Shown: positions 1 to 63,176, counted from the stretch's first letter. The stretch: DNA of 63,176 bases from an uncultured Clostridiaceae bacterium (GCA_964547525.1 CAZJOD010000003.1:1-63176), one strand, 5' to 3'. Translations and numbers: made by a program. The notes: generated by a model from the letters alone, not told the origin.

Positions 1-37
1 CAATCATAGCTACAGATATGAAAATATTCTTGTTCAT
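1..37 (-). CDS. 5' end of an unidentified gene running off the left edge. N-terminus reads MNKNIFISVAMI and looks like a signal peptide.
   Basis: Minus-strand AGGAGGT (44-50) lies 7 nt upstream of the ATG at 37-35. An alternative ATG is at 41. Only 12 codons are visible. Confidence 0.3.
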   Translation of the reverse strand, partial: MNKNIFISVAMI

Positions 38-213
38 TCATCTACCTCCTCTCATGCCAATCAATATATACAGCATGACACTTCCATTTGTTGAAAAAAG
101 CTTTACCTCCACACAACCATATATACCATATTCTCGCACCTCTATAAATCAAACATAACATACTATACTCTCATGTGACTCTCTCCTTAATCACATATCA
201 CTCTCAAAATATA

Positions 214-246
214 AACGCCCATGAAGTCATTTCATGGGCGTTTTGC
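214..246 (-). terminator. Rho-independent terminator (bidirectional hairpin) downstream of the beta-helix gene
   Basis: Perfect inverted repeat aacgcccatgaa / ttcatgggcgtt with a 5-nt loop. T-rich runs flank it on both strands. It lies 26 nt after the stop at 272. Confidence 0.6.
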
Positions 247-271
247 TCTTTATTATGTTTTTTTATAATTT

Positions 272-2785
272 TTACGGTACTATAACCGCGCTTTCCATCG
301 CATTAAATATGTTATTGCGAATGCTGAATTTTTCTTTTTCAGCGTCATTCGCACCGTATAGCTTGGCGGCATTAAACTTTTCCAATGGATAATACACAAT
401 ATTGTTGTAAAAATCCTGCAATTCGGTCGGAATACCACGAATCCAATATGGATGCTGATCTGATAAAAATACATTGTTATGCATTAGAATAAGCTCTCCG
501 GCTATATTTGTTCCGTCGTTTCTGTCACGACCACCGTGTACATCGAAACAGTGACTTAAAGATGTACCCAGCTGAAGGTTGTGCCTTGCCACATATCCGG
601 AATTCGGTGCTCCTGTAGCGGCTAAATCATGCCGGTTTGCATTTAGTAAGTTATATTCAATTACCGAATATGCCGTTCCGTGTGTTACACAATAACCTAA
701 ACCATGTCTTTGGTTATGATGCATATAATTATGATGAAAGTGATGCCCGGTACCATTCGGTACATATATGGCAGCATGAGAGAATCCGGACAACTCACAG
801 TTATCTATAGTCAGGTTGGAACTGTTACAATAAATCCCGTTTATAGTTTTTAAAAGATAAAAATAGGTCGACCCCGGTGCGTTCGTACCGGAAAATGCTC
901 GGGCATGATGATCCATTCTTCTTTCCCAATCCGCACCTCGTAATGTTAACCCGGTTATGCGAACATTTCCTCGCGCGGTAAACATAGGTGATACGAAAGC
1001 ATCGCTATATATTAAAGCCCCCGGAGAATTATTATATCCGCGATCGGATGCCAAAGTTACTCCTTCAGGTATAATGAGTGATGCTGTAATAGTAGTCAAG
1101 TCGATGACAGCGTCCCCTTTAACAAAAATCACTTCTCCGCTTTTAGCATACATCAACGCTTGTATAAGCTCTTTTGAAGTTTCTACTATGTAATCACCCG
1201 TTGTAATGATATCCTTATATCCGTTTCCTCCGCCTAACGGATTATCATCAACAATGACGCCGTAAATATCACCGTTCATTTCGACATAAGGTTTATCCAG
1301 GTATTCATATGCTTGTTCTTCAAATTGTTCAATTGTACGTATTGCTTTATGTAGAACATCAGTTAATTTAACATTCTCATCTTTATTATCCATTGCAATA
1401 TAGGCATCCCGTACCATACCATATACTTTGACAACATCCCCGAAAAACAACCGACTCATTATATTTGTCGTTTTCATTTCCGCAGTATGTAATGATAAAT
1501 AATCAATCTTTTCTTCATCGGTTTTTATCTTCTCCAACAATCCATAAGCATTGTTTTCAAATACAACAACATACAAAAACTCCGATTCTTCCCCGTAAAA
1601 ATATGAATTATCATACTCATCGAGTGCAAGCCCAAAATAATTATCGGCAATGGTAATACCATTTTGGGGAATGACCGTTACTTTGACAGGTGATGTGTCG
1701 TTAAAGAATGTATTGTTTTTTATAATCAAGCTGTCACCTGAAGAAATTTCCTTCCCTTTTTTCAATTCATTCATTTGTATGGCATGATCAAGGCATGTTC
1801 CCATTTCAACATTATTCGTTACTTCCATTGAACAATTTTTAGCGCCTGATCCGAGTACTGAAATTCTATTATAATTAAATAAATTCGAATCAATTACCAC
1901 GCTGGCATCATCAACAAATATTCCATATCCGGATTGCAGGGAGCGGTTATGGTGAATATAGTTATGGCTTATTACATGATTTTCTCCGGTTAAGATCTCA
2001 ACCGAAGCAAAAGCAAAACCGGATACTTCGCAATTTTCCATCTTGAAACCGGATCCTACTACAGATACACCCGCTCCTTTACTTGGAATCGGGTACTTTC
2101 TTTCGTTGGGATCACCTCCTTGAATAACTACACCGGATATGGTTACATTTGCAGCAGCTTCAATTAAAGGCTTTGATCTCACAGCCGTTGTAAAAATGAT
2201 TCCGCCCAAAGATCCGTCAACTCCCCTATCCGATGCGAGCGTTACACCTTCGTTTAATACCATTGTATAGTTTTCTGCGATAGTAAGTGAAGTCATATCG
2301 ATTTTAGAACCGTTTTCTATCCATATAACATCACCCGACTTGGCCTGTGCCGCTGCCGCTTTCAACTGATCCGCATTATTAACCGTATATGTATATTCAC
2401 CTTTTATAATCGGATATCCGTGACCACCTCCAATAGGCAAACCAAGTTCGTTTTTAACAGCACCGACAGTACGGCCTTTCAATTTTGTGTTGATCATATG
2501 AGAATTATTAAAATATAAGTCCGATAGCTGCATCTTATGCATCAAATCTTCTAATGCCGATATAATTTCATCATCGGACATTAATTCGTTTTCGGAGGAA
2601 TATAAAATTACCTCCAACATTCTATGTATATCATATTGATCCATATACATAGATGCAGAAACAACAGGATCAAAAGGCACCTCCCTATCCTCCGGTGAAC
2701 ACGCCGACACCATAATAAATAGCTGAATCGATAGAATAAACATAAGTACACATTTAATAACTCGTTTGATTTTCGATAAATTCAT
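272..2785 (-). CDS. Secreted/lipoprotein with two tandem right-handed parallel beta-helix (pectate-lyase-fold) modules
   Basis: The track ORF is 272..2800. I moved the start to the second ATG (2785), which has AAAGGAAG 5 nt upstream. There is a signal peptide with a lipobox-like VSAC. HNYIHHNR and HHNYMHHNQRHG motifs are typical of PbH1 beta-helix repeats. The two halves of the protein align with each other. Confidence 0.7.
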   Translation of the reverse strand: MNLSKIKRVIKCVLMFILSIQLFIMVSACSPEDREVPFDPVVSASMYMDQYDIHRMLEVILYSSENELMSDDEIISALEDLMHKMQLSDLYFNNSHMINTKLKGRTVGAVKNELGLPIGGGHGYPIIKGEYTYTVNNADQLKAAAAQAKSGDVIWIENGSKIDMTSLTIAENYTMVLNEGVTLASDRGVDGSLGGIIFTTAVRSKPLIEAAANVTISGVVIQGGDPNERKYPIPSKGAGVSVVGSGFKMENCEVSGFAFASVEILTGENHVISHNYIHHNRSLQSGYGIFVDDASVVIDSNLFNYNRISVLGSGAKNCSMEVTNNVEMGTCLDHAIQMNELKKGKEISSGDSLIIKNNTFFNDTSPVKVTVIPQNGITIADNYFGLALDEYDNSYFYGEESEFLYVVVFENNAYGLLEKIKTDEEKIDYLSLHTAEMKTTNIMSRLFFGDVVKVYGMVRDAYIAMDNKDENVKLTDVLHKAIRTIEQFEEQAYEYLDKPYVEMNGDIYGVIVDDNPLGGGNGYKDIITTGDYIVETSKELIQALMYAKSGEVIFVKGDAVIDLTTITASLIIPEGVTLASDRGYNNSPGALIYSDAFVSPMFTARGNVRITGLTLRGADWERRMDHHARAFSGTNAPGSTYFYLLKTINGIYCNSSNLTIDNCELSGFSHAAIYVPNGTGHHFHHNYMHHNQRHGLGYCVTHGTAYSVIEYNLLNANRHDLAATGAPNSGYVARHNLQLGTSLSHCFDVHGGRDRNDGTNIAGELILMHNNVFLSDQHPYWIRGIPTELQDFYNNIVYYPLEKFNAAKLYGANDAEKEKFSIRNNIFNAMESAVIVP

Positions 2786-2890
2786 GATACTTCCTTTCAT
2801 AAAAATTTATTTAATCGCAGGATCAAAAGATAAATATCATTTAAGCCTACGTCAAAAAACAATTATCAGTAGATATAGTAAATATATAAT

Positions 2891-4639
2891 TCAATTCCCG
2901 GTATCTATATAAAAAAACCATGTTCGTGCCGGTGCGAAAACATCGGAATATGTTTCGTCCACACGGCGTTCTGTAAATGTACCGACAATTTTATCATCGT
3001 CACTTATATACCTACAACCACCTACAGCATATATATCGTATTCGAAGGGATCACTTATGGCATGATCTGTCCAAGTAAGTCCGTTATCCATACTTTTTAA
3101 ACATACAAGCCGGTTTTCACAACGGCCTACATAAAACAAAGGCGATTTTTGACGTTTTGTGCTATGTGAAAAAAAACCGTCCGCTCCCCAAACCGATATA
3201 TATCGTCCGCGAAAAGTGGAGTTGATGTCAATATCTTTCCTTCCGGTTGAACTATCATATCGCATGTAATGTTCAGTGGAGAATATACCCGGTCCGTATA
3301 TCTTATTCGGGTCGTCAAGTACAGGATTGTACAAAAAGTGTATTTTATGATCTTTAACAGTAAAATTAGACAACCATGTTTGCATATTGAACTCATTATC
3401 GGTTGTAATACGATCCGACAAGCCGGTATCGTCGGCAAAAACCGGTGTTTGTACTGTTGTTCCGTTCATTTTACGCCATACATGTCCTCCGTCATCAGAA
3501 GCTAAATATTGAATACTCCAATACAGATATGCTTTTTTCGGGTTTTCTGTAGTCCATGCCGCATGAATAGTACCGTCTTTATCCACAAAAAGCTGTGGAT
3601 ATTCTACTTTTGCATTTTGACCTGTTATGTACAGATTAGTTGTATAAAGTGTTTCTCCATTTAAATCCAGTGCGGTAAACGGATTATTCATACGAACATA
3701 TTCTTCGTTATCTTTTGTTTGCTCATAGGGCAACGCCGTGCTCGGGTTCCTGACCAAACTCGATAGATAATACAGACGTTTTCTAACAGCGTCATACGCA
3801 GCACAAAATTTACCCGCCGCACTATTTTTTATTACGGTTTTTTTAGGATATTTATAACCGTTATCAGCTTTCCAAATCATTAAATAAGAATGCCCGTCAA
3901 GAAAATTCGGATAAAAGGCATAAATGTTTGCATTTTCGTCAGTTTCAAGGCACGGTGGATTTGTTGGATCGGTTGACTCATACAATAACTCAAATGTTTC
4001 ACCAAAATCTTGTGTAACCTCTAAGCGCCAAGTCTGAGCGGTGTATTTATCGTTTCTTGATTTTAGATACGACACAAACACTCCGTTTTTATTGTAAACA
4101 ACTTTTTGATTATGACTTTGAAAAGTACTGAAAGGGGTGGTCTTTGTATCAATCATATGTAAAACGGGTTTAAAATCTATACCGGAATTATACGGCGGGT
4201 CGGGGAATAAAAAACGACCGTTTAAAAATTGTCCTGTGTAAATCCGGCTTCCTTTGCTATCAAATAATGTACCAATGCCATGATACCTGCCATTTAAAAA
4301 TTCACCTTCATAACGGACGGTTTTCCCGTCGTGATCAAAGATTCTACCGTATCCGTCAAACTGATCACCTTTATACAATCCTTCATATTTTAAAGGACCG
4401 TTTCTTTGACTTCGAATGAATTCACCGTTTTCAAAACGTCCTTGAAACCGAATTGTCGCATCCTGGCGATATAGCTTGCCATCCCCGTGAAATACACCGT
4501 TTTTCCACATGCCCGAATATTCTAGAACACCGTTTTCATAATATGAACGTCCGAAGCCTTCAGGCATTTTATTGTGCACTTCACCTGTGTACTTTAAACT
4601 TCCATTTTCATAGAACAGTTGCACAGATTCATGTTCCAT
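2891..4639 (-). CDS. MORN-repeat protein fused to a BNR/Asp-box (sialidase-like) beta-propeller domain
   Basis: The N-terminus carries YxGxxxxGxxxGxG MORN units (YTGEVHNKMPEGFG, YSGMWKNGVFHGDG, YEGLYKGDQFDGYG, YEGEFLNGRYHGIG). The C-terminal half has Asp-box motifs SDDGGHVW and SMDNGLTW. An AAGGAGAG RBS lies upstream of the ATG. Confidence 0.65.
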   Translation of the reverse strand: MEHESVQLFYENGSLKYTGEVHNKMPEGFGRSYYENGVLEYSGMWKNGVFHGDGKLYRQDATIRFQGRFENGEFIRSQRNGPLKYEGLYKGDQFDGYGRIFDHDGKTVRYEGEFLNGRYHGIGTLFDSKGSRIYTGQFLNGRFLFPDPPYNSGIDFKPVLHMIDTKTTPFSTFQSHNQKVVYNKNGVFVSYLKSRNDKYTAQTWRLEVTQDFGETFELLYESTDPTNPPCLETDENANIYAFYPNFLDGHSYLMIWKADNGYKYPKKTVIKNSAAGKFCAAYDAVRKRLYYLSSLVRNPSTALPYEQTKDNEEYVRMNNPFTALDLNGETLYTTNLYITGQNAKVEYPQLFVDKDGTIHAAWTTENPKKAYLYWSIQYLASDDGGHVWRKMNGTTVQTPVFADDTGLSDRITTDNEFNMQTWLSNFTVKDHKIHFLYNPVLDDPNKIYGPGIFSTEHYMRYDSSTGRKDIDINSTFRGRYISVWGADGFFSHSTKRQKSPLFYVGRCENRLVCLKSMDNGLTWTDHAISDPFEYDIYAVGGCRYISDDDKIVGTFTERRVDETYSDVFAPARTWFFYIDTGN

Positions 4640-4682
4640 AGGATTTATCTCTCCTTAGTCCGGATTTTGTATCACTTCTATT

Positions 4683-5288
4683 TTACAAATATCTATATAA
4701 CCAACCTGCTATAAACGCTCCTTGCAGAGCTCTAACCTGTTCTATAAAGTGGACACCGTCTTTTGAAAGAGGTTCACCAATGTTTATTTTTGATGTAAAT
4801 GTGTAAAGATCAATTATATCTATATTGTTTTCTTTCATAATCTTTTCTGCGGATTTATTGAACATTATTACATCATCATTGAATCTGTCAAAAGGTTTTT
4901 TTTCAGTATGCAGCTTTCCGTCAACCGGAGTAGTACTAACCCATACCGGTTTATTTTTTGTTTTATTTATAAGCTCAATGGATTTATATAAATTTTCTTC
5001 ATATTCGGGAATGTTTATATGTTGTTTTTGAGTCTCCCGGTCTCTTCTTAAATCATGCAATCCACAATTTAAAAGCAAAACATCGGCATCTACCATATGA
5101 ATATATTGTGATAAATATTCCACTATTCTTCTACTGTCTCCACCGTTTCCACCTACAGGCTTATCTAAATCTTCCAGAGCCTCATCCCCTCTTTTTCTGT
5201 CATACATAAACACACCTTCGGTATATTGCTTTAAGTACGGTCCGTAATGGATTGAGATGCTATCACCTAAAACGAATATTTTTTTCAA
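4683..5288 (-). CDS. SGNH/GDSL-family hydrolase
   Basis: Motifs VLGDSIS (block I), NCGLHD and DGVHF (block V DxxH) are present. I moved the start to the TTG at 5288, which is preceded by AGGAGGG at 7-nt spacing. The track ORF starts at a GTG at 5312 with no RBS. Confidence 0.7.
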   Translation of the reverse strand: MKKIFVLGDSISIHYGPYLKQYTEGVFMYDRKRGDEALEDLDKPVGGNGGDSRRIVEYLSQYIHMVDADVLLLNCGLHDLRRDRETQKQHINIPEYEENLYKSIELINKTKNKPVWVSTTPVDGKLHTEKKPFDRFNDDVIMFNKSAEKIMKENNIDIIDLYTFTSKINIGEPLSKDGVHFIEQVRALQGAFIAGWLYRYL

Positions 5289-5420
5289 ATCAAAACCCTC
5301 CTGAATTATCACTAATATAAAATTATTATATCAAGCTCTTCTGCATAAATATATAGATTAAAAAACCTAAACTTAATATCACGTATTAATAGCTAATACT
5401 TCGATTTCTTATAGCTTAAC

Positions 5421-6572
5421 CTAATTTCCAAAAACCTCTTGAGCTCTTCTCATATTTTCTATTATTTTTACTGCAAACGGGCAATTGGATTCACAAGTAC
5501 CACATTCTATACAATCCGACGCATGAGTAGCTAATGCCATATAATGTTCTACCACAGAAGCGGGAACTATCTCGTCAATTGTGGCCAAATCAAGGTATTT
5601 GGTAACCGATGCGATATTAATGTTTGAAGGACACGGCAAACAATGATTACAATACATACATTTACCAGTCATAGAGTATTTCGGAGTTTGGCTCAAAATT
5701 AACGTATAATCTTTTTCTCCATCTGTAACTTTAGCATAATTCACAGCTTCTAGAACCTGTTCCAAAGTTTTGCAACCGATTAATACACTTTTTACTCCGG
5801 GACGGTTTAAGGCGTAATGTATACATTGATGTACCGTCATCGCTTTCCCGAAAGGAGAAGTTTTAGCATTTAACAGTTGCCCGGCAGCTAAGGATTTCAT
5901 AGTAGTTATTCCGATATCCATCCTTTCACATGTCGAATATAGTTCATTTCTTATAGGGTCGATTCCGAGAAGTCTATCATTGCTATATGTATCTTTTTTG
6001 AAATAAACATCTATTTGTGTGTTTTGTGGAAGCAGATCGTAGGCCGGATTTACACTAAACATCAGAACATCGATAAAACCTGTTTTTATAGCTTTTATAG
6101 CTGTTGCAGGTTCATGAGAACTTAATCCTACAGCTTTAATTATTCCTTGTTCCTTTAGTTTGACTGCATATTCGATAATATCGGAATTAAAAACAATGTC
6201 AAAATCTTCAGGTGTATCTACAAAATGAATCATACCGATATCTACATAATCGGTTTTTAAACGTTTAAGAAAGTCTTCGAAAAATACTTGATTTTGTTTA
6301 ATATCTCTTGACCTTTTATATTGCCCCTTTTCAAATATCGAACCGATGTGCCCTTGAAGGATCACATTATCTCGTATTCCCGTCAAAGCTTTACCTATAT
6401 TACTTCTGACATTAGGTTCAGACATAAATACATCAAAGATGTTTATACCGCACTCTATAGCAGTTTTAACAACACTATCAATTATTTGATAATCTTTTCC
6501 TTCTAAATGTTCGCAACCTAAACCGACTACACTTACTTTTAATCCGCACCTGCCCAAACTTTCATATATCAT
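5421..6572 (-). CDS. Aldo/keto reductase with a C-terminal 2x[4Fe-4S] ferredoxin-type domain
   Basis: The N-terminus MIYESLGRCGLKVSVVGLG is AKR-like. Two CxxCxxCxxxCP clusters are present (CMYCNHCLPCP, CIECGTCESNCP). The start is set at the internal ATG 6572, which has AAGGAGA 6 nt upstream. The track ORF extends to 6632. Confidence 0.75.
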   Translation of the reverse strand: MIYESLGRCGLKVSVVGLGCEHLEGKDYQIIDSVVKTAIECGINIFDVFMSEPNVRSNIGKALTGIRDNVILQGHIGSIFEKGQYKRSRDIKQNQVFFEDFLKRLKTDYVDIGMIHFVDTPEDFDIVFNSDIIEYAVKLKEQGIIKAVGLSSHEPATAIKAIKTGFIDVLMFSVNPAYDLLPQNTQIDVYFKKDTYSNDRLLGIDPIRNELYSTCERMDIGITTMKSLAAGQLLNAKTSPFGKAMTVHQCIHYALNRPGVKSVLIGCKTLEQVLEAVNYAKVTDGEKDYTLILSQTPKYSMTGKCMYCNHCLPCPSNINIASVTKYLDLATIDEIVPASVVEHYMALATHASDCIECGTCESNCPFAVKIIENMRRAQEVFGN

Positions 6573-6885
6573 AACCGGTCTCCTTGCAATATTTTGTGTC
6601 CGTTCATAAATATACTCTACCGGTTTTTCCATTCCGGTTCAACAATTAGGGGAAATAAGTTTTTATTAAATCTCATATATTACTTCTTGCATATCTTGTA
6701 TAAATTTATCATTTCGTGTTTAATCCTCTCATATAGTTCATAGTACATATACTTATATCAAGCTTCCATAAACCTTTCATATGTACTACCATCATTTATA
6801 TATCACATAATTTAACATGTGAATATGTGCACTGTAAAAAATGATCAACATATTGTGAACAGATTTATAAAGCTATTAAGAAACT

Positions 6886-6919
6886 AAAAAACGGTTGAAT
6901 ATAAGCCAACCGTTTTTTC
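6886..6919 (-). terminator. Rho-independent terminator after the beta-eliminating lyase gene (bidirectional)
   Basis: aaaaacggttg / caaccgttttt inverted repeat with a 9-nt loop. A/T runs lie on both sides. It is 14 nt downstream of the stop at 6933. Confidence 0.65.
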
Positions 6920-6932
6920 TCAATTTCTAATC

Positions 6933-8381
6933 TTATAAACTATCTCCGAAGTCCTTTTTGAACTTTTCAACCAGATCGGCTTGCCAGTTGGAAACTGTGA
7001 CAAGCTTACCAAAAAAGAACCGCAAAAGCTTAGGTTCGTCTACAAAAGTCAATCCACCAATTAGCTTACGGTTTTCGTAAAGCCATGCGATACGATCAAT
7101 AGCGTAATTAATTTGAGAAAGGGTGAATACACGGCGAGGTACAGCTAACCGCAATAGCTCCATATTTGCATATGTTTCGTTTCCGTTTTCATCTCTTTGC
7201 TCTGACAATGTACCCCTTTCCATTCCCCTGACACCGCTTACTATATAAAGTGCGGCCGCAAGTGCTCCGGCAGGATATTGATTCTGCGGAATATGGCTTA
7301 AAAAATCCATTGCGTTAACATGGCAACCCAAACCGCCTGCAGGGATTACTACCGGTACACCTTTTTTAATGAGTTCATCAGCCATATATTTGATAAACTG
7401 AGGTCCTTGGCTTATCATATCCATATCCATGGTCTCTTCTATGCCCACAGTCATCGCTTCTATTTCGCGAACAGACATTCCACCATATGTAAGGAAGCCT
7501 TCGTAAAGAGTAACAAGTTCTCGTAGTTTCATATATACATCTTCTCTATTGGTGCAGATACCACCACCACGTGCACAACCTAGTTTTCGACCGGAAAAAT
7601 ATATTATATCGGAAAGATCGGACATGGCACGGGTAATTTCTCTGATACTCTTATTTTTGCAGCAGTCTTCTCGCGTTTTCATAAAGTAAAGGTTATCAGC
7701 CAGCAGACTTGCATCTAAAACAACCATAATATCGTTACTTTTACATACTTCGTATACTTCCTCCATATTTTGAAGAGAAATAGGTTGGCCACCTATTAAG
7801 TTTGTCCCCGCTTCGAATCTTACAAAGGCGATTTTTTCCGCACCATGTGTTTTTATCAAGTCCTTAAGTTTGGATACATCCATATTACCTTTAAACGGGT
7901 AATCACTTTCTATTTTTAAACCTTCGTCTATTATTATCTCCTCAACTTTGCCTCCGTTTAAGACTATATGTGCTTTGGTTGTAGTGAAATGATAATTCAT
8001 TGGGACGATATCACCTTGTTTTATATAAACTTTGGAAAGCATATTTTCACATGCCCTGCCTTGATGAGCCGGAAGAAAATACTTTTTCCCAAAAATTTCA
8101 TTAATTTTATTCTCCAGCTTATAAAATGTTTCAGATCCCGCATAACTGTCATCAGATTCCATCATGGCTGACAACTGTTTGTCACTCATGGCGTTTACTC
8201 CGCTATCTGTAAGCATGTCCATAAACACATCCCGGTTTTTTAAAAGAAAAGTATTGTTACCTGCTGCGGTCATGGCGGCTAGGCGTTGTTCTATGGGAAT
8301 AAGATTTAATTTTTGAACTATTCGTACCTTATGCATTTCAAGAGGAACATTTCCTCCGTAAAAAAATTTTACCTCAGACAT
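6933..8381 (-). CDS. Beta-eliminating lyase of the tryptophanase / tyrosine phenol-lyase family (more TPL-like by eye)
   Basis: The protein aligns end to end with TnaA/TPL as I remember them: FLLKNRDVFMDMLTDSGVNAMSDKQ, DDSYAGSETFYKLE, NYHFTTTK, GGQPISL, PLP-lysine region FSGRKLG, RLAVPRRV and EPKLLRFF. An AAGGAG RBS is present. Confidence 0.85.
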   Translation of the reverse strand: MSEVKFFYGGNVPLEMHKVRIVQKLNLIPIEQRLAAMTAAGNNTFLLKNRDVFMDMLTDSGVNAMSDKQLSAMMESDDSYAGSETFYKLENKINEIFGKKYFLPAHQGRACENMLSKVYIKQGDIVPMNYHFTTTKAHIVLNGGKVEEIIIDEGLKIESDYPFKGNMDVSKLKDLIKTHGAEKIAFVRFEAGTNLIGGQPISLQNMEEVYEVCKSNDIMVVLDASLLADNLYFMKTREDCCKNKSIREITRAMSDLSDIIYFSGRKLGCARGGGICTNREDVYMKLRELVTLYEGFLTYGGMSVREIEAMTVGIEETMDMDMISQGPQFIKYMADELIKKGVPVVIPAGGLGCHVNAMDFLSHIPQNQYPAGALAAALYIVSGVRGMERGTLSEQRDENGNETYANMELLRLAVPRRVFTLSQINYAIDRIAWLYENRKLIGGLTFVDEPKLLRFFFGKLVTVSNWQADLVEKFKKDFGDSL

Positions 8382-8457
8382 CTTTGTGACTCCTTTTTGT
8401 TACATTATTTTAAGGACGTTATTTAATTAAAAATATTTTTATATAAAAACTCGTTGA

Positions 8458-8513
8458 CATTAACCACATTAACCATATATTTTCATATACTGTCATGGTT
8501 AAATACGGTTAAT
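8458..8513 (-). promoter_or_regulatory. Candidate operator array: four TTAACC half-sites (two direct, two inverted) upstream of the lyase gene
   Basis: The sequence reads CATTAACCA CATTAACCA - 20 nt - TGGTTAAAT - 2 nt - GGTTAAT. It lies 77-132 nt upstream of the start codon at 8381. Confidence 0.25.
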
Positions 8514-8778
8514 AAATATCCGGTTTTCAACAAAAAAAAACATCCGTGCAGGATATTAAGTAAGATATATTAATATAAACCGATTGATATATATATTTCC
8601 GGTTATATACACCAATCCGGTTTTATATGCATTTATAAGATTCTACCGTAATACCATGCTGCTTTTTAATTATACAATAAGCAACCGTTCTTTTCAATAG
8701 ATATTAATAATTTAAGAATTTTTCCATGCTAAACCATGCTAAAAAATCAAATCACCATGTTACTGTTAATATACCTTA

Positions 8779-10443
8779 TTATACTTTTGCACCTGAATTT
8801 ATACGTGGTCTATTACACATTAAGAATCGTTCTGCGCTCCAATAAAAGTTTTCGTCTCCAATCACTTTATCCAATTCAGAGCGACGCATCATTTCCATCG
8901 CATTTCGAGGTAAACCGCAAACAGCTACATCAATTCCTTTAGCACGTAAATCTTCCACCAATTTACGTAATGTTTGCGCACATGATATGTCTATGCTCGA
9001 AACACCCCTCATAGAAAGAAGTAGAGTATCACATCCATGTACGTTATTTGCAATATTAGAAACAGCATGTGTATTTGCAAATATCATAGGACCCGTAATA
9101 TATACAACCTTTGCATTTTGATATCTCTCACGCAAAATAGGATTATCTACACCTATACGATTCATATCTACATTTTCATAATTTATTTCAATCAAAGCAA
9201 GTCGCACAACTAAGAAGATCAAACCGATTAAAACACCGATTAAAATAGCAATGGTCAGGTCGAAGATAATTGTAGCAAGCATAGTTGCTGCAAATTCAAG
9301 ACCGGCCCCCTTAAACTTATGGGTAAAGATATACTTTATAGATTCCCACTCGTTCATTTTCCAAGCAGTTACCATCAGCACTCCGGCAAGAGCGGCCAGT
9401 GGAATTTGGGATATAACCGGTGCTAGGAGAAACATAGAAATCAAAAGACCCAATGCATGAAAAATGCCGGTCAACCTGGTTTGTGCCCCTGATTTAATGG
9501 CAACACTTGTACGCGCGATTGCCGCGGTCGCAGGTATACCTCCTAAAAACGGTAATAATATATTTCCGATTCCCTGTGACACAAGCTCTTGATTGCTATT
9601 CAAACGAGTTCCTGTCATACGCTCTGCACTGGCACCACAAAGCAAGCTTTCGATCATACCCAATACTGCAATACTAATGGCAGGTGAAATCAGTGCTGTC
9701 AATACATCCGGTTTTAAGGAAGAGAGCATCAACCTGCTGTCCGGGATTAGTGTTTTAGGAATAGTTCCAACCTTTGCCACATCCAGATGCATAAAAATTG
9801 AAAACGCTGTGGCAATAAGGATACTCAATAAAGACGAAGGTACTATCTTACTCCACTTTTTTGGGAAAAAGACCATGAATAGAACAACAAATAAACCTAT
9901 ACCGACAGATGTCATATTCGGAGAGAAGCCTAACCGGCCATAACTGAATAATCTTTCAATCGCAGAACTCCCTTCGGAAACAGTATTAAAAAAATTGTCC
10001 ATTTGTCCTAATACAATAATGACGGCAATACCGGATGTAAAACCTGTGATGACCGGTGCCGGAATAAATGTGGTCAATTTACCCAGGCGCAAGATTCCTG
10101 CAATAAGCAAAATAATACCTGCAATAAAACTTGCTATAAAAACTCCCTCTATACCATACCTTGCCACAAGAGATATTAAAATTGCAGCCATAGCCCCTGT
10201 AGGGCCTGAAATCTGATAATACCCACCCGCTAAGAAACTCATGACCAGTCCCGCAATAATCGCTGTAATTAACCCCGATGCGGCACTAGCTCCACTACTG
10301 ACACCAAAAGCTAATGCAAGCGGCAAAGCGACTGCAGCAACAGTAAGTCCTGCCATAATATCCTTGGTGAGTTTTGCGCTGTTGTAGCTGTTAAATTCTT
10401 TTTTGAGTGACTCAACAAAATCACGCACCATCGAAGATTTCAT
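8779..10443 (-). CDS. SulP-family anion (sulfate/bicarbonate) permease with a C-terminal STAS domain
   Basis: Multi-pass hydrophobic core with the SulP-like GLTVAAVALPLALAFGVSSGA motif. The cytoplasmic C-terminal ~130 aa look like a STAS domain. The start is set at ATG 10443 (AGAAGGA upstream). The track ORF starts at GTG 10476. Confidence 0.8.
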   Translation of the reverse strand: MKSSMVRDFVESLKKEFNSYNSAKLTKDIMAGLTVAAVALPLALAFGVSSGASAASGLITAIIAGLVMSFLAGGYYQISGPTGAMAAILISLVARYGIEGVFIASFIAGIILLIAGILRLGKLTTFIPAPVITGFTSGIAVIIVLGQMDNFFNTVSEGSSAIERLFSYGRLGFSPNMTSVGIGLFVVLFMVFFPKKWSKIVPSSLLSILIATAFSIFMHLDVAKVGTIPKTLIPDSRLMLSSLKPDVLTALISPAISIAVLGMIESLLCGASAERMTGTRLNSNQELVSQGIGNILLPFLGGIPATAAIARTSVAIKSGAQTRLTGIFHALGLLISMFLLAPVISQIPLAALAGVLMVTAWKMNEWESIKYIFTHKFKGAGLEFAATMLATIIFDLTIAILIGVLIGLIFLVVRLALIEINYENVDMNRIGVDNPILRERYQNAKVVYITGPMIFANTHAVSNIANNVHGCDTLLLSMRGVSSIDISCAQTLRKLVEDLRAKGIDVAVCGLPRNAMEMMRRSELDKVIGDENFYWSAERFLMCNRPRINSGAKV

Positions 10444-10660
10444 ATGTATATCCTTCTCTTTTTCTGTAATTTGCACAAGGCGAAATATATCATAACAAAA
10501 TCATTATTAGTATTCAAGTGAGTGAAAAAAATTTTTTTATATCCACTTAGACCGGCCGGAACTTTAATGATTTTCGCGTAAAACTCTCATGTAGTCTAAA
10601 AATATGAATTAATATAGCCTATAAGAGAGAATTATTGTTGATGAAGGTTAAATTTGCCTT

Positions 10661-11029
10661 TTATTCTGTTATTTCATACCCTTCATTTAGTAGGATATTA
10701 ATAGCATTTTCATAGTTTTCCACTTTAGTTAATATATAATCAGTATTATATGTCGATATCGCAAATATTCCGATTTTATTTTCTGCAAGTATAGTAGAAA
10801 TTTTTGATATAACTCCTATTAGAGAAAAGTCTAAAACACCCTGAACCCTAAAAGCTTTCCATGTTTTATCAAAATTTATTGTGTTTTTTGGTATGCAATT
10901 TATACTGCATACCAGTGAAATTTCTTCATCCGTTTTTCCTATAAAATAAAAATCATCCATATAATCAATTTCTGACAAATCTTCAACTTTGCATATAGCC
11001 AATTCGTTTTTTATTTTCAATAATTCCAC
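10661..11029 (-). CDS. Small ACT-domain-like protein
   Basis: 122 aa. The overall pattern resembles stand-alone ACT_7-type proteins. GTG start with AGAGGAGAA RBS. A TGGTATAAT extended -10 lies at 11080-11088. Confidence 0.45.
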   Translation of the reverse strand: MELLKIKNELAICKVEDLSEIDYMDDFYFIGKTDEEISLVCSINCIPKNTINFDKTWKAFRVQGVLDFSLIGVISKISTILAENKIGIFAISTYNTDYILTKVENYENAINILLNEGYEITE

Positions 11030-11194
11030 TATAGTTCTCCTCTAAATCCGGATATTCATAAAATTACTCTTTTTTAAGCATTATACCAAAGATATCAATA
11101 TTTTCTCCACTAAAGTCAAGTTGATATCCTTTTTTGTATAAACTGTACCAACCGCCATACGTTCTCTCATACCAAATAAAGCAAAAGACACGTT

Positions 11195-14173
11195 CTATTC
11201 AATCAGAAACAGTTTTTGTTTTTCTTCATAAGTAAGTTCTCTGCCGTTCAACTGTCTTTCTGCCTCACTAAACAGCATACCTACATCGTATGCCGGTATA
11301 ATAATAACTTTATCATCATAGATAAACAATAAATTTTCTAAAAGAGGATCTGCAGTACTAAAGTTGTTCAGGTCAGCTACCTTTTTATTAGTCTCGTTAT
11401 TCCATAAAACTGCTTTCCCAAAATTCCATGCGGTTATAAACCGGGTGTTATCCCTACTGAACAAGATAGTACGAAGCGTTCCGGGGAATCCCTCCAGCTC
11501 CATGATTAAAGATCCGGTATTTACACTATATCTTCTAATTACATAGTTTACAAGTTCAACAAAAAGAGTGTCGCCGGTGGAATCAAACAAAGCCGTTCGA
11601 GCCGGTACTCCACCAAGCGGGATGATGTTTACAACATCAAATGTATTGACATCTACTATGTCAATAGCACCTGTTTTATAGACACATGCCATTTTTTCAC
11701 CATCCGGGCTTATAGCAACATTGATCAAATCATCAGGAAGTTCATATATCAGATTCCCTGTTGCTATATCAAAAACAAATGCTTTATTTATTGTAATCAA
11801 GAGTATTCTTCGATTATCATGAAAAAATAAAATTGATTTGCTATATTGACTTATACTGGAAACTATTTCCTTATCAATCGTTGCTTGAACGGCAATACTT
11901 AAATCGGAAGTATTCAGAATAATATAACCGTCGTCTTTCAGAATACAGAGCAATGACTTATCAGCGTTGAAAAACGAATAATAAGGAGGGTAATCCCATG
12001 CTTTATACCTGACCACGTTCAGCGAATCGGCATCATAAAGTATTACACCATCCTCGTTTACCAGCAGTATGAATCGGTCATTGTTGACAAAGCCGATATT
12101 GAAAAGGATTACCTCGTTTTGCAAAGTTCCAATGAAGCTCTTACTTTCCATATCCCATACATCGGGGGTACCCCTATAAGATTTTTCCAGTGCGAGTAAC
12201 TTCTTGCCATCTGATGAGTAATAGGCATCGCAGTATGGTCGTATTGTAGGCAGAACCATTCCAAGGTTTGTGATGTGTCTGAGAATATTAACATTAACAG
12301 AATAGTCCATGGTGGCAACCAGAATATCCAAGCCTCCATCCAAACCGGCAATAGCGCCGTCCAATAAAATTCTATGATCCGGAACCTCTGCCAAATTATT
12401 TGCTTCGAGGGTATAGATGGTCCCATAGTTTGTTGACAATAGAATATGTTTGCCTACAAAGACACAGCCTGTAATCTTGTCCTCACCGGTAAAAGTACTT
12501 TTAACCTTTCTATTTCCTATATCAAGATGATTTATTGTCGTCTCATTACAATAGAGGAGATCGTTCCCATCCGGCATAAAATGTAGTAGGTTTACGGTAG
12601 TATGGCTATTTATGTTATACAGGGTTTCCATGTTTTTCAGGTCGAAAATTTCCAAGGTATTTCCTTCATGGCCACGTGAGGAAACGGCAATCAAACCGGC
12701 ATCGGACTGTGCAACAGCCTCTATATTGTAATGTACTGCCTTTAAAATGCTAACGAGATTTTTACTGTCCAAGTTAAAAACAAAAATATGTCCTTGGTCT
12801 GTTCCTGCAAACAATGTCTCACTTTCATTGTCAAATGATACAAAAGGAAAATAATTATACCCAAGTGAATCTAAATCATTATTTGAAGGGGAGAAACAAA
12901 AGAGTTCTTCTCCGTTTATGGTATCCAGAACGGTTATGGATTTACCTGCTATGGCCAGTTTGTTTTTGTCCGGACTCAGTGCCGTATCAAAATAACCTGT
13001 ATAGTGCCATAGCACCTCAAATGAATTGTTAATATCAAAACAATAGATATCATTGTTTGAGCAGACAATGATACTGTTAGCATCCCTGAAATAAATATCG
13101 GTCATAGACAGAACGGCACCATCCAGGTAGAGTTTATCGATTAACTCACCATGCTCCGCATCCCAAACATAAAGATAATAATCGGTTGCAAGGGTGATAA
13201 CTCTTTGATTATCAGGGCTTGCCAGAGCCTTTATAATATTTGACTTGTGTTTAAGAACAAGATCAGGTACAAAACAATTCTCCGTGTTATACACCATTAA
13301 CGCCCGGCTTAGCGCATACTCTCCTTCCTCCATATATGGGCGCTCGGGATTGGCAAAGTTTTTCGGCAGAGCCTCCCTAGCTACCATGATAGCCATTCTT
13401 CTATCTCCAATCTCCATCATTCGAGTTGAAACATCAGAAAGATAGAGAGATTGGCTTGTGAGGGTTTTTTGTACCTGCTCCTTCAAGAGCTCGGATTGCT
13501 TTTTTATTTGAAATGCCTGAAAAGCACTGAAGGATCCAAAGATCAAGAAGAAAAGGCAAAAGGCTATTGATACGGTAATAAATTTTTTAATGAATTGCTC
13601 CCGGTTTCTCTGTCTCAGGTCGTCGAAGCTGCAATTTAACATGGGTGCTAAAAGACGAAGCTTTTCAATTTTTAATTTTTTTTTCATACCGGGGACACCG
13701 GTATTGCGGATATCTGCAGCTAACGGTTCCAATTCTTCCGATGTTTCTGAGACAGATCCGTCAGGTCGGGTGAATTCTTTTTTTATGTATCTCAGACAAT
13801 TGGGAAAAGATTCATGGGGCTCACCTTCAATCAGCAACGTAAGTATTCTTTGGTGACCATGGAGTGATGAGAAGGTTTCTATCTCTTTTTGTACCCACTG
13901 AGACAACGGTGTTCTTGGTGAGCAGATAACAATTAGGTATTCTGAGTTTTCCAGCGCTTGACGAATATCATCGGCCAGATTAGGTGAGGTGGGAAGCTCG
14001 TCCCTGTCCCGGAAGATGCGTCCTATCTTTTTTGATCCGCCTTTTTTTCGGATGGCATTCGGAATCTTAAAGCTCTCCAGCTTTCTATGTAAGTTCTTCG
14101 CTATGCTTATATCGGGTTCAGTATGCCGATAGCTGATAAAAGCTGCATACTTCATGTCTTTTGAATCAATCAT
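11195..14173 (-). CDS. TIR domain - single transmembrane helix - WD40/PD40-like beta-propeller protein
   Basis: aa 8-135 carry TIR hallmarks (AAFISYRH, FRDRDELP, EYLIVICSP, SQWVQKEIE). A hydrophobic segment spans aa ~198-221 (FITVSIAFCLFFLIFGSFSAFQAF). About 770 aa of propeller-type repeats follow (ASPDNQRVITLATDYYLYVWD, ALSPDKNKLAIAGKSITVLD, AISPDGEKMACVYKTGAIDIVD). Confidence 0.8.
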   Translation of the reverse strand: MIDSKDMKYAAFISYRHTEPDISIAKNLHRKLESFKIPNAIRKKGGSKKIGRIFRDRDELPTSPNLADDIRQALENSEYLIVICSPRTPLSQWVQKEIETFSSLHGHQRILTLLIEGEPHESFPNCLRYIKKEFTRPDGSVSETSEELEPLAADIRNTGVPGMKKKLKIEKLRLLAPMLNCSFDDLRQRNREQFIKKFITVSIAFCLFFLIFGSFSAFQAFQIKKQSELLKEQVQKTLTSQSLYLSDVSTRMMEIGDRRMAIMVAREALPKNFANPERPYMEEGEYALSRALMVYNTENCFVPDLVLKHKSNIIKALASPDNQRVITLATDYYLYVWDAEHGELIDKLYLDGAVLSMTDIYFRDANSIIVCSNNDIYCFDINNSFEVLWHYTGYFDTALSPDKNKLAIAGKSITVLDTINGEELFCFSPSNNDLDSLGYNYFPFVSFDNESETLFAGTDQGHIFVFNLDSKNLVSILKAVHYNIEAVAQSDAGLIAVSSRGHEGNTLEIFDLKNMETLYNINSHTTVNLLHFMPDGNDLLYCNETTINHLDIGNRKVKSTFTGEDKITGCVFVGKHILLSTNYGTIYTLEANNLAEVPDHRILLDGAIAGLDGGLDILVATMDYSVNVNILRHITNLGMVLPTIRPYCDAYYSSDGKKLLALEKSYRGTPDVWDMESKSFIGTLQNEVILFNIGFVNNDRFILLVNEDGVILYDADSLNVVRYKAWDYPPYYSFFNADKSLLCILKDDGYIILNTSDLSIAVQATIDKEIVSSISQYSKSILFFHDNRRILLITINKAFVFDIATGNLIYELPDDLINVAISPDGEKMACVYKTGAIDIVDVNTFDVVNIIPLGGVPARTALFDSTGDTLFVELVNYVIRRYSVNTGSLIMELEGFPGTLRTILFSRDNTRFITAWNFGKAVLWNNETNKKVADLNNFSTADPLLENLLFIYDDKVIIIPAYDVGMLFSEAERQLNGRELTYEEKQKLFLIE

Positions 14174-14383
14174 CCAAATACCTCAAAAATAACATTCATT
14201 TAATAATGATACCTGACTTATGTTTTTTAGTCAACAACTCCAATATTTACTATAATAACAAATCTAAAATACTTATATTTCCTTTGTTTTTTACTGTCTT
14301 CCCCCTTACCACAAAAAAGGAGGGGTGTTAATGCATCACTGAGTATGGAAACCTTATAAACAAAGTCTATAATACCGATCTGC

Positions 14384-14412
14384 TTGCATTCAAATTATTC
14401 AAATGATAAAAT
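14384..14412 (+). promoter_or_regulatory. Candidate sigma-A promoter for the permease/amidohydrolase unit
   Basis: TTGCAT (14384-14389), a 17-nt spacer, then TAAAAT (14407-14412) with TG two nt upstream (extended -10). It lies 41 nt upstream of the GTG start. Confidence 0.35.
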
Positions 14413-14452
14413 AAAAATAAAAAGGGATGCTTTTTGATACGAGGAGGTTGTC

Positions 14453-15616
14453 GTGGACAATACTAAAAAGAAACTGACCTTTTTCGAAGCTACAAGCATA
14501 ATTACGGGCTATGGTATTGGAGGCGGTGTAATGGCGGTACCCTACCTTGCTTCACGCAATGGGGTATTCCCCGCACTACTAATCATGGCTGCAGCATTTG
14601 CCGTTAGTATATTGCTTCACTTGATGATTGCCGAGATATGCTCGGGAAAAAACGAGCCCAGACAGATATTGGAGATATTCAGGAAATACATATTTAAAGG
14701 AAAGCATGCTAATGTGCTAACGTGGTTTTTTTTCGGACTAATCCTCACAACTATGTTGGCGAATTTGGCAGCTTATGTGTCGGGAGCAGGTGAAATCCTT
14801 ACAAACTTGACCGGTATGCCACTTATGTTTTCACAGATCATTTTTTATCTCATCTCAGCCGGTATTGTGTTTTTTGGTCTAAAGGTTCTGGGAATCAGCG
14901 AAAAAATAGCTGTGCTTGGGATTGTTATTATCTTGACAGTTCTCACAATTGCCTCGTTTAATGTACCGTTTAATAACTTGCCCATGAAACCGGGTTCTCC
15001 AAATGCCGCTCTTGCCTTCTTTGGAATGATTATGTTTAGCTTTGCCGCCTTCTTTTCGGTTCCCCAGGCCGTTGAAGGTCTTCAAGGAGACACAAGAAAA
15101 ATAAAACTGTCAGTTATTTGTGGTATCGGAATCAATTTGGTTTTTATATTGGTTATCACCTTCATTTCACTTTTAGTTTCACAGGAAGTGACAGAGGTAG
15201 CCATCATAGGCTGGTCTGCAGCTGTGGGTGGTTGGGCAAATATATTGGGGTCCATTTTTATTTTACTTGCCATGGTGACTACATACTGGTCCATTTCGTT
15301 TGCTCTGGCCGTTATTGTAAAAGAAAGAATTTCTACAGGAACTCGCTTATCATGGCTGATTGCGACTCTACCTTCACTTGTGCCGGTACTGCTTGGAATG
15401 TCTGATTTCCTCGGGTTCATGCGTATGGCAGGCGGTAGTATCGCCATTTTAATTGCAGTTCTTGTGATACCTACCTACCGGGCATCGAGAAAAGCACATA
15501 TATGGGAATTTGATTACAAAATGACCTTGGGTTTGTTTGGTACAGCCCCTTTTCAGATTTTAGTCGTTATCGGTTATTTATTAATGATGGTTGGCTCGAT
15601 TATTCCACTGGAATAA
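14453..15616 (+). CDS. Amino-acid permease (aromatic amino acid / HAAAP-like family)
   Basis: ~11 hydrophobic segments. The N-terminal motif TGYGIGGGVMAVPY resembles Trp/Tyr-permease-type transporters. GTG start after GAGGAGG. Confidence 0.6.
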   Translation: MDNTKKKLTFFEATSIITGYGIGGGVMAVPYLASRNGVFPALLIMAAAFAVSILLHLMIAEICSGKNEPRQILEIFRKYIFKGKHANVLTWFFFGLILTTMLANLAAYVSGAGEILTNLTGMPLMFSQIIFYLISAGIVFFGLKVLGISEKIAVLGIVIILTVLTIASFNVPFNNLPMKPGSPNAALAFFGMIMFSFAAFFSVPQAVEGLQGDTRKIKLSVICGIGINLVFILVITFISLLVSQEVTEVAIIGWSAAVGGWANILGSIFILLAMVTTYWSISFALAVIVKERISTGTRLSWLIATLPSLVPVLLGMSDFLGFMRMAGGSIAILIAVLVIPTYRASRKAHIWEFDYKMTLGLFGTAPFQILVVIGYLLMMVGSIIPLE

Positions 15617-15637
15617 TTTTTAGTGAGGTGATTAATT

Positions 15638-17302
15638 TTGGCTATTTATGATCATTTAGTAGTAAATGCCGTTATCTATTCCCTTGAACGCGAAGGCGAG
15701 TATTTCTCAGCTATGGCCATAAAAAAGGGAAGAGTGGCGGCATTGTTCAAAGATCCCCCTGAACATGGATTAAAAATCGCAAAGAAGGTCACCGATGCAA
15801 AAGGTGGAATTATTATCCCCGGATTGATAGACAGCCATTTTCATTTTATGGCGACTGCTGCTCTGCAAGAGATGGCTTTAAATATTTCAGAGGTTTGCGA
15901 CGGTATACTTGAGCCACACAACCTTGCGGGAGTCGCAGAAAAAATACGAAAATTTGCATCACGTATAAAACCGTCACTTCCCATACTCTGTTTTAACTAT
16001 ATCATTGCTTCTATCCATGAGGACAGGCTTCCAATACGCGAGGAACTCGACAATTGGTTTCCCGGACGTATTGTTATAATAATCAGCATGGATGGGCATA
16101 GCAGTGCCTATTCGGGTGAAGCCCTCAAACATATTGGCATTACAGATAATGACCACAACGGAATTTTTTCAGGAGAGGACCATGATATGAACCTTGGCCG
16201 AATCAATGACCTGGTGATAAAAAGTTTGTCTCTTCCACTTCTGATTTCAGGTGTTAGGAAGGTCGTAAATGATGCAATTCACAATGGAATTGTAGGAATA
16301 CATTGCCTTGAAGGATTTGAAGATAGCAAGCATGATATGTCACTTCGGTTCTTAAGCCGGTTTGGCGGTATTCTTCCCCTATATTTGAGACTATACATAC
16401 AATACCGTAATCCCGCTAAAGTATTACCTTTTATCAAAAAATTAACTTACCCACGTATAGGTGGTTGTAATGCATGGGAGATGGACGGTTCTATCGGTTC
16501 GAGGACGGCATCCTTTTACGAACCGTATGCAGATCAGCCTCAAAATTATGGAAAATGCTATTACTCACCTGAGGAGGTTGAGCGGTATGTATTTGCAGCT
16601 CACGAAAAGGGATTTCAGATTACTTCCCATGCAATCGGGACAAGAGGAATAGAAAACATATTATCAGCCTATGAAAAGGCACTTTTGGTAGGTAAGATAC
16701 CGGTATCATCCCATTCGGATAATAAGAAGGCCGACTATTATAACCCATATAGACACAGGATAGACCATTTTGAATTTCCGACACGAGAACAGACGGCTCG
16801 TGCCTTGCACTGCGGACTGGTAATCACCACCCAACCGGGTTATTCATGGATGGACGAGACCTTTCAAAAGGCTTATCGAAAATATCTAACACCGGAACAA
16901 TTCCACCGCCAAATTCCACTTAAGTCCATCATGGAGCAAGGTGGTATTTTATGCGGTTCATCAGACAGTCCTATCCAACACTTGAATCCCTTTATTCAAA
17001 TTCACGGAATGGTAAATTTTCCAATTCCCACAGAACGCCTGTCTGTTTTTGAAGCATTGTGTACCTATACTATCAATGGTGCTTATGCCACCTTCGAGGA
17101 ACATGATCGTGGATCTCTTAAGGTTGGCAAACAGGCCGATTTCATTATCCTTGACAAGGACCCGTTTACCATTTCCCCAAATCGTCTATCGGATCTGAAA
17201 GTCCGTGCAACATATATAAAAGGTCGGAAAATGGAGGATTTAAAAATGAGCGTAATATCGTTACTGATACGAAAGCTCTTTCTGCCTTCTCGAAAATTAT
17301 AG
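15638..17302 (+). CDS. Amidohydrolase-family (amidohydrolase_3-like) metal-dependent hydrolase
   Basis: PGLIDSHFHF metal-binding HxH motif, HRIDHFE, GSSDSP and a C-terminal ADFIILDKDPF. TTG start after GAGGTGA. Confidence 0.75.
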   Translation: MAIYDHLVVNAVIYSLEREGEYFSAMAIKKGRVAALFKDPPEHGLKIAKKVTDAKGGIIIPGLIDSHFHFMATAALQEMALNISEVCDGILEPHNLAGVAEKIRKFASRIKPSLPILCFNYIIASIHEDRLPIREELDNWFPGRIVIIISMDGHSSAYSGEALKHIGITDNDHNGIFSGEDHDMNLGRINDLVIKSLSLPLLISGVRKVVNDAIHNGIVGIHCLEGFEDSKHDMSLRFLSRFGGILPLYLRLYIQYRNPAKVLPFIKKLTYPRIGGCNAWEMDGSIGSRTASFYEPYADQPQNYGKCYYSPEEVERYVFAAHEKGFQITSHAIGTRGIENILSAYEKALLVGKIPVSSHSDNKKADYYNPYRHRIDHFEFPTREQTARALHCGLVITTQPGYSWMDETFQKAYRKYLTPEQFHRQIPLKSIMEQGGILCGSSDSPIQHLNPFIQIHGMVNFPIPTERLSVFEALCTYTINGAYATFEEHDRGSLKVGKQADFIILDKDPFTISPNRLSDLKVRATYIKGRKMEDLKMSVISLLIRKLFLPSRKL

Positions 17303-17353
17303 TATATTCTTTTACATAATTAGATGTATGTTATTAAATGGAGGAAAAAATAA

Positions 17354-17587
17354 ATGCTAAACACACATTTTTGTACATGTACAAATCATCAATGTAGATT
17401 ACATCCATGCAATCAAGATAACGGTTGTGACGGTTGCATAAAAGCGAATCTTGAAAGTGGTGATATACCGAAATGCTTCTTTGTAGCCGTATCAGAAACG
17501 GGTGCAAAAGAAGTCACTGACTTTTCTTATAATAGTTTTGCCTGCTTTGTAAAAAAGTACAATAAACAGCGGGAACAAGGTCAGTGA
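17354..17587 (+). CDS. Small cysteine-rich protein (DUF6485-like)
   Basis: 77 aa with CTCTNHQCRLHPCNQDNGCDGCI...KCFF. GGAGGA RBS. Confidence 0.5.
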   Translation: MLNTHFCTCTNHQCRLHPCNQDNGCDGCIKANLESGDIPKCFFVAVSETGAKEVTDFSYNSFACFVKKYNKQREQGQ

Positions 17588-17804
17588 TATTTACAGCGAT
17601 AAGGATTACAGGTATAACTTGTTGATAAAATTGAGTGGGAAACACCCACCTCTAAGCATAATGTAGAAGATAAAGTGTGGTTCAATAGTACTTACAGCAT
17701 TACCATACACATTATGCTATTATCCGGTATAATATAATAAACTTTACAGAGAAATCAGAGTTATCAGTTTGAAATTTTGGTAACCGTTTATAATGAGGAT
17801 TTAT

Positions 17805-18485
17805 ATGAGAATGATTAAAATCCATAGATTAGGTAGAATGGATTACGGAGAAGCATTAAATATTCAAGAGCAATTACTCAAGAAAAGACAAACAGGTCAG
17901 ATTTGCGATACTCTGATTATTGTGGAGCATCCCCCCGTAATAACAATTGGTATAAGGGGGAAAACTAATAATATTCTCGTATCTGATGAATTTCTTAAAG
18001 AAAATAAAGTACAAAAATATTTTATAAACAGAGGTGGCGATGTAACATATCATGGTCCCGGTCAAATAGTAGGATACCCTATTATCAACTTACAAGATCA
18101 TGGTAAAAATATTAAGGAATTTGTTTGGAATATAGAAGAGGTGTTTATTAGACTTTTAGATAATGAGTTTGGGATTAAAGCTTATCGGGAAGATAAAAAA
18201 TATACAGGTGTTTGGGTAGGTGATTCTAAAGTAACCGCTATAGGTATTGCAGTTAAAAAATGGGTTACTATGCACGGTTTTGCATTTAACGTAAATACCG
18301 AACTTGAACATTTTAAATGGATAAACCCCTGTGGAATAACTGATAAAAGCGTAACTTCAGTTCAAAAACTTATAGGACATGAGTTAGATATTTTAAACAT
18401 GAAAGAACTTGTCATTAAATATTTCTGTTGCATTTTTGGATATGAAAATATTACGGAGGAAGGTTATGATAACAAAGAAGCCTGA
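17805..18485 (+). CDS. lipB: Lipoyl(octanoyl) transferase LipB
   Basis: [18 protein letters not shown] and [20 protein letters not shown] motifs. The start is uncertain (ATG at 17793, 17805 or 17811). GAGGA precedes 17805. Confidence 0.85.
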
Positions 18486-19323
18486 TTGGTTAAAAATAAG
18501 GATTATACGAACTGCAGAATTCGCACAAGTTGAAGAAATAATAAATCGTTTATCTTTAAATACAGTATGTGTTGAAGCGAATTGCCCTAACCGAATGGAA
18601 TGCTTTTGTAAAAAAACCGCCACTTTTATGATTTTAGGGCGTAAGTGCACTCGAAATTGTACATTCTGCAATGTTGAAAAAAATATTCCGGATATTATTT
18701 GTAATGAAGAACCTATTCATGTAGCGGAGGCAGTTAAGGAATTGGGTTTAAAACATGTGGTGATTACATCAGTTACTAGAGACGATTTACCGGATGGTGG
18801 GGCAGAACATTTTGCACATACAATAACTAAAATTCGGGAGTCTTCCCCTGATATTGGAATAGAAGTATTGATTCCTGATTTTAAAGGAGATTTAAGTTCT
18901 TTAATGAAAGTCATTAAGGCTAAACCGGATATAATTAATCATAACATTGAAACAGTTCCCCGACTTTATAATGAAGTACGACCTATGGCGAATTATGACA
19001 GATCCCTACAATTATTAAAGAGAGTAAAAAATTCGGATGTAAATATATTTACCAAATCGGGTATCATGATAGGTTTAGGTGAAACAGAAGATGAAGTTAT
19101 TCAAGTATTTGAAGACCTGAGAAAATCTGAATGTGATTTTCTAACTGTAGGTCAATATTTAGCACCATCTAAAAAACATCACCCGGTTATAGAATATAAA
19201 CATCCTAATATTTTTGCCAAGTATAAAATTATTGCTGAAAATATGGGATTTAAATATGTTACATCCGGTCCTTTCGTGAGAAGCTCTTACCAAGCGGAAA
19301 AATTTATTGAAAAAAATACTTAA
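18466..19323 (+). CDS. lipA: Lipoyl synthase LipA (radical SAM)
   Basis: CEEANCPN-like [13 protein letters not shown] motif plus a CTRNCTFC radical-SAM cluster. The start is moved to ATG 18466 ([10 protein letters not shown]) behind GGAGGAAGG. It overlaps the lipB end by 20 nt. Confidence 0.9.
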
Positions 19324-19521
19324 AACTGCACAACTACATTTGCGAATTGATATATTCTTAATCTTTCACTAGCCTTACAATGAACGAGGTGTATAAGAAA
19401 AGACCTGACTAAATATATTTATAGTGCCATCATCACTCTTTTCTTCTTTTACCCGTTTTCGACATAAAAATAAGTGTGTTTTTCTTAATATAATAAATAT
19501 AAATTTAATCTTCGTTTTCAG

Positions 19522-19824
19522 CTATTTGTCTAAAAATGTCAGACCACCACTCAATACTCCCTTCGCTAAAACGATACGAACGATAACGGTATCGTTATCC
19601 GGAGATATGTAAATATACCGGCCATATTTTCCGGCTGAAAAATAATCGTACCCGCTCTTATCATTTTTTATGCTGTACCACATATACCGGTATCCTACAT
19701 TAACATCCTTTAAAAGATCACTGTCTATCTCCCTATACATCAGAGGTTCCGGTGCGACACCAAGCAGCAATGGATGGTAATTATTATAGTGAAATTGCCC
19801 ATGATAGTTTGAGTCAACACTCAT
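19522..19824 (-). pseudogene. 3' remnant of a class-C beta-lactamase-family serine hydrolase
   Basis: The 100-aa ORF matches only the C-terminal region of such enzymes (GYRYMWY...SAGKYGRYIYISPDNDTVIVRI). No SxxK-containing N-terminal part exists, because the upstream neighbour ends at 19836. Confidence 0.45.
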
Positions 19825-19835
19825 GTAAATTTATT

Positions 19836-20633
19836 TCAATTTTTTTTATTTGCTTTCCGTATCATATTTCTGATCATATTGTCGATTAAGGTGCCGAACA
19901 TCAAACGAATCGGTCCAAGCCGGGCGTCAGTGTAATATTGTGTTTCAAACCAACCTTTATTAGAATAGTATTCTTTATCGGCAGGCAGTACTTCATCACT
20001 ATATTTCATGGACGTCCGTGTCATGCGAAATATAGCAAGTCTAAAGAAAGTCGGCTGTTTTTCTTTGTAATTTTGAACAGCTGTGATCAACCGTGATGCT
20101 GCGCTTGATATGGTTGCTCTATTTTTATTTGCAATGTTTTCCGGAATCGTACCGGTTGGGTAAAGACTACCGGTGACAACAGCACCTTTTATTGTTCTGC
20201 ATCCCCAGAAGTCCATGAGCTCATCAATGTATTTGACAATTTTCTTACCTCCGTACACACCCTGTACGACGATAGCTATCGAGACTTTTCCAAAGAGTCT
20301 TGGTCGGTGAAACACATATGCAAGTCTGTCATATAAGTTTTTCAATATTGCGGGTACCTGCAGCGAATAATTGGGTGTTACAGTTACGATACCGTCTGCC
20401 CAAAGCATTTTTTCCAATACTTGATTTGCCGAATCGTCACAGTATTTGCACATATTCTCTCCGCGATCAAGGCACAGTGCGCATCCCTTACACGGACTGA
20501 TCTGTTCATTGCGCAAAACGATTCTGTCACATTCGGCAACTCCGGACTCTTGTAACATTTCGATTATCGAGTCCGCAGTCTTCTTTGTCCAACCCGGCTT
20601 TAAACCTGCATCAATTACGAGTATCTTTTTCAT
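19836..20633 (-). CDS. Flavodoxin-fold NAD(P)H-dependent oxidoreductase / iron-sulfur flavoprotein-like protein
   Basis: MKKILVIDAG N-terminus, Cys cluster CKGCALC...CKYC, and VTPNYSLQVPAILKN, which is typical of the FMN-reductase fold. GGAGGA RBS. Confidence 0.6.
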   Translation of the reverse strand: MKKILVIDAGLKPGWTKKTADSIIEMLQESGVAECDRIVLRNEQISPCKGCALCLDRGENMCKYCDDSANQVLEKMLWADGIVTVTPNYSLQVPAILKNLYDRLAYVFHRPRLFGKVSIAIVVQGVYGGKKIVKYIDELMDFWGCRTIKGAVVTGSLYPTGTIPENIANKNRATISSAASRLITAVQNYKEKQPTFFRLAIFRMTRTSMKYSDEVLPADKEYYSNKGWFETQYYTDARLGPIRLMFGTLIDNMIRNMIRKANKKN

Positions 20634-21184
20634 ACATCCTCCAATATTTTTAATATGGTTCTGTCATTAACCTGCAAAAGTAAAAAACCACAATATTCTT
20701 TTAGCATTAATAATTTGCCGATAAAAGCGTCTTTGACATCCACGCATACGTTAAGGTATACAACAAATGCTGTAAAAATAATTATAATTCCCCTCCACGC
20801 AAATATAACGGTCATAAGCGACCGCTATAAAATCAAAATTCCGATGGATCCCAAGCATGCAGTGCATAAACTATCCTGCAGATCAAGTATTATGGGACGC
20901 TTATAATTATGCTATTATATATCTGATTTTCTCAAGTGTATTTTTAATACATACTTATTATAGCACCTTGTTGATAACCTAACAAGATCTTGTTTTTACA
21001 ACAAATTTATAAAAAATTGTATTAATCCATTAACATGATATGCTATATTCCCACAACTATTTTATTATTGCCGATGACTCCTGTCCAAATACAGGTATTG
21101 CCCCCTAAATAACGATGAATATCTTCATTGGAATCTATCCGGTGCAAACGACATACCTAAATATGTTATGTTGATCCTTAATAT

Positions 21185-22453
21185 CTAACCTGTTAGGCTT
21201 CTAATAATTGTTATCGCTTGATGGAGCTTACCAATATTGTTTGATAATGTATACACATCTCTGTAAATAAATTCTAAAGGAATACCCGATGCTGCATGAA
21301 TAGTCTTTTTTATATGAGCTTTGAACCCATTTACATCAAAACTATATCCTTCGCCAATAAAATTAGGGCTTGGTTTTCTTGAATAAATTATCTTTTCACC
21401 ATGTGATATTTTGTGACGCAGGGCATCTCCCATAAATTCTTCATTACACCAAGGAGAAATCGAAATTTTCCTTAAGTTAGGAATATATTGCAAACAATCC
21501 TGCCAGAAAGTATTTACCGGTTCACAGCAACCATAATATATTAATCCGAATTTTTCTGCCAACTTCATATAATAAGGAAAAATAACTTCCTTGAACATGC
21601 CAGGAGAAATACTGACTGTTTCCTGGGAATTAAAATTTCCCCACAAATCATAAGTAGTAATAGTTTTGTTTGATACTTTGCTACGTGGAAGTTCATCAGT
21701 AAATCCATAACTACCTGCTCCCGCATAATCATTATAATTATTAAGAGTTAATAATCCTTCAGTTTGCTGCCAGTTAAGAAAATTTAAAATATCATCTGTA
21801 ATGATTTGATACAGAGTATGCATTTTATCGGGATGATCAATAAGTCCATACATCATTTTTTCAAATCCTAATGTATGTACCACATGAGCGGACGGAGATA
21901 ATACCCATCGTAAGGAATCATTCTTTATCTTTACAGGTAAGATGTCTCCAACTGTATCCTCAATTAAGTTTACCATTAAATCAAAGGGTTTCCTTTGTAT
22001 CGTGAAAGTTGATTTTTTAAGGGTTTTTAAGTCTTCTTCAATGTTTTGTATTACATATTTCCATGTATAACCCACTTGCCTTCCTAATCTGTCGGCAGCC
22101 CGAGTAGTTTCAAAATCCATATCAAATCTTTTAAATTGGATAGGCATATATAATGTAAAGTAATCCGGTATTACTTTATCATCTTGAATTAATTCATAGT
22201 TTATAATATCACGAAGTATATCTCTTTCAATTATCCGGGCTTTTGGGGATAAACATTTTAACGGAGGAAGGATTTCATTTTCAAATGTTGTTGTTTCGAT
22301 AACAATGATGGGTTTGTCAGATTTACAATTATTATGTTCATACCAATGTTTTTTTCGAGCTTCGGTTAAAGGTGAATTTGCATATGATAATTGCCTCTTT
22401 GCCAATTCTCTAAGGTAGTCTCTGTCTTGTTTATTTATATACCCCTTATCCAT
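21185..22453 (-). CDS. Hypothetical cytoplasmic protein (possibly a URO-D-like TIM barrel)
   Basis: 422-aa ORF with no signal peptide. The C-terminal IYYGCCEPV...ISISPWC pattern is reminiscent of uroporphyrinogen-decarboxylase-like proteins. Family assignment is weak. Confidence 0.3.
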   Translation of the reverse strand: MDKGYINKQDRDYLRELAKRQLSYANSPLTEARKKHWYEHNNCKSDKPIIVIETTTFENEILPPLKCLSPKARIIERDILRDIINYELIQDDKVIPDYFTLYMPIQFKRFDMDFETTRAADRLGRQVGYTWKYVIQNIEEDLKTLKKSTFTIQRKPFDLMVNLIEDTVGDILPVKIKNDSLRWVLSPSAHVVHTLGFEKMMYGLIDHPDKMHTLYQIITDDILNFLNWQQTEGLLTLNNYNDYAGAGSYGFTDELPRSKVSNKTITTYDLWGNFNSQETVSISPGMFKEVIFPYYMKLAEKFGLIYYGCCEPVNTFWQDCLQYIPNLRKISISPWCNEEFMGDALRHKISHGEKIIYSRKPSPNFIGEGYSFDVNGFKAHIKKTIHAASGIPLEFIYRDVYTLSNNIGKLHQAITIIRSLTG

Positions 22454-22636
22454 TTCTAATACTCCCTAAAAATAGAATAATTAAAAATTATTTTTAATTC
22501 AGTTTTATTATATATAAGTCTTTTATCGGAGTCAATTTAATGACATACGATTATCCACACTAATCATATAGAATTCTTTTCAATTCAACTTAATTGTTAT
22601 AATAATTGCTATGGGCTTGGTTTATTATGGATATCT

Positions 22637-23752
22637 TTAACTAAACTCTTGTATATTTTCCACATCAACTTCGATGTATTCACCTTTTTCTAACATTATA
22701 TGCCCCGAACTGTAGGTCTCCCCTTCAATCGTAATACCCACTTTATCTACTTGGAAATAATGACCAAACGTATTCGCAATACTTGTTAGAATCATTAATT
22801 CAAGTGCGCTCCCTGCATTCATTTCTGTTATAAACTCTCTTGATAAATCAATGGATACAACTTCGTTTTCCTTATCAACGTCTAAACCTAATATAGAAGC
22901 ATTCGGGGTCAATATAACTCTTAGATCTCCAGCTGCCGGAACTTGTTTGAGTTCCTCCTCAAACATATCAATTATATCTTTATTTGTATTGATTTCTACT
23001 TCCCTGACAATATAAACAATCCTGTCGTTATTTAAGTCGGGAAAAAATAAAATTAGCCTTTGTTCAAAAGGTTCTCCCTTTTTAACAAATTCTAACTCAC
23101 TTGTAACTTTCGATGATTGATCTCCATTTGGAATAAATTCATTTTTTATAAGGCCTAATCCTCTGACATAATAATTTTTTATAACAAAACCTTCACCTTC
23201 CGTTGTGATTTCTAAAGCCTTAAAACTTCCATATGGTACTTCAATGTCCATGTCAACGGCGGTTATACTTCTTGATAAACCGTCTTCTAAGATCCATGCG
23301 GTACCTTCTTGGATAGGCATTTTTATAACAATTTCATCTTGGTTACGTTCTTCGGTATAATCCAAGGTGTAATATACCTCACCTTCAAAGTACACCAGTT
23401 TTAGTGCTTCATCTTCAATCACATACACTGAAATTGATTCTGTTCCGGGGTTTATGTTTCTAATTTGCATCTTATCATCTTTTAAATAAGTCACATATGT
23501 TTCAAATTCAGCATACTCGTTCCCGCTGCCACGATATCGCATATAAACATTTTCCTCAAAGGGTAAATATTCTGATGCTTGTAGTTTGTCACCATCTGCT
23601 TGTTCAACCGGTACTGTTGTGATTACCCGTTCAGGTGTTGTGCCTGGTGTAGTACCTGGTGTAGTACCGTTATCAGGAGTTTCCGCAGTTCTGCATGATG
23701 AAAATATAATAATAGTACAAATTATCCAATATATTAAGCTCAATTTTTTCAT
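22637..23752 (-). CDS. Lipoprotein with a C-terminal GerMN domain
   Basis: Signal peptide plus lipobox IFSSC. A TPGTTPGTTPE linker follows. The C-terminal region (VVSIDLSREF...ILTSIANTF...VGITIEGE) is GerMN-like. Confidence 0.6.
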   Translation of the reverse strand: MKKLSLIYWIICTIIIFSSCRTAETPDNGTTPGTTPGTTPERVITTVPVEQADGDKLQASEYLPFEENVYMRYRGSGNEYAEFETYVTYLKDDKMQIRNINPGTESISVYVIEDEALKLVYFEGEVYYTLDYTEERNQDEIVIKMPIQEGTAWILEDGLSRSITAVDMDIEVPYGSFKALEITTEGEGFVIKNYYVRGLGLIKNEFIPNGDQSSKVTSELEFVKKGEPFEQRLILFFPDLNNDRIVYIVREVEINTNKDIIDMFEEELKQVPAAGDLRVILTPNASILGLDVDKENEVVSIDLSREFITEMNAGSALELMILTSIANTFGHYFQVDKVGITIEGETYSSGHIMLEKGEYIEVDVENIQEFS

Positions 23753-23981
23753 TTATGACCTCCAATGTTTCTATTTAATAACATTAGCATACCCCATTAT
23801 AAGAATATATACAAATATACGCGAAAAAATTTAGACAAAAAATTTAACGATATTAAAGAAGAAATTCCTTGGTTTTATATGTAGTCAAAAGTATGAATTT
23901 AGTATGTCAAATAAAAAAATTTAATATCAGTCCCGGAATTCATGCATAAAGCTGCAGAAATTGATTTATCGGTTAAAAAAA

Positions 23982-24821
23982 TTACAGATGATCTTCAAAA
24001 ATTTTAATGACCGCTTCATATGCTCTGTATAAATATTCTTCAACGCTTTCTGTTTTGGCTTTTTCTGATTCGGCAATTATCTCAAACATTAAGTCTCCTT
24101 GATAATTTGCATTAATAAAGGCCTTCTTTAATTTTTCAAAATCCATATTGCCATCTCCCGGAATAAGGTGATCGTCATTATAACCATGATTATCATGAAG
24201 ATGAGTCGTTACCAGTTTATCAGAATATTTTTCAACTAATTCGGCAAAACGATTTCCCCAGATACGATCATGTCCGCTATCATAACAAAACTTTAATTTA
24301 TCCGATTCAAGTGCTTCGAATACCTTTTCTACATACTCCGGATTTTGAGTGTTTTCAATGGCAAAGATAACATCTTTTCTTTCCGCCAGATCAATAATTC
24401 GCTTTATTCTATCAATACCTGTATCATTTGCAGGATGAGGATTGTGCCCAATGGTAATATGTGCTACCGCTATCGGAATTTCATAATCTGCACATTCGCT
24501 CAAACATTCAAGCGTTCTTTTAAGAACATATTCCCCATCCTCGTTATTAGCCCAAAAATCATTACAGGATGCATACTTGTATGTAGGGTTAGTACTTATT
24601 TCCCTTTCCGCCCAAACATATGGCATATGAATGTTATCTATGTACAAATTATTTGAGATGGCACTATCTACCTGATGCTCCTTTGGTCCGTTGAATCCCT
24701 CGGAACCCCACCAAAAGCACACGCTATCGAATCCTGCATCTTTTATAAGTTTCATTTGTTCTTCTGTTTTTAACTTGTATCCAAACCAAGATGAATACAT
24801 TCCAATACGCTTTTTATACAT
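23982..24821 (-). CDS. Sugar phosphate isomerase/epimerase (xylose-isomerase-like TIM barrel)
   Basis: IFAIEN and TTHLHDNHGYNDDHLIPGDGNMDF motifs. Confidence 0.7.
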   Translation of the reverse strand: MYKKRIGMYSSWFGYKLKTEEQMKLIKDAGFDSVCFWWGSEGFNGPKEHQVDSAISNNLYIDNIHMPYVWAEREISTNPTYKYASCNDFWANNEDGEYVLKRTLECLSECADYEIPIAVAHITIGHNPHPANDTGIDRIKRIIDLAERKDVIFAIENTQNPEYVEKVFEALESDKLKFCYDSGHDRIWGNRFAELVEKYSDKLVTTHLHDNHGYNDDHLIPGDGNMDFEKLKKAFINANYQGDLMFEIIAESEKAKTESVEEYLYRAYEAVIKIFEDHL

Positions 24822-24869
24822 AAAACCCTCATTTTTTCATTTTTAATTATTAACTTAAATATCTGTTAT

Positions 24870-25658
24870 CTATATTAATTCAAGTTTTTTAAAAACCTTA
24901 TATATTCCATCCCGTGTAATATCATCGGTTACCATATCCGCAACAGTTTTTAGCTCATCACATGCATTTCCAACTGCAATACCAAGTCCTGCTTTTCTTA
25001 TCATTTCAATATCGTTAATTCCATCTCCCACAGCTATAACATCATTAATATCAAACCCGAAATAATTCGCACATATCTCAATTCCCTTTCCTTTTGATAT
25101 ACCCTTTTTTACTATGTCAGCGTACCCGTCACAAAAATATATCTGAGGAAACTCAAGCATTGTTTTCTTCTGACCGTGCCAATTGCCCGAAACACCATAT
25201 ACCGTCAACGAAAACAACGCAGGTATATTCGAATCATCAGGAAAAGGTTTCATAACACCCCATAGTCCGCTTTCCTCTCTTACGTACGAATATGTAGCCT
25301 CTGATACACCATGTTCAAAAATATAGTCTTCATGGGCTCCGAATATGTATACATCATCATTCTTTATATAATTATAAATATCTGTTGATAATTCTTTACT
25401 TAGTTTGTTTTCAATCATTTTGTCTGTGAACACCACTTGTGCTCCGTTGTTAAACACTCCGTCACACGGCATTTCAAGAAGGTCACAGCATCTTTGACAT
25501 AAATGTCTGCTTCGCCCCGTTGCGATGGCAACAATGTGACCATTCTTACGTAGCATGGAAACAGCTTTCTTCGTTTGTTCAGGTATAAATGACATTCCTT
25601 CCTTATGACAAAAAAGCGTATTATCAATATCAAAAAAAATTAATTTTCTATCACTCAT
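24870..25658 (-). CDS. Cof-type HAD-IIB phosphatase
   Basis: FFDIDNTL (DxDxT), ATGR and GDGINDIEM motifs. It overlaps the upstream gene by 8 nt. Confidence 0.8.
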   Translation of the reverse strand: MSDRKLIFFDIDNTLFCHKEGMSFIPEQTKKAVSMLRKNGHIVAIATGRSRHLCQRCCDLLEMPCDGVFNNGAQVVFTDKMIENKLSKELSTDIYNYIKNDDVYIFGAHEDYIFEHGVSEATYSYVREESGLWGVMKPFPDDSNIPALFSLTVYGVSGNWHGQKKTMLEFPQIYFCDGYADIVKKGISKGKGIEICANYFGFDINDVIAVGDGINDIEMIRKAGLGIAVGNACDELKTVADMVTDDITRDGIYKVFKKLELI

Positions 25659-26364
25659 TTGTTTTTACCTTGATTTCATGAAATTTAGATCCGTATATCT
25701 GTTTTAATTCTGCCATACCTTTAGAATCAATAATCACAAGTGCACAACTGGCAGGTCCTGCAGACTTCATTAAATCGACCTCCGATTGAACCGATACAAT
25801 TCCAAAATTCTTTAATTCGTTATATATACCACCTGATCCGCAAGGAATTATCTCATAAACATATTGGTTGTTCAAAAGCTGCAAAACATCTTTGGGTGTT
25901 ATCATTTTTTCCGGAAAATCTAATATTTCTTGTCCGACCAACGGATCACCGATAACAATATATGAAGGGTTTATATATTCCTTTTGAGTCTGTATATCAC
26001 GCAGACCGGTTATTGATATTGTTATACTTGTTTGATAAACTTTAAAATTCTTTTCACTACTTGCCACATATGGTACATTATAAAAACCGAATTTCTCAAA
26101 AGCCTCAATAAATCCTTTTTGTGTTTCAAAGAACAGATCATTATTCGCAATGTGATTAAAAGAATATGCCACAGGTATCGCTTTTTGTGTTACAATTTCC
26201 ATTAAAGCGACACGCGCGGTTAAGCCGGCTACGACTTTCATTGATATATGAATAAAATCCTTATCTAAAAGTCCTACACCCGTACACCCGTCTGTTGTTA
26301 TAACTATTTCCCTATGAGCATCTATTGGTGTTATTACAGCGTCTCTGATATTGCCTGTTTTCAT
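25651..26364 (-). CDS. PurM/ThiL-like ATP-binding protein, possibly an alpha-ribazole kinase (CblS-like)
   Basis: ITTDGCTGVG and ARVALMEIVTQKAIPVA resemble the PurM-superfamily N-domain. The gene is embedded in the cobalamin salvage operon. The functional call rests on context. Confidence 0.35.
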   Translation of the reverse strand: MKTGNIRDAVITPIDAHREIVITTDGCTGVGLLDKDFIHISMKVVAGLTARVALMEIVTQKAIPVAYSFNHIANNDLFFETQKGFIEAFEKFGFYNVPYVASSEKNFKVYQTSITISITGLRDIQTQKEYINPSYIVIGDPLVGQEILDFPEKMITPKDVLQLLNNQYVYEIIPCGSGGIYNELKNFGIVSVQSEVDLMKSAGPASCALVIIDSKGMAELKQIYGSKFHEIKVKTNE

Positions 26365-26365
26365 T

Positions 26366-26773
26366 TTATTTACCCTTTATCCTTACAGGGATACCTGCAA
26401 AAACCCGATCAACGATATCGGCATTTTTACATATAAACTGATAAACCCTGCCTGTTTCATCTCTCCATAATCTTTCAAAAGAATCAATCGGAACTATTCC
26501 GCATCCTATTTCATCTCCGGTTATAATTTTCTCATTAAATAATAAGACCATATCTTTGATTATCCGGAGAGGCTCCTCTTTTCTTTTTAAAGTATGTTTA
26601 ACCCATTCATGCAAATTAATAATGATATCAAAGTCATTACAATCATAAATGCTATTATCTTCTTCTGCCAGATCTAATACTTTAAACGAATTATCATCCT
26701 TTAAAGACAATGCATATTCTTTTTTGCCCTGAGATCTGCCTCCTAAAATAAAATGCACCGCATTTTCCTCCAT
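26366..26773 (-). CDS. Short CobU-like protein (paralog of adenosylcobinamide kinase/guanylyltransferase with a divergent P-loop)
   Basis: 135 aa. P-loop-like GGRSQGKK. The C-terminus GCGIVPIDSFERLWRDETGRVYQFICKNADIVDRVFAGIPVRIKG matches the CobU C-terminal pattern. Confidence 0.5.
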   Translation of the reverse strand: MEENAVHFILGGRSQGKKEYALSLKDDNSFKVLDLAEEDNSIYDCNDFDIIINLHEWVKHTLKRKEEPLRIIKDMVLLFNEKIITGDEIGCGIVPIDSFERLWRDETGRVYQFICKNADIVDRVFAGIPVRIKGK

Positions 26774-26789
26774 TTCCGCTATTGTTGTT

Positions 26790-26975
26790 TTACTTTAACG
26801 GTTTTTGTTGTGACATATTCCCATCACCTGCTTTGAGGCGGGGTTTTTTTGGGATGTACATACTAATGCCGTCATAATTTCCAAGTGCTACCTTTCTCAT
26901 CGGTTCTTGATTTACCGGATTATGTCTAGCATATAACATCCTTGTTCCGTTTACAAAATGTTTCCAAAAAGCCAA
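26790..26975 (-). CDS. Hypothetical 61-aa ORF inside the cobalamin operon (TTG start)
   Basis: AGGATGAGG lies 5 nt upstream of the TTG. No recognisable motif. It fills a 245-nt gap between cobO and the CobU-like gene. Confidence 0.2.
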   Translation of the reverse strand: MAFWKHFVNGTRMLYARHNPVNQEPMRKVALGNYDGISMYIPKKPRLKAGDGNMSQQKPLK

Positions 26976-27018
26976 TTTAACCTCATCCTAAATAAGCGGG
27001 AGATTTCTTTGTGCAATG

Positions 27019-27552
27019 TTAAAACTCAATACACACTTGAGCTTTTACTCCGCTTTTAAAATGGTGTTTAATCTCTTTCATTTCCGTTACCATATCCGCA
27101 AAATTTATTAGATTCTCACTTGCTTTTCGTCCTGTCAAAACCACATGCATTCCATCGGGACGATTTCTTAAAATATCAATAACCTTGTCCTCTGAAATAA
27201 TATCACTAATGTCAAAATCGAATATATTTAGAGCATAAATAATCTCATCTAATATCACCATATCATAGTTGCCATTAATTATTTTATCCGAGGCTACTTC
27301 AAAGACGGCTTTTAAAGCTTCCCGGCTTTCTGATTCGTTAGTTTTATCTGTAAAACCCACTCCACCTTTTATTATTTCTGCCCCGAGTCTTTCTAGTGCT
27401 TTATGCTCACCGCAGTTTAATCGGGAAGATTTTATAAATTGGATTATACAAAGCTTTTTTCCGTTTCCAATCGTTCTTAAGGCCATACCCAAGGCCGCCG
27501 TTGTCTTACCCTTACCATCTCCTGTGTTTATAATCACTAATCCTTTTTTCAT
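27019..27552 (-). CDS. cobO: Cob(I)yrinic acid a,c-diamide / corrinoid adenosyltransferase (CobO/BtuR type)
   Basis: GDGKGKTTAALGMALR P-loop, 177 aa, LDE motif. Confidence 0.85.
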   Translation of the reverse strand: MKKGLVIINTGDGKGKTTAALGMALRTIGNGKKLCIIQFIKSSRLNCGEHKALERLGAEIIKGGVGFTDKTNESESREALKAVFEVASDKIINGNYDMVILDEIIYALNIFDFDISDIISEDKVIDILRNRPDGMHVVLTGRKASENLINFADMVTEMKEIKHHFKSGVKAQVCIEF

Positions 27553-27565
27553 GATTTTTCTCCCG

Positions 27566-28339
27566 TTAATATATAAAAGCCAATACTCCGAACATTATTA
27601 ATTCTGATAATTCCACAAAAGCACCCAAAATATCTCCCGTTATTCCACCAAAGTTTTTTTTGGAAGAAAAATAATAAAACACATAATATGCTACGGGAAG
27701 TATTGATAACCAAATTACCTTTGTTCCAAACAAAGCCATTAATCCGATGGCTAATGCCATATATAAAATATAAAAATACATTAATTTTTGTATTCTCAAT
27801 GATTCACCGTACATTTTTGCCAAGCCGTCATCCTTTGCAAAAGGAAACATATATAACATCGATGTTTGAAGTGTGCGTGACAAAACGGGAATAAATAATA
27901 CCGCTAAATAAAGATTGCTTGTCTTTGAAAATATTTCATATATAAATGCAAACTTTAACATCAATAATGAAATAATACTCATAGCCGCAAAGGCTCCTAT
28001 GTTAGAATCCTTCATGATACTTAGCTTTTTATCTTTATCTCTCCTTGAAAAATACGCATCGGCCGTGTCCATTAATCCGTCCATATGCAGGCCACCTGTT
28101 ATAAATAAATAATATAACAAAAGAAGAATTGCCTTAAGCAATGAAGTTAAACCCGAAACATAAAGTACATAAAAAAGCGCACACCCTATTCCACCGATTA
28201 TGGCACCCACAAGCGGGAATGTTAACGGCATCAGCTGAATTCTTTTATCTGTCCATTGAATCATAGGCATTGGTATGAAAGTTAAGAATGACAATGCCAT
28301 TATAAATGCTAAAAACAGATTGATCACCATTTCAATCAT
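27566..28339 (-). CDS. cobS: Adenosylcobinamide-GDP ribazoletransferase (cobalamin synthase)
   Basis: 257-aa polytopic membrane protein with ALSFLTFIP, GGLHMDGLMDTADA and GGITGD motifs. Confidence 0.85.
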   Translation of the reverse strand: MIEMVINLFLAFIMALSFLTFIPMPMIQWTDKRIQLMPLTFPLVGAIIGGIGCALFYVLYVSGLTSLLKAILLLLYYLFITGGLHMDGLMDTADAYFSRRDKDKKLSIMKDSNIGAFAAMSIISLLMLKFAFIYEIFSKTSNLYLAVLFIPVLSRTLQTSMLYMFPFAKDDGLAKMYGESLRIQKLMYFYILYMALAIGLMALFGTKVIWLSILPVAYYVFYYFSSKKNFGGITGDILGAFVELSELIMFGVLAFIY

Positions 28340-28887
28340 ACTAACACCTCATTAAGCAAGTTTTCTCCTTTGATTATGACCGTTAGCCCATATACACACT
28401 CGACTATAATATCTGCATGTTTAGCAATTCCATAGTGTGTTTTTGCCATTATGTCGAGGAATTTCTCAGTAATCTCGTCATATTCTTTTCCTTCCGAAAA
28501 AACCTCATTTGATACAACAATTAAGTTTTGAACTTTTTCATTTATTTTAAAAATTCCATCATATATCTTTTTATAAATATCATTATCCGAAGTATCTTTT
28601 TTTTGTTTTAACAGTTCATTTGTAATTAATGTTCCTAGGCATTCCAACAAAACGGTGCTTTTTTCATCTATGTTTTTCACAGCTTCTTCTATGTTATAAG
28701 GTTGTTCAATTGTCACAAAACCCGAATCTTTACGTGAGTTTTTGTGATGTAATATTCTGTTTTTCATTTCTTCATCGTAAGGTACAGCCGTTGCAATATA
28801 TGTTTTATTATCACTCATAGCATGTGCGAGCTTTTCCGCAAAAAAGCTTTTCCCGCTTCTTACTCCGCCTGTTATTAATACCAACAT
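28336..28887 (-). CDS. cobU: Bifunctional adenosylcobinamide kinase / adenosylcobinamide-phosphate guanylyltransferase
   Basis: MLVLITGGVRSGKSFFAE P-loop, 183 aa. 4-nt overlap with cobS. Confidence 0.85.
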   Translation of the reverse strand: MLVLITGGVRSGKSFFAEKLAHAMSDNKTYIATAVPYDEEMKNRILHHKNSRKDSGFVTIEQPYNIEEAVKNIDEKSTVLLECLGTLITNELLKQKKDTSDNDIYKKIYDGIFKINEKVQNLIVVSNEVFSEGKEYDEITEKFLDIMAKTHYGIAKHADIIVECVYGLTVIIKGENLLNEVLV

Positions 28888-28890
28888 TAA

Positions 28891-29646
28891 TTACCTCCAA
28901 TGAGATGTAAGTTTATTCATCCAGTTATATACGTCAATATTGTAAACATTTTTCAAGTTATCACAGGATAACACATCACTCACTTTTCCATAAGAATAGT
29001 TAACACCGTCCTTTATAAGAAGGGCTTTTGTGGCATAAGTATATACAAAGTTCAGATCATGAACAATCGCCATTACCGACCTGTCTCCTTCTTTGACCCA
29101 TTCTTTTACAATTTCAAATATTTCTATCTGGTACTGCAAATCAAGGTGATTCGTAGGTTCGTCCAATATTATTATTTTCGGTCTTTGGGTAAATATTTGT
29201 GCGAGAAAAACTCTTTGCAGTTCTCCCCCTGACAGCGTCAATATGGAACGATGTTGCAGTTGTTTAATACCGGTAATCTCCATAGCGTTATCTATTATAT
29301 CGTTATCATTGTCAGTAAGTGTGGCAAACAAGCCTTTTTTATGACAATACCTGCCTAATTCAACTACCTGCCTTACTTGATAATCAAATTGAATGTTATG
29401 CCTTTGAGACAAAACTCCAATCTCTTTGGCAAGGTCTTTCGGGTTAATAGTTGAGATATCTTTTCCATCCAAAAAAGCTTTGCCCTTATGAGGTATTATT
29501 CCCATAATGGCTTTAATTAACATTGTCTTACCTGCACCATTTGGTCCTGATATGGTAAAAATATCATTTTTATTCAGTTCAAAACATATGTCGCTGACAA
29601 TTGACGTACCGGCTATTGTAACTGATATATTTTCAACCTTTAACAT
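28891..29646 (-). CDS. btuD: ABC transporter ATP-binding protein (FecE/BtuD type; corrinoid import by context)
   Basis: Walker A GPNGAGKT, signature LSGGELQR, Walker B IIILDEPT. Confidence 0.8.
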   Translation of the reverse strand: MLKVENISVTIAGTSIVSDICFELNKNDIFTISGPNGAGKTMLIKAIMGIIPHKGKAFLDGKDISTINPKDLAKEIGVLSQRHNIQFDYQVRQVVELGRYCHKKGLFATLTDNDNDIIDNAMEITGIKQLQHRSILTLSGGELQRVFLAQIFTQRPKIIILDEPTNHLDLQYQIEIFEIVKEWVKEGDRSVMAIVHDLNFVYTYATKALLIKDGVNYSYGKVSDVLSCDNLKNVYNIDVYNWMNKLTSHWR

Positions 29647-29661
29647 TAGGACTCTCCTTTT

Positions 29662-30708
29662 TTATGTTTTCTGCCTTTTTGAATAAAATACCGTCATAAA
29701 CACTATTGCTCCTACAAAGGATGTTATAACTCCCACAGGAAGTTCTCTAGGACTTATAATTGTTCTGCTAATTAAGTCCGCCAATGTCATAAAAGACGCT
29801 CCGAAAAAAATAGATACAGGCAATAATCTTACATGGGACGGCCCTACCACACTTCTTGCAATATGAGGTACAGCCAGACCTACGAAGGCTATTGATCCGC
29901 AAGAAGCTACCGACACACCTACAATTATTGAAATCATTATCAATATGATTATTTTGGTTCTTTTGACATTGACACCTATGTATTTGGCTTGTTCCTCTCC
30001 GAAAGAAAAAGCATCCAGCTCCTTTGAATATCTGACAAGTACCAATGTGGCAATCAATATGATAGGAACAACAAAATTTACTTTGCTGAAACTTGTACCG
30101 GAAAACGACCCCATAGACCAGAAGACTATTTGCTTGGTTGCATTTTCATTTGATAACGCGATTATTAATGATGTAATACTTGCAGAAAACATGGAAAATA
30201 TAACACCTGTTAATATAATTGTATTTGTTGAGTAACTTTTATCTATTTTTTTCGAAAAACCAAGTATTACAAGAAATGATAAGAATCCGAACAGCATACT
30301 CATGATCATTATTCCAAATTGCGGTATAAAAGGTATCTGTATGCCCAATGCTATTGCTATTACCGCCCCTAAAGAGGCTCCTGACGCTATACCTAATGTG
30401 GAACCGTCAGCAAGGGGATTCTTTAATAACCCCTGAGCCGTTGCTCCTGCAATACTTAATCCCGCACCGATAAAACAAGTCAGTATTACTCTTGGAAGTC
30501 TTATATTTCCTATGATAATAATGGCAGAGTCAGATATCCCTTGTGTATTAATAAAAGCAAATATCTTATTCCCAATAATTTTACTTACATCAATAACGGA
30601 AATACCCACCGAGCCGAAAATGACAGCAGAAATAAAAACAATAATAAAAATTATCATTGACGATATCAATATACACTTGTATTTAGAAGTAGTTTTCAAA
30701 TTTAACAT
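29662..30708 (-). CDS. btuC: FecCD-family ABC permease (BtuC-like)
   Basis: 348-aa polytopic protein with RLPRVILTCFIGAGLSIAGA and PVGVITSFVGA motifs. Confidence 0.8.
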   Translation of the reverse strand: MLNLKTTSKYKCILISSMIIFIIVFISAVIFGSVGISVIDVSKIIGNKIFAFINTQGISDSAIIIIGNIRLPRVILTCFIGAGLSIAGATAQGLLKNPLADGSTLGIASGASLGAVIAIALGIQIPFIPQFGIMIMSMLFGFLSFLVILGFSKKIDKSYSTNTIILTGVIFSMFSASITSLIIALSNENATKQIVFWSMGSFSGTSFSKVNFVVPIILIATLVLVRYSKELDAFSFGEEQAKYIGVNVKRTKIIILIMISIIVGVSVASCGSIAFVGLAVPHIARSVVGPSHVRLLPVSIFFGASFMTLADLISRTIISPRELPVGVITSFVGAIVFMTVFYSKRQKT

Positions 30709-30797
30709 CTGTTCCCCTGACTACTTTTAGTATAATAATAAGGAATAAATATAGATGTAATCCGGGAGCCCATTGGCTCCCTTAATTACAAATATCA

Positions 30798-31712
30798 CTA
30801 CTCACCATAAACAGCTTCAAATATTTCTCTTGCAGAATCCAAAAGTCGCGGACCGGGACGTGCACTTGAATCAGAATCAATTAAAAACACCTTTTTATTC
30901 TTCACCGCATCTATTGTACTCCAATTCTTTCTTTCCAATATTTCATTTACGGAATTATTCACTCCATAAGATTGTCCTACAATAGTTAAAATGTATTGGG
31001 GATTCTTCTCAATTACAATTTCTTCCGACACTTCCGCCCAACCGTTTATATCTTCAAATACATTATTAATATTTAATAAACCAAAAATTTCCTGTATAAA
31101 CGTTCCTTTGCCGCAGGTCCATAATCCCCACTGTAAAGGGGAAACTTCAACATATAAATTCACAGGTGTTTTAGTTGCAGCTTTTGATTTTAATTCTTCA
31201 AATCCTAATTTCATATCATTTACTATTTTTTCCGCTTCAGCTGATTTATTGACTATTTTTCCTATAAAATTTATTGTTTGATAAGTATCTTCAATAGTTT
31301 GCGCATCACAAATAACAACTTTAATACCCGCATCCCTCAACTGTATAAAGTGTTCTTCGGTTTGCGCCATTTTGCCCATAAAAATAACATCCGGTTGTAG
31401 CATTATTATTTCTTCAAGGTTGGTATCCTGACCGCTTCCTACTTTCTTTTTATTATCCGTATCTTCAGGATAGTTGCTGTATGTACCGATAGCTACTAGT
31501 TTTTCACCTGCTCCTAATGCATAAATTATTTCTACGTCGCCGGGTTGTAAAGCTATTATCCTCTCAGGGATCTTATCAAAAGCAACTTCATTTCCAATAC
31601 TATCAATTATGGTAAAATCTCCGTCTTTAGGATTTGATAATTGATTGTTACATCCTGCCATTATTAAAACCATAATGCTTATTATTACTAAACATATTAA
31701 ATATTTTTTCAT
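30798..31712 (-). CDS. btuF: Periplasmic-binding-protein-type lipoprotein (BtuF-like corrinoid-binding protein)
   Basis: Signal peptide with MAGC lipobox. PERIIALQPGDVEIIYALG and PDVIF motifs typical of cluster-A SBPs. It is the first gene after the B12 riboswitch. Confidence 0.75.
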   Translation of the reverse strand: MKKYLICLVIISIMVLIMAGCNNQLSNPKDGDFTIIDSIGNEVAFDKIPERIIALQPGDVEIIYALGAGEKLVAIGTYSNYPEDTDNKKKVGSGQDTNLEEIIMLQPDVIFMGKMAQTEEHFIQLRDAGIKVVICDAQTIEDTYQTINFIGKIVNKSAEAEKIVNDMKLGFEELKSKAATKTPVNLYVEVSPLQWGLWTCGKGTFIQEIFGLLNINNVFEDINGWAEVSEEIVIEKNPQYILTIVGQSYGVNNSVNEILERKNWSTIDAVKNKKVFLIDSDSSARPGPRLLDSAREIFEAVYGE

Positions 31713-31840
31713 TATTATTTTCCTCCTATTTATTCTATTAACAAAAAAACAAAATCTTAGGTTTCATTACAATTATTACGTGTTTCCCTCCTTAATTTTA
31801 TTAATAATCAAATAAATAGATATGTTTCCTTTGATTACAA

Positions 31841-31873
31841 ACAAAAAGCCTGTTTTCATGAAGAAAGCAGGCT
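31841..31873 (-). terminator. Riboswitch expression-platform terminator
   Basis: Minus strand reads AGCCTGCTTTC-ttcat-GAAAACAGGCT followed by TTTTT. The stem is 11 bp including one G-U pair. Confidence 0.7.
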
Positions 31874-32100
31874 AAAACTCTAATACATATCATACTAATT
31901 ACTAGCATAATATACCCAAAGCCCTTTCTTTCACCCAGAAGAAACTTTTCATACAGGCATGTCTACCGGCTTAGCTTCATCCTACTTTAGCTCCTTCCCA
32001 TCATTTCTGACAGTGGATTACAGACCAATTCGTCGTTGCTATTTCGTTTGCTTCACGGTTGCTGGGGCAGCTTGAGCATTTAACTCAATTCCATATTAAG
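31874..32100 (-). promoter_or_regulatory. Cobalamin (AdoCbl) riboswitch aptamer
   Basis: The minus strand contains CTGCCCCAGCAACCGTGAAG, TCCACTG, TGGGAAGG and the B12-box AAGCCGGTAGACATGCC in canonical order. It lies upstream of the btuF-like gene. Boundaries are approximate. Confidence 0.85.
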
Positions 32101-32366
32101 CTAAAATTATCAATCAGATCTAATCTTTATAATTATCCGACTTATAATAAATGCACCTATATGCAAAACACTATTCATTTTATTGCCTCATTATGCCATA
32201 AGAAAAAATAATTTTCAAGATAAAAAACGTACAAATTTAGTAATTATATAATCAATCTAGCAAATTCACCTTATAAAATTGATAAATTCATCAATATTTT
32301 TTTATTCACCAATGCTATTAAAACCCGATCATTAGCTTCTACTTTTATCTTATCAAGTAAAAATTC

Positions 32367-34172
32367 CTAATTAAATCTTAAGATTTCATATTCACTATGA
32401 TCCCTCATATCATCAAGTATTAATTCTACAGAATAATTTTCTCCATTAAAAAAGACACTTCCCGTCACTTTTACATAAGAAAAATCCGTAGGCAAATCAC
32501 AGTATACATTAACGATACAGTTGGATAATGTTTGACCTATATAATGGAATACACCTTCAGAATCCACACTCGAAAAAACAGAAAACCCACCAATATTAAA
32601 TTCTCCAAACACAGCAAATTGAACATGAGCTTTTTTATCCTGATGTGATATGACAAACTCTATATTTTCTAAATCACCGGATTTCTCATAGATACCATTA
32701 TACATAGGAACAATTACAGTATAATAATCACCGTAATTTATATCCTCACCCCAAATGTTATCCACTTTCGGGAAATTAACTTTATTCGTAAACTCACTTG
32801 TCTCATGTCGGTTGTTGGTTTCATCACCATCAAATAATGCCATGGGTAGAATAATCATGCTTTTCCAGGTATCTTGGCCTTCAATTGCGTATACATCCTG
32901 AATATTGTTAACATAGATATTAGGATAAATTATGCGAGACTTTGTCACAGCTTGGATGGGAGTCCATTCATCATAGTAAATCCGGGGCGCAAAAAAGGGC
33001 AGCTCCTGAAAGTCACAGGTTGAAAACCTTTCCACCACATCGTTATATGCAATTTTTATAATCATAAAGGGCCAAGGTCTGAGAGTAATACCAAATCCAT
33101 AGTCCTCTATCGATCCTTCTGTTGTATAAAACAATTTAGATATATCATATATATCACGTTTTTCAATTTTTTCTATAAGCTCTTTGTAAAAATCGTCTAG
33201 CTCTTTCACATTAAACGAATTGGTGTTTATATCATAAAAATGTTCATAACCTTCTAAAAACCCACCGTGTGGATTCAAGAATAACGAAGCGTCATTATGA
33301 ATTGTTTCCATGATTTTTGCAGAAAACGCCTTTCTTTCTTTTTCACCAAAACTGTATAAATTGTTGTAAAAATACATTAGCGTGTAATAAAAATTTTCGC
33401 CGTTGTAAATTTGATCAAAAGGATCTGATGTGTTTGCAATGCTAACAGGTGTATGCCAAATATCATACCTATCGGCATCAAAGGTATATCGGTCTTTTGC
33501 GATTATTTCAACGTCCGATTTATCAGCCGTTTCTTTATAATAGGTAATGACAAAGTCCAAAAGAGTTCCTTGTATTTCACTTTTAATATTGTATGTATCT
33601 TCATAAAAGGATACTTCACTTGTCAACAGGATATCTGCAGCCATCTCTTCCAAATAATAACCTGTATAATAATATAAGCTCATATATAAATCGCTTAAAC
33701 CCGTCCCCCCTGATTTGGCTTCATGGACTAAAAATCCATCTTTTATATAGAACATATTCCCGTATTTCGCCAGTGGTATATAGGTTGATATTTCTCTTAT
33801 CACACCGTCCTCTAACATTAAAACAATTGCACCGGCTAGTTTCCCTTCACCATAAGAAGAGGAAAAAATAACTTCATCTTGACCGTTTCCGGTAATATCT
33901 AATGATGTCTTATGCCAAACCTTATAATCATCTAATGAAAACTCAGGATAGTTTGATTGAATATACTGCCACATATATTCATCGTTCATAATCGTATCTT
34001 TAGATGAAATCTTGTTATCCGTCGTTGGTTCTGTTTGTGTTTTTGCTGTTGTAGTCACCTCATTGTAGGGTAGCGAAGTATCCTCTACCTTTGATCCTTC
34101 AGTATCACTTGAAGAGCAACTCACAAAAACGGTTACCATAAAAATCAGTAAAATAATTGAGATTCTTTTCAT
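32367..34172 (-). CDS. Hypothetical lipoprotein
   Basis: 601 aa. Signal peptide plus VFVSC lipobox, then a Thr/Ser-rich linker. No confident domain. One FG-GAP/VCBS-like stretch is present (DITGNGQDEVIF). Confidence 0.5.
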   Translation of the reverse strand: MKRISIILLIFMVTVFVSCSSSDTEGSKVEDTSLPYNEVTTTAKTQTEPTTDNKISSKDTIMNDEYMWQYIQSNYPEFSLDDYKVWHKTSLDITGNGQDEVIFSSSYGEGKLAGAIVLMLEDGVIREISTYIPLAKYGNMFYIKDGFLVHEAKSGGTGLSDLYMSLYYYTGYYLEEMAADILLTSEVSFYEDTYNIKSEIQGTLLDFVITYYKETADKSDVEIIAKDRYTFDADRYDIWHTPVSIANTSDPFDQIYNGENFYYTLMYFYNNLYSFGEKERKAFSAKIMETIHNDASLFLNPHGGFLEGYEHFYDINTNSFNVKELDDFYKELIEKIEKRDIYDISKLFYTTEGSIEDYGFGITLRPWPFMIIKIAYNDVVERFSTCDFQELPFFAPRIYYDEWTPIQAVTKSRIIYPNIYVNNIQDVYAIEGQDTWKSMIILPMALFDGDETNNRHETSEFTNKVNFPKVDNIWGEDINYGDYYTVIVPMYNGIYEKSGDLENIEFVISHQDKKAHVQFAVFGEFNIGGFSVFSSVDSEGVFHYIGQTLSNCIVNVYCDLPTDFSYVKVTGSVFFNGENYSVELILDDMRDHSEYEILRFN

Positions 34173-34240
34173 TTTCCTTAATCACTTTCATTTGTTTAAA
34201 ACAAGAATTTATTTTACATGATAAATGATAACAGGATAAA

Positions 34241-34420
34241 TTACAAGTAATAATTGGAATCCGAGAGTACATTATACCGTTCAATCTCTATGCCTTTTTT
34301 CTTTAAGTTATTCGATGTAGTCGAAAATCTTAATAGTTCAGGGTCAACACTAACTCCGCAGAGACCAGTCGGGCAACACATGGCCGGTTTATAAATTATT
34401 ATCTTTTTTATATTAAACAT
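34241..34420 (-). pseudogene. arsD: Truncated arsD (arsenic metallochaperone/repressor), 59 codons, absent from the ORF track
   Basis: My own translation: MFNIKKIIIYKPAMCCPTGLCGVSVDPELLRFSTTSNNLKKKGIEIERYNVLSDSNYYL*. It keeps the ArsD PAMCCxTGxCG metal site but is about half the normal ~120-aa length. AAAGAGGAG RBS. It starts 11 nt after the acr3 stop. Confidence 0.7.
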
Positions 34421-34430
34421 CTCCTCTTTA

Positions 34431-35504
34431 TTATTTTATTTTTATTGTTTCTGCCGATGGCTGCGGAAACCAATGAGTAGTTTTATTAGCTATTCTAACA
34501 AGCGTCAACATAACAGGCACTTCAACAAGAACACCAACTATAGTCGCTAATGCAACAGGAGATGTCGGCCCAAAAAGAGCTATCGCTACAGCTACCGAAA
34601 GTTCAAAGAAATTTGATGCTCCAATCATTCCGGCCGGTGCTGCAACGGAATGTGATAGCTTTAATGTTTTCGCTGCCAGATAAGCTACAAAGAAGATTAA
34701 AAACGTCTGAATCGTTAGTGGAATTGCGATCAATAAAATGTGCAATGGATTTTGTAGTATTACATCTCCTTGGAATGAAAATATTATAATCAGTGTTAAA
34801 AGCAATCCAACCACAGTTACATTGTTAAACTTAGGAATAAAAGATGTGTTAAAATATTCCTCTCCTTTATTTTTAACAACTGAGACACGTGTCAAAATTC
34901 CTGCGACAAGAGGTATTACCACAAATAAAACAACGGATAAAATAAGCGTCTCCCAAGGTACTTTTACTCCGCTTACACCTAATAAAAATGCTACAATCGG
35001 AGTAAATGCAATTAGTATGATTAAATCGTTCGTGGCAACTTGAACGACTGTATAGGCCGGATTACCTTTTGTCAAATGGCTCCATACAAATACCATAGCT
35101 GTACATGGTGCCGCTCCAAGTAAAACTGCACCTGCTAAATAGTCCTTTGCTAAATCTGCCGGAATAATCGCCTTGAATACAATAAAAAAGAAGAATGATG
35201 CTATTCCAAACATGGTAAATGGCTTAATAAGCCAGTTTACTATCCAAGTAACAAATAATCCCTTAGGATTTTTCCCTACATTCTTTATGCTTTGAAAATC
35301 GACCTTCATCATCATTGGATAAATCATAATCCAAATAAGTATTGCAATAGGTATTGATACGTTTGCTTTTTCAAACTGCCCTAGAAATTCCGGTACAGCC
35401 GGTGTAAATTTCCCTATCAATATCCCCACTACCATACATAGTACTACCCATAATGTTAGGTACTTTTCAAAAAAACCTATTCCTGTTGCTTTTTTATCGC
35501 TCAT
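34431..35504 (-). CDS. acr3: ACR3-family arsenite efflux permease
   Basis: IGFFEKYLTLWV N-terminus and a polytopic body with the conserved GAAPCTAMV cysteine motif. The start is set at ATG 35504 (GGAGTGA upstream). The track ORF extends to 35513. Confidence 0.85.
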   Translation of the reverse strand: MSDKKATGIGFFEKYLTLWVVLCMVVGILIGKFTPAVPEFLGQFEKANVSIPIAILIWIMIYPMMMKVDFQSIKNVGKNPKGLFVTWIVNWLIKPFTMFGIASFFFFIVFKAIIPADLAKDYLAGAVLLGAAPCTAMVFVWSHLTKGNPAYTVVQVATNDLIILIAFTPIVAFLLGVSGVKVPWETLILSVVLFVVIPLVAGILTRVSVVKNKGEEYFNTSFIPKFNNVTVVGLLLTLIIIFSFQGDVILQNPLHILLIAIPLTIQTFLIFFVAYLAAKTLKLSHSVAAPAGMIGASNFFELSVAVAIALFGPTSPVALATIVGVLVEVPVMLTLVRIANKTTHWFPQPSAETIKIK

Positions 35505-35571
35505 AATAATCACTCCATAAATTCAAACTTGGGATTTATTTTTATTTATAAATTTTTTATCAATATCTACT

Positions 35572-35910
35572 TTAAGTTTTCAAATTGCAAATGTTTTCAA
35601 GTTTACAAATTTCCATACGATTAAAATCTTCTTGATAGCTTGACAACTTTTTTAATTTTTCTTCAAGGTAGAACCATAAATGTTGATTTTCTCGAATAAA
35701 ATCTTCATTAATTTTATAGTATACCCATTGTGCCTGCTTATAACTGTCTAATAAACCACTGTTTTTAAGAGCAGATAAATGACGTGATATATTCGATTGT
35801 TTTAGCTTGAGACAATTTTCAATTTCACATACACACAAATCGTTCTGTAGAAGAAGCGACAAGATACGAAGTCTACTTTCTTCTGCTAAAGCCTTAAATA
35901 ATTCAACCAC
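35572..35910 (-). CDS. arsR: ArsR/SmtB-family metalloregulator
   Basis: LFKALAEESRLRILSLL...LCVCEI (CVC metal site), wHTH. The start is probably GTG 35910, 6 nt after AGGAGG. The track ORF extends to 35919. Confidence 0.85.
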   Translation of the reverse strand: MVELFKALAEESRLRILSLLLQNDLCVCEIENCLKLKQSNISRHLSALKNSGLLDSYKQAQWVYYKINEDFIRENQHLWFYLEEKLKKLSSYQEDFNRMEICKLENICNLKT

Positions 35911-35950
35911 ACTTTGCACCTCCTGTTTATGTATTATTATATGCTCATTA

Positions 35951-36009
35951 ACTCATATACGTGTTAAAAAAAATAGCCATATTCGTATATGAGTGTTTAC
36001 TCATATACC
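35951..36009 (-). promoter_or_regulatory. Candidate ArsR operator: inverted repeat plus a third copy of ACTCATATAC
   Basis: ACTCATATACG (35951-35961) and its reverse complement CGTATATGAGT (35984-35994). A third direct copy ACTCATATACC is at 35999-36009. The array lies 40-100 nt upstream of arsR. Confidence 0.35.
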
Positions 36010-36248
36010 ATAACGCACAAAAAACTATCTCGTCAATAGCCTTTTGTAAAAATTGTATTTTGGCTTCTATCAATATTGTTATAGTATCGTGATTCCCTTC
36101 ATAAAAACGAAGTGGGGGTAAAAATGTCTTTTATATTTTGGATCTTGGATTTGTCTTCCAATGAGGGCGAAATCTGTTCTTATTAACGACCGCTACCCTG
36201 TGCACTTACCCGTAGTAAAACCCCTAATCTTTTAATCCTTGAACAGTA

Positions 36249-36785
36249 TCACAATGTCTTAGAACGTACCAAATCAACAATAGGTTTGATGCATTCTTTG
36301 TCAGCCCAATCTTGGTTGGTGTCTATGGCTTCCATGAGCGCTTTCTCCCAAGGTTCAAGGGTGTTCGAATCTTTTTTGGCAACCATCTTTTTAAGCATGT
36401 TGCACATTGTTCGATCTGTAAATGTCATCTTGTCTTGATCCCAAGCACCTCTGAAATAGAAAAAAGGGATCATGTCCATAGGAGACTTTAAATTGTGTTC
36501 CTTTATTTCCCGAAACGCTTTTTGTTCATATGGGGAAGCACCTACTGCAAATACTATAAGTGTCTTGTTTTTTAGTTTTTCATAGTTTTTCTTTAAAAAA
36601 GACAATCCTGCAATACCTGAAGCATAAAGCCCGCCACCAATGATACAAACATCATATTTTTCCACTTGCTCAATCTTTGCTTCTTTTGTTTTTATCAAGT
36701 CACAGGAAAGCTCTTCAGCCAGCCAGCCGGCATATTTTTCGGTAGATCCATATTTGGATTGATAAATCACTACAATTTTACTCAT
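36249..36785 (-). CDS. Flavodoxin-domain protein
   Basis: KIVVIYQSKYGSTEKYA flavodoxin-type phosphate-binding loop. The start is set at ATG 36785 behind AAAGGGGG. The track ORF extends to 36812. Confidence 0.65.
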   Translation of the reverse strand: MSKIVVIYQSKYGSTEKYAGWLAEELSCDLIKTKEAKIEQVEKYDVCIIGGGLYASGIAGLSFLKKNYEKLKNKTLIVFAVGASPYEQKAFREIKEHNLKSPMDMIPFFYFRGAWDQDKMTFTDRTMCNMLKKMVAKKDSNTLEPWEKALMEAIDTNQDWADKECIKPIVDLVRSKTL

Positions 36786-36813
36786 ACAAAAACCCCCTTT
36801 TATTTGATGCAAG

Positions 36814-37716
36814 TTATAAGTTTACGAAAGGCGCTACCATATAACCTCTTCTTTCAAGTTGCTCTTTTTCGGTTTCATTTGCCCATTTTTGTAACCGCTT
36901 CGGCAAGGGCAGATAATAGGTGATTTCCGGATGATAGCGTATAAAAGCCTCAGCATACCCGGTATTCATTCTATTTCCATTGGTACCAAAGGATGTCTCA
37001 ACAGATTTTTTAGCATAGTTTCCGTTATATTGCTGACTGACCATACAGCTTCTGGCCCGGGTGATTTCCGTAACCACATCCGATACATCCACAAATAAAT
37101 CACAATAACAAGATGTGTCCACATCTAATGCAGAAGGCTTTATATTGAAATTATCAGGTGATGTAAATAACAATTGTGGCGTTCTATGTGCAGGATGAGG
37201 ATCGTCAAAGTCCACACTACCGGCAAACTGCATGGCATGAACCACCATGGTGCCCACTTGAGCATGCTGTCCGATACCCAAATTCATCATCGGATAGTGT
37301 GTTATCAATATGTCCGGTCGTACTTTTCTGATCAGTTTGGCCAATTCAATAATGTTTGGTTCGTTGACCAAATTAATCTTGTCTTCAATGTTCATAAATC
37401 TAACATCATCAATACCTAAGATGGTGCAAGCATTCATGACTTCACGTAATTTTACCGCTACCCTGTCATCTTTGATGGCATCTGCTTCTTCTTTGGCATA
37501 TCCGCCGCCTGAGAATCGTAATTTATCCGAAACAACGGCATCGTGTATCCTCACACCTTGCAAAGCAGCCACCAAGGTCACTTTATCTCCTCTTCTTACA
37601 TGGTGACACAATGTGCCTCCGCAATGATCAAACGTGTCAGCCGGATGAGCCATAATAGCCATGATTTGTATCGGCTCTTCCACATATCCTTCCATTTTGT
37701 CTGAAAAATCAACCAT
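36814..37716 (-). CDS. PIG-L/LmbE-family deacetylase
   Basis: IMAHPADTFDHCGG (AHPDD-like zinc motif) and ILITHYP. Confidence 0.6.
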   Translation of the reverse strand: MVDFSDKMEGYVEEPIQIMAIMAHPADTFDHCGGTLCHHVRRGDKVTLVAALQGVRIHDAVVSDKLRFSGGGYAKEEADAIKDDRVAVKLREVMNACTILGIDDVRFMNIEDKINLVNEPNIIELAKLIRKVRPDILITHYPMMNLGIGQHAQVGTMVVHAMQFAGSVDFDDPHPAHRTPQLLFTSPDNFNIKPSALDVDTSCYCDLFVDVSDVVTEITRARSCMVSQQYNGNYAKKSVETSFGTNGNRMNTGYAEAFIRYHPEITYYLPLPKRLQKWANETEKEQLERRGYMVAPFVNL

Positions 37717-37748
37717 ACACTATCTCCTACTCTACCTTTAAAATAAAT

Positions 37749-38567
37749 TTATTCGGCAATGAAACGCTCTAAAAGTTCCTTTGCTTTTTTAATGTCTTCT
37801 ATTTGTTTGTCACCGGAAATTTCTCTTTCAATGGTGATCGACCCGGTATAACCTATATCTTTTAATTTTTTGATAAAAAGATCGTATTGAACTCGTCCTT
37901 CCCCTAAGGGTTTTTCTTTCCCCAAATGGTATCCGTCTGTGGGATATTCACCGTCTTTTCCGTGAACACCTTTCACATAAGGCCCCAATATATCCAGTGC
38001 ATCTACGGGATTGGCTTTTCCGTACATCAGCAAATTGGCAGGATCCAAATTCACGCCTACATTCGGAAGACCGATGTCATCTATGGTTCGTTTTAATGTA
38101 ATGGGCGTTTCTTGACCTGTTTCAAAAAGAAAGTTTTGATTTCTTGAATGATAGATTCGAATGATGTATTGCAGTGAAGCGATGAAACTCTTATAGTTTT
38201 CATCCGCCGGATTTTCCGGTATGTAACCACAGTGGGTTACAATATCGGTTACACCAAGCTTTTGAGCAAATACGGAATGAGCCAACATGGCATCCATTCT
38301 TTGGGCACGATATTCTTTTGGTACCAGTCCCAGTGTTAAAGGACCTTGCACAAAATCCCACACTTTAGGACCGGACCAGCCCCCCCACAATGCAGTAATG
38401 GTTATACCATGATCTCTTGTCGCCTTTGATATAATATCCAATGCTTGCTCATCAATCACATCAGGATTCCATATGGAAAGCTGACAAGTCGAAATTCCTA
38501 TTTGTTTTAAAGTTTCACATTTCGTACCTATGTTTTTTTCATATCCAATGATAACACCAAGCTTCAT
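37749..38567 (-). CDS. Sugar phosphate isomerase/epimerase (xylose-isomerase-like TIM barrel)
   Basis: FLFETGQE, VGVNLDPANL, VHGKDG and ITIERE motifs. Confidence 0.7.
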   Translation of the reverse strand: MKLGVIIGYEKNIGTKCETLKQIGISTCQLSIWNPDVIDEQALDIISKATRDHGITITALWGGWSGPKVWDFVQGPLTLGLVPKEYRAQRMDAMLAHSVFAQKLGVTDIVTHCGYIPENPADENYKSFIASLQYIIRIYHSRNQNFLFETGQETPITLKRTIDDIGLPNVGVNLDPANLLMYGKANPVDALDILGPYVKGVHGKDGEYPTDGYHLGKEKPLGEGRVQYDLFIKKLKDIGYTGSITIEREISGDKQIEDIKKAKELLERFIAE

Positions 38568-38622
38568 AAAGGTTCACCTCTTCTTCCTGTTATTTCTTAT
38601 TATATCGTATACAATAAGAAAA

Positions 38623-39414
38623 CTACTCTTTTCTTGATGATTTTCTTACTCTTTTGGGCTTCTCCAAAGCAACAGGTTGTTGATCCATCGCTTCAAGCTC
38701 CAACCCGAACATATTTCCTATGTCCGAATCATCCAGAACTCGATTGCTTTTTACGTCGGCCTTTTCCAGCAATCCTTCGGTATTCTTACGAATAACTTCG
38801 GAAATAAGCTCTTCCATTTTTATATTTCGCAATTTAAAAAAGATGGCAGGGTCGGTATCAAGCCTTGCACCTATACCGTAAAAAACTGCAGCCACATGCT
38901 TGCACATGATAGCCCAATCCGGGCAGCTGCACTCCATGGAGATTTCTTTAGGGGTTGGAAACAATCCGGTTCCTTTGGCTGTAAACAAATCAGACAGAGC
39001 TTCCGGGAACTTTCCCTCAATCAATTCCTGAAGAGTTTCTATTTTCCCCTGGCAATTTTTTTTAATATCACTCCAAACTTTTTCGTTTAATGGGGTAATT
39101 TCGATGTTCACTTTATAAGGTTTTGCTCTACTTCCTTGCACCAAGGCGTCCACTACGCCTTCATGTATTTTAAGATCTAAAATAGAGCCGTTTCTTGCAT
39201 AGGTTTTTCCCCTGTCAATTCGATTGACATAATCGGAATACTTGGTTAAGTTTTCATTCCAAGCCGTTCCCCACCAAGTGACCGCAAGCTTCCTTCCTTG
39301 AATGACAACCGGTTGCAATTCCTCTTTTTTCTTTTTTAATTTTTCTATTGATTTTTGAGCCTTTTGTTTCACTTCCGAAGCAGTTGTATATTTTGGAAAA
39401 TCTCTAGAAGACAT
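38623..39414 (-). CDS. SWIM zinc-finger protein
   Basis: CSCPDWAIMCKHVAAV fits the CxCxnCxH SWIM signature. AAGAGGTGA RBS. It starts 36 nt downstream of the SNF2 gene. Confidence 0.8.
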   Translation of the reverse strand: MSSRDFPKYTTASEVKQKAQKSIEKLKKKKEELQPVVIQGRKLAVTWWGTAWNENLTKYSDYVNRIDRGKTYARNGSILDLKIHEGVVDALVQGSRAKPYKVNIEITPLNEKVWSDIKKNCQGKIETLQELIEGKFPEALSDLFTAKGTGLFPTPKEISMECSCPDWAIMCKHVAAVFYGIGARLDTDPAIFFKLRNIKMEELISEVIRKNTEGLLEKADVKSNRVLDDSDIGNMFGLELEAMDQQPVALEKPKRVRKSSRKE

Positions 39415-39450
39415 ATTTTCACCTCTTCTTACACATTATACTATATTTAT

Positions 39451-42096
39451 TCAATCCAAACGAAGCAGATTGAACAGCTGTTGATTATCCATTTCAGTAA
39501 TATTGCTTTCACTGATATCCGGTATGATATCATTTGTCATTTTCATCTTTTCTTCTATCAAATGGTCAATTTTTTCTTCTATGGTACCTTTGGTAATAAA
39601 CTTATGCACCAATACATTTTTCTTTTGACCGATCCTAAAAGCTCTGTCAGTGGCTTGATTTTCAACCGCCGGATTCCACCAGCGATCAAAATGCACCACA
39701 TGGTTTGCCGCTGTAAGGTTTAAACCTACTCCCCCCGCTTTAACGGATAAAACCATAAAAGGAACATACTCACTGTCTTGGAATCGTTCCACAATCCCCT
39801 TACGTTTTCCAATCGGTGTTTCTCCGTGGAGTACAAGTCCTTTGCGGTGAAATACCGATTCCAAGAAAGCCGCCAACGGTTCGGTAATCTCCTTGAATTG
39901 TGAAAACACAATAACTCGTTCTCTTTTTTCGTATATGATTTCACATATTTCTCTGAGCCGTTCAAACTTACCGCTTTCTTTTTCTGCATAGCCAAATTGT
40001 CCGAAATATTGATCCGGGTGATTACATATTTGTTTGAATTTCATTAATGCAGACAAAACAATTCCTTTTCTCTCTATCCCTTCGGAGTTTAAAATTTTAT
40101 CCTTTATATCTTCTACCAATTGATTGTACAATGCAGCTTGCTTTTTCGTAAGATTGGAATATGTTTTCATTTCTATCTTCTCCGGAAGATCTGCAATAAT
40201 ATTTCTATCGGTTTTCAATCTTCTGAGAATAAAGGGTGAGATCATTTGTTTGAGTTTGCCATATCCCTCTCCGCTTTCTTTTAACCGTTTTGTAAACCTT
40301 GTAAATTCATTGGAATTACCCAAAAGACCTTTATTTAAAAAATCAAAAATAGACCATAAATCGGACAATCTGTTTTCTAAAGGTGTTCCTGTCATGGCGA
40401 TACGGTAATGGCTTGATAATTGTTTTACCGCCTTCGTCTGTTTTGTTCCGGCATTTTTTATAGCTTGGGCTTCATCGATGATTACAATATCCCACATTGT
40501 TTCACAAATCCAATCCAACCTGGCCAACATCCCGTAAGTAGTTATATAGATTCCGTCTTGTACTTGATCCATATCGATCAATCCCTCTTTATATTGAGAA
40601 TGAATGATGTAATATGTTAATTTTGGCGCGAACTTTGCAATTTCAGAAGTCCAGTTGCCAATCAAAGAAGCGGGAACAACCAGCAATACCTTCTCCTGTT
40701 GAACCGACCTGATGCTATTTAACAAAGCGATCACCTGAACGGTTTTACCAAGGCCCATATCATCCGCTATACAGGCACCAAAACCAAGCTGTTTCATCCG
40801 GTACAGCCAATCCACCCCTTTTTTTTGATACCCTCTGAGTACGGCATAAAAGTGATCTCCATAAGATATCACATGATCGGTTTCCCGTTTTTTCAATCCA
40901 TCGAGAACAGATTCCAACCATTCTCCATTTGTTATTTCCATCTCATCGGTCTTATCGAAAACACCACCAAACATTTTATCTATGGAAAGCTGCATACGCA
41001 TGGCTTCCAACATGGTAAGACCGGATAAAACCGCTTGTTTTTGGGCTTTTTCATAGACTTTAAGTATTTCTTGCAGCTTGTCCGGGTCGGCTTCCACCCA
41101 CTTTCCTTTCAGGAAAGCCAACCCTTCCGATTCTGAACATAACTTTTTAAGTTCTTCAACGGTGATTTGTTCACCGCCCAGAGATAAGGTGACACTATAT
41201 TGTAAAATGGCATCCAAACCGACCTTCGAAGGGGCTTGTTCACCTATACTCATAGAAATCTTTACGGAACTGTTTTTCTTTCTCCACCAATTGGGTATTC
41301 TGCACAAAATCCCTAACGACTCATACAAAGGAACTTCCTTTAAGAATTCATAGGCATCATTGACATTCAAACCTATGGGATAAAAGATCTCTCCCGTTTC
41401 AAGAAGCTCTGTTACGAATCGGCTTTCTCGAGCTGCTCTGTAAACCGTGGACAATAACTCCAAAAGTTTTTTACTGTTTTGGCCATATTCCATTAAAGCA
41501 TTTTTTAACGGAAGGTGTTTGGCTTTTCCCGTGGTGGAGGGTTCTTTAGCATATGTAGCAAGAAAAGCAAAGGGACGCTCACTCTTTTGGCTTTCAACCA
41601 AGTGAAAATATACTTTACCTGCAAAATGGATCTCAGGGTTTTTTGATAAAAAGTATTCAGCTACGCTTCCTTGGTATTTTGAAATTTCCAAAGCGAATAC
41701 CCGGTTTAATCTGTCCCATACATTCTCCAACCAAGCACGATCAAGAAATTCACTTCCCGGCATAAAAGGTGATTCTATAAGTAGAATTTCCTGTTCTTCT
41801 TGTTCCGGGATCCCTATTGCTTTATCTCGTAAAACTTCCAAATCAGGATTTTTTGTTAGACACTTACCAAAAGCTGCGGAAACTCTATAGAGAAATTCAA
41901 CGGAATCCGATAGTGTAACAGTCTTTTGATTGATTCCCAATAGGAAAAAGGCTGTATCTTTATTTTTTAAATATTCGTCATAAAGCTGTTGTTGAAATAA
42001 AGCGGTTTCTGACTCCAAACTTTTATGAACAATGTGAAGATCGAATTCATAACACCCCTCAGGTTTTATAACAGCAATCAATTCTTGATTTGACAC
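39451..42096 (-). CDS. SNF2-family DNA-dependent ATPase/helicase with a bacterial SNF2-associated N-terminal domain
   Basis: All helicase motifs look intact: LRGYQKKGVDWL, DDMGLGKT (I), DEAQAIKN (II), MTGTPLEN (III), VFSQF (IV), GGVGLNLTAANHVVHFDRWWNP and TDRAFRIGQ (V-VI). GTG start after AAAGGAAA. Confidence 0.9.
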   Translation of the reverse strand: MSNQELIAVIKPEGCYEFDLHIVHKSLESETALFQQQLYDEYLKNKDTAFFLLGINQKTVTLSDSVEFLYRVSAAFGKCLTKNPDLEVLRDKAIGIPEQEEQEILLIESPFMPGSEFLDRAWLENVWDRLNRVFALEISKYQGSVAEYFLSKNPEIHFAGKVYFHLVESQKSERPFAFLATYAKEPSTTGKAKHLPLKNALMEYGQNSKKLLELLSTVYRAARESRFVTELLETGEIFYPIGLNVNDAYEFLKEVPLYESLGILCRIPNWWRKKNSSVKISMSIGEQAPSKVGLDAILQYSVTLSLGGEQITVEELKKLCSESEGLAFLKGKWVEADPDKLQEILKVYEKAQKQAVLSGLTMLEAMRMQLSIDKMFGGVFDKTDEMEITNGEWLESVLDGLKKRETDHVISYGDHFYAVLRGYQKKGVDWLYRMKQLGFGACIADDMGLGKTVQVIALLNSIRSVQQEKVLLVVPASLIGNWTSEIAKFAPKLTYYIIHSQYKEGLIDMDQVQDGIYITTYGMLARLDWICETMWDIVIIDEAQAIKNAGTKQTKAVKQLSSHYRIAMTGTPLENRLSDLWSIFDFLNKGLLGNSNEFTRFTKRLKESGEGYGKLKQMISPFILRRLKTDRNIIADLPEKIEMKTYSNLTKKQAALYNQLVEDIKDKILNSEGIERKGIVLSALMKFKQICNHPDQYFGQFGYAEKESGKFERLREICEIIYEKRERVIVFSQFKEITEPLAAFLESVFHRKGLVLHGETPIGKRKGIVERFQDSEYVPFMVLSVKAGGVGLNLTAANHVVHFDRWWNPAVENQATDRAFRIGQKKNVLVHKFITKGTIEEKIDHLIEEKMKMTNDIIPDISESNITEMDNQQLFNLLRLD

Positions 42097-42214
42097 ATTC
42101 GTTTCCTTTCATTATACCTAACCTATTATCGGAATATATTTAAGTAAGTACTTATTACATATTTTTACCATTGCACGGGATTTAATTATACAAGGAATAT
42201 TATGGTAATATTTG

Positions 42215-44701
42215 TTATAATGTAATATCCATACCGGTTGCTTTATAAAAATCAGCTTGTATGGACTTTTTAACTTCATCGCTTGCCTCCACATTTTTTA
42301 CCTTCATGAATTCTTCTCCCGGTATATAAGAAATCTTACCATAGCTTTGTACATTATATTGCTCTAATAATTTTCTTGCCATAGTATTCAGTTCAAAATT
42401 ATTAGTCATGGGATTTATTGTCAAAGGCCAGCCTATGATTTGTGACAATTCCTTTATCTCATTAATATACTGCTCACCGATTTGTCGTGTTATAAAGGAT
42501 AATTCGATATATGGTTCATTTTGAACCTTCTTGATACTTTTTCGGTAGATCATATGGTCAAACTTTTCTTTTACATACCGGTCAATTATCTTAAATGCTT
42601 CATTTTGTTCCATAGGTTGACTGTAAGTTGTGTCCGACAAGTTGATGGACACAAATTTAGATTTTTCTTTCTCTATTGATAAAATCATTCCTGTAAGTTC
42701 ATGAAAACGATCTATAATGGATTGATCTTGAAGGGTTTTATCTATTTTCACAACAAACGTTCCGATATCTTGGTAGTAAGATATTTTACCGGCACACAAC
42801 TGCTGCTGTTCAAGTAATTCTGAAATAAGTAAACATGCCGCATTAAAATTACATCGCTCATTCACTTCAACCTTCCAACCGGTTTTATGTTGAAACTCAT
42901 CAATTAATTCACCATATTTGCTTTTTGCCATTAATGGATAATCAAAATTAAGGATGGCAATTTTTTCATCAAATCTGGCTCCTTTTTTATACAAGCCTGA
43001 TTCTTTGGGAAAATACTCATCGGCAAAGAGCATCATTTCATGAATATCCATAACGCTTTTATTAACTATTTCCTGTTCTTCCGCAGGATGGAATATATAT
43101 GTTCTTTTGTAATCATGTTTAAATAACGGAGATTGGTTTAATAACCGGTTAAGGGCAATTAGTTGCTCCTGGACAGGCTCTTTCCCATACCAAAGCTCGA
43201 ATAATTCTTCAACCGTATATCCTTTTTTGGCATCAAGCTTGTTTAGAATATATTCTCTTAAATCCGTTATGTTTTCTTCGGTCAATTCCTCATATCTTCC
43301 TAAGGAAGGAGGTTTTGTTCTTTGTATTTGTTTTCGAGGGTTTCGGATATCTAATTCATAGGGCTCACTATTGATAGGTACCTCTATTTGTGCATACATT
43401 TCTTTGGCAATGTCACTTGCTAAACAGGAAATGACTTTTGAATCTCCGTGGTTAAAAAAGATCCGTCTTGGAGCCATATTGGTAACAAGGGAGGTTATTT
43501 GAGATTTATCTCCGTGAGCAGATAATCCATATTTGCCTACACCGCATTTTACACTGTAGTTCACTCCGTCTAGAAATAGAAGCTTTTCTTTTTCATTTGA
43601 TTCATCTTCCGCTAAAGACAGAAGGTTTCTGCCCGGTGCTTCCTCGTCTTGGTATCCGGTAATGGCTATATAGTGATTTTCTTGCGAGAAGAAAGCTTTG
43701 GCATATTCCTGACTAGGACCTCCCGTTAACATACCGGAACTCGATATGATACAGCAAGGGTCGGAAGACTCCATGATTTGCTTTCGCATGGCACGATCGG
43801 TCACCTTCACCACATTGTCATCGGTAAAAATATGATTGCCTTTTAATAACTTTCTCATATGGGCACTTCTTAAATAATTGGGATGGTTCTCATAAATAGT
43901 ACAAACATCCTTAACCATCCCGTCTATATATACGGGAATATCCGAAAGTTCCTTTTTGCCGATAGCTCTTTTTAAAATTAGGATAACTTCTTGGGCTCTT
44001 CCTAATGCAAAAGCCGGAATTAATATTTTGCCTTTTCCCTCAATGACTTTTTTTACCGTTTCAACCAGCCGTTTTTCTTCCCCCTGTCGATTTGAATGAA
44101 GTCTGTCACCGTAAGTAGATTCAAACACAGCGACATCCGGCCTTAACTTTGGAATTGCAGCGCCTTCCACCGTTAATTGAGGTGTAACCGAAAAATCTCC
44201 GCTATAAAAGAAAGACCCTTCATCCGATGTCAAATAGATGGAAGAAGCACCAAGAATATGACCGGCATTAAAAAAGGAAGCTTTGATTTGATCAAATACA
44301 TGAATGACATTATTGGGATTGTAGCAAATAATTCTATCTAACATACTTTTGACATGAACTTCTGAAAATATGGGAATTTCAGCTTCTTGTTTTTCCATAA
44401 TTTTTAAACTGTCAAAAAGTAATAATCGTATTAAGTCTTTGGTGGCAAGAGTACAGTATATAAGAGCCTCAGGATATTCACGACTGATAATAGGCAAAGC
44501 ACCGATATGATCCATATGGGCATGACTGATAAAAATTCCGTCAATTCCTCCATTTTCCTGTATTATTCGAAAATCCGGTAAATTATCCTTTGTTTTGGTC
44601 ATGCGCATACCGCAATCCAATAGTAACTTTTTACCACCTATTTCAAGGAATAGACAGCTTGCTCCGACTTCTTCCGCTCCACCACAAAAAACTAATCTCA
44701 T
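42215..44701 (-). CDS. Metallo-beta-lactamase / beta-CASP nuclease with a ~370-aa uncharacterised C-terminal extension
   Basis: SHAHMDHIG (HxHxDH), beta-CASP-type downstream motifs (ESTYGD, SSSGML, SAHGD, NHGD). The C-terminal aa ~455-828 have no motif I recognise but contain an internal ~100-aa repeat. Confidence 0.8.
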   Translation of the reverse strand: MRLVFCGGAEEVGASCLFLEIGGKKLLLDCGMRMTKTKDNLPDFRIIQENGGIDGIFISHAHMDHIGALPIISREYPEALIYCTLATKDLIRLLLFDSLKIMEKQEAEIPIFSEVHVKSMLDRIICYNPNNVIHVFDQIKASFFNAGHILGASSIYLTSDEGSFFYSGDFSVTPQLTVEGAAIPKLRPDVAVFESTYGDRLHSNRQGEEKRLVETVKKVIEGKGKILIPAFALGRAQEVILILKRAIGKKELSDIPVYIDGMVKDVCTIYENHPNYLRSAHMRKLLKGNHIFTDDNVVKVTDRAMRKQIMESSDPCCIISSSGMLTGGPSQEYAKAFFSQENHYIAITGYQDEEAPGRNLLSLAEDESNEKEKLLFLDGVNYSVKCGVGKYGLSAHGDKSQITSLVTNMAPRRIFFNHGDSKVISCLASDIAKEMYAQIEVPINSEPYELDIRNPRKQIQRTKPPSLGRYEELTEENITDLREYILNKLDAKKGYTVEELFELWYGKEPVQEQLIALNRLLNQSPLFKHDYKRTYIFHPAEEQEIVNKSVMDIHEMMLFADEYFPKESGLYKKGARFDEKIAILNFDYPLMAKSKYGELIDEFQHKTGWKVEVNERCNFNAACLLISELLEQQQLCAGKISYYQDIGTFVVKIDKTLQDQSIIDRFHELTGMILSIEKEKSKFVSINLSDTTYSQPMEQNEAFKIIDRYVKEKFDHMIYRKSIKKVQNEPYIELSFITRQIGEQYINEIKELSQIIGWPLTINPMTNNFELNTMARKLLEQYNVQSYGKISYIPGEEFMKVKNVEASDEVKKSIQADFYKATGMDITL

Positions 44702-44945
44702 CTTCTTTCCCTTCTAAATAATTTAATAACCGATATGACTTTAAAAAAATTATATCATATCATAACACCCAAATATACTAGTATCATCACTTTTCTCACA
44801 CAAATCCTAATTTTCATAATTGCCGATAAAACCGGGAAGCCCTTCGAATATCGGGATACGGCAAGGTTTTTATCTTTGATTTGACAATTTTGTTTTATTG
44901 GCAAAACTTCCACCACCTTCGTACAACCTAAATTATCTTCGTAAA

Positions 44946-44983
44946 CAAAAAAACACGACCAAATATTATTGTTCAATCGTGTA
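44946..44983 (-). terminator. Probable terminator after hepT
   Basis: Minus strand reads ACACGA - 18-nt loop - TCGTGT followed by TTTTTTT. The stem is only 6 bp. Confidence 0.4.
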
Positions 44984-45004
44984 AATTTTAAAATTGATTT
45001 TTGT

Positions 45005-45343
45005 TTAAGCTTCTTTCAGCAAATTTTCAAGTTGCGCCAATAATATCGGGATTTCTTTCTGTGACAAATTCCAGACTAGCTCCATTCTTAATTCACCATA
45101 CCCGTGTGCAACGATATTTCTAAGATCAACGATCTTTCGCCACTTGATATCGTTGTACTCAATCCATAACTCTCTCGTCAAAGCGTTAGTATACTCACCT
45201 ATATTAAGAAGTGACATTGCCGTTGCCTTCTGATAAATATCATTCTCAAGGAATCCACTTTCACCAACTTCATTTACATACCGAATAATATCTTTGCATT
45301 CGCATATTATCTTTTTCAATAATTGAATATCCCTATGCTCCAT
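45005..45343 (-). CDS. hepT: HepT-like (DUF86) RNase toxin
   Basis: RNIVAHGY fits the Rx4HxY active-site motif. 112 aa. It overlaps the upstream MNT gene by 11 nt. Confidence 0.8.
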   Translation of the reverse strand: MEHRDIQLLKKIICECKDIIRYVNEVGESGFLENDIYQKATAMSLLNIGEYTNALTRELWIEYNDIKWRKIVDLRNIVAHGYGELRMELVWNLSQKEIPILLAQLENLLKEA

Positions 45344-45617
45344 ATAATCTTATCTTCTTTTCAATGGTTAAATAGCTGTTCTCTTTTAATGGTCCGGCAA
45401 CTACATCCACTTTGGTGTTTAATTTTTCCTGTATATCAAGTTTAAGTCCTGACATATCAAATAAACTCGCTACTTTTTCATCAAAGTAAACAAGCAAATC
45501 CACGTCTGAATCCTCTTTACTCTCTCCAATTGCAAAGGAACCAAACAAGTCGACACTTAGTACCGGATACAAAGGAGCAACCTGATCTATCGCATTTTTT
45601 ATATCTGTAATTGTCAT
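45333..45617 (-). CDS. mntA: MNT-type nucleotidyltransferase antitoxin
   Basis: LFGSFAIGESKEDSDVDLLV (GSx10DxD). 94 aa. Confidence 0.8.
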   Translation of the reverse strand: MTITDIKNAIDQVAPLYPVLSVDLFGSFAIGESKEDSDVDLLVYFDEKVASLFDMSGLKLDIQEKLNTKVDVVAGPLKENSYLTIEKKIRLYGA

Positions 45618-45816
45618 ACTTTATCACCTCTTAAGGATTTCAAAAAATTAAGTCAATAATTTACTACCTAATCTAATTATACCATAAAAAACTGATTACA
45701 GTCAAAAATGAAATTTCCCTGAAAAGATTGCCTCGCATTATTGTAACCCCATTAACGCTTGCAGTAATAAAATAATAATCATCCACATATATATATACCC
45801 TTTTTGCATTCATCAA

Positions 45817-46965
45817 TTAATAACCGCCGTATTTTCGGGCGGTTTCAAAATATGCTTTTACGTTTTCAAAGGGTGTACCGTCTCTTATTGAATCACTTGT
45901 TCCCAATATGAATCGACCGTTCTTACCAAGTTTTTCAATTGCATCTTTTGTCATTTCTATAACTTCGTCTTTCGTCCCAAAACGCATGCGTACTAAATCA
46001 ACATACCCACTCAAAACAACTTTGTCACCAATTTTTTCTTTTGCAATTTCAGGTATTACATCGCCTGTAGGAGGTGGTGTCAAAGTTGTTATCATATCAA
46101 TACCCGCATCTTTAAAATCTTCTAAAAGCGGCATTACTTTGCCATCATCATAAAAATGAAAATATGCTCCGTATTTATGTGCAAGTTTAACATTTTCTTT
46201 AATATGAGGCAAGAATAATTCCCTGTACATGTCCGGAGACCAGCCTGTACTCAAACTTGAGTTATACCAAGCCTCAAAGAACATTGTAATTCCTTGCTCA
46301 AGGGTATATTCTGCATATGTCCTATAAAAATCCTGATAAAATTTTATCGCATCTTTTAAAAATGCATTATCATCAAAATATAGCATTAACATATTAAGAA
46401 CCCCTATAGAATCTGCTAACATATGATCTACACCGGAATGTGGTCTGAACATATACATTCCTTCTTGACCTATACTTTCGTCTATGACTTTTAAATTACC
46501 CTTTGGAAAATATTTTTTATCCAGTAACAGGTAGTTCATTTTGTTAAGGTCGTTACGATCTTTAACCATATATTCAATATAGTGTGGGTTTGGTGCTATA
46601 CCATATTCCCGTCCGCCGGGTGGTATTGCCAAAACCTCTCTTAGTTGTCCTGCAGGTGTATCATATGTTCTGGTGAGATATTTTTTTGCATCGTTTGGTT
46701 TGGTGTCGAACACTTCAGTCATCCGAACATTTTTTATGTAGTCTGAGTCGGGATGATTTTTATACATGAATCTGTAAATTGCCTCCCATGTATTGGGCAA
46801 TCCACATCCAACACAGATAATTGGATCATAATCAAATACATTTTTCAATTCAAGATCGGTCATTTTTTGTTCCATCAGCCATGCATGTATTCTCGGGGAT
46901 ATAGGTATTAGATCCGGAATACCACCTTGAAGAACACACAATATTCTTTCCCTGGATGTCATCAT
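45817..46965 (-). CDS. Uroporphyrinogen-decarboxylase (URO-D)-family protein, methyltransferase-like
   Basis: SRERILCVLQGGIPD N-terminus and a C-terminal FILGTSDSI pattern, both typical of URO-D/MtaA-like TIM barrels. Confidence 0.55.
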   Translation of the reverse strand: MMTSRERILCVLQGGIPDLIPISPRIHAWLMEQKMTDLELKNVFDYDPIICVGCGLPNTWEAIYRFMYKNHPDSDYIKNVRMTEVFDTKPNDAKKYLTRTYDTPAGQLREVLAIPPGGREYGIAPNPHYIEYMVKDRNDLNKMNYLLLDKKYFPKGNLKVIDESIGQEGMYMFRPHSGVDHMLADSIGVLNMLMLYFDDNAFLKDAIKFYQDFYRTYAEYTLEQGITMFFEAWYNSSLSTGWSPDMYRELFLPHIKENVKLAHKYGAYFHFYDDGKVMPLLEDFKDAGIDMITTLTPPPTGDVIPEIAKEKIGDKVVLSGYVDLVRMRFGTKDEVIEMTKDAIEKLGKNGRFILGTSDSIRDGTPFENVKAYFETARKYGGY

Positions 46966-47099
46966 AAATTTTCCACTCCTTTAATTTTTCTTTAAATAAT
47001 AGTCCGGAAGATAAAAATCCATATTCAAATTATAGCAAACTTGAAATTATAAAACTTTACGATTCGTTCATTTTCATTTACAATTTGAACAAAAATAAT

Positions 47100-48023
47100 T
47101 TAACTATTAATTATCATTCTTCTATATTTGGTGGGTGAAATACCGGTTAATTGCCTGAATTTTCGGTCAAAATGCGTCACATTGTTAAAGCCTACACAGT
47201 AACATATGTCAGTGATATTTAGATTACTTGCTTGTTTTAATAATTCCATCGCTTTTGCAACTCTAAGATCATTTATATATTCGCTAAAGGTTTTTGAAGT
47301 CATTTGTTAAAAAAGGTAACAAAAATATGTACGGGATAACATTGAAATCCGAGCAGCTTCTTCAATAGTAATATTCTTATCGTAATTGTTATTTATATAC
47401 ATAATCACTTTATGTAATGCATCACGATGTTTGTTATATAAATCTTCTTGCCCGGTACTTCCGATATTCTTTTGAAACTCCCTACCCAATAAAACAAGAA
47501 GTTGCAGCGTTAATGCTTTAATGATCAGTTTGAAATCAGGTTCGCGACGTTCATCTTCTCTTAATATATCGGTAAAAATCCTTTCAGTTTCAATTTGTAT
47601 ATTGCCGCTTAAATTTAATCTAGGTTTCATTTTGTTCTCTGTAACCAAGAAAGGTTGAAGATATGCAAAATCGAAAAAGCTATTATCCATTTCATCAGGA
47701 GAAAATTTTTCATGAATAAAATTAGGAATAAACTCAAACTCAATAATCTCGAATTCTTCCCCGTAATCATCTATGAAGTAATGGGGAACCAAGGGGGGAA
47801 TAACAAATATATCCCCCTTATACACATTGAACAAGCTGTTGTTAATTGCGTGTTTGAGTTTTCCCTTACTTATGTAAATAATCTGTATATATTCGTGACG
47901 ATGCTTAACTTTAGCGCAATGATGCAGTTTTAATATGCTAAAAGGTAAACCGTTTTTATTATTAGCAATCCGTAAAATCGGTATGTCTTTATATTCATTT
48001 TTATCCAAATAATCAAATTTCAT
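47100..48023 (-). pseudogene. AraC-family regulator (cupin + 2xHTH) interrupted by an in-frame TAA
   Basis: The two track ORFs (47307..48023 and 47100..47303) are in the same frame. The junction reads ...SRTYFCYLF-TAA-QMTSKTFSEYINDLRV. The stop sits where AraC proteins usually have Lys, and it splits the two HTH motifs. Confidence 0.75.
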
Positions 48024-48422
48024 TCATTTTACCTCAAACATAAAATGTTAAGTAGTAATATATGTCAGCAAATTTTATATGATATTTACATTGTAACACC
48101 CTACAAATAGTAAACCCACTCTTATTTAATACAATAATAATACAATAATACAAACAAATACAAGTTTGACAACAACCCATTTATACCACATTGCCACAAC
48201 CAATACTAATTGAACATACTATCGAATATTCATAAATCCACATATCATTCTAAATAATTCGCTCTGCTTTAAGGTAGTCTTGGTTGGTTAGGTACGAATA
48301 TTTGTAAACCTCACAAACAAACATCCAACAACCGTATTTTAATTTATTTAACAAATTTTTATTTGGCGTGAATTCTTGTTCGCAATTTTTAAATTTTATT
48401 ATGCAATAAATATACAAAGTCT

Positions 48423-50156
48423 TTAATTTAAAAAATTCATATTTAATAAAACTATTGAAAAAAGTAAGCTAATTATATTATGGATATTTGCATAACTAGT
48501 CGTTTTTCTAACTTGCTTCTTTATACAATACGTCAATGCCATATTAATTAAAAATGTAATGACAATAACCCATCCGGATATATTAATATAAAGCAATTGA
48601 TTTAGTATGGTTACTGATGATAAACCAATATAAAGAAATACAATAAGTGCAATAAAGCTAATTAACTGAAGTGTAGGTATAAGAAAATAACCCCTTTTTG
48701 TTTTAAAAATTATTATTAAGTATATTATGCAGCTCAATAAAAACAATAATACAATTCCACCTATTACATAAGGACTTTCAAATACACTAATTTTTATATA
48801 TGCTTGTGAAAAATCCGTAGCAAGATAAAGCTTACTACCTTTTTCTATAAATTTAACAATACCCATTGGTGTATCATAGACATTGTTACCCAAGTGAATC
48901 ATCTCTTCGTCATTTAGTTTGTAGCCATCAGATAAGGAACCTTTAATATAAAGTAATTTGCCCGGTATAATAAATCTTAAAACTTTTTCGGCTGTTTGAA
49001 AACCGGACCATGAATTTACATAATATCCGTTAATATTTATCGTTGCACCCGGTAGTGGATCTCTCTTGTCTTTTTCACCTAACAAATAATCTGTTATAAT
49101 GTCAGTAATCTTGTTAATTTGTTTTTCCGGTACATAAGTATTAAAAGATAAAAACAATCCTGCTTTCTGATTGGGATATAGGACAATCCTTGAATAAAAA
49201 TGTAATGTCTCACCTTTTTTATCATAATAGGTATTTTCATTTCTTATTTTTCTGTTCCATGTATAGCCAATACCACCTAATTCGTCAGCCATATAGTATT
49301 GTCTTTTAAATAACATATCTTTTATATCCTTTTTCAAAACTTTTTCTTCTTCTGATAAAAGCCATAAAATATACCTCCCCATATCATCGGAAGTTGAAAT
49401 AACCGACCCTTCCGGATACAAGTTAATATACATGTCTACCGTTTCATTTCCATTTGGAAGATATGCTTTAGATATATAAGCTTTATCAGTCATATAGTCA
49501 AAAGTTGTTCTTTCCATTTCTAACGGCAGGAATAAATTATTTGTACAATAATCCTTAAAATCTTCATTTACCGCCCGCTCAATAACATAAGCGGCAAGAG
49601 CTATTCCGTAATTTGAGTAAGAAGCAATTTCTCCCGGCCTATGAATTTGCTCAGGCATATATTTTCGTATGCTGACGTTAAGGGGCTCAGTATCACTAAC
49701 ATTAACAACAGCCATACCGGTTAAAACTTCTTCAAAACCTGCTGTATGTGTTAATAATTGATGCATGGTCACCGGATATTTTAGCTTTGGAAAGTCATTT
49801 TCCAAATAAAACGAAATATCCTTATTTAAATCCAGTACTCCTTCTTGATAAGCAATTAGTGCTGCTACGGCTACGAAGGTTTTTGATATAGATCCAATTC
49901 TAAATCCTGTATAACTTTGTTCTGCTTTAATTCCTGAAAGTTGATCGGAATAGCCAAAACCTTTTGACATTGCTATTTCCTGATTTATAATAAGTGTAGC
50001 AATTGCTCCTTTAGCTTTCCCTTCATCAATTAATTTTTGAATACCGGATTCAAACTGCTCTGTCATTAAATCGGATTTAGAATGAGTGGGAATCGCAAAA
50101 AAAGTTAACATCATTACTAAGCTTAAAATAGAAACAATAATTCTTTTCATTTTCAA
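48423..50156 (-). CDS. Serine hydrolase (class-C beta-lactamase/PBP-like) with a C-terminal multi-TM anchor
   Basis: Signal peptide, SISKTF (SxxK), YSNYG (YxN), and four hydrophobic helices in the last ~120 aa. Confidence 0.75.
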   Translation of the reverse strand: MKMKRIIVSILSLVMMLTFFAIPTHSKSDLMTEQFESGIQKLIDEGKAKGAIATLIINQEIAMSKGFGYSDQLSGIKAEQSYTGFRIGSISKTFVAVAALIAYQEGVLDLNKDISFYLENDFPKLKYPVTMHQLLTHTAGFEEVLTGMAVVNVSDTEPLNVSIRKYMPEQIHRPGEIASYSNYGIALAAYVIERAVNEDFKDYCTNNLFLPLEMERTTFDYMTDKAYISKAYLPNGNETVDMYINLYPEGSVISTSDDMGRYILWLLSEEEKVLKKDIKDMLFKRQYYMADELGGIGYTWNRKIRNENTYYDKKGETLHFYSRIVLYPNQKAGLFLSFNTYVPEKQINKITDIITDYLLGEKDKRDPLPGATININGYYVNSWSGFQTAEKVLRFIIPGKLLYIKGSLSDGYKLNDEEMIHLGNNVYDTPMGIVKFIEKGSKLYLATDFSQAYIKISVFESPYVIGGIVLLFLLSCIIYLIIIFKTKRGYFLIPTLQLISFIALIVFLYIGLSSVTILNQLLYINISGWVIVITFLINMALTYCIKKQVRKTTSYANIHNIISLLFSIVLLNMNFLN

Positions 50157-50897
50157 TCACTCCTTTAAATAAGTACACCATTGGTCATAAATTTCAGCTT
50201 CTGATTTTTTAAAAACTTCAATATAATCACCGTCACCCTTTGCAAATGCAATTACCTTATCCCATCCGTAGTTTTTATCAAGAAATTCTATATACTTATA
50301 TGAAAATGCATAACCGCCCATATTACCAAATTTCAAACCATTATTTGTTTGCATATCTTCTATGGATGGTATATCAACATGTTTATATTCAATCTCCTTA
50401 GGCACTTGACCGGCTAAATATGTTGCTAGGCTATTGTCCCAAAAATAGGATATCTCTTTATTTATCCTGTAATTGATTGCATGAACAAGCTCATGAAGTG
50501 TTGCTGTTAGAATACTGTCATGAGTGTGAACCTTAACAGGTGTGTAGGGTGAAACCATCATGATATTTCCATTGTGACTATCTCCTATATGCCACTTCGG
50601 TGCAAATAGCAAAGTAATAAACCCTGCTTCCCTTAATGCCAATTGTTTTTGCGTTTTATAAATATAAACATCAATAGGCTCAGTCTTTTGAAAATTCATT
50701 TTTTGATAGATTTCATCCGATTTTTGAACCAAAAGATTAAATACCTCTTTTGCCCCTTTTTCTTCATCAGGGTGATAGTATAGGTTTATAAATTCGTTTT
50801 TCATTGACTTACTACCTACCGGTTTTAAAATAAAAACCGGTAATGTTTGAAGGATTACTAATGTGACAATAATGATTATTTTTAATGCTGTTTTCAT
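50157..50897 (-). CDS. Secreted/anchored putative zinc metallopeptidase (HExxH)
   Basis: N-terminal hydrophobic segment and a HELVHA motif. Its stop directly abuts the start of the hydrolase gene. Confidence 0.45.
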   Translation of the reverse strand: MKTALKIIIIVTLVILQTLPVFILKPVGSKSMKNEFINLYYHPDEEKGAKEVFNLLVQKSDEIYQKMNFQKTEPIDVYIYKTQKQLALREAGFITLLFAPKWHIGDSHNGNIMMVSPYTPVKVHTHDSILTATLHELVHAINYRINKEISYFWDNSLATYLAGQVPKEIEYKHVDIPSIEDMQTNNGLKFGNMGGYAFSYKYIEFLDKNYGWDKVIAFAKGDGDYIEVFKKSEAEIYDQWCTYLKE

Positions 50898-50982
50898 TTA
50901 TCTTCTCCTTTATAAATAAAGCTGTTAATCTTATAATAGATTAACAGCTTTAAATAACGCTTATGAAAACCTTAAATAATCC

Positions 50983-52374
50983 TTAAACCTTTGTAAGTTT
51001 TATAATAAAAGTGCAGCCCTTATCAATACCGGACACTAATTCAATGTCTCCATGGTGAAGATTAATAATTTTCTGTGTAATTGCAAGCCCTAACCCGCTT
51101 CCACCCGTTTCAGAATTTCTCACTTTATCTGCACGAACGAAGGGTTTAAAAATATCCCTAACAAGTTCTACAGGTATGCCAATACCATCATCCTTTACGA
51201 TTATAACAATAAATTCATCCGTATCCTTTACTTCCAAAGTTATTTTAGTATCTGCACAGTTATACCGTATTGCATTTTCAAATAAATTATCCAGTGCCCG
51301 ATTCATTTCTTTTTCATCAATATTTACAAAAAACTCTTGTTCAGGTATATCAATTTCATATAAAAAACCGTTTGCTTCCAGTGATTCAATATATTCGGCT
51401 GCTTTGCCCCTTAAATATTCACAAATATCAACAGGCTTTAAATTAAGCTTGTATTGTGGGTTTTCCAGTTTTGATAAATCAAAAAGCTTTGAAATTAAAG
51501 TGTTTGCTCTGCTACTATTACTATATATAAGTTTTAAGTAGTCATCATGATTAGAATGCGGATGATTCATTAAGTATTCCGCATAGCCCATAACCACTGC
51601 CAATGGGTTTTTTAAGTCATGAGCGATATCTAAGGTTAACTGCCTTCTTAGTTCCTCTGACTTAATTCTTAAATCAAATTCAGATTGGATTCTTTGAGCC
51701 ATCTCATTAAATGAATGCTCTAATTCAGCGAACTCAGAGTCTTTACTGATTAATGTTCTGATTTTATAATCTCCGTTTTTAAATTTATTGGCAGTTTCTT
51801 TAAGCTTTAATAAAGGGTTGGTAAAACTTGTAGCACTCATTCTTGAATATATAACCGTACTAAAAGTGAGTAAAAGTAAATATAGAGCTATAACTATAAA
51901 AATAAATGTTATGACGACATTTTCATCTACTGATTTATAATTTTTGTTATGTGTCACATTAAAATCAAATCGTATCGATGTAGGGAATGTAACAATAAGC
52001 CAAAAGTTTTCATTTTCATTATATGCAATAGAGTAACTATATTTACGTTCAACACTTTGCGACTGCGTAAGAAATTGAGTAAATTCAGTAGCAGTAAGCC
52101 GGCTTTTTGGAAAATTATTAATCCCTTTTGATAATACTACTGTATAATTTGAATTAACCACATGGAGTCCGCCATTATTTTTGAGTACATTACTATAATC
52201 AATATCATATATATTGTCTTTCATTAACGACATTGCATTATACTTATTTTTTACAAGCATTCCTTCTAAAATACCGGAAGCATATCCTAACACAAGAAAA
52301 GCAATGAAAGCTATAAATGTTGTAATAAAAAATATCATGATATAGTTTACAAGAAATCGATTTTTAAGCTTCAT
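50983..52374 (-). CDS. Sensor histidine kinase (two TM segments, HAMP, HisKA, HATPase)
   Basis: H-box AHDLKNPL, N-box NAIRYN, G-boxes DDGIGI and GGSGLGLAI. Confidence 0.9.
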   Translation of the reverse strand: MKLKNRFLVNYIMIFFITTFIAFIAFLVLGYASGILEGMLVKNKYNAMSLMKDNIYDIDYSNVLKNNGGLHVVNSNYTVVLSKGINNFPKSRLTATEFTQFLTQSQSVERKYSYSIAYNENENFWLIVTFPTSIRFDFNVTHNKNYKSVDENVVITFIFIVIALYLLLLTFSTVIYSRMSATSFTNPLLKLKETANKFKNGDYKIRTLISKDSEFAELEHSFNEMAQRIQSEFDLRIKSEELRRQLTLDIAHDLKNPLAVVMGYAEYLMNHPHSNHDDYLKLIYSNSSRANTLISKLFDLSKLENPQYKLNLKPVDICEYLRGKAAEYIESLEANGFLYEIDIPEQEFFVNIDEKEMNRALDNLFENAIRYNCADTKITLEVKDTDEFIVIIVKDDGIGIPVELVRDIFKPFVRADKVRNSETGGSGLGLAITQKIINLHHGDIELVSGIDKGCTFIIKLTKV

Positions 52375-53047
52375 TTTTCTTAACCTTGCACATCTTATAG
52401 CCTATTCCTTTTATTGTTTTAATATATAATGGATTTTGTGGATCGTGCTCGATTTTATTTCTGACCCTACTGATATGAACCATAATTGTATTATCATCAT
52501 ACATATAATCATCATCCCAGACGGCGGAGTATATTTGCTTTTTAGTAAAAACCCTTTCAGGGTTTTCCATAAATAATTTAAGAATTAAAAACTCTTTAGC
52601 ATTTAAGGATAAATCCTTACTATTTTTATATGCACTACAAGCAGTAATATCAAGGGTTATATCCCCGTTTATGTATTGTAATGTTTTTTGCGTGCTTCTC
52701 TTTACCCTCACAGAAATTCTTGCAATCAATTCTACCATACTAAATGGTTTTACAAGATAATCATCTGCACCAAGACCAAAGCCTAAGACCTTATCCATAT
52801 CATCGCCTCTTGCGGTAAGTAAAATTACCGGAACATTGCTATTTTCACGTATTTTTCGAAGGAGATTAAATCCATCAAGAAATGGCATCATCACATCAAA
52901 AAGACATAAATCGATTATATGTTGATTAAGAAGGTCTAAGGCCTGTCTTCCGTCACTAGCACAATAAACCGTATAGCCTTCATTTTCAAGATTTAGTTTT
53001 AATAGCTCTCTTAAATCCTTTTCGTCCTCAGCAATTAAAATATTCAT
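52364..53047 (-). CDS. OmpR-family response regulator
   Basis: ILIAEDE, phospho-acceptor FDVMMP, KPF, and a C-terminal winged helix (IKTIKGIGYK). An alternative GTG start is at 53056. It overlaps the kinase gene by 11 nt. Confidence 0.9.
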   Translation of the reverse strand: MNILIAEDEKDLRELLKLNLENEGYTVYCASDGRQALDLLNQHIIDLCLFDVMMPFLDGFNLLRKIRENSNVPVILLTARGDDMDKVLGFGLGADDYLVKPFSMVELIARISVRVKRSTQKTLQYINGDITLDITACSAYKNSKDLSLNAKEFLILKLFMENPERVFTKKQIYSAVWDDDYMYDDNTIMVHISRVRNKIEHDPQNPLYIKTIKGIGYKMCKVKKNEA

Positions 53048-53263
53048 AATAACCACATCTCTTTTTTATAATGAACAATTTGCATTATCGTTCTTTTAAA
53101 ATAAAACTACATCAAACTTATTACTATAATGTTAATAAATACAACAATTCGTATTGTTTCCACCAATAATATTAAACGCAATTTGCTTTATTAATGATTA
53201 TAATGCATGTGTTAAGCAGTATAATTATTTGATAAGTTTCCAAATAATTATACCTTATTTCTT

Positions 53264-53502
53264 TCAATCTATCAACGGACGTTTGTTAAGTAACTTAAGT
53301 ATGTTCTCCATATCTAAATTCCGATTTTCTTCATGGCTTTCAGAAACACTCATTACATCCTGTATATCTTGTATGAATTTACCATTTCGTGTTTTTATAA
53401 TCTTCTCATATAATTCATAATATGTATACTTGTTGTAAGCTGTTTTCTCTTCAAACATATAGGGGATGAGTGCTCCAAGAGTACCTTAGTCAATTCGATA
53501 TT
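53264..53502 (-). pseudogene. 3' remnant of a paralog of the 545-aa lipoprotein gene (55455..57092)
   Basis: By hand alignment, 53336-53502 matches 55451-55622 with 8 substitutions and one 4-nt indel. The remnant carries an in-frame TAA (GAA in the intact copy) and a frameshifted tail. Confidence 0.7.
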
Positions 53503-53631
53503 AATTATTATGTGAAAACTTTGTATAATAAACAATTATAAAATCCGGTAAAATAAATGCAAGGGAAAAATACCATAAAAAACAAAATGAACAAATGCAG
53601 GTACTTTTCTTTAAAGAAAGGATTAATGATT

Positions 53632-53763
53632 ATGAAATATAGAAAACTAGGATATTCAGGGCTAAAGGTAAGCGAAATCAGTCAAGGTGACATATTTATC
53701 AAAAGAACGTTTAATTACATCCGGTCGGAGATAGACACTACCTATTTTCTCATCTTATTTTAA
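53632..53763 (+). pseudogene. Possible 5' remnant of an aldo/keto reductase gene
   Basis: MKYRKLGYSGLKVSEIS-G is a canonical AKR N-terminus and is preceded by AAAGGA. Similarity is lost after ~20 codons and the ORF stops at 53763. Confidence 0.3.
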
Positions 53764-53977
53764 CGAAAACTTAACACTTAAATATTTATACAAGACTATA
53801 CTTATTTCAAAGCATAAAAAAACCTATAAACCGATTTATCGATTATCCGTAATAAACAAAAGGGTGAGAGTCCCACTCATTACCCTCTTATTGTAGCTTA
53901 GGCAAGAGATGGAAGAAACATAACCGGCTTTGTTATGTTTGGATCCAAATTTATAATAGCAAAAGGATTGATAGCAA

Positions 53978-54418
53978 ATGAGAATACTTGTTGATGCAGA
54001 TGCCTGTCCTGTCAAGAGCATAATTATCAACGTGGCTAAGGAGTATAATATACCCGTAGTCATGTTCATTGATACAAGCCATAACATTAAGGACAGATAT
54101 TCTGAAGTGATTGTTGTTGACAAACAAAGGGATTCAGTTGATATTGCTCTGGTGAACAGGGTCTCACCGGGAGATGTGGTTGTTACACAAGATTTTGGCC
54201 TTGCAGCCATGGTCCTTGGCAAAAAAGGGACTGCAATAAACCAAAATGGTATGATCTATTCCGATGGGAATATGGACATGCTACTGTTTGAACGTTATTT
54301 ATCTCAGAAAATACGACGAGCAGGGGGCAGGACAGCAGGGCAAGGAAAAAGAAAAAAAGAAGACGATGAAAAGTTTGAAGTTTCATTTCGAAAAATTTTA
54401 AAACAGCAAACCGATTGA
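53978..54418 (+). CDS. yaiI: YaiI/YqxD-family protein (UPF0178/DUF188)
   Basis: MRILVDADACPVK N-terminus and GDVVVTQDFGLAA motif. 146 aa. Confidence 0.8.
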   Translation: MRILVDADACPVKSIIINVAKEYNIPVVMFIDTSHNIKDRYSEVIVVDKQRDSVDIALVNRVSPGDVVVTQDFGLAAMVLGKKGTAINQNGMIYSDGNMDMLLFERYLSQKIRRAGGRTAGQGKRKKEDDEKFEVSFRKILKQQTD

Positions 54419-54438
54419 TAAGAAATAATAAGTACTTA

Positions 54439-54483
54439 GGGACATTTCTCAACTAACCCCATTTTTTTATGAATGTAACCATA
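54439..54483. repeat. Left copy of a 45-bp direct repeat
   Basis: gggacatttctcaactaaccccatttttttatgaatgtaaccata. It matches the copy at 62997-63041 at 42/45 positions. Confidence 0.85.
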
Positions 54484-54652
54484 AACATTGTTAATAAACT
54501 CAAACAGGATTGCTATATGATCGCGTCTGTCGGCAAACCATGCGGCTAATGCAAACGCTGTCCGCTTGTGTGGTAAAATACGTGATAGTTCCCACAAACA
54601 AGAAAGCGGTAATTCGTTTCCATTTTAAAGACACCGGGCAACAGCGAACTTT

Positions 54653-55021
54653 TCAAAGTTTCCGCATCTCTTGCGAATAATCCCATATATTTACTAAGTC
54701 AAATTTTACTATTATATTATATTTGTTCTCCATATATTTACTAACTTCGTTTAGCCGCAAATCAAAATTAGATTTAGTTTCATTTAAATTTAAACGATTT
54801 GTTAGTGGATAATGATATAAAACAGTTAATTCTTTGTATGTACCTAAAAGGTCTGATTCATTTATCTCCAATGTAGTAAAATTGTTCTCAATACTTTCGT
54901 CAGATTCTTTGTCTATCATTGTAGAAATATTTTTATTAAAATTATCCTTATTAATAAAAGAGCAAGAACTCTCTAATATAAGTACTAAAATTACTAAAAT
55001 AATAAAATTAATCTTTTTCAT
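54653..55021 (-). CDS. Small secreted/lipoprotein, hypothetical
   Basis: 122 aa. The signal peptide ends in the ESSC lipobox-like motif. Asn/Lys-rich. Confidence 0.45.
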   Translation of the reverse strand: MKKINFIILVILVLILESSCSFINKDNFNKNISTMIDKESDESIENNFTTLEINESDLLGTYKELTVLYHYPLTNRLNLNETKSNFDLRLNEVSKYMENKYNIIVKFDLVNIWDYSQEMRKL

Positions 55022-55454
55022 TTCAATATACCTCTTATATTATTTATAATATATTCATCATAAACCTAAAAGCTTTTTGGCATATATATGCAGTCAGAAG
55101 ATTTACAAAGGATTATTTATATTAATAATATACCAAATTTTAGAGTGAAATTACCGGGTAATTTGACAGAAAGGTTCAACCAACTTCCCGTTGTGCTTAT
55201 TTTCTGCCTTTGAACTGCTTTTCTCCATTTCTGATCCTTTCATTAACAAGAGCGAGGATTTTATCAAAAATCGCTATTGATTTTGCTATGTCGGAACAAT
55301 ACTCTCCTATACTCTTCAAATGCTAATGCATTATCATATATTCTTGTCCCGAATCGTAAAGGCTGTGTCGTATACTTTTTTAAATACGGAGATTGTCCCT
55401 GTTATTCTACCCTTAGTTGATAAACATCCCTGTTATTCCCCTTTTTTAAAGCTT

Positions 55455-57092
55455 TCAGAAACACTCATTAATTACATCCTGTATATCTTGTATAAATTTA
55501 TCGTTTCGTGTTTCAATAATCTTCTCATATAATTCATAATATGTATACTTGTTGTAAGCTGTTTTCTCTTCAAACATATAGGGGATGAGTGATCCAAGAG
55601 TACCTTCGTCAAATCGATATTTTCCGTTACCGTATTCAGGAGAGTTATATATTTTAGTTAACCCCGTTATAATGGAACCTTCCTTTCTCATAATGTTATC
55701 AATCATCATTTCATGAAATGGATATAAGTCAAAACTTGTAATAATTGTGTCAGTTATTCCCTCGTCGTTAAAATTCCCATATAAGCTTTCAGGCAACAAA
55801 ATACCATTATCAACTGTATAACCACGAAATAAAGAAATATTATTAATATTTGATACGGTTTTATCGACATATAAAAGGTTTAATTGATAATCAATCTTGT
55901 AATTGCGGTTTTTGATACCATATTTCATGAGCAAGTTTGCATTCGGGTCGGAATACAACCAATCTAAATACTTTACAGCCGTCTGTTTTTCATTGCATGC
56001 TGAATTAATTACAAACATTTCAAGGTGTTGTAATTGATACGACGGAAAAGCAGGTAGATCATTTAAAAAATAAACGTCATATATGGATTTATCCAAATTA
56101 AAATCTTGATATAAAAACATGCCGTATTCTATAACACCGGCAAGAAGAGATTTAGATTTATTATAATTTAAAATGTTTATATCCGTAGTTATAGAATATT
56201 CTTTAAATATATCCAAATATATTTTGATATCATCTAAAATCGGAGTATCATCAATTCTATAAATGGTTTTTTTTAAATCATCTTTTTTAAAATAATACAT
56301 AAATTCAAGATCCCAGTCTGTATAATATTCTCGGTCATTTATTATCTTTAATAATATATTGCGTTGTGCTTGAAAAATTATTAAATCATGCGGTGTAATC
56401 AAATCTTTTTCAAATATTTCACTACATGCGTTAATAGCATCTTGTAAAGTACTAAGATTTTGTTTTTCCAATTGGCGATTAATATTTCTTTCAATCACAA
56501 AAACAGGACATGAAAGATATGATATTGGTAAACAAATCCCGTATACTCCTGATTGATAACCGACCGATGGAAGTAACTTATAATATTTATTATAAAACTC
56601 TAACAGATATGGTGTTTCGCCGTTTATAAACTTGGTGATATCAGCTATGTAACCTGATTTTATTAAATACAATAGATCATTCGGCATTTTATACTCTTCA
56701 GGTAATACTCTATTGAGATTTCTTGATTGTATGTTATATGTTCCATAGGTAACAAATATATCCGGTCCGAACCCGGAATCCAAAAATATTTTTAGCGTAT
56801 TCGTGTATGTGTCACCTCGCAAGTATAGAGAGCTCTCAACATCCGGCATTCTGACAGAGATACTAAGATCATTTTTACTTAATTCATTTAATTTATTAAA
56901 TATCTGCTTGTACTCGTCTTTTTTATCCCAATATGGATAAAAAATTGTTAACTCACCGTTATTTTGGTCAATAAATGATTTATTCGGATTTACATGCTTC
57001 GGTACATTTTCAACAAAATTAATGTTATATTTTGAGCAAGAACATATAAACATTGATATAGTAAACATTATTAATAAACAAATTTTTTTCAT
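55455..57092 (-). CDS. Hypothetical lipoprotein (possibly solute-binding-protein-like)
   Basis: 545 aa. Signal peptide plus FICSC lipobox. No confident motif. A remnant paralog lies at 53264-53502. Confidence 0.5.
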   Translation of the reverse strand: MKKICLLIMFTISMFICSCSKYNINFVENVPKHVNPNKSFIDQNNGELTIFYPYWDKKDEYKQIFNKLNELSKNDLSISVRMPDVESSLYLRGDTYTNTLKIFLDSGFGPDIFVTYGTYNIQSRNLNRVLPEEYKMPNDLLYLIKSGYIADITKFINGETPYLLEFYNKYYKLLPSVGYQSGVYGICLPISYLSCPVFVIERNINRQLEKQNLSTLQDAINACSEIFEKDLITPHDLIIFQAQRNILLKIINDREYYTDWDLEFMYYFKKDDLKKTIYRIDDTPILDDIKIYLDIFKEYSITTDINILNYNKSKSLLAGVIEYGMFLYQDFNLDKSIYDVYFLNDLPAFPSYQLQHLEMFVINSACNEKQTAVKYLDWLYSDPNANLLMKYGIKNRNYKIDYQLNLLYVDKTVSNINNISLFRGYTVDNGILLPESLYGNFNDEGITDTIITSFDLYPFHEMMIDNIMRKEGSIITGLTKIYNSPEYGNGKYRFDEGTLGSLIPYMFEEKTAYNKYTYYELYEKIIETRNDKFIQDIQDVINECF

Positions 57093-57286
57093 TTTAGAAC
57101 TTCCTTGAATATGAAATCAAATTCTAATTAATTGATATCCGTCCCCAATGTCTGTCTTTCACCTAAATTCCTTTTTCTTATATTTTAATTACTATTTTTT
57201 GGTATTCATCAATTATTTTGTTCTACGATATTCTATCTTTTCAATTATCTATATTATATCATCCGCCAATAAATCACTCAAGTGAT

Positions 57287-59107
57287 TTACAAATATTTAC
57301 CTGCTTGCAAATTGAACAAGTGGGCATATTTACCGTTTTGCCTCAACAATTCTTCATGTGACCCCTGCTCGGTAACTTTACAACCTCCATCTAAATCTGT
57401 GCTGTCAATGACAAAAATCTTGTCACATAATGTGACATTAGCAAGTCGATGAGAAATCAATATGGCTCCATGATTTTTCCATAACTCAATAAATTTTTTA
57501 AAAATTTCATGCTCTGCTTCCGGATCAAGCGATGCAGACGGTTCATCGAGTATAATGATATCTGCATTGCGGTAGAAAGCACGAGATAAGGCTAGTTTTT
57601 GCTTTTGTCCTCCTGAAAGCTCGATACCTTTTTCATCAAACAAACGTGATATTTGAGTTTCCATACCATTTTCATAATGTAAAACGAATTTATCCGCGTG
57701 TGAAAATTCCAATGCTTTATAAACCCTTGTTTCATCCTGATTTCGTATGTCTCCAAGCATAATATTCATCTTGATACTCATCGAATATGTGGCGAAGTCT
57801 TGAAATTGAGCTCCGAAAATTCTACGTAAAGCGTTGATATCATATTCTTTTACGGAAATACCGTCAAAAAGTATATCGCCTTCATCAGGGTCGTAAAAAC
57901 GAAGCAACAACTTGACAATCGTTGATTTGCCTGCACCATTTAGACCTACAAATGCAACCTTTTCACAATTTGCTATCTTAAATGAACAATCTTTGAGCAC
58001 CCATTTATCTGTATTCGGGTATTTAAAACTCACATTACAAAATTCAATTTTTGGTTTGGATTTTGGAATCAGTAAACCATTACTCTTTATTTCAGGCTGC
58101 CACTTTAAAAAGTCACGAATAACTGCTATTTTTTCACTGTCAACCTGCATTTTTGCAGTGGTATCAAATATTTCTGTCAAGCTTTTTTTTACCTGTTCTG
58201 TGATGTTTACATAATATTGTATGTCACCAACACCGATTTTGTTGGCAGCAAACTTATATACGGCATAGATAAAGGTTACAGCAATACCTGCAGTCTGTAT
58301 CAAATATGTCCCGAGAAGTGTGAAGTTATGTCTAATACCGTGTATGTTTTTATCTGTATACCAACTTCGCCACATATCGAAATATAGATTTGTAAAATAT
58401 TTCGTATTATTATATAACCTTAATTCCTCGGCACAGTCCCTGTTACACAAGACATTATAATAATAATACATTTTTCTATATTCATTGGATTTTTCCCAAT
58501 CATATCGCCAAATGAAATCATAAAACCGTTTATTCACTATAATTGTGGGTATAACGGAAAAAGCTATGAGTATAGCAATAAAGGGCGATAAGGAAATCAA
58601 TATAGCAATGATGGAAACAAGCGAAATAATGTTAGCAATAATCCACAAACTATTCCATGTTATATTGCTGATAATGTATTGATTATCCTGCACTACCTTT
58701 AATATGTCATGATCTTTTGAGTTGTCAAAAAATGAAAGATCGCAACTAATAATCTTGTCTATAAGCATATTATCAATATTGTGTCTCGTTTTCTTTTCAA
58801 GTGCCGTATATATGAGATGACCTAAATGAACAGAAAATTTTGAAAATATCAAACACAAAATAAATGCTATTGTCCATAATACAAGCTTATGGAATGATCT
58901 GTATTTATCAATAAAAACCATTAAATTTATAATTTCTTTAAGTGCATAAGCATAGAGCAATGGAAAAAGCCTTTGAAGAACATAATCAACAGTCAATATG
59001 AAAGTCAAGACCGGTGAACTACTAAAGGTGAGCTTTACCCCGAAGCATGTATTCTCAAAGCCGGACTTAATTATTTTTACAAACTTTTTTATTTTATTCA
59101 TTCTCAA
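57287..59107 (-). CDS. ABC exporter half-transporter (TMD-NBD fusion)
   Basis: Six N-terminal TM segments. Walker A GLNGAGKST, signature LSGGQKQK, Walker B IIILDEPSA. Confidence 0.85.
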   Translation of the reverse strand: MRMNKIKKFVKIIKSGFENTCFGVKLTFSSSPVLTFILTVDYVLQRLFPLLYAYALKEIINLMVFIDKYRSFHKLVLWTIAFILCLIFSKFSVHLGHLIYTALEKKTRHNIDNMLIDKIISCDLSFFDNSKDHDILKVVQDNQYIISNITWNSLWIIANIISLVSIIAILISLSPFIAILIAFSVIPTIIVNKRFYDFIWRYDWEKSNEYRKMYYYYNVLCNRDCAEELRLYNNTKYFTNLYFDMWRSWYTDKNIHGIRHNFTLLGTYLIQTAGIAVTFIYAVYKFAANKIGVGDIQYYVNITEQVKKSLTEIFDTTAKMQVDSEKIAVIRDFLKWQPEIKSNGLLIPKSKPKIEFCNVSFKYPNTDKWVLKDCSFKIANCEKVAFVGLNGAGKSTIVKLLLRFYDPDEGDILFDGISVKEYDINALRRIFGAQFQDFATYSMSIKMNIMLGDIRNQDETRVYKALEFSHADKFVLHYENGMETQISRLFDEKGIELSGGQKQKLALSRAFYRNADIIILDEPSASLDPEAEHEIFKKFIELWKNHGAILISHRLANVTLCDKIFVIDSTDLDGGCKVTEQGSHEELLRQNGKYAHLFNLQAGKYL

Positions 59108-60890
59108 TCACCTCCCGATAAGCATTAGCCTGCATATTGAAAAGCTCAGCATATCTCTTGTTTTTGTTCATCAAATGATTATGGGAACCGTATTCAATAA
59201 GCCGGCCGTCTTCAATCAATACAATCATGTCCGCCATAACTACCGCAGAAAGGCGATGTGAAATTAAAACCGCTGATCTATTTGTGCATAATTGTGTGAA
59301 TTTCCTAAATACATGATCTTCAGCTTCAGCGTCAAGTGCTGATGTAGGCTCATCTAAAATAACTATGGCAGCGTCTTTATAAAAAGCTCTTGCGAGTGAT
59401 ATTTTCTGACGCTCTCCACCTGATGGCTCATAATTATCATCACCGTAAAGCCGCAATAATAAAGTGTCGTATCCTCTAGGTAGCTTTTCCGCTATTTTTT
59501 CGACTCCGCTTATATCACAAGCTCTTTTAAAACGCTCCTCATCAAAATTTTCAATATCCGACATCATTATGTTATCACGTAATGATGTTTTATACATTTG
59601 ATTATTTTGAAATAACACACCATACAGACCCCGCAAGGCATTAATATCATATTCTTTTCCAGGTATACCGTCATACAGGATTACACCTTCAGTGGGGTCA
59701 TAAAAGCGACATAATAATTTTGTAAGTGTAGTTTTTCCTGCTCCATTGATTCCTACAACCGCAAGCTTTTCACCTTTTTTCAGTTTAAAACTGATATTTG
59801 TTAGCACATTGTCATTGCTACCGGGATATTTGAAACTTACATTACGAAATTCTATATCAGGTATGCCATTAAAAGTTTTTGTACCCTTTTCCTCAATGGA
59901 TGATTCAAGCTTCATAAAGCTTTCAAATTTTCCTGCACATTGTACATAATCACGGTAAAAGCAAGAAAACGCAAAACAGGTGTCTTCCACCGAAGCCATA
60001 AGTGTCATCATAAGTCCTATGTATAACGCTACATCACCTGTGCTTATGCTACCTGTTTTTATATCAAAAATTATATAACAAAGCAAAGTGACAAGTCCGA
60101 GGGAATTGATTAACTGACCGATTATTTCCTTGCCGGTTTGCTTTTCCTTTAGTTTCACATGTGAGCTATACAGTTGTTTCCAAATATTTTTATACCTGCC
60201 TAAAAATAAATCTTCGAACCCGTAAAGTCTCAGCTCTGCTGCCGTTGTACGTCCGGTCAATATATCCCGATAGTAATTTGACCTGCGTTGTTTTGTTTCT
60301 TCGCTTCGGTATAGTTTGTATTCGGTAATTGCATTCCTGCAATTAATAATTAATGTCGGTATGTAAAATAGCACAATAGCTATGGCAGGAATCGGATATC
60401 TGCCCCAAACTCCCCCAATTGCCAAAGAAGCTATCACAAGACTTTTTATAAATGTAAGGATATCATTAAACACATACGGATAACCGGGAGAGTTGTCTAC
60501 AACACTCATGGCATTTTGGAATTTGGGGTCGTAAAATTTCCCAACATCAAGTGATGAAAGCTTTTCTATAATCATGCTCTGACGTTTATTATCTATAGTT
60601 TCGTAAGACATTTTATCAATAAAGCCATTGAAAGTATTTACGAATAACAAAAGTATTTTTATCATAATATAAAATCCAACCATTAACCAAACCCGTCGGT
60701 TTACGCCGGATACTGACAAAGTGTTTATAATATTTTGCCAGTTGTACAAGACAACAAAAGGCAAAATTGAAAAAAGAATCTCGCATAAAACCAATGTAAT
60801 ATATCGAAGCGGAGCATATCGAAAGCAAAACTTTGTTGATTCCACCGATGCTAAAAACATGTCTTTTACTGTATTTACAAGTTTCTTCAT
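59094..60890 (-). CDS. ABC exporter half-transporter (TMD-NBD fusion), partner of 57287..59107
   Basis: Walker A GINGAGKTT, degenerate signature PSGGERQK, Walker B IVILDEPTS. 14-nt overlap with the downstream partner. Confidence 0.85.
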   Translation of the reverse strand: MKKLVNTVKDMFLASVESTKFCFRYAPLRYITLVLCEILFSILPFVVLYNWQNIINTLSVSGVNRRVWLMVGFYIMIKILLLFVNTFNGFIDKMSYETIDNKRQSMIIEKLSSLDVGKFYDPKFQNAMSVVDNSPGYPYVFNDILTFIKSLVIASLAIGGVWGRYPIPAIAIVLFYIPTLIINCRNAITEYKLYRSEETKQRRSNYYRDILTGRTTAAELRLYGFEDLFLGRYKNIWKQLYSSHVKLKEKQTGKEIIGQLINSLGLVTLLCYIIFDIKTGSISTGDVALYIGLMMTLMASVEDTCFAFSCFYRDYVQCAGKFESFMKLESSIEEKGTKTFNGIPDIEFRNVSFKYPGSNDNVLTNISFKLKKGEKLAVVGINGAGKTTLTKLLCRFYDPTEGVILYDGIPGKEYDINALRGLYGVLFQNNQMYKTSLRDNIMMSDIENFDEERFKRACDISGVEKIAEKLPRGYDTLLLRLYGDDNYEPSGGERQKISLARAFYKDAAIVILDEPTSALDAEAEDHVFRKFTQLCTNRSAVLISHRLSAVVMADMIVLIEDGRLIEYGSHNHLMNKNKRYAELFNMQANAYREVIENE

Positions 60891-62500
60891 TCAAACAAGT
60901 CCTCCATATTGATAATTTTGGTTGCCCACGATATGTCAGCATTGGTATCATGTGTCGTCATCAACAACGTACCTTCGAACTCCTCTAATGCATGCATCAA
61001 TACTTCTTTTGAATAAACATCAAGGTGATTTGTGGGTTCATCGAGGATTATAAGATTGACAGGTTTCATCATAGCAATGCAAAGACGCAGTCTTGTCATT
61101 TCACCACCTGAAAGTGTCCGCACTTCATTGAAAAAATGTATAGCGTTGAGTCCGCATGAGAACATAACCGCCTGTAATTCCTTTTGTGGGATTTCGGGAT
61201 AATATTCCTTTACAAACTCTATTGTTTTAATTGCACCGTGCTTGCTTTTTTTGCTCCCGTATCGTTTACATACATATTTGCCTAAGCGCGAAAAATTATT
61301 TTCATAATCTTCCTCTTGGCGTAGAAATACGGATTCAATACCTTCTCCATATTCAATCATCCCCGAAACAAGTGATATGTCTCCATATATACTTTTTAAC
61401 AATGTCGTTTTACCGATACCATTAAACCCTTTGAACACGATTTTCTCTCCACGTGTTACAGATAATGATATTGGCGGCAATATCGGCGAACAATCGTATC
61501 CAACCTCGACTGAATCAAGAATCATAATATGCTTTGCCGCACCGCGTTGATATTTAAATTTAAACTGCGGTTTTACTATTTCATCCGGTTTTTCAATACG
61601 CTCAAGGGTTATGAGCATCTTTTTAAGCCATGTTGATTTTGATGAAACTATTCCCGAACCTTTGTCCTTTGCAATTCTTTCTTCTGCACGGATAATATAT
61701 TTCTGTTGTGCTATTTGTTGTTGTAGTTGAACTTCCTCACGTTTTTGCTTTTCTTGTACATAGTAATCATAATTTCCTTCATACACTTTGAATTTACGAT
61801 TGGCAATCTCCACTATTTTATTAGAAATTTTATTCAAGAAAGCCCTGTCATGAGAAATGACTATATACGGATACTTTAATCGGCACAGATAATCTCCCAG
61901 CCATCCGATGTAGTTAATATCAAGAAAATTAGTCGGTTCATCCAGTATTAGAATATCGTTTTCAGTCAATAGCAGTTTTGCAAGTATAAGCTTTGTTTTC
62001 ATGCCCCCTGAAAGCATATTAACTGTTTTAATACGGTCATCATCTGTAAAACCGAGACCAAGCAGCACATTTGTGATTTTTTTCTCTATCTGGTCGAATT
62101 CCTGCTTTTCAAGATAGTCAAAAATTCTCTGTGCTCGAGAAACCGCTTTCATCTGATCGTCATCAGACATTATCGAAATATTATCGTATATCTCCGATAT
62201 TTGTCGGTCCAGTTCATATAAAGGGTCGAAAACAGAATTTAAGTAATCATAGACAGAACAAGTTTTATCTGTATCGGCAAATTGGTCAAGATGTCCAATT
62301 TTAAGTTTGCCATTCGTTTCTATTGACCACTGTTCAGGCACAATCTCACCAAGTAACATTTTTAAAAAAGTCGATTTACCGCAGCCATTCGGTCCGACAA
62401 GGCCAATATGGTCGTTGTCACAAACCATAAGCTGTGCACTATTGAATATATTTTTACCAAAAAAACCATGTGATAGATTGCTAACTTTAAATAACCTCAT
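60887..62500 (-). CDS. ABC-F family ATPase (two NBDs, no TMD). A translation factor or ribosome-protection type protein.
   Basis: NBD1: GPNGCGKST / LSGGMKTK / ILILDEPTN. A charged helical linker follows (EKQKREEVQLQQQIAQQKYIIRAEERIAKDK). NBD2: GFNGIGKTT / LSGGEMTR / LIILDEPTN. Its stop overlaps the next gene's start (ATGA). Confidence 0.85.
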   Translation of the reverse strand: MRLFKVSNLSHGFFGKNIFNSAQLMVCDNDHIGLVGPNGCGKSTFLKMLLGEIVPEQWSIETNGKLKIGHLDQFADTDKTCSVYDYLNSVFDPLYELDRQISEIYDNISIMSDDDQMKAVSRAQRIFDYLEKQEFDQIEKKITNVLLGLGFTDDDRIKTVNMLSGGMKTKLILAKLLLTENDILILDEPTNFLDINYIGWLGDYLCRLKYPYIVISHDRAFLNKISNKIVEIANRKFKVYEGNYDYYVQEKQKREEVQLQQQIAQQKYIIRAEERIAKDKGSGIVSSKSTWLKKMLITLERIEKPDEIVKPQFKFKYQRGAAKHIMILDSVEVGYDCSPILPPISLSVTRGEKIVFKGFNGIGKTTLLKSIYGDISLVSGMIEYGEGIESVFLRQEEDYENNFSRLGKYVCKRYGSKKSKHGAIKTIEFVKEYYPEIPQKELQAVMFSCGLNAIHFFNEVRTLSGGEMTRLRLCIAMMKPVNLIILDEPTNHLDVYSKEVLMHALEEFEGTLLMTTHDTNADISWATKIINMEDLFE

Positions 62501-62597
62501 AATAAAAAACCTCCAATTCGAAATAAATATTTATAAAGGCATCAAGCCTTTGGGTTTTGATCTACCGATTAATGTAGGAATTCCGGTGAAATACGAT

Positions 62598-62677
62598 TAA
62601 AAAAAGCAGGCAAAGCAAAAACAACACTAATACCAAATAGTATAAGGTGATAAGTGCCGCAGTCCGCTCCTTGCCTA
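62598..62677 (-). terminator. Terminator-like long stem-loop plus T7 run in the ABC-F leader (candidate attenuator)
   Basis: Minus-strand GTAGGCAAG (62677-62669) pairs with the 3' nine nt (TTTGCCTGC) of the GCTTTGCCTGC arm (62615-62605), with 2 G-U pairs and ~53 nt between them. TTTTTTT follows immediately (62604-62598). It lies ~97 nt upstream of the ABC-F start. Confidence 0.35.
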
Positions 62678-62689
62678 CTTTATTTAAAC

Positions 62690-62723
62690 ATAAAAATAGC
62701 GAACAACCGAATCAGCTGTTCGC
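62690..62723 (-). terminator. Hairpin plus T-rich tail after the leader ORF
   Basis: GCGAACA - 12-nt loop - TGTTCGC (perfect 7 bp) followed by TATTTTTA. It lies 20 nt downstream of the 46-codon ORF stop. Confidence 0.4.
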
Positions 62724-62742
62724 GTTTATTCAAGATATTACT

Positions 62743-62883
62743 TTACTTGATATTAAAAAAGGCGCAGCTATAACGGTAAAAATGGGCAGTCTTTCCCCTT
62801 ATGGTTGCATCTTTAAATATATGAGTCAATGTAATAATATATAGAACACTGACCGATATGAAATCCAGTTTAATTTTTTCCAT
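62743..62883 (-). CDS. 46-codon leader/small ORF (MEKIKLDFISVSVLYIITLTHIFKDATIRGKTAHFYRYSCAFFNIK), absent from the ORF track
   Basis: My own translation. GAGGTGA RBS 7 nt upstream of the ATG. It is the first ORF after the consensus promoter at 62916-62944. Confidence 0.35.
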   Translation of the reverse strand: MEKIKLDFISVSVLYIITLTHIFKDATIRGKTAHFYRYSCAFFNIK

Positions 62884-62915
62884 TTTAGCTCACCTCACTT
62901 TCGTTATTTTCCTAT

Positions 62916-62944
62916 ATTATACAATTTAATATATCGGTAGTCAA
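62916..62944 (-). promoter_or_regulatory. Near-consensus sigma-A promoter driving the leader ORF / ABC-F operon
   Basis: Minus strand reads TTGACT (62944-62939), a 17-nt spacer, then TATAAT (62921-62916). Confidence 0.6.
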
Positions 62945-62996
62945 TATATTTCAGATGATTTTAAATTATTTATTCTTTATTTAAAAAAATTTCTCG

Positions 62997-63041
62997 GGGA
63001 CAAATCTCAACTAACCCCACTTTTTTATGAATGTAACCATA
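62997..63041. repeat. Right copy of the 45-bp direct repeat
   Basis: gggacaaatctcaactaaccccacttttttatgaatgtaaccata. It matches 54439-54483 at 42/45 positions. Confidence 0.85.
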
Positions 63042-63176
63042 TGTAAACCATGCATATTTCTTATCCATTTTTTTCTATACATAAAAAAATGAAAAAAGAC
63101 AATTAACTACAATTTACCTTGTTTCTATTGCAGAATCATTTGATTTATATAATAATTGTTAAATATAAGACTTATT

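What the first reader, a model, noticed from the sequence alone, without database searches (positions are those of the whole stretch)
11195..14173. Orphan TIR - transmembrane helix - beta-propeller protein with Toll-like-receptor-like topology
Seen in sequence:
- The first ~135 aa carry TIR hallmarks, including the W-x3-E segment SQWVQKEIE. Glu97 sits where catalytic NADase glutamates lie in plant and bacterial TIRs (WCxxE).
- There is no signal peptide.
- One strongly hydrophobic 24-aa segment (aa ~198-221) is flanked by Lys-rich stretches.
- About 770 aa of WD40/PD40-type blades follow, probably enough for two propellers.
- The gene is a single-gene unit. The upstream region is a divergent promoter region, and the downstream ACT gene has its own extended -10 promoter.

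Established: bacterial TIR domains act as NAD+-consuming effectors or signal generators in anti-phage systems such as Thoeris, some CBASS and TIR-STING.

Inference: an N-in topology puts the TIR domain in the cytoplasm and the propeller outside the membrane. That would be an extracellular sensor wired to an intracellular TIR, unlike the cytosolic sensors of described TIR defence systems. No ThsA-like partner or other effector is adjacent. It could be a one-protein surface-sensing abortive-infection or signalling device.
Basis: partly seen in the sequence, partly recalled or inferred. Interest (0 to 1): 0.75.

Follow-up and report, generated by a model that had tools for sequence, protein, structure and literature searches.

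The report
Membrane receptor-like TIR–propeller protein
This gene encodes a bacterial membrane protein that most likely has an NAD-cleaving TIR enzyme inside the cell and two fast-evolving beta-propellers outside; it belongs to a large, undescribed family that would be a bacterial counterpart of Toll-like-receptor topology.

Summary
ORF 11195-14173 (-) encodes 992 aa:
- a TIR domain above Pfam cut-offs, with an invariant catalytic-type Glu97;
- one TM helix;
- a coiled-coil stalk;
- about 15-16 WD40-type blades (two propellers);
- a conserved C-terminal tail.

"Orphan" is wrong at family level. At least 2,600 sequence clusters share the N-terminal module, mostly in Clostridia.

Family evidence supports TIR-in / propeller-out:
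- K+R before the TM averages 6.2, against 2.2 after it; N exceeds C in 99% of 319 proteins.
- The TM-plus-stalk helix varies in length only by whole heptads (173 of 182 proteins).
- Related TIR-TM proteins carry PDZ, lectin-like DUF6273 or Bmp/PnrA solute-binding domains instead of propellers.

The TIR and linker are about 60% identical across the family; the propellers are about 18%.

In 54 of 80 genomic loci a DHH/DHHA1 phosphoesterase is adjacent and often translationally coupled. The window copy is solo: no DHH in 63 kb, and its neighbours are housekeeping genes.

Best reading: an outside-in receptor that switches on TIR NAD+ cleavage. Whether the role is defence or general signalling is unresolved. 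No description was found in the literature searched. It is a new variant of a known kind.

The parts
11195..14173 (-). Whole ORF, 992 aa: TIR - linker - TM - coiled-coil stalk - tandem WD40-type propellers - tail
   Evidence: ORF list. Full-length AlphaFold2 model: pLDDT 87.6, pTM 0.73.
13790..14149 (-). TIR domain core, aa 9-128 (betaA 9-14 to the alphaD region)
   Evidence: TIR_2 38.2 bits and ThsB_TIR 36.9 bits, both above cut-off. Model pLDDT 88. Foldseek top hits are all TIR domains (RPP1, RUN1, TIR-1, SPARTA, AbTir, SARM1) at probability 1.0.
13883..13885 (-). Codon of Glu97, the putative catalytic glutamate near the start of helix alphaC (aa 92-105)
   Evidence: Invariant in alignments A1, A2 and A7, and at the equivalent column of A6. 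Aligns with the Glu of plant SxWCLxEL (3jrn, 7vu8) and of BtpA/TcpB QWPARE.
13583..13789 (-). Family-specific cytoplasmic extension and juxtamembrane linker, aa 129-197. It contains a beta-hairpin, the 'EPLAADIR' strand, helix 160-179 and the 'DDLRQRNRE' motif.
   Evidence: Mean pairwise identity over aa 136-197 is 0.55 across the family. Invariant residues: E149, L151, A153, D154, R156, E170, R173, D184, L186, R189.
13511..13582 (-). Single transmembrane helix, aa 198-221
   Evidence: Only hydrophobic peak in the protein (KD19 2.26). Conserved in position in nearly all homologues. Lies inside one continuous predicted helix, aa 183-255.
13283..13510 (-). Coiled-coil stalk and pre-propeller helical cap, aa 222-297 ('GDRRMAIMVAREALP...PERPYMEEGEYAL')
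   Evidence: Helices 183-254, 258-267 and 282-292. The spacing from the juxtamembrane motif to the GDR motif is 63 residues here and a multiple of 7 in 173 of 182 family members.
11294..13282 (-). Tandem WD40-type beta-propellers, aa 298-960 (about 63 strands, about 15-16 blades); the fast-evolving putative sensor
   Evidence: Pfam propeller hits. Model secondary structure. Foldseek matches to tandem WD40 proteins: Utp/WDR3, Nostoc 2ymu, Apaf-1. Mean pairwise identity only 0.18.
11198..11293 (-). Conserved C-terminal helical tail, aa 961-992 ('EAERQLNGRELTYEEKQKLFLIE')
   Evidence: Helices 964-975 and 982-987. The consensus 'EA..QL.GR.LT..EK...FI' is kept even in distant members.
14206..14234 (-). 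Promoter-like site TTGACT-17-TATCAT upstream of the gene, with a GAGG ribosome-binding site at 14181-14184
   Evidence: Consensus scan, 10 of 12 matches. Sequence read. Consensus match only.

Best explanation
The gene encodes a type-II (N-in) single-pass membrane receptor.

Anatomy, shown from sequence and models:
- An N-terminal TIR domain of the enzymatic, Glu-containing kind, plus a conserved juxtamembrane extension, on the cytoplasmic side.
- One long helix that crosses the membrane and continues as a coiled-coil stalk.
- Two WD40-type propellers with a helical cap and tail on the outer face.

Proposed mechanism, inferred:
1. A ligand binds the variable propellers at the cell surface.
2. 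Binding changes the oligomeric state or the helical register of the coiled coil.
3. This brings the cytoplasmic TIR domains into the assembled state in which TIR enzymes cleave NAD+.
4. The output is either NAD+ depletion or an ADP-ribose-derived nucleotide.
5. In most family members the product is read or destroyed by a co-encoded cytoplasmic NrnA-like DHH/DHHA1 phosphoesterase that has a 200-aa C-terminal extension.

The window copy has no partner within 63 kb. It either acts alone or uses one encoded elsewhere.

Biological role: I lean slightly towards surveillance of the cell surface in a conflict or defence setting. This is not shown.
For: TIR identity and fold.

Catalytic Glu: invariant, and aligned to the Glu of plant and Brucella TIRs.

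Topology:
- No signal peptide and a single TM helix.
- In 319 non-identical relatives, K+R in the 15 residues before the TM averages 6.18 +/- 0.93, against 2.17 +/- 0.97 after it. N>C in 99.1% of proteins, with no reversals.

Mechanical coupling:
- AF2 predicts one helix over aa 183-255.
- The distance between the cytoplasmic motif and the pre-propeller motif takes only the values 56, 63, 70, 77, 84, 91, 126, 133, 168 and 175 in 173 of 182 proteins. Eight others are offset by +4, a stutter.

Receptor-like evolution: TIR 0.60 and linker 0.55 identity, against 0.18 for the propellers.

Ectodomain swapping:
- The same TIR-TM module is fused to PDZ (L164) or to TPR-like repeats (L066, L166).
- Separate TIR_2-TM proteins next to the same DHH gene carry C-lectin-like DUF6273 (5 loci) or Bmp/PnrA substrate-binding domains (L090). 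Bmp/PnrA domains are extracytoplasmic by established knowledge.

Partner:
- DHH is adjacent in 54 of 80 loci, in varying order and orientation, with gaps of -3 to +20 nt in many.
- All DHH and GGGH catalytic motifs are invariant.
- It is closest to NrnA / Rv2837c / TmPDE / cyclic-dinucleotide phosphodiesterases.
- In the reciprocal test, TIR-WD40 is the commonest DHH neighbour (34 of 79 loci; 19 of 38 with full flanks).
Against: - Nothing here is experimental. Topology, oligomerisation, NADase activity and ligand are all inferred.
- In the query itself the flank-charge bias is weak (5 K+R before the TM, 3-4 after).
- The propeller region is not depleted in Cys (1.16%), so there is no compositional sign of export.
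- WD40-type repeats with this helical cap and tail also look like those of cytoplasmic STAND proteins (my recollection, not tested).
- The window copy and its closest relatives (L001-L003, L007) lack DHH within 10 kb.
- DHH also occurs without any TIR neighbour in about half of well-flanked loci, inside a housekeeping purine/GlnRS block. It may be a core enzyme with another main job.
- No PADLOC or NCBIfam defence model matches beyond the TIR part.
- Neighbours are mostly housekeeping.
Confidence: 0.45

Rival explanations
1. Same receptor architecture, but an ordinary (non-immune) transmembrane second-messenger pathway. The ectodomain senses a metabolite, a cell-wall fragment or a neighbour cue. 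The TIR makes an NAD-derived messenger, and the DHH enzyme is the turnover phosphodiesterase, as GdpP is for c-di-AMP.
For: - Flanking genes are housekeeping, not defence islands.
- DHH sits in a conserved IMPDH / IMP-cyclohydrolase / PurH ... GlnRS block.
- One DHH-linked TIR-TM protein has a Bmp/PnrA-type ectodomain, a nucleoside-binding type.
- No copies on phages and few on plasmids.
- The DHH is closest to messenger- and nanoRNA-degrading phosphodiesterases.
Against: - Presence/absence polymorphism of the TIR gene within an otherwise syntenic block.
- Tandem and clustered paralogues (L006, L036, L066, L164, L166).
- Extreme divergence of the sensor against a conserved TIR.
- No synteny among close relatives.
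- Every bacterial TIR enzyme with a known role acts in conflict (established knowledge).
Confidence: 0.3
2. One reading: a self-contained, one-protein abortive-infection device. Surface sensing directly triggers NAD+ depletion by the TIR, and no partner is needed.
For: - The window copy and its nearest relatives are solo.
- 26 of 80 loci lack DHH.
- NAD+-depleting TIR effectors such as TIR-STING, TIR-SAVED and SPARTA need no downstream partner (established knowledge). These are among the structural matches.
Against: - Most family members keep a tightly linked DHH, or alternatively RyR or multi-TM neighbours.
- Genomes with two paralogues have one linked copy and one solo copy, which suggests partners shared in trans.
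Confidence: 0.15
3. The hydrophobic helix does not put the propellers outside. It is a membrane tether or an oligomerisation helix, and both the TIR and the WD40 sensor face the cytoplasm, as in cytosolic TIR-STAND-WD40 sensors.
For: - WD40 repeats in bacteria are best known from cytoplasmic STAND proteins.
- Propeller Cys content is ordinary.
- No topology predictor or experiment was available.
Against: - A single 24-residue hydrophobic stretch sits inside a straight 70-residue helix.
- The positive-inside bias is strong and universal.
- Sibling proteins have Bmp/PnrA, PDZ and lectin-like C-termini.
- No NTPase domain is present.
Confidence: 0.06
4. The TIR is a non-catalytic scaffold, as in animal TLRs. 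It recruits other proteins by TIR-TIR contacts.
For: TLR2 also carries a Glu at the aligned position, so the Glu alone does not prove catalysis.
Against: - No second TIR gene exists in the window.
- The Glu and the surrounding S.W..KE motif are invariant over very divergent members.
- The best fold matches are enzymatic TIRs.
- The partner is a nucleotide phosphoesterase.
Confidence: 0.04

Closest known systems
Animal Toll-like / IL-1 receptors
   Same: Single-pass membrane protein with a repeat-built external sensor and a cytoplasmic TIR. Activation is expected through ligand-induced association.
   Different: - Opposite polarity: here the TIR is N-terminal with no signal peptide (type II), whereas TLRs are type I.
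- The ectodomain is WD40 propellers, not LRR or Ig.
- The TIR resembles enzymatic TIRs rather than scaffold TIRs.
- There is no MyD88-like adaptor.
- The resemblance is almost certainly convergent.
Thoeris ThsB and other bacterial TIR NADases (AbTir, BtpA/TcpB, SPARTA TIR, TIR-STING, TIR-SAVED)
   Same: TIR fold, a ThsB_TIR profile match, and a conserved catalytic-type Glu. The likely output is NAD+ cleavage or an ADPR-derived signal.
   Different: - No ThsA, Argonaute, STING or SAVED module.
- Membrane-anchored, with the sensor predicted outside the cell. All described systems sense inside the cell.
- The recurrent partner is a DHH/DHHA1 phosphoesterase, which the literature searched does not report for TIR systems.
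TIR-NTPase-WD40/TPR STAND proteins (bacterial NLR-like, Apaf-1-type)
   Same: An N-terminal effector followed by tandem WD40 sensor propellers. Apaf-1 is among the best fold matches for the propeller pair.
   Different: There is no NTPase switch. A TM helix and a heptad-phased coiled coil sit where the NTPase would be.
Receptor Ser/Thr kinases such as PknD (kinase-TM-beta-propeller), and clostridial RsgI-type anti-sigma factors
   Same: Type-II topology: an N-terminal cytoplasmic output domain, a single TM helix and an extracytoplasmic sensor domain (established knowledge).
   Different: The output is a TIR domain, not a kinase or an anti-sigma domain. There is no sequence relationship.
NrnA / GdpP / Rv2837c-type DHH-DHHA1 phosphodiesterases (for the family's partner gene)
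   Same: DHH and GGGH motifs are intact, and these are the best PDB sequence matches.
   Different: The partner has an extra ~200-aa conserved C-terminal region with no Pfam match. Its substrate is unknown. It is not present in the window.

Membership tests
TIR domain (Pfam TIR_2 / STIR clan) | Profile match above the curated cut-off | tested here: met
   TIR_2 38.2 bits against 28; ThsB_TIR 36.9 bits against 21.2.
TIR domain (Pfam TIR_2 / STIR clan) | Flavodoxin-like alpha/beta fold superposable on solved TIR domains | tested here: met
   Model pLDDT 88.2. All top Foldseek PDB hits are TIR domains at probability 1.0.
Enzymatic (NADase-type) TIR | Conserved glutamate at the start of alphaC (W-x3-E) | tested here: met
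   E97 is invariant. It aligns to the Glu in plant SxWCLxEL and in BtpA QWPARE. It lies in helix 92-105.
Enzymatic (NADase-type) TIR | NAD(P)+ cleavage abolished by mutating the Glu | not testable with these tools
   Needs a biochemical assay.
Thoeris | ThsB-type TIR gene next to a ThsA (SIR2 or Macro/TM plus SLOG) gene | tested here: not met
   No SIR2, Macro or SLOG among the window's neighbours or among the most frequent Pfam families of 134 family neighbours. Thoeris models in NCBIfam and PADLOC are not matched.
Animal TLR / IL-1R family | Type-I protein with a signal peptide, an LRR or Ig ectodomain and a C-terminal scaffold TIR | tested here: not met
   The TIR is N-terminal, there is no signal peptide, and the C-terminal region is WD40 propellers.
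Animal TLR / IL-1R family | Ectodomain outside and TIR in the cytoplasm across a single TM helix | tested here: inconclusive
   Strong indirect support, but no topology predictor or experiment was available.
STAND / NLR-like TIR-NTPase-WD40 | Central P-loop NTPase (NACHT / NB-ARC) between effector and repeats | tested here: not met
   No NTPase profile hit. Aa 136-297 are a beta-hairpin, TM helix, coiled coil and helical cap.
WD40 beta-propeller superfamily | Four-stranded blades forming closed propellers, with WD40-clan profile matches | tested here: met
   Multiple WD40-clan hits with E-values down to 2.8e-27, below the family-specific cut-offs. About 63 strands. Tandem-WD40 fold matches at E 1e-30.
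CBASS / Pycsar TIR effectors | A cyclase gene plus a nucleotide-sensing domain (SAVED, STING, cNMP-binding) fused to the TIR | tested here: not met
   The PADLOC SAVED_TIR hit covers only the TIR part (E 1.9e-6). No cyclase is nearby.

The most novel reading that the evidence does not exclude
Bacteria possess a widespread outside-in TIR signalling pathway.
- It uses a family of single-pass receptors with interchangeable external sensors: tandem propellers, PDZ, and possibly lectin-like and solute-binding domains in sibling lineages.
- The receptor controls a cytoplasmic NAD+-cleaving TIR through a register-sensitive transmembrane coiled coil.
- A dedicated DHH phosphoesterase reads or terminates the NAD-derived messenger.
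- This would be the first bacterial TIR system that senses events at the cell surface, such as phage adsorption, competitors or envelope damage. It would be a functional analogue of Toll-like receptors that arose independently.
Probability: 0.35. Interest if true: 0.9.

Novelty: new variant of a known kind. Interest (0 to 1): 0.7.

Why it matters
All characterised bacterial TIR systems (Thoeris, TIR-STING, TIR-SAVED, SPARTA, TIR-STAND) detect signals inside the cell.

- **Surface sensing.** A large family in which an enzymatic TIR is wired through the membrane to an external, rapidly evolving sensor would show that receptor-type surface sensing coupled to TIR output exists in bacteria. It would also sharpen the question of how TLR-like logic evolved.
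- **A possible new pathway.** The recurrent DHH phosphoesterase partner suggests an unrecognised NAD-derived nucleotide signalling or turnover step.
- **A designable experiment.** The heptad-quantised stalk offers a direct test of transmembrane signalling by register.
- **Ecological reach.** The family is common in gut and anaerobic-digester Clostridia (Lachnospiraceae, Butyrivibrio, Roseburia), so any function would bear on those communities.

Tried and rejected
- **Defence-system libraries.** PADLOC and NCBIfam gave only weak TIR-part hits.
- **PADLOC on 134 neighbours.** It returned 'mad3' and 'mad8' (6 each) and generic ATPase models. At least some are probably SbcC-like or ABC ATPases. 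I do not count them as defence context.
- **Cysteine depletion as a sign of export.** There is no depletion, and the test is uninformative for anaerobes.
- **Synteny between the window and its closest relatives.** None.
- **Phage carriage.** None. Plasmid hits are few and lie on large secondary replicons.
- **Other C-terminal domains in length variants of this TIR lineage.** The most frequent Pfam families in 39 scanned variants are all propellers.
- **My guess that the 607-aa multi-TM neighbour in L164/L166 starts with a SLOG domain.** There was no PDB sequence hit, and only a faint DUF4231 record. It remains an unverified lead.
- **Literature.** Nine searches and seven papers were read. None describes TIR-TM-WD40 or a TIR-DHH pairing. 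One search was uninformative because of term collisions.
- **GC and GC3.** The gene (0.392 / 0.383) is slightly above the window mean (0.349) but within the range of its neighbours. This is not evidence of transfer.
Full report
**1. What is in the window**

The ORF 11195..14173 on the minus strand encodes 992 aa.

- **TIR.** Pfam places a TIR domain at aa 12-129: TIR_2 38.2 bits against a cut-off of 28, and ThsB_TIR 36.9 against 21.2. It also gives many partial WD40-clan propeller hits between aa ~300 and 940, with E-values down to 2.8e-27.
- **Defence libraries.** PADLOC and NCBIfam recognise only the TIR part, and weakly.
- **Membrane segment.** The only strongly hydrophobic stretch is aa ~193-223, with a 19-residue Kyte-Doolittle peak of 2.26 at aa 198-216. 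There is no N-terminal signal-like region.
- **Neighbours.** All are metabolic or transport genes: ACT_7, SulP/STAS, beta-eliminating lyase, Trp/Tyr permease, amidohydrolase, DUF6485, LipB and LipA.
- **Transcription signals.** A promoter-like site (TTGACT-17-TATCAT) and a GAGG ribosome-binding site precede the gene. An extended -10 precedes the downstream ACT gene. No terminator-like hairpin separates the two genes. These are consensus matches only.

**2. Structure**

Two AlphaFold2 models were built with family alignments.

- The N-terminal 297 aa reach pLDDT 88.2. The full length reaches pLDDT 87.6 and pTM 0.73.
- The models show a TIR alpha/beta fold. Helix alphaC spans aa 92-105, so Glu97 is in its first turns.
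- After the TIR core come a beta-hairpin and an extra strand ('EPLAADIR'), then helix 160-179.
- One uninterrupted helix runs from aa 183 to ~255 and contains the hydrophobic segment.
- Two short helices follow (258-267 and 282-292), then about 63 beta-strands from aa 301 to 960 (about 15-16 four-stranded blades), then two terminal helices.
- Foldseek against the PDB returns only TIR domains for the N-terminal model. The best are enzymatic ones: RPP1, RUN1, TIR-1/SARM1, SPARTA and AbTir. For the full model it returns tandem WD40 proteins: Utp/WDR3, Nostoc 2ymu and Apaf-1.
- A TIR-only family profile aligns the family's 'S.W..KE' onto the plant 'SxWCLxEL' motif (3jrn, 7vu8) and onto Brucella BtpA/TcpB 'QWPARE', with E97 on the conserved Glu. 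By established knowledge, that Glu is the catalytic residue of NADase TIRs.
- The same column also holds a Glu in TLR2. The residue is therefore necessary for catalysis but not sufficient evidence of it.

**3. Not an orphan**

- The protein search found more than 100 full-length homologues of about 1,000 aa with the same architecture. The best is only 40% identical. Where named, they are called 'TIR domain-containing protein' or 'WD40 repeat protein', and come from Clostridiaceae, Thermoclostridium, Acetivibrionales, Heliobacillus and Deltaproteobacteria.
Nearly all are Clostridia, especially Lachnospiraceae.
- An exhaustive HMMER search with the N-terminal 297 aa found 2,600 representatives (50%-identity clusters) at E<=1e-30.
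- Variants of ~830 aa or more than 1,100 aa still carry propellers, with WD40, PD40 or PQQ-type hits.

**4. Topology and coupling**

- **Charge bias.** The TM helix is conserved in position. In 319 non-identical relatives the 15 residues before it hold 6.18 +/- 0.93 Lys+Arg, against 2.17 +/- 0.97 after it. N>C in 99.1% of proteins, with no reversals. By the positive-inside rule (established knowledge), and given the absence of a signal peptide, the TIR is cytoplasmic and the propellers are outside. The query alone is only weakly biased (5 against 3-4).
- **Heptad phasing.** The spacing between the cytoplasmic juxtamembrane motif (DDL[KR]QRHRE) and the first pre-propeller helix (G[DN]R..A) is an exact multiple of seven in 173 of 182 proteins: 56, 63, 70, 77, 84, 91, 126, 133, 168 or 175. 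The query's spacing is 63. Eight others are offset by +4, the classical coiled-coil stutter, and one is a motif mis-hit. The TM helix and stalk therefore form one coiled coil whose register between the TIR side and the sensor side is preserved while its length triples. This is what one expects if conformational information passes along it.
- **Uneven conservation.** Mean pairwise identity is TIR 0.60, linker 0.55, TM 0.36, stalk and cap 0.44, propellers 0.18 and tail 0.34.

**5. A recurrent partner elsewhere**

- Clustering ORFs around the 80 fetched loci showed a ~505-aa protein adjacent in 54 of them. It is upstream on the same strand in 28, downstream on the same strand in 16, and on the opposite strand in 10. 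Gaps are often -3 to +20 nt.
- It is a DHH plus DHHA1 phosphoesterase. All catalytic motifs are invariant. It is closest to NrnA, Rv2837c, TmPDE and cyclic-dinucleotide phosphodiesterases. It has a conserved ~200-aa C-terminal region with no Pfam match.
- In the reciprocal test on metagenome contigs, the TIR-propeller family is the commonest neighbour of this DHH subfamily: 34 of 79 loci, and 19 of 38 loci with >=3.3 kb on both sides.
- Gene orders show a Lachnospiraceae block: IMPDH - GGDEF/EAL - IMP cyclohydrolase - PurH - DHH - [TIR-propeller present or absent] - GlnRS - DUF2225. DHH therefore behaves as a core gene, and the TIR gene as a variably present neighbour. In other genomes the pair occurs in unrelated contexts and in the other order.
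- Among DHH loci without the propeller family, six carry a different TIR_2-TM protein within two genes. Five have a DUF6273 C-terminus. One has a Bmp/PnrA-type substrate-binding C-terminus (L090: TIR_2 79.8 bits, Bmp 75.5 bits).
- DUF6273 is described as a C-type-lectin-like binding fold of phage receptor-binding proteins (PMC10743442).
- Bmp/PnrA domains are extracytoplasmic solute-binding domains (established knowledge). This independently supports TIR-in / sensor-out for membrane TIR proteins that pair with this DHH.

**6. Other contexts**

- **RyR-like neighbour.** Six DHH-lacking Lachnospiraceae loci have a ~490-aa neighbour (c18) instead. It has an N-terminal TM helix, a Rossmann-like motif and a borderline RyR domain (26.2 bits against 27.4).
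- **Non-Clostridia loci (L164, and L166 from a Deltaproteobacteria MAG).** The TIR-TM-WD40 gene is followed by a conserved 607-aa multi-TM protein (faint DUF4231 record), a 94-aa RyR protein, an M48 peptidase and zinc-ribbon proteins. Further TIR paralogues are nearby: one with the same N-terminal module and a C-terminal PDZ, one with TPRs.
- **Heliobacterium mobile.** It has four paralogues within 13 kb.
- **Tandem paralogues.** These occur in L006 and L036.
- **Two-paralogue genomes.** OH_CDB_78 and RGIG2054 each have one DHH-linked copy and one solo copy.

**7. The window copy**

- It is solo. There is no DHH, c18, c451 or second TIR gene anywhere in the 63 kb.
- It shares no synteny with its closest relatives, whose neighbours are also housekeeping genes.
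- Bulk scans of 134 family neighbours are dominated by PurH, DUF2225, GlnRS, ABC transporters, tRNA synthetases and two-component proteins.
- The PADLOC hits there are few and mostly generic ATPase models.
- No phage carries the family.

**8. Interpretation**

*Shown:*
- the domain anatomy;
- the conserved catalytic-type Glu;
- the conserved single TM helix with a strong charge bias;
- the heptad-phased stalk;
- the conserved TIR against a fast-diverging sensor;
- the non-random linkage to a DHH phosphoesterase in relatives.

*Inferred:*
- The protein is a type-II receptor with external propellers.
- Ligand binding changes coiled-coil register or oligomeric state, and so assembles active cytoplasmic TIRs.
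- The NAD-derived product is handled by DHH or an alternative partner.

*Open:* the role, defence or general signalling.
- Patchy presence, paralogue clusters and sensor hypervariability point to conflict.
- Housekeeping neighbourhoods, the core-like DHH and a nucleoside-binding ectodomain variant point to ordinary signalling.

**9. Comparison and novelty**

- It works like a Toll-like receptor in topology only. It fails TLR membership on polarity, ectodomain type and TIR type.
- It is a TIR-domain protein of the enzymatic type. It is not Thoeris (no ThsA), not CBASS or Pycsar, and not a STAND protein (no NTPase).
- The nearest functional analogues in bacteria are receptor kinases such as PknD.
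- Nine literature searches and seven papers read found no description of TIR-TM-WD40 or of a TIR-DHH pairing. Subscription journals are not covered by that library.
- I therefore rate it a new variant of a known kind, with interest 0.7.

Noticed in passing
L004-L080 (e.g. L004:13004-14500 -, L011:5498-7060 +); not in the window: A ~505-aa DHH/DHHA1 phosphoesterase with a 200-aa C-terminal extension of unknown function is the immediate neighbour of the TIR-TM-WD40 gene in 54 of 80 loci. It is often translationally coupled.
   Followed up: yes
L147, L148, L152, L158, L159 (e.g. L158:4646-5998 +) and L090:554-2107 (-): The same DHH subfamily also sits next to other membrane TIR proteins: TIR_2-TM-DUF6273 (lectin-like) in five loci, and TIR_2-TM-Bmp/PnrA (solute-binding) in one.
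   Followed up: yes
window 13283-13598 (aa 192-297) and all family members: The length of the TM-plus-stalk helix is quantised in heptads. The motif-to-motif spacing is a multiple of 7 in 173 of 182 proteins (56 to 175 residues). Eight others are offset by +4, a stutter.
   Followed up: yes
L012, L014, L015, L037, L047, L078 (e.g. L014:6045-7505 -): In six loci lacking DHH, a ~490-aa protein sits next to the TIR-WD40 gene. It has an N-terminal TM helix, a Rossmann-like motif and a borderline RyR domain. It may be an alternative partner.
   Followed up: partly
L164:10979-17058 and L166:11321-19264: Non-Clostridia loci keep a cluster: TIR-TM-WD40, a 607-aa multi-TM protein (faint DUF4231), a 94-aa RyR protein, an M48 peptidase with zinc ribbons, and extra TIR paralogues (TIR-TM-PDZ, TIR-TPR). 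A SLOG-like N-terminus of the 607-aa protein was guessed but not confirmed.
   Followed up: partly
L066:1-13159 (Heliobacterium mobile DSM 6151): Four paralogues of the TIR-TM module lie within 13 kb. Their C-termini are WD40, TPR-like, coiled coil only (with a degenerate TIR), and one cut off by the contig end.
   Followed up: partly
L094/L097/L102/L116 versus L101/L103/L104/L106/L153: The TIR-WD40 gene is present or absent between DHH and GlnRS in an otherwise conserved Lachnospiraceae block of purine-biosynthesis genes and GlnRS.
   Followed up: yes
window 10661-11029 and 11195-17302: The small ACT-domain gene downstream has very low GC (0.266). The TIR gene and the two divergent genes (permease, amidohydrolase) have somewhat higher GC and GC3 than the other genes examined. 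This is too weak to call horizontal transfer.
   Followed up: no
neighbours of L001-L080 (alignment A4): PADLOC models 'mad3' and 'mad8' each matched 6 of 134 neighbouring ORFs (best E 1e-56 and 3e-19).
   Followed up: no
L162:6548-9304 (Sinorhizobium sp. K101 plasmid pK101b) and related Rhizobium / Novosphingobium replicons: Proteobacterial proteins on large secondary replicons share the TIR-linker-TM part (aa 8-242 of the query, ~33% identity). Their downstream regions were not examined.
   Followed up: no
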